The notes under the pieces were generated by a model. The model saw only the letters and a program-made list of their open reading frames with translations. It was not told the origin of the DNA and searched no databases. This document shows, one piece after another, positions 1 through 31,968 of a stretch of DNA of 31,968 bases (position 1 is its first letter; each line of letters begins with the position of its first letter). The stretch covers positions 1-31,968 of IMG/VR virus record IMGVR_UViG_3300001866_000029; one strand, given 5' to 3'. A program made the position numbers and the translations under genes. Origin of the DNA: a virus. Taxonomy: Duplodnaviria; Caudoviricetes.

Positions 1-51
1 GTCTATACGCAAAGGCTGTAGAGATTCGCGGGTACCCCCATACGTTGCGGT

Positions 52-414
52 TTAGTACGCTTTGTCGCATCCATAGCCTCCATCCTCTCGTATCGTCTTG
101 CGCGAATGCTCTGCGCGTAGCCTGGGATACAGCGTATACCGTAGATGATCCGGCTCTATCGCTGGATTGTATCGCGGTAGGTGGTCTACGTCGTACAATG
201 GCCATTGATCTTGAGGTATACCGGACTGAGCCAGTACACGCATTCTGATCTTGCGCCATGAAGCACCGTAGCCACGCCGTGCCGCACTAACCCGGTAATC
301 GTCAGCCCTGCGCTCTGGTCGTAACGCCGCGTGTTTGTCGCAGTATCCTGAGACATCAAGCGTTAAGCCTGGGCAGCTAGGAACCTTGCACGGTTTGGCC
401 GGTCTGTTTGGCAT
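52..414 (-). CDS. Packaging-associated HNH endonuclease (HK97 gp74-like), lacking the core CxxC pairs
   Basis: MPNRPAKPC..PSC..YCDKH, SAARRGYG..W, DVDH and HSRKT.REDGG motifs; adjacent to terS across the junction; start moved to ATG 414 after a purine-rich RBS. Confidence 0.8.
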   Translation of the reverse strand: MPNRPAKPCKVPSCPGLTLDVSGYCDKHAALRPERRADDYRVSAARRGYGASWRKIRMRVLAQSGIPQDQWPLYDVDHLPRYNPAIEPDHLRYTLYPRLRAEHSRKTIREDGGYGCDKAY

Positions 415-643
415 CCCTTCCCTCACAATTAAGTATCAGTCCACAATCCCTGCAAGCAAGGCAAGTAGCACAATCGGTTACCGTGCCGTATTGCTCACAT
501 CGTGATCGCTCTGGTAATGGTTCTGGAAGATCGGTGCAGTCTTTAATGTCGTGACCGTCGCACCATTTATGACACAATTTCGGTGTCCTTGGGAGGACTA
601 CCATGCCTGAGCGAGTGACATGTAGTCCCTGCCAGTTTGCCAT
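377..643 (-). CDS. Cys-rich hypothetical protein (possible Zn-binding)
   Basis: Several CxxC motifs; ATG at 643 directly downstream of a promoter. Confidence 0.6.
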   Translation of the reverse strand: MANWQGLHVTRSGMVVLPRTPKLCHKWCDGHDIKDCTDLPEPLPERSRCEQYGTVTDCATCLACRDCGLILNCEGRDAKQTGQTVQGS

Positions 644-651
644 ACACAATA

Positions 652-680
652 AGTATAACCGATAATGCGGTAAAACGCAA
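652..680 (-). promoter_or_regulatory. Sigma70-type promoter TTGCGT-N17-TATACT, candidate late promoter
   Basis: Intergenic, 17-bp spacer, faces the HNH gene and (across the junction) the terminase operon. Confidence 0.7.
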
Positions 681-682
681 TG

Positions 683-1057
683 CTATTCCGTCGCCTCGCG
701 AATCAGCGCGTCGAGTTCGTATATAGTTTTGCCTATCGCTGGCTTATTTAGCCCCAATTTTACCGCATTATCTACGGCTCTATTTCGAGCATCGATTGCT
801 TCCTTGATCCACGGCAATGCCTTCTCTATCCAAACAGCCATATCGGGAGCGGCGGTAATAAGGTCTATATCTGCTTGACGCTCGGCCTGTTCCTGAGCAT
901 ATCTTTCTTCTTGGTTTGGATATTGGGCAATGTCGTGCATAAAGCAAACGAATCCTTGCTTTGTCCTTATGCCAATTCCGGGCCGTAGTGTTTCTTGTTT
1001 ATACCACGGCCCCGGTGTCGCCTTCCCCCTCGCCTCAATAGCGGTCTTTATGCTCAT
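683..1057 (-). CDS. Phage protein with Ead/Ea22-like ATPGPW motif
   Basis: KATPGPW...ADIDLITAAPDM signature; RBS AAGGAGG. Confidence 0.7.
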   Translation of the reverse strand: MSIKTAIEARGKATPGPWYKQETLRPGIGIRTKQGFVCFMHDIAQYPNQEERYAQEQAERQADIDLITAAPDMAVWIEKALPWIKEAIDARNRAVDNAVKLGLNKPAIGKTIYELDALIREATE

Positions 1058-1221
1058 AGAGTAGCCTCCTTGTCGGTTCTTCTGGTAAAATATTCCTCGG
1101 TGTTCAGGTTTCTGTTCATGCCGCGCTCACACTTGTCGGCATTGGTTTCGCTATATCCAGTAATATCGACCTCATGCACTACTTCACCGGTAGCAAATTT
1201 CACTACTTCGACAACCTTCAT
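1054..1221 (-). CDS. Hypothetical protein, 55 aa (MKVVEVVKFATGEVVHEVDI...), not in the ORF track
   Basis: ATGA overlaps with both neighbours; fills the gap exactly. Confidence 0.75.
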   Translation of the reverse strand: MKVVEVVKFATGEVVHEVDITGYSETNADKCERGMNRNLNTEEYFTRRTDKEATL

Positions 1222-1964
1222 CCTCTCACCCCTTCGCGCACATGGCGCTGTGAAAACGTTTTCCGATAGTCGTCGCCCTTGAAGTGTAGCACTAGGCCAT
1301 CTTCTGAGAGCCGCGACATGACATCCTCGCCTATGTAGTTATCAAAGCAGTTCGGGCAGCCTTGCTCCGGGCAGTTCTTTTTCAGATGCTTGTTGCTGAT
1401 TAGGATAGTGGGCAAGTTCCGAACGTGCCGCTTGTCGATGATGTACGACAGCCAGTCAAGCTCCGCGCCTGAACCCTTCGTCCTGCCTATCTCGTCGATA
1501 ACTAGCAGGGGAGTCCGGGCAAGCTCGTCCACTACCGCGAGCTCATCCTCTTTCGCTTTCTGCGTGTAGGTGGATCTTATGCGGGTGGATATCTCGTACA
1601 TGGAGAAGATTTTACCGCGAAGCTCTTTCACGGCGGCGACCGCAAGATGCGTCTTGCCGGTTCCATTGATGCCAATTAGAACCAGTTCCCGAATCTTCCC
1701 GGCGATAAGGTCTTGCACCTTTAAGATGTTTCTCATTTGTTCGGGAGTTGTTGGAGTGAACGATGCAATGGTTGCGTTATAGTATTCCGGCTCTATGTTC
1801 ATTGATCGCAAGGCTTCCGCGTCCGCGTCCTTCCGCGCCTCTTGTCGCTGTATATCATTCCGCAATTCTTGTTCCGCTGTGCATTGCGGACAGTTTGCAA
1901 AGAACCTGGAACCTAGAATCTGATTCTCGTACTCGATGTTGTGTATATGGCATCGTACTAACAT
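1218..1964 (-). CDS. DnaC/IstB-like AAA+ helicase loader
   Basis: N-terminal CxxH/CxxC, Walker A GINGTGKT, Walker B LLVIDE, PTILISN; follows the replication initiator. Confidence 0.9.
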   Translation of the reverse strand: MLVRCHIHNIEYENQILGSRFFANCPQCTAEQELRNDIQRQEARKDADAEALRSMNIEPEYYNATIASFTPTTPEQMRNILKVQDLIAGKIRELVLIGINGTGKTHLAVAAVKELRGKIFSMYEISTRIRSTYTQKAKEDELAVVDELARTPLLVIDEIGRTKGSGAELDWLSYIIDKRHVRNLPTILISNKHLKKNCPEQGCPNCFDNYIGEDVMSRLSEDGLVLHFKGDDYRKTFSQRHVREGVRG

Positions 1965-1966
1965 TT

Positions 1967-2791
1967 TCAGCCCTCCCTCATATCAAGCATTGCGCCACTT
2001 GGCTTCTTGGCCTTCCCGCCGTTAAACTCGTTTTTCTCCCAGGTACGCACAGCCGCCTTCCAGTCGATCATGGGATTCTTCCCCACCTTCCAGCCGTTAG
2101 CCTCATAGTGGGATAGCCAAGAGCCAGGGTCTATGCCGCGTCCGCGTTCCTTGCAGTATGCTTCCACTTCCTCAAAGGTAGGTTTTATAAACTGCTTTCG
2201 GTGAGTGGTAGCCGCTTGCGGCGCTCCCATATTACTAACCTTATCTATACTAACCTTATCTATACTAACCTTATCTATACTAGCCGGAGTTTTCCGGAAA
2301 CTTCCGGAGTTTTCCGGAAAAGTACTTATACCATCCGGAATACTCTCGATGTTTTCCTGAAATGGATACTCAGGAATTAGCGTCTCTTTGTTGCCTTCTT
2401 GATTTTTGTAGTAGGTAGTGAACGTTTTAACCCAGGCCGCAAGATAGTCAGGGTATTGCTGGACTATGCTTCTAGGAGGGCGCTTATTCTTAGACTTTGT
2501 TGCATGGGAAAGGGTTTGATGCTTGTACCACGCCGGGATGAATCCATAGCCGTCGCCATACATGACAACCATGTCTTGAGCGATTATTTCCCGCATGGCG
2601 GTTTCAATCTTTGGTGAAGTAATGCCCTTCCTGGCTATTTCGTAGAACCACGCATCGGGATCGTATATGAATATCCCCTCATCGTCGGCCATAGATATAA
2701 TGGCAATCCATAATATAAAGGCTTCGTTGGAAAGCTTTATAACCTTCCTATCGCGCCATATCTCGGAATCAAGCATCCTCTTTCTAGCCAT
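1967..2791 (-). CDS. Phage replication initiator / replisome organiser
   Basis: N-terminal MARKRM..EIW.D...ADDEG; C-terminal FIKPTFEEVEAYC...NGWKVGKNPM.DWKAAVRTWE; internal repeats; upstream of the DnaC-like gene. Confidence 0.85.
   Translation of the reverse strand: MARKRMLDSEIWRDRKVIKLSNEAFILWIAIISMADDEGIFIYDPDAWFYEIARKGITSPKIETAMREIIAQDMVVMYGDGYGFIPAWYKHQTLSHATKSKNKRPPRSIVQQYPDYLAAWVKTFTTYYKNQEGNKETLIPEYPFQENIESIPDGISTFPENSGSFRKTPASIDKVSIDKVSIDKVSNMGAPQAATTHRKQFIKPTFEEVEAYCKERGRGIDPGSWLSHYEANGWKVGKNPMIDWKAAVRTWEKNEFNGGKAKKPSGAMLDMREG
2233..2340. repeat. Probable replication origin: three 15-bp tandem repeats plus phased TCCGGA iterons
   Basis: TACTAACCTTATCTA at 2233, 2248 and 2263; CCGGAGTTTTCCGGAAA at 2284 and 2304; a further TCCGGA at 2334. 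Confidence 0.8.
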
Positions 2792-3023
2792 TATTGCGCC
2801 CCGCTATTTCGCGCAGCAGGATACCCAGGACATAATCATTCGGCTTTACACCTGGCGGGATATGTAGCCTCTCGATAATGTCTTTCGGCCACGCAAAGGA
2901 ATAAAACCTTTTCCCCTCAAGGGCGAGTAGTTGGGAGGCTGTAGGCTTCTTTTCTTTCTTTGGTGGATCTGGCAGTATTGGTTTCTTGAGCCTTACGACA
3001 ATTTTTCTCTTTGGCTGTTCCAT
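2784..3023 (-). CDS. Small basic hypothetical protein, possible ribbon-helix-helix regulator
   Basis: Lys-rich N-terminus; C-terminal strand-helix-helix-like pattern; overlaps the initiator start. Confidence 0.6.
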   Translation of the reverse strand: MEQPKRKIVVRLKKPILPDPPKKEKKPTASQLLALEGKRFYSFAWPKDIIERLHIPPGVKPNDYVLGILLREIAGRNNG

Positions 3024-3041
3024 GTAGCCGCCTAAATAAAA

Positions 3042-3106
3042 AGCGCTTCCGGAATCTCCCTAGCGGGGTTAGACACGTAGACGCGTGCCTAGATTCCGAA
3101 AACGCT
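3042..3106 (-). ncRNA. Three-way-junction structured RNA in the leader of the replication operon
   Basis: 16-bp closing stem fully paired on the minus strand (two G-U), inner 7-bp and 3-bp hairpins, followed by a U-rich tract. Confidence 0.6.
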
Positions 3107-3169
3107 CTCAAAGGATTGCCCCGTCTATGGCGCATTGTCAAGAGCCGCTAGCACCTTGACATGTTCATT

Positions 3170-3481
3170 TTACAACAGATATTGAAATAGAGCAAGCATT
3201 ATTTTCATTATTCGACCGTGCGCCATATCTTGCATCCCGCGAGCGTCCGCAGCTTTGCCCGGTACGCGGCCTTGAGTACGCAAGGGGTCTACCCCTAGGC
3301 GCTTTGCCATTTGCTTTGCTTGTTGCGTCCGGTAGACAGCGCCGTTTATCTCCGCGCAGTAGAAGTATTTGGCATCCTGCATATTCCCTGCACGGCCTAA
3401 TTCTTTATACAGTGACCAGGAAACCCTTATATGTGGTGCAACCGGGCTATCGTCCCAGCAAGGAGCAATACAGATGTCCAT
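3170..3481 (-). CDS. Hypothetical protein
   Basis: TGATG-coupled to the SSB stop; no recognisable motif. Confidence 0.55.
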   Translation of the reverse strand: MDICIAPCWDDSPVAPHIRVSWSLYKELGRAGNMQDAKYFYCAEINGAVYRTQQAKQMAKRLGVDPLRTQGRVPGKAADARGMQDMAHGRIMKIMLALFQYLL

Positions 3482-3762
3482 CAAAATGGAATATCGTCGC
3501 TAAAGTCATCGGCGCTCTGTGCTGGCCTGTTCATAGTCTCTGCCACCTGCGTGACGTGGTTCGGCCTGTCGCCCTGTTCCCTGGGTGCCTCGCGCTCGAT
3601 GTAGTAGTCAGGCGTGGATTCCCCAGGCTCTTTCCACTTGTTTTTCCACACGACAATGGCGATTTTCTCGCCGCCTATCGTGATGCTGCCCTTCGCAAAC
3701 GGCGCTTTCGGGTTTTCGGACTTTGGGAACCATAACGCGCCGATCTGATTTTCTTTAGCCAT
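3481..3762 (-). CDS. Single-stranded DNA-binding protein (short phage type)
   Basis: Beta-rich N-terminus, acidic C-terminal tail DDFSDDIPF; RBS GAGAGG. Confidence 0.75.
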   Translation of the reverse strand: MAKENQIGALWFPKSENPKAPFAKGSITIGGEKIAIVVWKNKWKEPGESTPDYYIEREAPREQGDRPNHVTQVAETMNRPAQSADDFSDDIPF

Positions 3763-3816
3763 TATATAGCCTCTCTTTATTGCTTAGAATTGCCGTGTCT
3801 ACAAAACGTCTACAGG

Positions 3817-4155
3817 TTATGCCATTTCGTTTATCACCTCGTCCCAATCCTCAAACATGTCAAACAGATCGGTCTCTGCCTGCAGTTGGTTGCTGTCCGG
3901 CGTGTAGTTGCGAAGCCGGTTCCCTGCGGTGATAAGGCGGGATATGCGGGATTCTGCGGCGGTGAGTTGTTCCTGTAAGCTATTTGCCGCCATATTTGCC
4001 ACTATTCTGCGTGACTCCATATCATCCCGCTATTGCTCGGCTTCCGTGAGGGCGGAGAGAAGTACGACGCCGTACTGTTCGGGTAATGATCGGTCTGCTA
4101 CAGGTATTGCCGCCTTGAGAGCATAAAACGCTTTCGCCTCGTCCAGGTCACTCAT
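3817..4155 (-). CDS. Coiled-coil hypothetical protein interrupted by an in-frame TAG (4030-4032), or two in-frame ORFs (4030-4155 and 3817-4020)
   Basis: ATG 4155 is ATGA-coupled to the upstream gene and in frame with ORF 3817-4020; reads ...TEAEQ*RDDMESRR... Confidence 0.55.
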
Positions 4156-4682
4156 GTTGCTTCTCCTTCGATTGCGGGCGGTAGGGGAAGATGACAGGCG
4201 ATATCAAGGGCATCCAGTTGTTTTGCAATTTTTTTCAGCCAATTTGATTTACCTGCTGCCGAAGACGTATGCTTTAGCTTGTCACCTTGCTCGATTTCAT
4301 ACGCAAGAGCATTGGCGCTCCCTGCACTAATTGCGGGATAAGGAATTGCCGCTTTTACGGCTTCGATTATCGCACGCTGTTTCTCAACCTGTGCGCGGAG
4401 TTGTTCGTTGTCTCGCTCGAATTTGGCAAGATCAAGGCAAGTGCGGTTATGAGCATCGTCTTTTTGGAGCATCCACGCATTCAGAGAGCGCACTAAATCA
4501 CCGTCTGTCTGGTGCTGGTCGCCTATGAGCTTTTTAGCGGCTTCAACCTGTGCGCGGAGGGCGATTACCTCGTCGCGGAGGTCTTTGAGTTTGGTTTGGG
4601 ATACGAGCACCATTCCGGTTGATTTGGTTTCTATTGGGATAACCACATCATCATCGGCTTCGATTCGTTCTTCTCGTGTCAC
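4152..4682 (-). CDS. Coiled-coil hypothetical protein
   Basis: GTGA-coupled start, RBS GGAGG, repeated LRAQVE. Confidence 0.7.
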   Translation of the reverse strand: MTREERIEADDDVVIPIETKSTGMVLVSQTKLKDLRDEVIALRAQVEAAKKLIGDQHQTDGDLVRSLNAWMLQKDDAHNRTCLDLAKFERDNEQLRAQVEKQRAIIEAVKAAIPYPAISAGSANALAYEIEQGDKLKHTSSAAGKSNWLKKIAKQLDALDIACHLPLPPAIEGEAT

Positions 4683-4963
4683 TTTGTGGCCTCCAGTGCG
4701 GAGAGTTCATCTTTTGCCTTTTGCAAGTCTTTTCGCATTTCAGCGACAATGGCTTCTTCACGGTCTAACCGCCACGCTATTTGGCCGATGCGTTCACGCG
4801 CCTCTATAATCTCGTCACGAGGATCGGGCTTGTCGGAGGGCAGAACAGCAGTGAGCTTGTCGCGGAGTTCTATAGCGGCGGCTTCGGTGAGGTAGTTGCT
4901 ATAGGTATTAAGCGTGAGCTTTACCGAAAACCCCTGCCTATCATCACGTTTTACTTCGATCAT
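4679..4963 (-). CDS. Hypothetical protein
   Basis: Four-base overlaps at both ends. Confidence 0.7.
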   Translation of the reverse strand: MIEVKRDDRQGFSVKLTLNTYSNYLTEAAAIELRDKLTAVLPSDKPDPRDEIIEARERIGQIAWRLDREEAIVAEMRKDLQKAKDELSALEATK

Positions 4964-5223
4964 CCTTGTTCTCCTTCGGGCTGGCCCTGCGTGATGGCGA
5001 GGTGAAGCCCTTGTTCGGTAATTTCAGCCTCACCATCAAAATCTTTGTATCTGCACATTTTAAGATATTCCACCGCCCTCTCCGCGCACCGTGCCGCCTC
5101 GTCCTGCTGGATGGCTAGGTCGCGGGAGGTGACCATTTTTACAAGCTGTTCTATTGAGTTTGCAGCCACATGAAATGGCGGTGTAGCAATCCATTTATCA
5201 ATAAATTCTCTTGCGCTTTCCAT
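4960..5223 (-). CDS. Hypothetical protein
   Basis: RBS AAGGAG; tight packing with neighbours. Confidence 0.7.
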   Translation of the reverse strand: MESAREFIDKWIATPPFHVAANSIEQLVKMVTSRDLAIQQDEAARCAERAVEYLKMCRYKDFDGEAEITEQGLHLAITQGQPEGEQG

Positions 5224-5225
5224 AC

Positions 5226-5480
5226 CTACTCCTTGCCTATCACGGCTTCCGCGCTCTTACGATCCGGCGCGATTATCGAATGTTGCCGCCCGTCCTGCTC
5301 GTATATCACCCGCCACGGCCCACCAGGGAACACGCGCCCGGAGTAAATCAGCCGCACGTCGCCGGGCAGATTAAAGCGCAGCACGGATAGCACGGCAAAT
5401 AGGATGCCGAAGATTAATATGGTCAGTAATAAGACCGACGCTGCATCCGCCGCCCAAAAGCGATCTGCGTTCCTACGCAT
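5226..5480 (-). CDS. Small membrane protein
   Basis: One hydrophobic segment (ASVLLLTILIFGILFAVLSVL); start chosen at ATG 5480. Confidence 0.65.
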   Translation of the reverse strand: MRRNADRFWAADAASVLLLTILIFGILFAVLSVLRFNLPGDVRLIYSGRVFPGGPWRVIYEQDGRQHSIIAPDRKSAEAVIGKE

Positions 5481-5910
5481 GAGGCCAATCCTTTCTAGCA
5501 ACGCCAGCCGCAACGAATGGGATTGTTTTCGGTGCTTCCTTCATCTCCATCAGCGGCATTGACCCATCGGGCGCGATAAGTGATTTGTCCCAAGGGCAGT
5601 CGGGAAAGGTGAACTTGCTTTCGTCGAGAAACAAGTCTCTATTGAGCTGGCCCCGCGCAAGGCTTTGCGGATGCCATTGTATCGATCTTTTCGTAGGCTT
5701 CTCTTTGTACTCAGCCCACTGTCCATATTGAGTATTGTATGGAATTGAATCCTTCGCCGCCCATACTCGATGCTCCCGGCAGTAGTCGCGGATGTCCTGC
5801 TTTGCGGGTTTGGGGGTAATGCGCTCTAGCACTACCGTAGTGCCCTTATCGTTTACGGATGTTGCCACAACTTCAAACTGCTCGCCCATGTACATTACTT
5901 TGTCTCTCAT
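5473..5910 (-). CDS. Hypothetical protein
   Basis: Start ATG 5910 with RBS AAGGAG and ATGA coupling. Confidence 0.7.
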   Translation of the reverse strand: MRDKVMYMGEQFEVVATSVNDKGTTVVLERITPKPAKQDIRDYCREHRVWAAKDSIPYNTQYGQWAEYKEKPTKRSIQWHPQSLARGQLNRDLFLDESKFTFPDCPWDKSLIAPDGSMPLMEMKEAPKTIPFVAAGVARKDWPHA

Positions 5911-6203
5911 AGTGTCTCCTTGATTTTTGCTACCAGCGCCGCAATCTCTAGCGGCCTGTTGCGGATATCGACTTTCCCGTTGCATCTAAGGCAACAGGTC
6001 AACGCCATGTTCAGCGGTGAATGGATAACCTCAGCGCCGTACTTGCGAATCCATCGCTTGCCTTGCGGTATTTTGTGCCCAAGCTGTGCCGTGCCGTACC
6101 TGTTCACCGATTCGCCACATCCAGCACATAGGCCGGCCTGGTTCAGGAACGCCGTAAAGTGCGCGTTGCGGATTGCCTCGGTACGCTGTTCTGATTTGCT
6201 CAT
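5907..6203 (-). CDS. HNH-fold nuclease, NinG/Rap-like
   Basis: CAGC...QLGHKIP...LNMALTCCLRCN pattern; next to the NinB-like gene. Confidence 0.7.
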   Translation of the reverse strand: MSKSEQRTEAIRNAHFTAFLNQAGLCAGCGESVNRYGTAQLGHKIPQGKRWIRKYGAEVIHSPLNMALTCCLRCNGKVDIRNRPLEIAALVAKIKETL

Positions 6204-6646
6204 TCTTCTATCAACCTTATGCCGAGTTCGGCGGCGAGCTCGTGCGTTTCTTCGATGCACCATGAGCATTGCTCGGTCGTCATCTGCGTTTCAGATATCG
6301 GCAACGGTTCAAGGTCGGCCAGGGAGTACAGGATATCGCCATTCGGTTTCGTAGCGAAGGGTAGCCCTCGCTTAAATGCACGGCGCTTGACATACAATTT
6401 TACATCGTCAAAGTCATTCCCGGTGTCATTGCATATCTGCTGGATATGCCCATTTAGGTGATGGCTCTGGCTGAACGGCCCGGTAGATCGGCGCTTGCTA
6501 TGCGTTGAGAGTTCAACGTCGAGCGTGTCCGGGCTTTTTTTCACAAGCTCCCGATATGCGGCCTCATAAAATCTCGGAACTTCGAACGATACAATTTGAG
6601 AAGTGCCGGTCTTTATGCGCTTGAGATTGGGGAGCTTGAGTTTCAT
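6200..6646 (-). CDS. NinB/Orf-like recombination accessory protein
   Basis: KRRST..SQ..HLNGHIQQI...FDDVK...SETQMTTEQCS..IE pattern; downstream of the recombinase. Confidence 0.6.
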   Translation of the reverse strand: MKLKLPNLKRIKTGTSQIVSFEVPRFYEAAYRELVKKSPDTLDVELSTHSKRRSTGPFSQSHHLNGHIQQICNDTGNDFDDVKLYVKRRAFKRGLPFATKPNGDILYSLADLEPLPISETQMTTEQCSWCIEETHELAAELGIRLIEE

Positions 6647-7506
6647 GCTTTGCCTTCCCACACATCGCCGGGGATTTCGGGAACTTGCGGGGTCAACGCT
6701 CTTTGCCTTTCCACAAGCTCGGCCACTACGCCCGCATAGTCGCACTTTGACGGGTCAGGCTTGCCGTTCACGATCTTTGCACCGTGAGCGCATAGCAGGG
6801 CGACATATACGTCATCCGGCATCTTGAGTGCGGCCTGGATATCCCTAGCGCGTTGCCGTAAACTTTCCTGAGAGGGTGAGCCTATGGGATTCTCGGCGGA
6901 GAGGGTTTTGGCCGGTTCGATGATCGTTGTCTGCCCTTCGGCCTTTTTGCTATCCTCGGGGTTTATAACTTCCATTTCCGGCTTCAGTGATTCCGGACTC
7001 ATGTCCTCAATTTCTTCTTTCGTGTACGTTCCCGAACATACGCCGGGGAATACCGTCCGAACGCCCTCGGAGATACAGCGAGCGCGAAGCATGGCGCGGG
7101 GGTAGTTTTTCCAGTTGTCCTTATCGGTAAGCGCCTGTAGGCCGTCGCGGGTCTGCTGAACGATCTTGCTTGCCTTGTCGATAGTCCAATCGATTGTTAC
7201 CGTCCCGCCCTGGGCATGGGTGAATTTTCCAATAACCTTGGAATCGGTATACGCTACCCATTCCACAGTTCCACCGGCCTGCTGGAATCTGGCAAGTACC
7301 GCGTCGGCTTTGAGCGATGGGCGATTCTGGATGATGTGATAATCCCTTGCGGCTTCGTAGGGATTGCGCCCCTCGGCCTGGGCAACAAGCATCAAAGCCA
7401 TAGCCTGATCGATTGTCTTGACTCCGAATAGCCCGGACTTCGCGATAAACCCGGCAGCTCTTTCCATGTCCGGCATTGTGATAAGCGCGTTTTCCATTCT
7501 GTTCAC
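6643..7506 (-). CDS. RecT/Redbeta-like single-strand annealing recombinase
   Basis: A..IAKSGLFG...HIIQNRPSL...NWKNYPRAMLRAR.IS...R..FP...G.YT.EE motifs. Confidence 0.8.
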   Translation of the reverse strand: MNRMENALITMPDMERAAGFIAKSGLFGVKTIDQAMALMLVAQAEGRNPYEAARDYHIIQNRPSLKADAVLARFQQAGGTVEWVAYTDSKVIGKFTHAQGGTVTIDWTIDKASKIVQQTRDGLQALTDKDNWKNYPRAMLRARCISEGVRTVFPGVCSGTYTKEEIEDMSPESLKPEMEVINPEDSKKAEGQTTIIEPAKTLSAENPIGSPSQESLRQRARDIQAALKMPDDVYVALLCAHGAKIVNGKPDPSKCDYAGVVAELVERQRALTPQVPEIPGDVWEGKA

Positions 7507-7994
7507 CTTATTTCCAGGCGCTCGCCGCGTGTTATTTCAACACCGGGTACTGTCTGGCCTTCTTTGATTGCGTCCTTTATCGCCTGCTTGCTCAGGATCG
7601 GAGCCTGATCGATAAAGAACTCCCTGGGAACGATTGATTCATCAAGTACCAGGATCGCCGGAGGATTAGCCTTGAATTTGGCCGTAAAGATACCGGCCTT
7701 CACATCGCGCTTTCCGGTCAATACCATCATGGCTTCGATGTACCCGGTAAGGTTTTCGGCTTTGCGGTTCAATGCTTGCCGTCTTTCCGCAAGGCGTTTT
7801 TCTTCCTCGCGTATCGATGATGCGTCGGCCTCAAGGTTGCGGATGAAGCGGATCACGTTTTCAACCTTCTCTGTAAATTCCCCGTCCATCGAATCCAGGG
7901 CGTTGACCAATGCTGCGCGTTCGTCCTCGTTTGTCGCGTCCATGCCTAGGACTTCCCTGTACCGTTCTGCAATTTCGTACAATGTTTCGCTCAT
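7503..7994 (-). CDS. Siphovirus Gp157 family protein
   Basis: TLYEIA...EKVEN...IRNLEADA..I.EE.KRL.ER...NPP.....DES.VP.EF...IK.AIK.G..VPG signature. Confidence 0.9.
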   Translation of the reverse strand: MSETLYEIAERYREVLGMDATNEDERAALVNALDSMDGEFTEKVENVIRFIRNLEADASSIREEEKRLAERRQALNRKAENLTGYIEAMMVLTGKRDVKAGIFTAKFKANPPAILVLDESIVPREFFIDQAPILSKQAIKDAIKEGQTVPGVEITRGERLEIR

Positions 7995-8143
7995 AACTCC
8001 CCCTCGTCCTTCATTTCATCCAGATAGTTTTCGATAACCCGGTCAGCATCGCACGTCGGGCACTCGTCATCATCGCAGTCGAAGCACTCATCCGGCGGGT
8101 CAAGATGCTCTGCCACTGGCTCGCCAAGTACGCCCCAGCTCAT
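7991..8143 (-). CDS. Acidic 50-aa protein with CxxC-x4-CxxC, not in the ORF track
   Basis: MSWGVLGEPVAEHLDPPDECFDCDDDECPTCDADRVIENYLDEMKDEGEL; ATGA overlaps at both ends. Confidence 0.75.
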   Translation of the reverse strand: MSWGVLGEPVAEHLDPPDECFDCDDDECPTCDADRVIENYLDEMKDEGEL

Positions 8144-8418
8144 GATCGCCCCATTTCCGCAAGCTCCGCCTCGTTGCGTACTTGTAGCGTGTACCCGGCT
8201 GTCCGCAAGCGATTCCGCACCTTGGGATTGTCAGCAAGCTGGGACGCTATGGCCTCTACGCGCTCGATCGTCTTGATGCCAGTTGCCCGGTTTACAAGGT
8301 TGCACAGTGCCGCATCTGCGCCCAGGCCGTGCATGGATCGGAGCATCCGCATACCGGAGGGCGACATTATGCGCCGCATGGCTTTTTCCTCGTAGGCCGA
8401 TTCTGTGCCGCCGTTCAT
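8140..8418 (-). CDS. Hypothetical early protein
   Basis: Coupled overlaps at both ends. Confidence 0.65.
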   Translation of the reverse strand: MNGGTESAYEEKAMRRIMSPSGMRMLRSMHGLGADAALCNLVNRATGIKTIERVEAIASQLADNPKVRNRLRTAGYTLQVRNEAELAEMGRS

Positions 8419-8645
8419 GCTCTCGCCCCCTGGTTCGCCACGTTATGCAGTACGCTGTAGTCCTGCCGTGCCGCGCCGATAAGATATGCCGCAGTCGCTT
8501 CCACCGTGTAGTTGGGGTTTGCCGCGGCTACCAGTGCCGACGCTTTGGCCTTTGCCGCGCCTGCGCTTCCCGCCTTGACTTCAGTGTCCAGCGAATAGCG
8601 GCCATTCAGGGCGATTCGCACGCTGTAGTTGAATTGCTTTCTCAC
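8415..8645 (-). CDS. Hypothetical early protein
   Basis: RBS AAGGAGG, GTGA coupling. Confidence 0.7.
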   Translation of the reverse strand: MRKQFNYSVRIALNGRYSLDTEVKAGSAGAAKAKASALVAAANPNYTVEATAAYLIGAARQDYSVLHNVANQGARA

Positions 8646-8827
8646 TTGACCGCCTCCTTGGTTGACCCAAGGCGTTCCAGCTTGGCGATTTTTTCCACTA
8701 CCTCGCCCCTTCTTTTAGTGAGTGCTTTGATTGTGCAATCGATACGGCCCAATTCTTGCGTTGCCCTTTCGAGCGGTGTGCGGTTATCAACCCCTAAACA
8801 TTTCCTAGTAAACTTGTTTTTCCACAT
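8642..8827 (-). CDS. Hypothetical early protein (basic)
   Basis: RBS GGAGG; first gene after the promoter. Confidence 0.7.
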   Translation of the reverse strand: MWKNKFTRKCLGVDNRTPLERATQELGRIDCTIKALTKRRGEVVEKIAKLERLGSTKEAVK

Positions 8828-8848
8828 CTTTATTGCCCTCCGATATTG

Positions 8849-8897
8849 ATTGTCGCATGGGTCAATGTGCCTGTCAAGCTATATTTGTAACATTTAT
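8849..8897 (-). promoter_or_regulatory. Sigma70 promoter TTGACA-N17-GACAAT (extended TGn) with an AT-rich upstream conserved box
   Basis: -35 at 8872-8877, -10 at 8849-8854; upstream box shared with the promoter at 12862-12910. Confidence 0.8.
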
Positions 8898-8919
8898 ATA
8901 TTATTATTAAATAGCGGTT

Positions 8920-9252
8920 TTAGCGGGTGTAATGCAGGGCCATCTTGCCCTTGGCCTTTGCGCGGTGCTTGAACTTCCCGGCTAGGCGCGGGTCTTTCTC
9001 TAGCTCGTCGGCGTAGAATGGCAGGAAGTTATTATTGACACGCACGCCGTAAAGGATGAATAGATGCGAGCGTAAATCCTCGGCTATGTGCCTCATGTGC
9101 AAGGTACGGCAGGGCAAGAGCTTGACGGCCTCTGCATGGAACGCGTCGTACACTTCGGGATGTGCCGCATGGAACGCCGCGAACTTCTGCGCCCAGGTGT
9201 CACACGCGGGCGGGAGGCCGGGGATGACTTCGGGTTCGTAGAGTTCAATCAT
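8920..9252 (-). CDS. Conserved-looking phage hypothetical protein
   Basis: F..FH.AHPEVY..F...NNNF.PFYA..L..P.L.G.F pattern recalled from other phage proteins; RBS AGGAG, ATGA coupling. Confidence 0.7.
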   Translation of the reverse strand: MIELYEPEVIPGLPPACDTWAQKFAAFHAAHPEVYDAFHAEAVKLLPCRTLHMRHIAEDLRSHLFILYGVRVNNNFLPFYADELEKDPRLAGKFKHRAKAKGKMALHYTR

Positions 9253-9431
9253 TTCCTGCACTCCTCGCACGTCACATCATTAGCGTTAGGGCAACGTTTC
9301 GCGCCGTCGCAAGGAACCTTCCAGGCTGGCTCATTAGGCGGTAACTCCACACCATGCCCTGCATGGAAAAGCGCCGCAAGGCAGAAGCCGCAAAAGAACG
9401 CTACCGATGCAGTAATGTAAATCGCTAACAT
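9249..9431 (-). CDS. Small membrane-anchored protein with a Cys-rich tail
   Basis: Hydrophobic N-terminus and four C-terminal Cys; RBS GGAGG before ATG 9431. Confidence 0.65.
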   Translation of the reverse strand: MLAIYITASVAFFCGFCLAALFHAGHGVELPPNEPAWKVPCDGAKRCPNANDVTCEECRK

Positions 9432-9443
9432 TATTCCCTCCAT

Positions 9444-9502
9444 GCGGTTTCCCGCTATAGGCCGCTCGCGCTATGACGCGCAGTCGCTTTCCGACGCGGC
9501 CT
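9444..9502 (-). ncRNA. Compact intergenic structured RNA (three-way junction plus GNRA hairpin)
   Basis: AGGCCGC/GCGGCCU stem enclosing GUCG-GAAAG-CGAC and GCGC-GUCAUA-GCGC, then GCGG-GAAA-CCGC. Confidence 0.45.
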
Positions 9503-9507
9503 GGTGC

Positions 9508-9774
9508 CTAGAGCGCCGATGACCTAATGAGGATTTCCATGCTGTTGAGCTTGTCGTAAAATGATTCGTTGAGGTTGTAAAGTGATGCCGCAAGCGGGCA
9601 CATTGGGGGACGGTCAGCTTTGTTCCCAGCAATACCCCCAGGCACTGGAACACTTTTCAGCACTGGATTAAATACATTGTTTGCCTTTTCGAGAAGTTCT
9701 CCAAGGCGGTCGGCGTTTCGGTTGAGTGTCTCGATCTGCTCGGCAATCTCCGAAAGCCCTTTTTCCTTGTCCAT
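9508..9774 (-). CDS. Hypothetical helical protein
   Basis: RBS GGAGG before ATG 9774; the longer ORF call runs into the tRNA. Confidence 0.7.
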   Translation of the reverse strand: MDKEKGLSEIAEQIETLNRNADRLGELLEKANNVFNPVLKSVPVPGGIAGNKADRPPMCPLAASLYNLNESFYDKLNSMEILIRSSAL

Positions 9775-9817
9775 AAATCCCTCCGCAAGCCGACGCCCTT
9801 TGTCGTCCGCGCTTATA

Positions 9818-9899
9818 TAGGCGTGACGGGAGTTGAACCCGCTAGGAACGGATTTCAAGTCCGCCCAGTTGCAACCCGGTTACCGACCGGCTCACGCCC
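9818..9899 (-). tRNA. Atypical tRNA, anticodon UGA (nominally Ser)
   Basis: Acceptor GGGCGTG/CACGCCT plus A; T-arm GCGGG-TTCAACT-CCCGT; anticodon arm GCGGA-CTTGAAA-TCCGT; enlarged D region, short variable loop, no encoded CCA. Confidence 0.75.
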
Positions 9900-10026
9900 T
9901 TAAACCATCCGGTGATTACATCGCGCCACCGGCCACGTTACTTGCACACGCGGCGGGAGAAGCCGCGAGAATTGCCCTGTATAGCGGATTCCTGCCTCAT
10001 GGCGGGGTTTTGCGCCGTTTCTTGCA

Positions 10027-10380
10027 TTATCTTGCCTTCACTTCGATAAAGTTCAAATCTGGATAGACGTAGAGTAATATCTTTTTCCGAATGGCATAGG
10101 ATTCCGTGATATGCCCTTTTACATCCTCGACGATGCGCCGATTCGTCCGCGTGTCCAGGTAGCGAAAATCTGCCCGGTAGGTGAGGGCTTGCACCTTCTT
10201 GCCTTCGCGGATATACGCGGGCTGTAGGATGTAGGCGGGTTGCAGTTCCAGATCGCGGATAAGCCCTGCGCGTTCGAGCATACGAAGCTCGGCATAGCGG
10301 TTCATCTCCGCACGGCTGGCAAACGTGCGCCCGTCCATAGTGCGGGACTCCGGCGATGATACGCGGATACGGGCGCTCAT
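10027..10380 (-). CDS. DUF1064-like PD-(D/E)XK nuclease / putative resolvase
   Basis: DG.TFAS..E..RY.EL...LELQP.Y...YRADF.Y....VEDVKG signature. Confidence 0.85.
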   Translation of the reverse strand: MSARIRVSSPESRTMDGRTFASRAEMNRYAELRMLERAGLIRDLELQPAYILQPAYIREGKKVQALTYRADFRYLDTRTNRRIVEDVKGHITESYAIRKKILLYVYPDLNFIEVKAR

Positions 10381-12620
10381 TCTTCAAACTCCAACATTTC
10401 TTTCGTTGTCTCACGCTCAATATTCGCCATATTTCGGCAAGCCTGCTCGAAGTAGGAACGCTTTAACTCTACACCTATAAACTTCCGTCGAAGTCTTACT
10501 GATTCATAGCCTTCCGAACCAATTCCAGCGAACGGAGAAAGTACCGTATCGCCGGGGTTAGTCCAGAGTTGTAAAGCTCTATGGATAACCTGAAGCTGTA
10601 GTGGGCAGATATGGCGCTCGTCGTTGTGTTCCCGTGCGCTTCTGAACTGGAGCGTATCGGAGGGGTTTATATCCATCCATACCGGGGAAGCGTATCGCTG
10701 CCAGATATCAATAGACAGCCGTCCTGTCGATTGGAATGTGCCTTCTTCTCCGCAATAATGGTCAAGCTCGCCCTCGACTGATTCAGGATTGATGCCGGGT
10801 TTTCGCATGGTCACGAGGTAGTCCGGTACGCCCTGCCGACTCATGCAGGAATCTTTCGCAAGCTGTTTATGCAGTAGGCCGATTGCCTTTGTCCTTTGCA
10901 TGGCGGTAACGGGGTCCTTCCAGATACACACCTCGGAATGGTAAATAAAGCCCTCGCCCTCGAATAGCCGAATCAGATCGCCGCGAAAATCGGATATGCC
11001 GATATAGCCTTGATGCGTGATCGTAGTGGGCAGATTCATGCAATGAAAGGATACGAGTCTACCAGGCATGATGACGCGGAATAATTCCTTGACAAGAAAG
11101 CGAAGATGCTCTGCAAACTCTTTCTCATCCTTAGAATTGCCCATATCCCTATCACTATTTGAATACGTATAGAGGCTTGCAAATGGCGGCGAGAATACGG
11201 AAAAGTGTATTGATTCGCTCGGAAGTTTTGCTACTTGCTCGACGCAATCCCCTAGATACATCGTCCAGTCTTTGCCTTCTCTTTTTTCTTCCATGTAGAC
11301 CGCCCTTGATCGTTCAGTGCCTTTAATGTTTGCTTCGTTTATGGCGTGCATATTTGACACCATCATTTCAGCCATTCGCAGCGCGTCAGCCTCTTTACGC
11401 TCGATGTTCTTTACTACCATCCCTTCAGTGTCTGCTGTTATAACTTTGCATAGTACCTTGTGAGTCTGGCCGAATCTCCAGCATCGACGTATGGCCTGAT
11501 AGAAGGCTTCGTAAGAATCAGAAAGGCCGACAAAAAAGACGTTATGGCAGGATTGAAAGTTCATTCCGAATCCAGCAATCTTTGGCTTACTTACGAGTAC
11601 GCGGATTTTACCATGAGAGAAGTCAAGTAATGATCGTTCCTTATGTTCCTCAGAATCCGCGCCTTCCACTTCCACGGCATCGGGAATAAGCCTGGTTAAT
11701 TCATGGCTTTCATCGTTCAGATCGCACCATACAAGGCACTGGCCTTCGGTTCTATTAACTATTTCAGCGCACTTCAACGCCCTGTCGGATATGCTTGATC
11801 GCCTTGCTCCTTGCCGTTCCTGCAGGGTGTTAGCTTCGATGGCGAATAGCATCCCTTCAGTAGGTTCGGAGACTTCAACGGTGATCTGTTCCATTTCAAG
11901 GGGCGGGAGAATAAAATCGCCATCCTCATAACCAAGATCGGAAGGCTTGCGAATCATTACCGCCCATGAGCATACCCAATGCCAGAACTCGGCTTCGGCA
12001 TGGCCTTTCAATCGCCATGTCTGCGTTTCGCCGCCATCGTGAACAAAGAACATCGAGAGCATTTCCGTCCGCTTCATGGTTCCTAAAAACTCGGCATGAT
12101 TGCCTAATTCCATGAAGTCGTTCGGGGCTGGCGTAGCCGTACAGCATAGCCGGAAAGGGACATTGCCGAATCGCTCTATTAGCATTGTCCTATACTTGCC
12201 AGTGTAGCTTTTCAGGATCGAGCTTTCATCTAATACGATGCCTTGGAACATTTCAGGGTCGAACTTTTCCAGCCGTTCATAATTCGTGATCGTAATCCGC
12301 GAATTGATAGATCCGTCTCCAGAGTATTCTATACCCTCAACGCCGAACTTCGCTGCCTCTCGGATAGTCTGCGCAGATACCGCAAGCGGGGCAACGATAA
12401 GAACGCGCCCAGGGATATGCCGCGCCCATTCAAGTTGCATTGGTGTCTTGCCCATGCCGCAATCGGCAAAGATAGCCGCCCTGCCGCGTGCAAGCGCCCA
12501 CCTGGTAATGTCGTGCTGGAAGGGAAAGAGCATAGGATTGAGATCGTCCTTTTCGAGCGCAAAGCCAGTAGGCTTGTCGATGATTGATTTCTGCGCGATA
12601 AACTGCGAATAATCCGTCAT
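10377..12620 (-). CDS. SF2 (SNF2-like) helicase fused to a beta-class N4/N6 DNA methyltransferase
   Basis: ADCGMGKT, LDESS, TATP and QAIRRCWRFGQ motifs, then GDC, FSPPF and VLSPFAGIGS. Start moved to ATG 12620 (ATGA-coupled). Confidence 0.9.
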   Translation of the reverse strand: MTDYSQFIAQKSIIDKPTGFALEKDDLNPMLFPFQHDITRWALARGRAAIFADCGMGKTPMQLEWARHIPGRVLIVAPLAVSAQTIREAAKFGVEGIEYSGDGSINSRITITNYERLEKFDPEMFQGIVLDESSILKSYTGKYRTMLIERFGNVPFRLCCTATPAPNDFMELGNHAEFLGTMKRTEMLSMFFVHDGGETQTWRLKGHAEAEFWHWVCSWAVMIRKPSDLGYEDGDFILPPLEMEQITVEVSEPTEGMLFAIEANTLQERQGARRSSISDRALKCAEIVNRTEGQCLVWCDLNDESHELTRLIPDAVEVEGADSEEHKERSLLDFSHGKIRVLVSKPKIAGFGMNFQSCHNVFFVGLSDSYEAFYQAIRRCWRFGQTHKVLCKVITADTEGMVVKNIERKEADALRMAEMMVSNMHAINEANIKGTERSRAVYMEEKREGKDWTMYLGDCVEQVAKLPSESIHFSVFSPPFASLYTYSNSDRDMGNSKDEKEFAEHLRFLVKELFRVIMPGRLVSFHCMNLPTTITHQGYIGISDFRGDLIRLFEGEGFIYHSEVCIWKDPVTAMQRTKAIGLLHKQLAKDSCMSRQGVPDYLVTMRKPGINPESVEGELDHYCGEEGTFQSTGRLSIDIWQRYASPVWMDINPSDTLQFRSAREHNDERHICPLQLQVIHRALQLWTNPGDTVLSPFAGIGSEGYESVRLRRKFIGVELKRSYFEQACRNMANIERETTKEMLEFEE

Positions 12621-12694
12621 AGATGCCGCCATACCAGCACGATAGCGATGATAAAGAGGGCAAGCGCCCCAAGGCACAGGATGGACGCGATCAT
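12617..12694 (-). CDS. 25-aa single-TM micro-protein MIASILCLGALALFIIAIVLVWRHL
   Basis: ATGA overlaps at both ends; almost entirely hydrophobic. Confidence 0.65.
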   Translation of the reverse strand: MIASILCLGALALFIIAIVLVWRHL

Positions 12695-12855
12695 TTATGC
12701 GCCCGGATGTCGGCCAGCACAAGCTCCGCGATCCACCGGCCTGCTACGATATGCCGCTCGGTGATGTGCTTCTTGTACTCGGTACGCTCTGCGCCTGTAA
12801 ATGGTAGCCGCACGACTAGGCCCGGTTCGGGTTTCACGATGGTTTTATGTTTCAT
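12691..12855 (-). CDS. 54-aa probable ribbon-helix-helix-like regulator on a leaderless mRNA
   Basis: MKHKTIVKPEPGLVVRLPFTGAERTEYKKHITERHIVAGRWIAELVLADIRAHK; ATG begins 6 nt after TATACT with no RBS. Confidence 0.65.
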   Translation of the reverse strand: MKHKTIVKPEPGLVVRLPFTGAERTEYKKHITERHIVAGRWIAELVLADIRAHK

Positions 12856-12861
12856 AAGGGC

Positions 12862-12910
12862 AGTATAAATCAGGGCTTGCGGGGTGTCAATATATATTCG
12901 TAACTTTTAT
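12862..12910 (-). promoter_or_regulatory. Near-consensus sigma70 promoter TTGACA-N17-TATACT with an upstream conserved box
   Basis: -35 at 12885-12890, -10 at 12862-12867. Confidence 0.9.
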
Positions 12911-12929
12911 TGCATAATTCGGCAAGGGT

Positions 12930-12963
12930 AAGGAGAAGCCCACCGGGGAGGTATCCGGTGAGC
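12930..12963 (-). terminator. Probable intrinsic terminator of the late operon
   Basis: GCUCACCGG-N8-CCGGUGGGC followed by UUCUCCUU, just after the last lysis gene. Confidence 0.65.
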
Positions 12964-12986
12964 CTACGTTGTACCGCAACGCACGG

Positions 12987-13376
12987 TCAATGAATGGCGA
13001 AATAGATAGCCGCGCCTGTAGCCAAGACTACCGCGCCGCCGAGTAGCCAGTTACGGCGCGAGGCTTTCGATAGGGCGCTTTCGTAGCTCGATGCTGATTG
13101 CTTGTATTGCGTCAAGGATTGCTCTAAGCTTTGCACCGCTATCGATTGCGCTTGCAATTGCGCTTTGAGCCGTACTGATTCGGCCATCGATGCTGTCAAG
13201 GATAGCTCGGCTAGCGTCAGCTTTTGCTGTAGCAAGGTCAGCTCGTTCCTCGCTTGCTCTAAGAGCAGATCGAAGTTGTCCCATGTCGCGGGTGTATTTG
13301 ATTGCGAAAACGCCAAGGGCGGCGAGCAACAGGCAAACAATAACGACAAGCACAATACGAATGATTTTTTCCACAT
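12987..13376 (-). CDS. Spanin-like protein A: signal peptide or lipobox, coiled coil, C-terminal TM (129 aa)
   Basis: MWKKSFVLCLSLLFAC; heptad-rich middle; RRNWLLGGAVVLATGAAIYFAIH tail; TAATG-coupled to the holin. Confidence 0.7.
   Translation of the reverse strand: MWKKSFVLCLSLLFACCSPPLAFSQSNTPATWDNFDLLLEQARNELTLLQQKLTLAELSLTASMAESVRLKAQLQAQSIAVQSLEQSLTQYKQSASSYESALSKASRRNWLLGGAVVLATGAAIYFAIH
13051..13374 (-). CDS. Spanin-like protein B (i-spanin-like): N-terminal TM plus coiled coil, nested in A in another frame
   Basis: GTG start 2 nt after the ATG of A; MEKIIRIVLVVIVCLLLAALGVFAI then an Ala-rich amphipathic helix. Confidence 0.65.
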   Translation of the reverse strand: MEKIIRIVLVVIVCLLLAALGVFAIKYTRDMGQLRSALRASEERADLATAKADASRAILDSIDGRISTAQSAIASAIDSGAKLRAILDAIQAISIELRKRPIESLAP

Positions 13377-13582
13377 TATTCCATCCTTTCGGCGGATTTT
13401 CGCAGATTGGCCAGGTCGCCGATTGTCGTAAGCCCCAAGAGGATAAGCGTCGCCCCTGCGAATATGGCGATTACTTCCCACGGTGCAACGCCCCAGGACA
13501 GCGCGATTGCATTCCCGAACGATGCCAGAGCCAGGACGCGCCGCATCGAGTGGACGCCTTTTGTTTCCTCGAAGATGGTCAC
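13376..13582 (-). CDS. Putative holin (68 aa, two hydrophobic segments)
   Basis: GTGA-coupled start MTIFEETKGVHSMRRVLA..., two TM-like stretches, charged C-terminus, lysis-cassette position. Confidence 0.65.
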   Translation of the reverse strand: MTIFEETKGVHSMRRVLALASFGNAIALSWGVAPWEVIAIFAGATLILLGLTTIGDLANLRKSAERME

Positions 13583-13971
13583 GATAGCCTCCTGAAAACC
13601 CGCTTCGATATGCACTTGCCATTCTTGCGGGTCTGCGAATTGCCGAGCGGATCCCATAGATCAGCGCCCAGCCGTAACATGAAATGGACGTACTTCCAGA
13701 GCCATTCCTCAATTACCACGTCGCCGGGTTGCGGGTAATACTCCGGCCCTTCCTTACGATATGCCCATGAGCCGCCCGCGCAAAGATCCATGAACTGAGC
13801 GTGTTTCCATACAAGCATTTCAGCGCCAAGGAACTTCAACTGTTGCCCTTGGATTACAAGCTCCACCGCGTCACGTGCAGGACGGCCTGGTTTCGCGCCC
13901 TCGATGATGCAGAGCGCAAAGCATCCTTCCTCGCCCATGGTCTTGAATAGCGCCTGTATGCCCGCGATCAT
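13579..13971 (-). CDS. DUF261-like Cys-His-Asp protein, candidate endolysin
   Basis: GCFALC...HFML...WDPLG.S.T.KNG...SKRVF; lies between membrane proteins at the end of the late operon. Confidence 0.6.
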   Translation of the reverse strand: MIAGIQALFKTMGEEGCFALCIIEGAKPGRPARDAVELVIQGQQLKFLGAEMLVWKHAQFMDLCAGGSWAYRKEGPEYYPQPGDVVIEEWLWKYVHFMLRLGADLWDPLGNSQTRKNGKCISKRVFRRLS

Positions 13972-14372
13972 GCCGTTTTCCCGATGTCTTGGCAACCCAT
14001 CTTTTCAATCAGCCGCGTAGTAATCTCTTTCTTGGTCTTGCGTACCATTTCGATAGCGTCGCCCACGTTGCCATTTAGTCCCTCGCCATGTATTGCCATG
14101 AGCGAGATTTCAAGCGATTCAAGCTGGGCAAGCTGGATAGGATACAGGCAGCGTATATCCTCGCCCATGACTTTTTGATCGTGCTTAACTTCGCCCAGTA
14201 TTGTAACTACGCGTTGCAAGGTAGCATCGCGCTCAGCCTCTAGGGTCAGCTTGCGGATATGCCGCGCCCTGATGCCCTTGTGAACCTGCTTGCCGATAAA
14301 CACTATTCCGGCGACAACCGCACCGCCCGCCGCTACGATCATTGCATCCCGCAGGATGGTAAGTACGCTCAT
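13968..14372 (-). CDS. Membrane-anchored coiled-coil protein (holin/antiholin-like)
   Basis: N-terminal TM (AMIVAAGGAVVAGIVFIG); RBS AAAGGA before ATG 14372. Confidence 0.6.
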   Translation of the reverse strand: MSVLTILRDAMIVAAGGAVVAGIVFIGKQVHKGIRARHIRKLTLEAERDATLQRVVTILGEVKHDQKVMGEDIRCLYPIQLAQLESLEISLMAIHGEGLNGNVGDAIEMVRKTKKEITTRLIEKMGCQDIGKTA

Positions 14373-14383
14373 GGGTGTTCCTT

Positions 14384-14533
14384 TTAGATAATTTTTACAG
14401 TGTCTTGTGCCTTTACCGCCGCCCATAGTTCCGGGCAATATTCCGGGCAAACATGGAAAGGCGAGCCGTCCTTGAGTATCACATAGCTCCCGTCGTCCCG
14501 CCGTTCGATAATTTCATAGCCTGTGTTTTCCAT
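14384..14533 (-). CDS. 49-aa protein, possible minimal tail-fibre assembly chaperone; not in the ORF track
   Basis: MENTGYEIIERRDDGSYVILKDGSPFHVCPEYCPELWAAVKAQDTVKII; TAATG-coupled to the tail fibre. Confidence 0.65.
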   Translation of the reverse strand: MENTGYEIIERRDDGSYVILKDGSPFHVCPEYCPELWAAVKAQDTVKII

Positions 14534-16659
14534 TATGCTATCCTCTCATAGAACATTCGCAGATTTGCAGAAGCGGTGCCTGACATAAGGCCACCCGCGG
14601 CCGTGCCCGCCATTACGCTGTTGTAGGTAGCCCCATACGTTGCCACCCGGAACATCCATGTACCACCTGCCGGGAGCGTAACCTGTGCGCCTGATGCACA
14701 GTCAGCAACGCCCCTGTAGCCGATAATGCTTGTCGATGTGCGCGTAGGCATTGCTCCGGGAGTCGCCCCTGCACCAATAGCCGGGCCGAGTTGTGCTTTG
14801 GCCTTAGCCCCTGCATCATCCACGCCGCCAGCAAGGGTAGTCGTGCCGCCTGCGGGATTGGCAAGGGTCAGCGTTGCCGCGCTCTTGGCTATGGTGATTT
14901 GGTTGCCGAGGATGCCGGGAGCGGTCGTAGCTAGTGCGCCAGTGTATGAACTCCCATTAGCACGACCAGCAGTTATAACAATAGGAGCGCCCAATTGCGT
15001 AGCATATACTAATGGATTCGCAGCGGCTATTTTATAGTTAACTCCATCATAGATGCCCGGATTTGTACGATTTATTGCTCGTACAAACATAGATAATGTA
15101 TCAATATAGGTGACCTCGACTCGCACTTGCCCCTCAACCGTAGGCGTTTGCCCCACAAAAGTATAAACCTTCCCACCAATAGTCACAGTATCATCTACGC
15201 CGCCTGTGGCAAGTGCACCGGAGGCAGTGAGTTCAGAGCCAGCACCCGCAACGATTTCATACGTTGCACCGTTGCCCACGGTACCGCGAAGGATGGCCGT
15301 TACGGTAAGGATCGTGGCCGAAGCCGTGGCAGTAAACAGGCTATTAGCCGTACACTGATGTTTTGTGCCGAGCGTTCCAGCGGTGCCATTGACTGCATCT
15401 CGGGCATTGGTTAGGCAAGCCGCGACCGTCGCCTCAAGCAAGACCTCGCCTTCGGTAGGGGTCAGGGCAGATTTCCATGTGTAGGTTTTCGTGCCGACCT
15501 TGAAGGTGCTATCTGCCGCCGGAAGGCCGGTTGTGGTGGTCAGTGTACCAAATGCCGGGGTATTTACGTTCGTCCCGTTGCTCGTAATCGTCGCTGTTGC
15601 CGCCGCACCTACGCCCGCTGTGTCGCCAATCTGGTTGGCTATTCTGGCCGCTTCTTCGCTGAGGGAGCCGGGGAGGTAGGAGTAGTCGCCGATCCAAATG
15701 AAATCAAGTTCAAAAATATAACTTGCATCGGGTGAGAGGATAAGTACATGATTTGTCGCGGCTTGTAAAAGTTGTGCTGATACCACTGACCATATATTGC
15801 TTTTAAGCGTGATAGATGGCGCAGAACCTACACTAACACCAGAAAATATTTTGATTGTCGTGTCGCCAGAAATGCATCTTATTCTTGCAACAACCAATTT
15901 GCTATTTGACCCCGCGATTATTTTAAATATATCGCCTTTGAACGTGAGCACACCACCTGATACGCTAGGGGCAGGGCTGTAATCGCTAACCCAAGAATCA
16001 GTCGTTGCCCACGCATCCTGCGAATACACCGCCGTCGCCCCATCCGGCATCTTTGTGCGTCGGGTAAGGAAGAAATCGGCAAGGCCAGTGGCGTCTTTGA
16101 GTTGCTTGACGCTTGGCACACGGGTGTCATCGGTGCCTGTGACCAGCTCTGCGGCAGTGGCTATTTCAGCTGTGCCCCGCAGCGCCGTTGTCGCCTGTGC
16201 GATATTCGCCGTGTCCGCATCATCCGATACGGTGAGCGTTTTGGGGGTCGTACCGCCTGCGAGGGTGAAGCCGGTGGCAAGGTTGGATTTGCCTGTTGCC
16301 GCCAAGACAAGCGCCGTCCAGCCAGCTTGTGTCATGCGCTTTAGTGCCCCGCCTACAAGTACCCACCAATGGGCAGGGGCTGCGGTCACTTCGGCGGTCG
16401 CAACTGCAATAGCGGTGACGTTAGCCTCATCGGTCACATCCGCCAGCGCCTCGATGCCGCCCAGCTTCGTGATCTGCGCGGCGGTTGCTTTGCCCGGTAC
16501 GGATGCCGTTGCATCAGGCAGGCAGGCCGCGAGTGCTGTCGGGTTATCGAGCAAGTCGCAAGCGGCGTTAATCCCGTTGTCCATCGTCTGCAAGTTAGCC
16601 GCGCTCAGGGGCGGTGCCGCGCCGTTAGCCCATGTCTGCGGTGTGTATCCTATTGCCAT
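14533..16659 (-). CDS. Tail fibre / receptor-binding protein
   Basis: N-terminal YTPQTW.N...PLSAANL..MDNGI anchor motif; fibre repeat AT...RG.AEIAT.AE...GTDD; Ala/Thr/Gly-rich; duplicated beta domain. Confidence 0.85.
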   Translation of the reverse strand: MAIGYTPQTWANGAAPPLSAANLQTMDNGINAACDLLDNPTALAACLPDATASVPGKATAAQITKLGGIEALADVTDEANVTAIAVATAEVTAAPAHWWVLVGGALKRMTQAGWTALVLAATGKSNLATGFTLAGGTTPKTLTVSDDADTANIAQATTALRGTAEIATAAELVTGTDDTRVPSVKQLKDATGLADFFLTRRTKMPDGATAVYSQDAWATTDSWVSDYSPAPSVSGGVLTFKGDIFKIIAGSNSKLVVARIRCISGDTTIKIFSGVSVGSAPSITLKSNIWSVVSAQLLQAATNHVLILSPDASYIFELDFIWIGDYSYLPGSLSEEAARIANQIGDTAGVGAAATATITSNGTNVNTPAFGTLTTTTGLPAADSTFKVGTKTYTWKSALTPTEGEVLLEATVAACLTNARDAVNGTAGTLGTKHQCTANSLFTATASATILTVTAILRGTVGNGATYEIVAGAGSELTASGALATGGVDDTVTIGGKVYTFVGQTPTVEGQVRVEVTYIDTLSMFVRAINRTNPGIYDGVNYKIAAANPLVYATQLGAPIVITAGRANGSSYTGALATTAPGILGNQITIAKSAATLTLANPAGGTTTLAGGVDDAGAKAKAQLGPAIGAGATPGAMPTRTSTSIIGYRGVADCASGAQVTLPAGGTWMFRVATYGATYNSVMAGTAAGGLMSGTASANLRMFYERIA

Positions 16660-16687
16660 ATCCCCTCCTACGGGTGTGTTCCGTTAG

Positions 16688-16756
16688 TTACGGTCTAAAA
16701 AGACGCAAGAAAAGCCACGCCAGAGCCCACAAAGTTACGCCGAATGTTCTAAACAT
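16688..16756 (-). CDS. 22-aa hydrophobic micro-protein MFRTFGVTLWALAWLFLRLFRP
   Basis: Strong RBS TAAGGAG (overlapping the upstream stop) 6 nt before ATG. Confidence 0.55.
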   Translation of the reverse strand: MFRTFGVTLWALAWLFLRLFRP

Positions 16757-16766
16757 AATTGTCTCC

Positions 16767-19700
16767 TTACCATGCGATAGAGATTTGCGTATTTACAGTA
16801 GTTGTGCTTCCATAAGATATCTGTATGACGGATAGTGTCCCGGCGTCGATGCCATAAAAATCAACCCTTGAAGCACTAATCCTTTGCGCCTTACTAATTA
16901 TTGTGGTGCCTATTGCTCCCGATACTATTACAACGTCATCAACATCAAGCAAGGCAGGGGTAATAGCTTCAAACACACTGTTTCTAGTATAGGTTGCCGC
17001 GTGGATGCTTCCGGTCGGAATCCTTCCACCCGCGGTGTGCATGGCTCCAGATTTTGAATCTAGTGTCTTTATAGCTAATTCCAGTATCCCGTCAGTGACT
17101 GTCCCTAAATATTGCCACCTTATTGTATTGTCAACGACGAAAGCCCCTGTGCCGGTCGGCCCACCTGATGCGGCAGATGTTCCAGCAGATATGCAGTCGT
17201 AAGCATTACCGTCGTTTGACCGAATGTCTCCGACAGAGTAGGCAGTAGAAGCCTCCCATGCGATAACCGTTCTCTTGGCAACGTGCTTCCAATCGCCGAG
17301 AGAATCACCTCCAAAGTTGGACAGTACATCAAGCCCGCACATTGGCCCGGCGTAATTGTGCAAGGATAGATCACGCACATAATCATCAGTCCCGACAACG
17401 GCATGGAGCGAGTGCGTTGCTTCGGAGTCGCCCGATGCTACGTCCGGCGCCCGTGTTTCGGTGATAGTATGCAGTTCCCCGGTATTCGTGTTGCGGAAGG
17501 TGATAATCATGTTCGAGGTGCCGGGGATGTTGTGCGGCCATATTTCATACTGGCCTTCTGCCGTAGGGTCGCCTATAAGGATCTTTCCCTCAACGGTGGG
17601 AAGGATTATCGACCCGGTTAAATTGTAATATCCATCTTGACTTATGGTGTCATCGGCGCCGGATGCGTAGGTTAACAGAAGCGAGGTTGTGCCAATATAT
17701 GCCGTCGCGCACGTTTTGGAATTGAACGTCCCGCCACCTAGTGTATTTGTCACATAGCGGCGAAGCGGTGGAGACATATCGTTGATAAGTTCCGAGCCCT
17801 TCCAGTAGGTGTCAATCGATGCAGTGGCAAGCGTTCCCGATGCTATGTTTATGGTTCCAGCCACATTGTAATATCCGGCGTCATCTATAACCAGGACGGT
17901 CGAATCAGTGGAATTATAGACACCTATTGTATTGGCGGCAGGGCTAACCCAAGCATGGAGCATTTCACCAACACCATAATGCTGGAATAGCAATACATCG
18001 CCTACAGCTATTTCGGTTTCGTTGAACGCTTTCGGTGTTGCGCTTAATCCATCAATCACAGCTATTTGCACAGAGTTTTTGTAAAGAACGCAATACCCGC
18101 CGTTTGCAGTCACCCACGGCTTAACCTTGCCCAATACTCCGCTAGTTATCGAGATATAACTAGGATATGTTGCGGCGGCGTCTTGATACGCCGGAGTTTC
18201 AGCCGTCCCGCCTTTTACGCAATGGGTCACTGTCTTGGAGTCAAGTGTTGAGGCCGAGTCTACCGCGTGCCACGCTTCGGATAGTCCTGCGCAAAGGTCG
18301 ATTAGTTCCGAACCCGGCCAGTAGGTCGGCGTAGGTGCGTTTACAGTCTCGCCTGCCTGTGCCGCTATGGTGTCGAATGTGGGCGATTTAAGGAGGCCGG
18401 ATATCGTGAGGTTGCCGACGCGCAAGATGTCGATTATCGCTGCCCGGATGTGCGCCGTAGGGATGCTTACCGTGATACCGTAATCCGCTTCGGTGCCGTA
18501 GAGCGTCGCCGTGCCATCGGTATTGTACATCATGCAGACGGCTACGATATCGGACAGCGCCGCGTAGAGGTCAGCGGGATTCGTCGAGCGATTGTATGCG
18601 GATCCGTCCCAAACGAACACGCCGCGATTCGCATCCCCGGAGGTCGCGGAATAGCGGAGGTATTTGTCGCCGGGATTGGTTGCCGTAGGTGCCGCGTCAA
18701 GATGCGCGCCCAGGTATCCGGGGACGTAGACAGGCACGGCCGCCGCAACTTCGCTCGTGGTCTGCCCTGCGTCATCGCGGACCCAGGTTGTAGGAGTCGT
18801 GCCGATGTACTGGATGCCGCCATAAACCGCGTGTTGCCCGTCATAGTCCACGGTGTCAGGGGTTGCGCCGGCGGGGTCATTGGCCAGGGATTTGAGCGCC
18901 GGGAACTTTAGCGGTACTTTCGGTTGCGCGATTATCGGATTGCCAGCGGTAGGAGATGCCGTATACTCGCCCACGCCTTCACAGATAACTTCAAAGGTTT
19001 TCGGATCGGCCCCGTCGATAACTTCCAGCACGCGCAAGGTCTGCGTCGCCCCAAGCAGTACCGCATCGGCCAGGGTAACGATATCCCCAGGCAGTAACAC
19101 GTCGCCCCAGGGGTAGAGCGTGAGGCTGGGATATAGATCCAGGCCAGGGTAGAGAGTGTCGGAAGATAGCGCGGTTAGTGTTATCCGCTTGAAGTGATAG
19201 CGGTATATTGCGTTTTTATGCCATGCCGCGCGGCCATTCGCAATCCTCTCGGCTGCCGTCTTTGTCGTGATGGTATCGGTCTCGATGGTTTCGCGTTCCT
19301 CGCTCGATGCGACTATCTCAGCCTCGGCCTTGCACTTTGCATCTTTGACCGTAGCGTCGCCCACTATTCGGAGTTTCGTTATAACTCCGCCCGTTGCCGA
19401 GTAGAACCGCAAGAGCATCCCCATGCCGTCGGCTGTTGAGTCTTGCAGGGCAACGTCGCCCGTGTGATCCCACTGCAATGCAGGGCTATCCACGGCCACA
19501 AGTTCATAATCGGTGATCTTGTATTCAGCGCGTACCGATTTACCGCTTGCCGCGCCGTCAGGGAAATACTCGCCAGCGCCTAGGATAATGACGCAGGGCT
19601 GCGTCGCCGTCGCCCCTTGCGTATCCTCGAACACAATCTGGTCATCGAGCGCCTTGTGCGTCCAATACGTAACGTCCACAGCCTCGCTCTTGAACTCGTC

Positions 19701-20381
19701 CCGGTCGAAGGAATAGCCCTCGGCTATGTTGCCGCCTGATCCGGTTGCCAGGGTTGCTGTCGGGGTGTAGGTCGCAGGGTAAAGATTATATAGCTCGATG
19801 ACGCCATGGACGCTAGGCCGCACGGTGTAGACTGTATCGCGTAGCACTTCTTCAATAAGGCCGCGCAAGGATAACGCCTTGCCCGTGCCGTCGGCTACAT
19901 ATTTATCTACCACGGTATCAATGGCCGTGAGGTTTAACTCTGCATCGGCGTACCCGGCCAGGTAGAAAAGCTGGTGCAGGATCGATGCGGTTTTGGTTGT
20001 AGGATCGGATATCTTATACCCCGACCATACAATCGATGTGCGCACCTTTTTACGATCCATGCGGTACAGTACATCGACGCACTGGCATTCAAGCGCATCG
20101 ACCTGTAGCTGCCCCACCGATATTTTAACCGTTTTGCGGATGGTGCCCGTAAAGTACGGCGCTCCATCTTTGGTAATCGTGACTTCTGGATCGGTGCTTG
20201 CCGTTACAAACTGATTGATTAGCGCCGTATTCCGGTGCAGGGAGAATCGACACGTGCCGATAGACGGCCTCAGGGCGTTGTGGAGTATCCTATGCCGCTT
20301 GACCGGGTACTGGCCGACAAGGTAGCTCGTGCAATCAGTAGCGCCAGAGCCAAAGTCTATCGATACCGCGTACCTAGCCAT
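16767..20381 (-). CDS. Tail tip / hub-central fibre protein (1204 aa) with a C-terminal carbohydrate-binding-like motif
   Basis: Directly after the tape measure; hub-like N-terminal half, LYP repeats, WEASTAYSVGD...Y.C..AGTS...W.Y (CBM5/12-like). Confidence 0.8.
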   Translation of the reverse strand: MARYAVSIDFGSGATDCTSYLVGQYPVKRHRILHNALRPSIGTCRFSLHRNTALINQFVTASTDPEVTITKDGAPYFTGTIRKTVKISVGQLQVDALECQCVDVLYRMDRKKVRTSIVWSGYKISDPTTKTASILHQLFYLAGYADAELNLTAIDTVVDKYVADGTGKALSLRGLIEEVLRDTVYTVRPSVHGVIELYNLYPATYTPTATLATGSGGNIAEGYSFDRDEFKSEAVDVTYWTHKALDDQIVFEDTQGATATQPCVIILGAGEYFPDGAASGKSVRAEYKITDYELVAVDSPALQWDHTGDVALQDSTADGMGMLLRFYSATGGVITKLRIVGDATVKDAKCKAEAEIVASSEERETIETDTITTKTAAERIANGRAAWHKNAIYRYHFKRITLTALSSDTLYPGLDLYPSLTLYPWGDVLLPGDIVTLADAVLLGATQTLRVLEVIDGADPKTFEVICEGVGEYTASPTAGNPIIAQPKVPLKFPALKSLANDPAGATPDTVDYDGQHAVYGGIQYIGTTPTTWVRDDAGQTTSEVAAAVPVYVPGYLGAHLDAAPTATNPGDKYLRYSATSGDANRGVFVWDGSAYNRSTNPADLYAALSDIVAVCMMYNTDGTATLYGTEADYGITVSIPTAHIRAAIIDILRVGNLTISGLLKSPTFDTIAAQAGETVNAPTPTYWPGSELIDLCAGLSEAWHAVDSASTLDSKTVTHCVKGGTAETPAYQDAAATYPSYISITSGVLGKVKPWVTANGGYCVLYKNSVQIAVIDGLSATPKAFNETEIAVGDVLLFQHYGVGEMLHAWVSPAANTIGVYNSTDSTVLVIDDAGYYNVAGTINIASGTLATASIDTYWKGSELINDMSPPLRRYVTNTLGGGTFNSKTCATAYIGTTSLLLTYASGADDTISQDGYYNLTGSIILPTVEGKILIGDPTAEGQYEIWPHNIPGTSNMIITFRNTNTGELHTITETRAPDVASGDSEATHSLHAVVGTDDYVRDLSLHNYAGPMCGLDVLSNFGGDSLGDWKHVAKRTVIAWEASTAYSVGDIRSNDGNAYDCISAGTSAASGGPTGTGAFVVDNTIRWQYLGTVTDGILELAIKTLDSKSGAMHTAGGRIPTGSIHAATYTRNSVFEAITPALLDVDDVVIVSGAIGTTIISKAQRISASRVDFYGIDAGTLSVIQISYGSTTTVNTQISIAW

Positions 20382-22305
20382 TTGCGCCCGCCATGTTTAG
20401 CACCCCGGCTGCCTTGAGCTCTCGCCCGATAATCAGGGCAAATTGACCTATTCCATCCTCGCCCACAAGCGCCGAGGTTACAACGGAAACGTTGACCGTT
20501 ATATCGCGCGGCTTTGTGTACGTCGCCGTGCCGCCCGTTGTACTTGTCCCGCCACCGCCTGCCGCTACGAGATCGGATTCGGTTATCGCGGCCAGTTGCC
20601 CGTCGTTCCCGGCCCGGTATGCAAGCTGTTGCCCACCGAAGATCGAGCGTATCTTATTGACTACCCATACAATCGCGTTGTAAATCTGGTTGCCTACCCA
20701 GATAAAGCCGTTTGCTACCGGGCGGATCGCGTTATTATACAGCCAAATAAAAGCATCGGAAACCATTTTGATTACAGGCCCAAGCGCCGAGATTACAGGC
20801 GCTAATATCTTCCCTATCGTCATCCCCAGGATTCGCAAGATGCCCACAAGCGGCATGAGTACCGCATCGATGATCGGGCCTAGCACTTCCATAACCGCTC
20901 CGAGTACCGTCTGCAAGGGATTGAGTATCGCATTGACTGAGGCAAGGGGCGTTATCATTCCCAAGAGGCCATCGACGAGGGGAAGCACAGCGGATAAGAG
21001 CTTGCCGAAAATACCGCCTGATCCGCCCTCCCCGCCTTCTATGGTTCCAGCGGCATAACCCCCGATTTTTTTGTTAGGTATTACCGTTTCGCCACCGTTA
21101 AAATACACGACTTCCGGGCCTTCCTCGCCTACCATTGCCCAGCCTTTCTTTGCGCCATCTGTTCCCGATGCGTAGCCGGACATGGGAAGGTCGAAAACAG
21201 AAGCTGGGGTTCCTGTCCCGGTGAACTTTACGCCCTTTAAAAACTGGACAGCCTTGTCAATGCCGCCGATAATTTTATCAATAAAATCGACAACGGGCTT
21301 GAAGGCTCTTTCTATTACAGACACAACGGCGGTAACAATATTCTTGAAGCTCTCCCATACCTTTTTCCAGTCGCCGTTCACAATGCCGGAAATGAGGTTT
21401 AAGGTTTCCTTTAGAATCGTACCCACGCTTTTTATGTTCGGCCCGATTGTAGTTGTCCATACTTCGGAAAACCATTTTATTATCGGATCGATTGCCGGTT
21501 TCATTTCGGTGATAAACTTCGAGACATTAGCGAAAACTTCCTTGACTATAGGTGCAAAGCTCTTGATTGCGGGTATTAGTGGATCGTTCAGGAAGGCGAC
21601 AAGCCATTCAAGCACTGGTTGAACGGCGGGCATAAGTGCCTCGCCTAGTGCCGCCTTTGTATCGTCGATGGTGTTTTTAAGGTTACCAAGCGCAACAGAA
21701 GCAGAGCCGCCCATAGCATCGGCAAGCCCGCCATATTTAGAGGCGATGAGGTCAACTCCCGCGCCTGATTTGAGCTGCTCAGCGTCCAACTCTTTCATGC
21801 CATCAACAAAACTTCCAAGCTCTTTAGTCGATCCTGAGAACGTTTTATTTATCTGCTGAACGCTGGTATTTAGGTCTTTGCCAGTAACGGTTGACATATC
21901 AGCCGCAGCCGCTATGACCTTGCGAATTTGTTCTTCTGTTCGGCCAGAGGTGGCAAGGAATGAGGTCATGGAGAGAATTGCTTCATCATCTGCGCCGGTC
22001 TTTAGAGCCATAGCACCGGCATATTGTCGCAGTCTGTCAGCGGCACCGTCGGTGAGTTGCGCCGATTGCGCGATTGCAGCATTGAACGTCATGGTCGCTT
22101 TTTGCTGTTCCGCGTATTCGGTGAAAAACTCCCCAACGGTTGACGCTATTTTAGAAACTGCGTTGACTACATCGCCAGCCGTAACCTGTACGTTTTTAAG
22201 GAACCCCTGAGAGTCATCGGACATTTTCTTAATGCCGCCCGATGCTTGGAGCGCCGCCTGTGAGACTGTTTCACGTCCATTGATCTCTACGGTTACGCTG
22301 CTCAT
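20374..22305 (-). CDS. Tail tape measure protein (643 aa)
   Basis: Helical Ala/Gly-rich protein with aromatic periodicity and YASGT...AMVGEEGPE motif; start ATG 22305 is ATGA-coupled to the frameshifted chaperone. Confidence 0.9.
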   Translation of the reverse strand: MSSVTVEINGRETVSQAALQASGGIKKMSDDSQGFLKNVQVTAGDVVNAVSKIASTVGEFFTEYAEQQKATMTFNAAIAQSAQLTDGAADRLRQYAGAMALKTGADDEAILSMTSFLATSGRTEEQIRKVIAAAADMSTVTGKDLNTSVQQINKTFSGSTKELGSFVDGMKELDAEQLKSGAGVDLIASKYGGLADAMGGSASVALGNLKNTIDDTKAALGEALMPAVQPVLEWLVAFLNDPLIPAIKSFAPIVKEVFANVSKFITEMKPAIDPIIKWFSEVWTTTIGPNIKSVGTILKETLNLISGIVNGDWKKVWESFKNIVTAVVSVIERAFKPVVDFIDKIIGGIDKAVQFLKGVKFTGTGTPASVFDLPMSGYASGTDGAKKGWAMVGEEGPEVVYFNGGETVIPNKKIGGYAAGTIEGGEGGSGGIFGKLLSAVLPLVDGLLGMITPLASVNAILNPLQTVLGAVMEVLGPIIDAVLMPLVGILRILGMTIGKILAPVISALGPVIKMVSDAFIWLYNNAIRPVANGFIWVGNQIYNAIVWVVNKIRSIFGGQQLAYRAGNDGQLAAITESDLVAAGGGGTSTTGGTATYTKPRDITVNVSVVTSALVGEDGIGQFALIIGRELKAAGVLNMAGANG

Positions 22306-22583
22306 TTGTCCCTCATCTTTTCGTTCATGCGCTCGACCCATCGTACCCGCGCGATATTGTAAATCAGCATATCACGCGCGGGCTGGGCTTTGTAGCCGCC
22401 GTCGCAAGGATAGTGTCGCATGGTGCCCTTGCCGTCGATCATGTCTGCCATGTCACGCACCCAAGGGCTCCACGCAAGCATCAGGGAGCTGGGGCCGTCG
22501 CTCCAATCATCTTCGAATTGGCTGCCGTCGAAGATCCAGTCTGTAACGTCTCGGATTTGCGCGACAGCCTCAAGGCCAAAGGG
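22302..22583 (-). CDS. -1 frameshift extension of the tail assembly chaperone (gpGT equivalent)
   Basis: Slippery C-CCT-TTG at 22577-22583; the -1 frame is open for 93 codons to the TGA overlapping the tape measure ATG. Confidence 0.8.
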   Translation of the reverse strand, partial: PFGLEAVAQIRDVTDWIFDGSQFEDDWSDGPSSLMLAWSPWVRDMADMIDGKGTMRHYPCDGGYKAQPARDMLIYNIARVRWVERMNEKMRDK

Positions 22584-23053
22584 AGATTTTGCTCAGTAAC
22601 ACGCGCAAGTATTTCGTTTGCCACATCCGAATACTGCATGATCTCAGCCGCCCACGCGCTCGAAGGCTTGCCGTTATCCGTCATATTCGTTGCCTCAATG
22701 CCGTACACTAGCCGCAAGGTGTTTTCCTCGACCTTGCCTACCATGTCAGCCGTTGCGTGTTCCATCACCTGCATGGCGATATCCTTTTTCATCTTGTCGG
22801 ATACGCCCATAATGCGCTCAGCTTCGCTCTCAGGCTCAGGCATTCCGTCGATTATCGATGCCGCAATGGCTTTCGACTTAACGATGCTCCTTGTCTGAGC
22901 GGCCAATATCTCGGCCTCGCCCTGCTTCGTGTAGCGTCGCGTCTGAACCCAAAAACCCGGAAGGCTTTCAAGCTCGAACCTCTCGCCTATCGTAACACGG
23001 TCAGCCGCGATTTTCCAATCAATCGACGGCTTTTTCATCTTCTTTTCGGCCAT
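22481..23053 (-). CDS. Tail assembly chaperone (gpG equivalent)
   Basis: Between the tail tube and tape measure genes; contains the slippery heptamer. Confidence 0.8.
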   Translation of the reverse strand: MAEKKMKKPSIDWKIAADRVTIGERFELESLPGFWVQTRRYTKQGEAEILAAQTRSIVKSKAIAASIIDGMPEPESEAERIMGVSDKMKKDIAMQVMEHATADMVGKVEENTLRLVYGIEATNMTDNGKPSSAWAAEIMQYSDVANEILARVTEQNLPLALRLSRKSETLQTGSSTAANSKMIGATAPAP

Positions 23054-24351
23054 TAGTACGCCCCTGAGTCAGCGGTAAGAATGGCAACAGAAACCGGCGC
23101 TTCGTAATCGGTCGCCGTGCCGGGGTTAAATCCCTTGAACTTGAGGCCAAGATCCAGCGCGTCGCCGTTTGCTTCGGGCTTCGGCGTCTCGGAAAGCTCA
23201 GCATAGGGGATTTCCACAAGCATGAGCGGACTCACGGAAAGGAGGAACGCATCCTCGACCGCGAAGTAATAGAACTGTACCGCGAGCTTTGTCCCGGCTT
23301 CGGCTTTCGGCCTCTCGAGGACTGAGGTCGCATCCAGCCGCAAGGTAGTCGATCCCTCGACCACGAACTTTCCGCGTTGCTGGTACATCCGGTCGATTTC
23401 GTCCTGCCCGTAGCCATCGGCAATATGCCCATTGTCGAACGATACCGCGTGCTTTCGGGTGTATGAATATTTAGTTCCTGCAAGAGAGGTTGAGCCGCCG
23501 CCGAACTTGTACGGCTTGAGCGTAGGAGCGGTCAGCACAGAGGCCACCTGCCCGATAGTCTCGCCCATGCCGATTACATCGATATCAGCTTCAACGTCTG
23601 CCTTGAGAGCCGCCGACATGGAGAGCTTATTGATCGCGTTGCCGTCGTACAGGTAGTTGTCCTGGTAACCGTCGCGCTGGATTGAGTACGTATCGCGCTC
23701 AGCGCCCAAGGTGAGGTTTGGAGTGAACTTGTGCAGATACGCGCCTGATCCGGTGCCCGTGAGCCAGAGGAAAGCGTACTTGCCCTTGGCCTGGAAGGTG
23801 CCAGCGACTACCGATACGATAGCGGTTGCAGCGGTGCCCGTCACAATCTCGCACTCATAATCAGTGTACGCGTCGATCACGGTCTTGAGTTCGCCCAGGG
23901 TGTCAACCGTGGTTGCGGTCAGCGTGAGGGTGCCGCTTGTCCCGAATGCCGCATCGTTGGATTCAGCGCCCAGCGCACCGATTTTTGAATTGATCGTCTT
24001 TGCGCCCAGGTCTGTCACGATTTTGCAGGATGCAGAGGATCCGGTGTACTTGATCTTGAGTAGGCCGATTACTTCTGCAACCGTGCCCTCAGTGCCGAAT
24101 ACACCCTTTAGCACGTGACCCCATCCAGCGCAGGGGCGAGGCGAGAGCGGTATAGAGCCTTTGACATCACCTGCAACGGCATACTCGCCCACATCCATGC
24201 CGAGTCCCGCTATGAGCGGATCGGTCTTTTTGACGATATCACGGTCAAGCGACCCGATATCCCGAATCGGTAGGACGGCGGCACGCGCAACGGCGGTTCC
24301 CGGCGAGCTCTCCTTGCCGATTGTGTACTTTACACTTTGTTTGAGCGCCAT
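23053..24351 (-). CDS. Major tail (tube) protein with an internal inserted domain
   Basis: IGKESSPGTAV N-terminus and Y.HKFTP motif; position; RBS AAGGAGG. Confidence 0.85.
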   Translation of the reverse strand: MALKQSVKYTIGKESSPGTAVARAAVLPIRDIGSLDRDIVKKTDPLIAGLGMDVGEYAVAGDVKGSIPLSPRPCAGWGHVLKGVFGTEGTVAEVIGLLKIKYTGSSASCKIVTDLGAKTINSKIGALGAESNDAAFGTSGTLTLTATTVDTLGELKTVIDAYTDYECEIVTGTAATAIVSVVAGTFQAKGKYAFLWLTGTGSGAYLHKFTPNLTLGAERDTYSIQRDGYQDNYLYDGNAINKLSMSAALKADVEADIDVIGMGETIGQVASVLTAPTLKPYKFGGGSTSLAGTKYSYTRKHAVSFDNGHIADGYGQDEIDRMYQQRGKFVVEGSTTLRLDATSVLERPKAEAGTKLAVQFYYFAVEDAFLLSVSPLMLVEIPYAELSETPKPEANGDALDLGLKFKGFNPGTATDYEAPVSVAILTADSGAY

Positions 24352-24361
24352 GACGCCCTCC

Positions 24362-24877
24362 TTATTCGCACAATATTTCGAACTTCGCTGTCATATCCGC
24401 AGTTACAAACCCGACATGATTAGCGGGTAATTCGTCCTTTTCGATGTGCGTAACCTTGGCTTCTTCCAAGAGTCCCCCAAGCGTTACATTGTGGCCGACC
24501 GCCTGCACAAGCGCGTCCATGTATCTCGTTAGCGCCGCAAGTAGTTTTTTCTCCCTTGTCTCTTGCAAGGCGATAATTACCCGCAGGCGCAAGGTGATAA
24601 ACTCGGAGTTCTGCCCTGCCCATTCAACGTCCACGGAATCGAGTTCCACCATGAGATACGGAAAGGGCCCTTCCATCGGTATAGATGAGCCTACAGCCGC
24701 ACGACGCAAAGCGGGCGGGTTGTAATCCTCATCGGGTACAAGGAAGATCGAGGGGAAAACCATATCGCCCGGCCACGAGGTTTGCTCCGCGTTTGCCGCT
24801 GTTAGGTATGTAGGGATGTATTGTGCAAGCCATACGGCCACGCCGTAGACGTTGGGTTCTATATTTGAGTAGGCCAT
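24362..24877 (-). CDS. Tail terminator / completion protein
   Basis: Position before the tail tube gene; FPYLMV and TLGG motifs. Confidence 0.7.
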   Translation of the reverse strand: MAYSNIEPNVYGVAVWLAQYIPTYLTAANAEQTSWPGDMVFPSIFLVPDEDYNPPALRRAAVGSSIPMEGPFPYLMVELDSVDVEWAGQNSEFITLRLRVIIALQETREKKLLAALTRYMDALVQAVGHNVTLGGLLEEAKVTHIEKDELPANHVGFVTADMTAKFEILCE

Positions 24878-25470
24878 TAGTCCAGCCCTCCCGGTACGTA
24901 CTTGCCTTCTTTCTCTAGCTTCTTGAGTTCACTTCTTATAACGGATTCTGTCATCTCTTCAAACTTTTGCGCCCAGGGGAACGCCTTCACCGATTGCGAC
25001 ATAAAGGGCCGCGCTTGCGTAACCTCAACCTTTTTGGCAAACACGATAGACCCGCCAGATATGGTAAAGGCTAAGGCCGAACGATTAAGGTTTTTATGGG
25101 TCATTCTTTCTTTTGGGGCTATGGTATATCCCCCCGCTTTTTCCATTATGCGCGATACCATCATTGTATCTGTATAATGGCCCGGCATCCTACCGGAGTA
25201 TGCTATCCTTTTGGGGCCAACCCAGTATATGAAAGATTGATAGCCCATTTTGCCTTGACCTATCTTTTTGCGCCCTACGGTAATTGATTTGCTTAATGTA
25301 CCCGAACCCTTAGAAAGCGTCTGCCCGGAAAGATAGCTTGAGCGTATAAACTGCTTGTATCTATAGGCAACGAGGCGAATAGTTTTGTCGGCAAGCTTAG
25401 AAGCAATGTCACCAAATGCGGCGAAATTGCTTTCTAGTTCACCGTTTACTTTAACCTCCATTACCATCAT
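24877..25470 (-). CDS. Neck / tail-completion protein (HK97 gp10-like)
   Basis: SG.L.KSI...I.PK...AL.F...FAKKV...ARPFM pattern; basic. Confidence 0.75.
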   Translation of the reverse strand: MMVMEVKVNGELESNFAAFGDIASKLADKTIRLVAYRYKQFIRSSYLSGQTLSKGSGTLSKSITVGRKKIGQGKMGYQSFIYWVGPKRIAYSGRMPGHYTDTMMVSRIMEKAGGYTIAPKERMTHKNLNRSALAFTISGGSIVFAKKVEVTQARPFMSQSVKAFPWAQKFEEMTESVIRSELKKLEKEGKYVPGGLD

Positions 25471-26069
25471 TCACGACTCCTAAAATCTTCAAGCATCATT
25501 TTTATATTCATGGGCATTTCGGTTTCCCATGATGTGTTCATTCCATCGGCGTTAGTCTGTGACCTCATGCCGATAAAGCCCATAGTCCCCACGCGGACAG
25601 CCATCCAGCGCACAAGCTCGAAGGCTGCGTTTTGCAGGATTTGCCACTTTGACGATGTGGATGCGTACCCGGCGTTGCATTCAAGTTTAACGCAAGCGGG
25701 AAGCTCGGGGAAGATCGCGGAATGCAGAAGGATAATCCCTGAGTTGATATAGAACGTGTACTCAGTCGATAGAATCTCGGACGATGCCGCGAAGGTACGG
25801 CCCGAATCGACATATAGATGTGCAATCGTGTTGACCGGGAAGCGGGGAACCACGAGGGTATTTGATCCGCTTCCATCGATGATAAGTGCAGTTGCCCCGG
25901 CGTACTCAACGGCTTTCAGCGCATCGCGTTTGCAATACGCTTCGATCCGGCTTGATGCCTGGTTGATAAGTGTCTGGTACTTGTCCTGATCGATATCGTC
26001 GGTGATCGAGAAAAGTACCTTGTATTCTGCCCACGTTACGAGGGCATTTGACGCCGGGGATACTGCCAT
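25467..26069 (-). CDS. Head-tail connector (HK97 gp6 / SPP1 gp15-like)
   Basis: LVT..E.K..........LI..AS..IE.YC.R...AGY......L..A...MP..IK.ML..FR pattern. Confidence 0.85.
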   Translation of the reverse strand: MAVSPASNALVTWAEYKVLFSITDDIDQDKYQTLINQASSRIEAYCKRDALKAVEYAGATALIIDGSGSNTLVVPRFPVNTIAHLYVDSGRTFAASSEILSTEYTFYINSGIILLHSAIFPELPACVKLECNAGYASTSSKWQILQNAAFELVRWMAVRVGTMGFIGMRSQTNADGMNTSWETEMPMNIKMMLEDFRSRE

Positions 26070-26071
26070 AT

Positions 26072-26797
26072 CTACCTCAACTGGATGCAGCGCACCCAAG
26101 AAATCGACGCCGTACGCGCATTGGCCGATCCTGCCCTAAGGTTAAGGCTGGGAGTCAAGTCGCCATCGGGAAGGCTTGCGGAAATCTGCGAGATGAGAAC
26201 GCTATCGTAGTAGAACTTCAGCGTGGTTCCATCCCAGTAGATTTCGAAGATGTGTTCGACGTCTTTCGTAATCGCAGCGGAAGCAACGCCGGTGAAGGTC
26301 TGCGTGCCGTCCTTGTATACCTTCATTTCGAGCGTAGTCGCCCCGTCGGTTTTCAGGAAGAACGCGCCCTCGACGTTGGTCGCAAGTACGCCATGCGCTA
26401 CTGAGGTTTTCAGTAGGTCGGTTTTCAGTTCACACAGGCCGACAAGCAGATCGACGTTTGTATCCTCGGACACCTGCAAGGCCGCGCCGAAGTAGCACGG
26501 TTTGCCGGATACGAGCTTGAATTGCTCGCCACGCACCTGGACGTTCAGGCCGTCGTACTCTGTTGCGTCGGTCGTGAGTACAACCGGCAAACCTGCGGTC
26601 TGGCCTACAGTTACAGCGGAACCAGCGCCTACCGCCGTAGCGATAAACTCGGTCGGGCTGTTTGTAGTGTCATCCGCAGGAGGCGGGCCGTTCAGTAGGA
26701 ACTTGCGGACGTTGTTCCCGAACGCATCGAATAGTCTGTGAGGATACGCCGAGTCATTATAGACCAGCGCATCGTTTATAGTATCGGACTTAATCAT
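26072..26797 (-). CDS. Probable head decoration protein with a ConA/LamG-like beta sandwich
   Basis: H.FEIYWDGTTLKFYYD strand motif; located between capsid and connector genes. Confidence 0.6.
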   Translation of the reverse strand: MIKSDTINDALVYNDSAYPHRLFDAFGNNVRKFLLNGPPPADDTTNSPTEFIATAVGAGSAVTVGQTAGLPVVLTTDATEYDGLNVQVRGEQFKLVSGKPCYFGAALQVSEDTNVDLLVGLCELKTDLLKTSVAHGVLATNVEGAFFLKTDGATTLEMKVYKDGTQTFTGVASAAITKDVEHIFEIYWDGTTLKFYYDSVLISQISASLPDGDLTPSLNLRAGSANARTASISWVRCIQLR

Positions 26798-26973
26798 CCC
26801 TTTCTCCTTGCCTTTTTAGGCGTTGGCTTTGCGGCTACTGGCTGCGCGGGCTCTACCTTCTCGGCAAGCCCGCCTGCAACCAACTCAGCGGCCAGCTTAT
26901 CTGGCAGATCGCGGAGGCCAGGCCCCCATGATCCGTCAATGCAGCTAACCGCCGATTTCAGCTTTACGATCAC
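26794..26973 (-). CDS. Small head-associated protein (59 aa, basic tail)
   Basis: GTGA-coupled to the capsid stop; DLP...A..LV.GG.AE motif. Confidence 0.7.
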   Translation of the reverse strand: MIVKLKSAVSCIDGSWGPGLRDLPDKLAAELVAGGLAEKVEPAQPVAAKPTPKKARRKG

Positions 26974-28088
26974 GCGTGCATCGCCAAGAGTTCGAGCGCC
27001 GAAGTGTCCCACAGTTTGCCGTCGATGCGCTCGGCAAAGTCCCAGTTGGTCGCATGGGTGTCTGCGTTCTCGGTGACCTTGAGAGCCAGGTTAGGGCGGC
27101 GCTCTCCGATTGCGTACCCGTTGAAGTTAACGCAGGAAATTACCTTCGCGCTGCCAGTGATTTCCGGGCAGTTCGAGTCACGGATGACCGGCTTGCCGAA
27201 CAGGGTTGCAAAGGGCGAATTGTGCATCCTGTCCTCGAAGTAATAGATCGGAGGTGTCCCGCCGTCGTTGAGAGCGCGAAGCACGGCAGCGGTCGAGGAG
27301 TGCATCACGTACACAGGGCCGCGATAGGTGGCAGGGTTGTTCGGGTCGTAAGCGCCCACAGCGCCCCATTCCTGTCCAAGCAGCTCGTCGAAGGCCACAA
27401 GCTCGGCATAGGTGATCGCGGAAGCGGAAGCCGTGGTTTTGGTAGCCGTCTCGACGAAGATGCCCTTGGGCTGTCCAGAGCCAGTGCCGGTGAGGAAAAG
27501 ATCGTTTTCGGCTTTGGCAATGGCAACGGCGGCGAGCTTCTGGAAGATTGCGAAGCGTTCAAGCACGGTGTCCTCGGTGGCTTCCTCGGTGATCGAGTAG
27601 CGCCCGCCCAGCTTGACCAGCGCCATCGTAACGGCGGAGGGTTCGCCCTTGTCGGCATAGGAACCGGCCTCGGCTATGATCGCGGCTGCGTTCTTGATTA
27701 CGTCAGCCGTGAAGGTGAGGGAGCCGGAGGGAGCACCGAATACCTGAGCACCCCAGCGCCTAGCGATGGAATAGAAGTTCAGGTTCGCAAGGAACTCGGG
27801 CATAGCAACCGTGGGAATGCCGAATCCATCTGAGGTCTTTATGATCGCAGCGGAGTCTTTGGGCTTCATCCTGCCCATGAGTAGCGGGACAAGCAGATCG
27901 GAAATCTTGTCGCTCTGCACCTGGTTTTCAAGTGCCCGTCCAGCGGGAACCATCTTGAGAACCACAGGGGCAACCTTATCGGTTATCATTTTCAGGAAGT
28001 TCTCGTCCTGGGCGAGGTCGAGGCCGGGTGCTCCGGCCTGGGGAGCCGCAACCTGTGCGGACTGGGTCTGGATGGTAGTTTCGTCCAT
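26970..28088 (-). CDS. Major capsid protein from an internal in-frame start (372 aa)
   Basis: AAAGGAG-N6-ATG (MDETTIQ) at codon 221 of the fusion ORF. Confidence 0.7.
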   Translation of the reverse strand: MDETTIQTQSAQVAAPQAGAPGLDLAQDENFLKMITDKVAPVVLKMVPAGRALENQVQSDKISDLLVPLLMGRMKPKDSAAIIKTSDGFGIPTVAMPEFLANLNFYSIARRWGAQVFGAPSGSLTFTADVIKNAAAIIAEAGSYADKGEPSAVTMALVKLGGRYSITEEATEDTVLERFAIFQKLAAVAIAKAENDLFLTGTGSGQPKGIFVETATKTTASASAITYAELVAFDELLGQEWGAVGAYDPNNPATYRGPVYVMHSSTAAVLRALNDGGTPPIYYFEDRMHNSPFATLFGKPVIRDSNCPEITGSAKVISCVNFNGYAIGERRPNLALKVTENADTHATNWDFAERIDGKLWDTSALELLAMHA

Positions 28089-28748
28089 GACCGTCTCCTT
28101 TGTTTCAGGCGCGGAGTCCGCGTCCTGATGCGATGCCAAGAGCGCCAACGGCGCTTTTCTAAAACCATATTTCTCTACGTTAAGGCAGGCGGCGGCTTGC
28201 GCCGTTTCCTCAACGCGGGAAGCAAAGCCATATTCCACAGCGTCGGCTGCGGATATCCACGTCTCATCGGCCATCATCTTGATAATCTCATCGCGGGTGA
28301 GGGCGGATCGCTCGGTGTAAAGATTGATAATGTCCTCTTTCATCTGATCCATAGTCGATGCCATTTTCCGCAAGTCCTCGGACGTGCCGATTGCGAATGT
28401 CCAGGGATCGTGAACCATGAGATAGGTTCCCCGATCCATGATGAGCTCTTTACCTGCAAGGGCGACAACCGAACCCATCGACGCGGCAAGGCCGACAACC
28501 TCAACGGTCAGCCTATCCTTTACCCGGGACAGGATGTTATAGATCGCCCATCCATCGGTTACCACGCCGCCCGGCGAGTTGATATTCAGGTGTATAGACT
28601 TGCGTCCCTTGATTTTGTCAAACTCGGCCTTGAAGTCCTCGACGCTCTGGCCCCAGCCGCCGATTTCATCGAACAGGTTTATCTCGGCCTCGTCCTCGGC
28701 CAGGTCTACAAAGCGGAACCAGGGGCGCTTTTCTTTTTCATCTTTCAC
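26970..28748 (-). CDS. ClpP-type prohead protease fused to HK97-fold major capsid protein
   Basis: INSPGG, GLAASMGS and LMVHDPW (S14 family); C-terminal FLTGTGSGQPKGI, TLFGKPV and AERIDGK. Confidence 0.92.
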   Translation of the reverse strand: MKDEKEKRPWFRFVDLAEDEAEINLFDEIGGWGQSVEDFKAEFDKIKGRKSIHLNINSPGGVVTDGWAIYNILSRVKDRLTVEVVGLAASMGSVVALAGKELIMDRGTYLMVHDPWTFAIGTSEDLRKMASTMDQMKEDIINLYTERSALTRDEIIKMMADETWISAADAVEYGFASRVEETAQAAACLNVEKYGFRKAPLALLASHQDADSAPETKETVMDETTIQTQSAQVAAPQAGAPGLDLAQDENFLKMITDKVAPVVLKMVPAGRALENQVQSDKISDLLVPLLMGRMKPKDSAAIIKTSDGFGIPTVAMPEFLANLNFYSIARRWGAQVFGAPSGSLTFTADVIKNAAAIIAEAGSYADKGEPSAVTMALVKLGGRYSITEEATEDTVLERFAIFQKLAAVAIAKAENDLFLTGTGSGQPKGIFVETATKTTASASAITYAELVAFDELLGQEWGAVGAYDPNNPATYRGPVYVMHSSTAAVLRALNDGGTPPIYYFEDRMHNSPFATLFGKPVIRDSNCPEITGSAKVISCVNFNGYAIGERRPNLALKVTENADTHATNWDFAERIDGKLWDTSALELLAMHA

Positions 28749-29944
28749 TTTATGGCCTCCGTGTTAAGTTGTCTCAGGCGTACATCCCCGCCATCGTAGG
28801 GATTCGCGTCCTCTTTTGCGCGTACTTCGTTGGGTGAGTAAATGCCGTTCTGTATTGCCAGTTGATACGCCTGGTATCGCTCGATGGTCTTGCCTCTCAA
28901 GAGCGCGTCCATGTTGTACTTCCAGTAATAGAACTTGCGGTCAGCCGGGGTCAGTAATTGATGCGCCGTGTTCTTTTCCCAGCGGACGAAGTGCGGCATC
29001 ATCGTATACTCTAGGAACTCCCGCGCCTGTTCCTCGATGTTGGAGAAGGTAGCCCTCTCAAGGGACTGCACAAGGTGGGGAGGCATACGGAAGATACGGC
29101 ATATCTCGATCACCTGTTCACGCCGTGCCTCTACAAGCTGGGAATTTTCCGCGTCGTCTCCTACCTTCTGGAGCTTCATATCCTCCTCAAGTAGGGCGAA
29201 CTTGTGCCGCTTTTTCGAGCCTCTAAAATTATTTTTGAAGCTATCCTCAAGGCGCTTTGCGGCCTCGACCGATAGATGTTTAGGATGGATTAGCACGGTT
29301 GCCGGGGTTGCGCCATTGGCATAATAGGCCGACGCGTATTCCTGCTGCCCGATTGCCAGGCCCAGCGCATCACGCGCACGGCTTACAAGCGAATCCCCGC
29401 GATACCCGTCGCCGTTGACGATAGGGCCGGGGAGGTGGAATATCTTGTCTCGCCCGAACTCCTTGCCGTCAATCACGTATCGAATCTGCCCAAAGCTGTT
29501 AAGGAACACATTTGATACGCGGTCAGGGTGTATGCGGTGCATTGCATACAGTGTCCCGGCCAGGGAGTTTTCCTTCTCCGCAAAGCCGTCGCCATGCAGA
29601 AGGCTATCAGCAGTCAGGGCTTGCCGGAACAGATCGGCGGTCTGGTAATCGTTAGGAGCATCGGCAAGGAGGCGCATCTCGTCCCGCTCGTAGGCAGGGC
29701 GATACGTGCCGTTAAACTCGTGGAACATTTTGAAAGGCAGCATTCCGCACGTCTCGGAGATTGCCCGGACACAGGCCAGGACAGCCGGAATCTTTAGGCA
29801 CTCGTCAACCGTGACCGTGTTGCCCGATGTGGAGAGCCCCCATATATTCGTATACGTCGCTTGATTCGGCGGTAACTCTCGGCTTGCGAATACCTGCCGG
29901 AGCCTGGAGAATATGCCCGCGCGTTCTATTTCGTGCTCTTTCAT
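28745..29944 (-). CDS. HK97-family portal protein
   Basis: AVLACVR.ISE, PN.YQT, NGATP, EICRIFRMPP, FSNIEEQ and SPNEVR motifs. Confidence 0.96.
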   Translation of the reverse strand: MKEHEIERAGIFSRLRQVFASRELPPNQATYTNIWGLSTSGNTVTVDECLKIPAVLACVRAISETCGMLPFKMFHEFNGTYRPAYERDEMRLLADAPNDYQTADLFRQALTADSLLHGDGFAEKENSLAGTLYAMHRIHPDRVSNVFLNSFGQIRYVIDGKEFGRDKIFHLPGPIVNGDGYRGDSLVSRARDALGLAIGQQEYASAYYANGATPATVLIHPKHLSVEAAKRLEDSFKNNFRGSKKRHKFALLEEDMKLQKVGDDAENSQLVEARREQVIEICRIFRMPPHLVQSLERATFSNIEEQAREFLEYTMMPHFVRWEKNTAHQLLTPADRKFYYWKYNMDALLRGKTIERYQAYQLAIQNGIYSPNEVRAKEDANPYDGGDVRLRQLNTEAIK

Positions 29945-31470
29945 AGGGCGATAATCCCCCTTGTCTCGTAGACGCTCTCGCCGTCGCCTTCGTGCCTAAT
30001 CGCTCGATCAAGCGCCATGATGAGCGCAACAATACCGTCTATCTTTTCCGTTGACTTCTCTTTATCCGGCTTTAGGTTCCCGGCGGGGTCTTTGCGTACT
30101 ACCATGTTGTCGGCCATCCAGCGCAATACAGGATTGCCGCCGTGCCGTATCTTGTGCCCCAGTACGAGGTTTAACAGTTCCTTGGTGGGCCCGGACATCG
30201 ACTGGAAGCCCTGCCCAAAGGGAACCATCGTCGCCCCGTCATCCTCAAGATCGCGCACAAGCTGGGAAGCGTTCCAGCGGTCGTAGGCAATCTCAAGTAT
30301 TTGGTATCGCTCGCCCAAGTCCCGCACCTTTTCGCGGATCGCGTTATAGTCAATCGTGTTCCCCGGCGTTGTCTCGATGTACCCTGCGTCTACCCATTGA
30401 GCATACATCTCGTGATCGTGCTTTGTGCGTAGCGTTTCCTCGGGAATCCAGAAGTGCGGCATGACATCGAATGTCCCGTCATCGTTTATATGCACCATAA
30501 CAAAAGCTGCAATATCCGTAGTAGATGCAAGGTCAAGGCCAGCGTACATCTCGCCATCGGAGTCTAAATCCTCAAGCGGCAGGCAAGCGTCCCAATGCGA
30601 CATTGGCAGGAACCGGCTCTCTTGTTTTACCCATTGGTTCAAGCGTAGCTGCCGGAAAGTATTTTCAAGCGCCGGTGTTTCTTGCGCCATCTTGCAGGCT
30701 TCGCGTACTGAGTTTATGGATATCGTATGGTCAAGGGAGGGATTGCACTTGTACCAAACTTTCTCATCCGTCCAGTCATCGTCATCCTTGGCATAGTACA
30801 GGACGGGCAAGAATGAAGGATCGTCAACAATCCCTTCGGCCACCTTGCGGGCATACTCGTGCTGTTCAAAGCATATCGAATGGCGGTCATATCCCGCCGT
30901 TGTGATCGCAAAGAAAATAGGTTGCAGTCTAGCGTCGCCTGATCCGGCGGTCAGTACGTCCCACAGTTCCCGGTTAGGCTGGGCGTGTAGCTCGTCGAAG
31001 ATTACCGCCTGAGTATTAAAGCCGTGTTTAGTATGTGCTTCTGCGGAGAGTACGCGGTAGACTCCGCCGTTGTTATGTATGATGCGTTTTGTCGAATCAA
31101 TGATTTTGCAGCGCCGTGCAAGTGCCGGGTTATTGCGTACCATCTCAGCCGCAACGTTAAACACGATAGCGGCCTGATCGCGGTCGGATGCGGCGCTATA
31201 TATCTCAGCACCAGGCTCATTGTCGGCAAATAATAGCCGTAATGCAATGCCAGCGCCAAGCTCGGACTTTCCATTTTTCTTAGGGATTTCAACGTAGACG
31301 CGCTTGTACTGTCTGGTGCCATCGGCCTTGATAGTGCCGAATAGCTTGCCGATAACTTCTTTCTGCCAGGGTAGCAGTTCAAAGGGAGTTCCAGCCCAGC
31401 GGCCTTTCGTGTGAGTAAGATAGCGCGGGAACCAATCAATCGCGCGCTGGGCCAACTCTGGGTTGAACAT
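29941..31470 (-). CDS. terL: Terminase large subunit
   Basis: EIPKKNGKS, IFDELH, ITTAG, GLDLAST and KIDGIVA motifs. Confidence 0.97.
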   Translation of the reverse strand: MFNPELAQRAIDWFPRYLTHTKGRWAGTPFELLPWQKEVIGKLFGTIKADGTRQYKRVYVEIPKKNGKSELGAGIALRLLFADNEPGAEIYSAASDRDQAAIVFNVAAEMVRNNPALARRCKIIDSTKRIIHNNGGVYRVLSAEAHTKHGFNTQAVIFDELHAQPNRELWDVLTAGSGDARLQPIFFAITTAGYDRHSICFEQHEYARKVAEGIVDDPSFLPVLYYAKDDDDWTDEKVWYKCNPSLDHTISINSVREACKMAQETPALENTFRQLRLNQWVKQESRFLPMSHWDACLPLEDLDSDGEMYAGLDLASTTDIAAFVMVHINDDGTFDVMPHFWIPEETLRTKHDHEMYAQWVDAGYIETTPGNTIDYNAIREKVRDLGERYQILEIAYDRWNASQLVRDLEDDGATMVPFGQGFQSMSGPTKELLNLVLGHKIRHGGNPVLRWMADNMVVRKDPAGNLKPDKEKSTEKIDGIVALIMALDRAIRHEGDGESVYETRGIIAL

Positions 31471-31922
31471 CAGTCTAAATCCTCATCCCCGCCGTCATCT
31501 TTCGGCGTTAGGTCAATCCGGCTGCGGGCGCTCGGCGTAAATCCGAACTGTATCGCGAAGTCCTTAACCTGCTTCATTGCCGTGTTCGCCATTGCCACTT
31601 CCGGCCTCGGCATTACGTAGCCGGTAGCTGTTTCGAATACGTGCCCCTTCTCTTGGATAACCGCCTCTGCCTGTTGCAGATCGGAATAGGCTTTGCAGTA
31701 ACACGCGAAGGCCGCAAGATCGCCAGCGGTCAGCATCGCAAGATTGCCAAGCTCTGGGCCTATCCTCGCCCACTCTTTCCGTGCAAGGTCATCGAGCCAA
31801 TCAGGGCAGGCCGGTACTTTCGGGCTAAACTTGGGCGGGCGCTTGCGGTTCTTCTCGTGCCCTTTATTGCCCTCAAGCCGCTTGACCTCGTCGGGCTTCG
31901 GCGCTGGCCCCCTAACTCCCAT
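31470..31922 (-). CDS. terS: Terminase small subunit (P27 family)
   Basis: RGP.PKP...LEGN.G, P.WL...AR.EW and FGFTPSARSR motifs. Confidence 0.95.
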   Translation of the reverse strand: MGVRGPAPKPDEVKRLEGNKGHEKNRKRPPKFSPKVPACPDWLDDLARKEWARIGPELGNLAMLTAGDLAAFACYCKAYSDLQQAEAVIQEKGHVFETATGYVMPRPEVAMANTAMKQVKDFAIQFGFTPSARSRIDLTPKDDGGDEDLD

Positions 31923-31947
31923 GCTACAAAACCCCCGCCCCGGAAAC

Positions 31948-31968
31948 TATAGGACGCTTATCTAAGGG
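31948..31968. other. Probable cos site / genome terminus (continues into positions 1-7 on circularisation)
   Basis: Joining the ends gives TATAGGAC-GCTTATCTAAGGG-GTCTATA, an imperfect dyad around a 13-nt core that ends exactly at the window end. It lies between the HNH gene and the terminase small subunit, the usual cos position in HK97-like phages. Confidence 0.65.

Follow-up and report, generated by a model that had tools for sequence, protein, structure and literature searches.

A widespread, fully dual-coded pair of coiled-coil membrane proteins in lysis cassettes, a likely variant of the two-component spanins

Three kinds of spanin subunit are described in the available text of PMC6139136: i-spanins, which are type II inner-membrane proteins with an N-terminal helix and a helical periplasmic domain; o-spanins, which are outer-membrane lipoproteins, with the partner gene in the +1 or -1 frame and embedded, overlapped, or adjacent; and u-spanins, which are beta-rich lipoproteins with a C-terminal helix (T1 gp11). 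Periplasmic cysteines for intermolecular disulfides are given there as a feature of two-component spanins, and in the fusion model, zipping draws the membranes together once the wall is gone. The same text reports no spanin in 91 of 677 phage genomes and allows that spanin roles could be filled, unnoticed, by type I proteins or outer-membrane proteins; a type I inner-membrane protein is mentioned, with no example given, as a possible, unexamined i-spanin (PMC6139136, section 15; Kongari 2018). By the criteria of that survey, as set out in the available text, inner-membrane subunits of type I and outer-membrane subunits that are not lipoproteins would go undetected. Its six supplementary files contain none of the terms Leptospira, Treponema, Borrelia, Brachyspira, or “spiroch,” and the available text of PMC8705779 mentions predicted spanins near Leptospira prophage peptidases by the standard criteria only. 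Judged from titles and abstract openings, we found no description in the literature of the gene pair analyzed here.

The window, that is, the entire 31,968-nucleotide stretch under analysis, is a 32-kb tailed-phage record in which the terminase, portal, protease-capsid, and tail genes are all encoded on the minus strand. The tail block is followed by a helix-plus-coil gene, a DUF261-like gene, a small two-helix gene, and the gene pair denoted A and B. The features of this region are as follows:

13968..14372, minus strand: head-of-cassette gene, N-terminal helix and coiled coil; similar genes in loci L001 and L002
13579..13971, minus strand: DUF261-like gene in the endolysin slot; Pfam E 0.002, below the cut-off, which its relatives pass
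13376..13657, minus strand: small two-helix membrane protein, its stop overlapping the start of A
13372..13389, minus strand: shared initiation region with one Shine-Dalgarno-like AGGA, overlapping the upstream stop
12987..13376, minus strand: gene A, 129 aa; signal peptide, coiled coil of about 11 heptads, and an almost tail-less C-terminal hydrophobic helix
13305..13376, minus strand: A residues 1-24, predicted signal peptide, containing a non-conserved LLFA-C lipobox-like match
13230..13283, minus strand: A residues 32-49, its most conserved motif (W32, the L42 column, E45, L49), at the membrane-distal tip of the rod
12993..13049, minus strand: A residues 110-128, Gly/Ala-rich C-terminal helix, with basic residues on its N-side and no basic tail
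13051..13374, minus strand: gene B, 107 aa, GTG start, in frame -1 of A; N-terminal transmembrane helix and Ala/Ser/Ile-rich coiled coil
13300..13356, minus strand: B residues 7-25, strongly hydrophobic N-terminal helix (Kyte-Doolittle 19-mer mean 3.36), no lipobox
13078..13107, minus strand: B residues 90-99, conserved C-terminal motif A-I-S-x-E/D-L-R at the membrane-distal tip
12862..12890, minus strand: sigma-70-like promoter downstream of A, where the late block ends; a consensus match only (11/12 matches), with 2 such found versus 2.0 expected in shuffles

An earlier note on this DNA had singled out the pair, and its coordinates and anatomy of A and B are as it described. The packing of three signals into one string that it reported is present as TAATGTGG, which on the minus strand comprises the TAA of the upstream gene (13378-13376), the ATG of A (13376-13374), and the GTG of B (13374-13372). 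Its proposal of a single initiation region agrees with this layout and with the lone AGGA, located 7 nt 5' of the ATG and 9 nt 5' of the GTG in the window sequence, and we infer that both starts are used from it; in relatives, AGGAGG precedes ATGAATGA. The spacing of 2 nt between the starts is not conserved: in many relatives the start of B precedes that of A by 4 nt, and in others it follows by 5 nt, so that the label “nested” or “overlapped” flips among them. The register is not inverted, given that A lies in the +1 frame of B, the same as Rz1 in Rz, in all 51 loci of the set defined below.

The small two-helix gene upstream of A is a likely holin by its size, helices, and position; it has no Pfam or PHROG match. 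The counterpart of the head-of-cassette gene in L002 has a weak match to XhlA. In other loci, the endolysin slot is occupied by M15, M23, CHAP, amidase, or muramidase genes, and because DUF261 is exchanged with these, it is likely an unrecognized endolysin, the DUF261-like gene of the window included. DUF261 was seen in this slot in the window (13579-13971), L001, L002, L023, L035, L036, and others, and several copies in small genomes (L065, L066, L068, L077, L084) sit amid non-lysis genes. No relative of the window DUF261 protein was confirmed in viral contigs. In one protein (P0010), a DUF261 N-terminus is fused to a B homologue without a membrane helix, a deletion product or an assembly chimera. 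Directly downstream of the cassette, the window encodes a fused SNF2-type helicase and DNA methyltransferase (10377-12632), and at 26970-28748, a ClpP-type maturation protease fused to the major capsid protein. In L019 (467-1489), inspection by eye placed a gene resembling diversity-generating-type reverse transcriptases just upstream of the lysis cassette.

Protein searches excluding the query yielded five homologues each of A and B, and a profile search of 1.84 billion representatives gave 67 matches at E<=0.001, 17 of these at E<=1e-10. Both frames are open in 4/4 viral loci found with A. In L004 (3995-4432), A is frameshifted just after the stop of B and loses the terminal helix; the upstream genes of this contig also look frameshifted, so a sequencing error is likely. 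Among nine metagenome loci, one is the window itself, one repeats L001, six have both frames open (two of them cut by contig ends), and one has the pair cut short. When the holin-like gene was used as the query in place of A or B, five new viral loci were found, all five with the pair.

A genome scan with the holin-like family identified three loci. One carries the pair, with the ATG/GTG start seen in the window, in a bin titled uncultured Treponema sp.; the other two, with the pair cut, are on short contigs in bins titled Pseudomonadota. Among 401 genomes of the phylum of the Treponema bin, 53 matched at E<=5e-4, and of 30 loci fetched, seven had the A layout, all with B. A second profile, applied to 401 genomes from the order of that bin, matched 43 at E<=1e-6; in 30/30 loci fetched, the -1 frame is open for 105-200 codons, and the third frame for at most 34. 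An open -1 frame was found in 0/29 control coiled-coil matches (the 23 remaining phylum-scan matches and six from another order). A spirochaete host is likely for the window, considering that the pair occurs in the Treponema bin and its order and is absent from the control coiled coils; with two close cassettes in bins titled Pseudomonadota, this host assignment is by inference only. Among 301 genomes sampled from the order of genome G746, no full-length A was found beyond the cut copy of G746 itself. An initial genome scan with A matched 38 stretches, none of which was confirmed.

Annotated phage records yielded no relatives of A or of a DUF261 orthologue, with one search giving two records at E 0.2. 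The Atlas contained only unnamed clusters and assigned A a low recognition value. One DNA sequencing run, possibly the source, and no RNA run was listed as containing the sequence. Seven distant A-like proteins (P0037, P0040, P0046, P0052, P0067, P0070, P0073) have a signal, a coil, and a terminal helix; Bacillota is the commonest taxon for Atlas clusters similar to the distant A-like proteins, which may originate from Negativicutes, and no DNA was found for such proteins as P0052.

For quantitative analysis, we compiled 51 loci, namely the window, 18 viral, metagenome, and genome loci, two phylum-scan loci, and 30 order-scan loci, several of which are near-identical, so that counts over this set overstate independence. 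Duplicates (L005-L008, L010, L011, L021, L025-L028, L034-L037), loci cut by contig ends (L012, L016), L004, and cut copies (L032, L033, L124) were left out.

A and B share 324 nt, and in the window B lies wholly inside A; the third frame has eight stops in 108 codons. With the A protein fixed and synonymous codons drawn at phage usage, the probability of an open B frame was 0.0035; in the reverse test, with the B protein fixed, that of an open A frame was 0.00074. The probability of an open B frame given A was <0.05 in 51/51 loci (median 4.6e-4). In eight divergent pairs, A and B were each more conserved than a single-frame null: the BLOSUM score was reached by 0/3000 null draws in all 16 tests, and the identity by at most 1. 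Between the window and L002, B retains 47/99 identities (null 20.4 +/- 3.3) and A 40/97 (null 17.9 +/- 3.4). The B frame is present with A in every intact locus fetched. By conservation, both frames are coding, and the pair is almost certainly dual-coded. The reality of both frames asserted in the earlier note is thus upheld by the single-frame nulls, by the frames staying open in the viral and order-scan homologues, and by the absence of an open second frame from the controls. When the cluster representatives were tested for compatibility from the proteins alone, none was an exact A/B partner, the best having 3/107 residues incompatible.

The opposite reading, in which there is a single gene and the second frame merely shadows the codon patterns of a coiled coil, appeals to the fact that a TTG leucine codon in A automatically gives a hydrophobic codon in the B frame. 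In support of dual coding, TTA and TTG account for 525/805 leucine codons in the A coil, versus 790/2816 in neighboring genes. We regard a shadow frame as exceedingly improbable, considering that the codon-draw, divergent-pair, and 51-locus tests all favor two coding frames, that the -1 frame is open in 0/29 unrelated coiled coils, and that B carries a lipobox in 23-24 loci.

A Pfam match upstream of the pair was obtained in 37/51 loci: a wall hydrolase in 23 (M15/VanY, 10; CHAP, 6; M23, 3; amidase, 2; muramidase, 1; pesticin-type lysozyme, 1), DUF261 in 10 (three below the curated cut-off), and C39 in four. Of the remaining 14, seven have short upstream DNA or were unscanned, and seven lack a match. 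In the DUF261 or lysozyme cassettes L045 and L080, from the spirochaete sample, the slot of the pair appears, by eye, to hold a canonical-looking helix gene and a lipoprotein. The pair probably disrupts the outer membrane in lysis.

A competing view is that the pair forms an envelope tether or another membrane rod that travels with lysis genes and is not needed for outer-membrane breakage. There is no strong match of A or B to any spanin family, B giving only weak matches to the PHROG “Rz-like spanin” (E 3.6e-4 and 7.2e-4), and stand-alone copies occur amid chromosomal genes, both of which fit a tether. These copies are the intact dual-coded pairs of L040 (1354-1800; genome G103, 1.1 Mb), after a VanY-family peptidase, and L042 (1225-1788, reverse strand; G324); no phage gene was seen in the 3.3 kb fetched for either, and they are possibly domesticated. 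We consider a tether improbable: the majority of the loci (37/51) have a hydrolase, DUF261, or C39 gene upstream, canonical-looking spanin pairs fill the slot elsewhere, and in L018 a cut short pair is followed by a second cassette with a long pair.

The L018 junction (759-2100) recurs in two other assemblies (L032, 1692-2244; L033, 1235 to the end): a short A/B pair breaks off some 36 codons in and runs into the tail of the second cassette, which in L018 ends in the long pair (202/176 aa). An assembly chimera was considered for L018 and dropped, as L032 and L033 show the same junction. In L122, one contig carries a lipoprotein-form pair (144-602) and then a shorter pair of the lipid-free type (1010-1349), the two forms being defined below. 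In L073 (809-1358, reverse strand), after DUF261, a gene with an N-terminal helix overlaps the next gene at the tail only; the overlapped gene encodes a signal that ends in Ala-Gln as well as a C-terminal helix, and the arrangement may be an intermediate with partial overlap.

AlphaFold modeled A and B as one long helix each (A, residues 32-128, mean pLDDT 89.5; B, residues 2-99, mean pLDDT 81.3), in agreement with the membrane coiled-coil proteins that the earlier note saw in both frames; the pair sits at the end of the lysis cassette. The C-terminal helix of A begins just after the stop codon of B. The note further took A to be an outer-membrane lipoprotein with a C-terminal inner-membrane helix, that is, a helical u-spanin, with B as an accessory i-spanin. 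The lipobox it saw is real in the window, where both LLFA-C16 and LFAC-C17 satisfy the SpLip rule as quoted in the available text of PMC6529012, and a lipobox of this type is found in 13/19 full-length close homologues, so that A may be lipidated within this close subfamily. It is not a family trait: 6/19 of the close homologues lack it, as do L009, L023, and L024, whose siblings have one, and the long subfamily L018-L022, all of these with intact cassettes. The match is also compatible with chance. Synonymous recoding of B in the window gave A a lipobox in 51% of 168 accepted recodings, and in four other loci in 13-44%; because the signal of A overlaps the Leu/Val helix of B, Cys codons in A are nearly free. 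Downstream of the Cys come hydrophobic residues and a Pro...Ala/Ser-Gln site, with Gln25 invariant in 15/15 aligned sequences and Cys variable there, and the sequence points to likely cleavage by signal peptidase I before Gln25. Taken together with the clear lipobox that sits on B in the other form of the family, these observations make a lipidated, u-spanin-like A hardly probable; in the window, A is probably not lipidated.

The family takes two anchor forms. In the lipoprotein form (23-24 loci), the lipoprotein is B, and the helix of A is strong and followed by a basic tail; in the lipid-free form (27-28 loci, the window among them), B starts with a plain helix, and the Gly/Ala-rich helix at the end of A is weak and tail-less, with basic residues on the periplasmic side. 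A fixed rule called a lipobox followed by polar residues on B in 23/51 loci, and L118, missed by the rule, was added by eye. At least two Lys/Arg residues follow the A helix in 23/23 loci with a B lipobox versus 2/28 others (L118, L031). The A helix scored -2.7 in the lipoprotein form and +1.0 in the lipid-free form on an insertion scale, the former being more hydrophobic. Given its basic tail and strong helix, the A of the lipoprotein form resembles a type I inner-membrane protein that obeys the positive-inside rule. On a tree of the middle region of A, the form changes twice, and a single change is also compatible with the tree (AU p about 0.5, 2000 replicates); with changes so few and a single one not rejected, the anchor correlation may reflect one evolutionary event, and we treat it as a strong lead, not as repeated proof. 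A profile-to-profile comparison matched the two forms (probability 99.4), a result to which we attach little importance, as the alignments have a sequence in common and scores tend to be inflated for coiled coils.

In 50/51 loci, the two frames share their heptad phase to within 45 degrees; the genetic code accounts for part of this agreement, because a TT dinucleotide specifies a core residue whichever of the two frames is read. In the lipid-free form, the B stop lies -9 to +11 codons from the start of the A helix, and the rod lengths of A and B rise together over a range of about 80-160 residues (Spearman 0.93, n=27), whereas in the lipoprotein form they are uncorrelated (rho -0.29, n=24). 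In L009 and L017, seven codons (one heptad) were gained in both frames. The most conserved motifs, the N-terminal tip of A (in 38 sequences, columns at least 90% conserved) and the C-terminal tip of B, lie far from the respective anchors.

On sequence grounds, it is an evenly balanced proposition that A and B form a two-component spanin of reversed layout, an antiparallel zipper with anchors in opposite membranes that pulls the membranes together. Both frames are under selection end to end and in the same heptad phase, and from there the scheme would run as follows. One ribosome-binding region would yield A and B at similar levels. Signal peptidase I would cut A, leaving it held by its C-terminal helix and B by its N-terminus; because of this arrangement, antiparallel pairing would put both anchors at the same end. 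The anchors would then be in opposite membranes. In the lipoprotein form, B would be in the outer membrane and A would be a type I inner-membrane protein, for which standard sorting suffices. In the lipid-free form of the window, B would be a type II inner-membrane protein, and the weak, tail-less helix of A would pass the translocon and seat in the outer membrane, the weakest step of the scheme. The N-terminal tip of A and the C-terminal tip of B would meet first, across the periplasm, and once the endolysin removes the wall, the zipper would close towards the anchors and fuse the membranes.

For the window form, a rival topology would leave A (type I) and B (type II) both in the inner membrane as an antiparallel rod, the tips of which attack or insert into the outer membrane, or with B merely chaperoning or restraining A. 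In its favor, the C-terminal segment of A retains hydrophobicity (Kyte-Doolittle 1.9-2.7), the conserved tip with its Trp has an amphipathic character, and rod lengths are tightly matched only in the lipid-free form, as expected from one membrane. We nevertheless consider this topology unlikely: loss of the B lipobox coincides exactly with reduced hydrophobicity of the A helix and loss of its basic tail, zipping two anchors in one membrane draws no membranes together, and rod length varies about two-fold among loci.

SNAREs and class I viral fusion proteins zip helical rods together, starting at the tips farthest from the membrane and moving towards anchors that lie in two membranes; SNARE bundles are parallel. 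The zipping logic of A and B would be alike, with the difference that their pairing is predicted to be antiparallel. No sequence or structure kinship with these fusion proteins was found: a fold search of the A model against viral structures returned nothing at E<=0.001, and a PDB profile search returned two uninformative coiled-coil matches. It is conceivable, if rather doubtful, that the pair represents a lipid-free, SNARE-like prokaryotic fusogen, with antiparallel zipper halves encoded by one stretch of DNA, anchors that swapped membranes, and some copies retained on host chromosomes; as part of this tentative reading, the C-terminal helix of the window A would be the outer-membrane anchor. 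With both halves on one DNA, every in-frame indel would keep them matched.

Comparison with the described spanins places the pair closest to the two-component systems (lambda Rz/Rz1, P2 LysB/LysC), likewise two overlapping genes at the end of the lysis cassette. In the window, B has the predicted traits of a type II i-spanin (hydropathy 3.36 at residues 7-25, helix 2-99), its partner A is in the +1 frame throughout the set, and the holin/endolysin linkage is evident in the hydrolase, DUF261, or C39 genes upstream. The o-spanin starts about 0.4-0.5 along the i-spanin, whereas the starts of A and B nearly coincide; both A and B are full-length coils; and A is predicted to be cut by signal peptidase I and C-terminally anchored. 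Two-component spanins have one lipoprotein subunit, which only the non-window form matches, and there the lipoprotein is the upstream or nested gene, B, with a C-anchored partner and no gene in the type II i-spanin role. In the window, A as an o-spanin would have a non-conserved, chance-compatible lipobox and a C-terminal helix besides. Two-component spanins pair C-terminus to C-terminus, in contrast to the predicted antiparallel pairing of A and B. Periplasmic cysteines are lacking in the window, with no Cys after residue 17 of A or residue 14 of B, and a Cys is present in the A core in 17/51 loci. Like the T1 gp11 u-spanin, A combines an N-terminal export signal and a C-terminal membrane helix (residues 110-128, weak and tail-less in the window form) in one chain, but T1 gp11 is beta-rich, acts alone, and has a lipoylation signal, whereas A is all-helical (32-128), always accompanied by B in intact loci, and without a conserved lipobox. 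The hypothetical type I i-spanin, as presented in the available text of PMC6139136, includes neither dual coding over the whole length nor a form without lipid. Judging by sequence, the likely mode of action of the pair is that of a two-component spanin; since the window has no conserved lipoprotein partner and the other form no type II subunit, we consider it a variant of these systems and not a member.

The pair is real, widespread, and fully dual-coded in lysis cassettes, with dozens of related loci, many of these in spirochaete genomes. The earlier note was right that the pair is unusual and that its design differs from those of lambda Rz/Rz1 and T1 gp11, and was probably wrong about which chain is lipidated. 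A and B are an unusual case of two ordered proteins of 100-200 residues that overlap over nearly their whole length, an arrangement that gene callers often record as one gene. The family provides natural candidates for both layouts missed by the criteria given in the available text of PMC6139136. Should the lipid-free form prove functional, lipidation would be replaceable by an alpha-helical anchor at the outer membrane.
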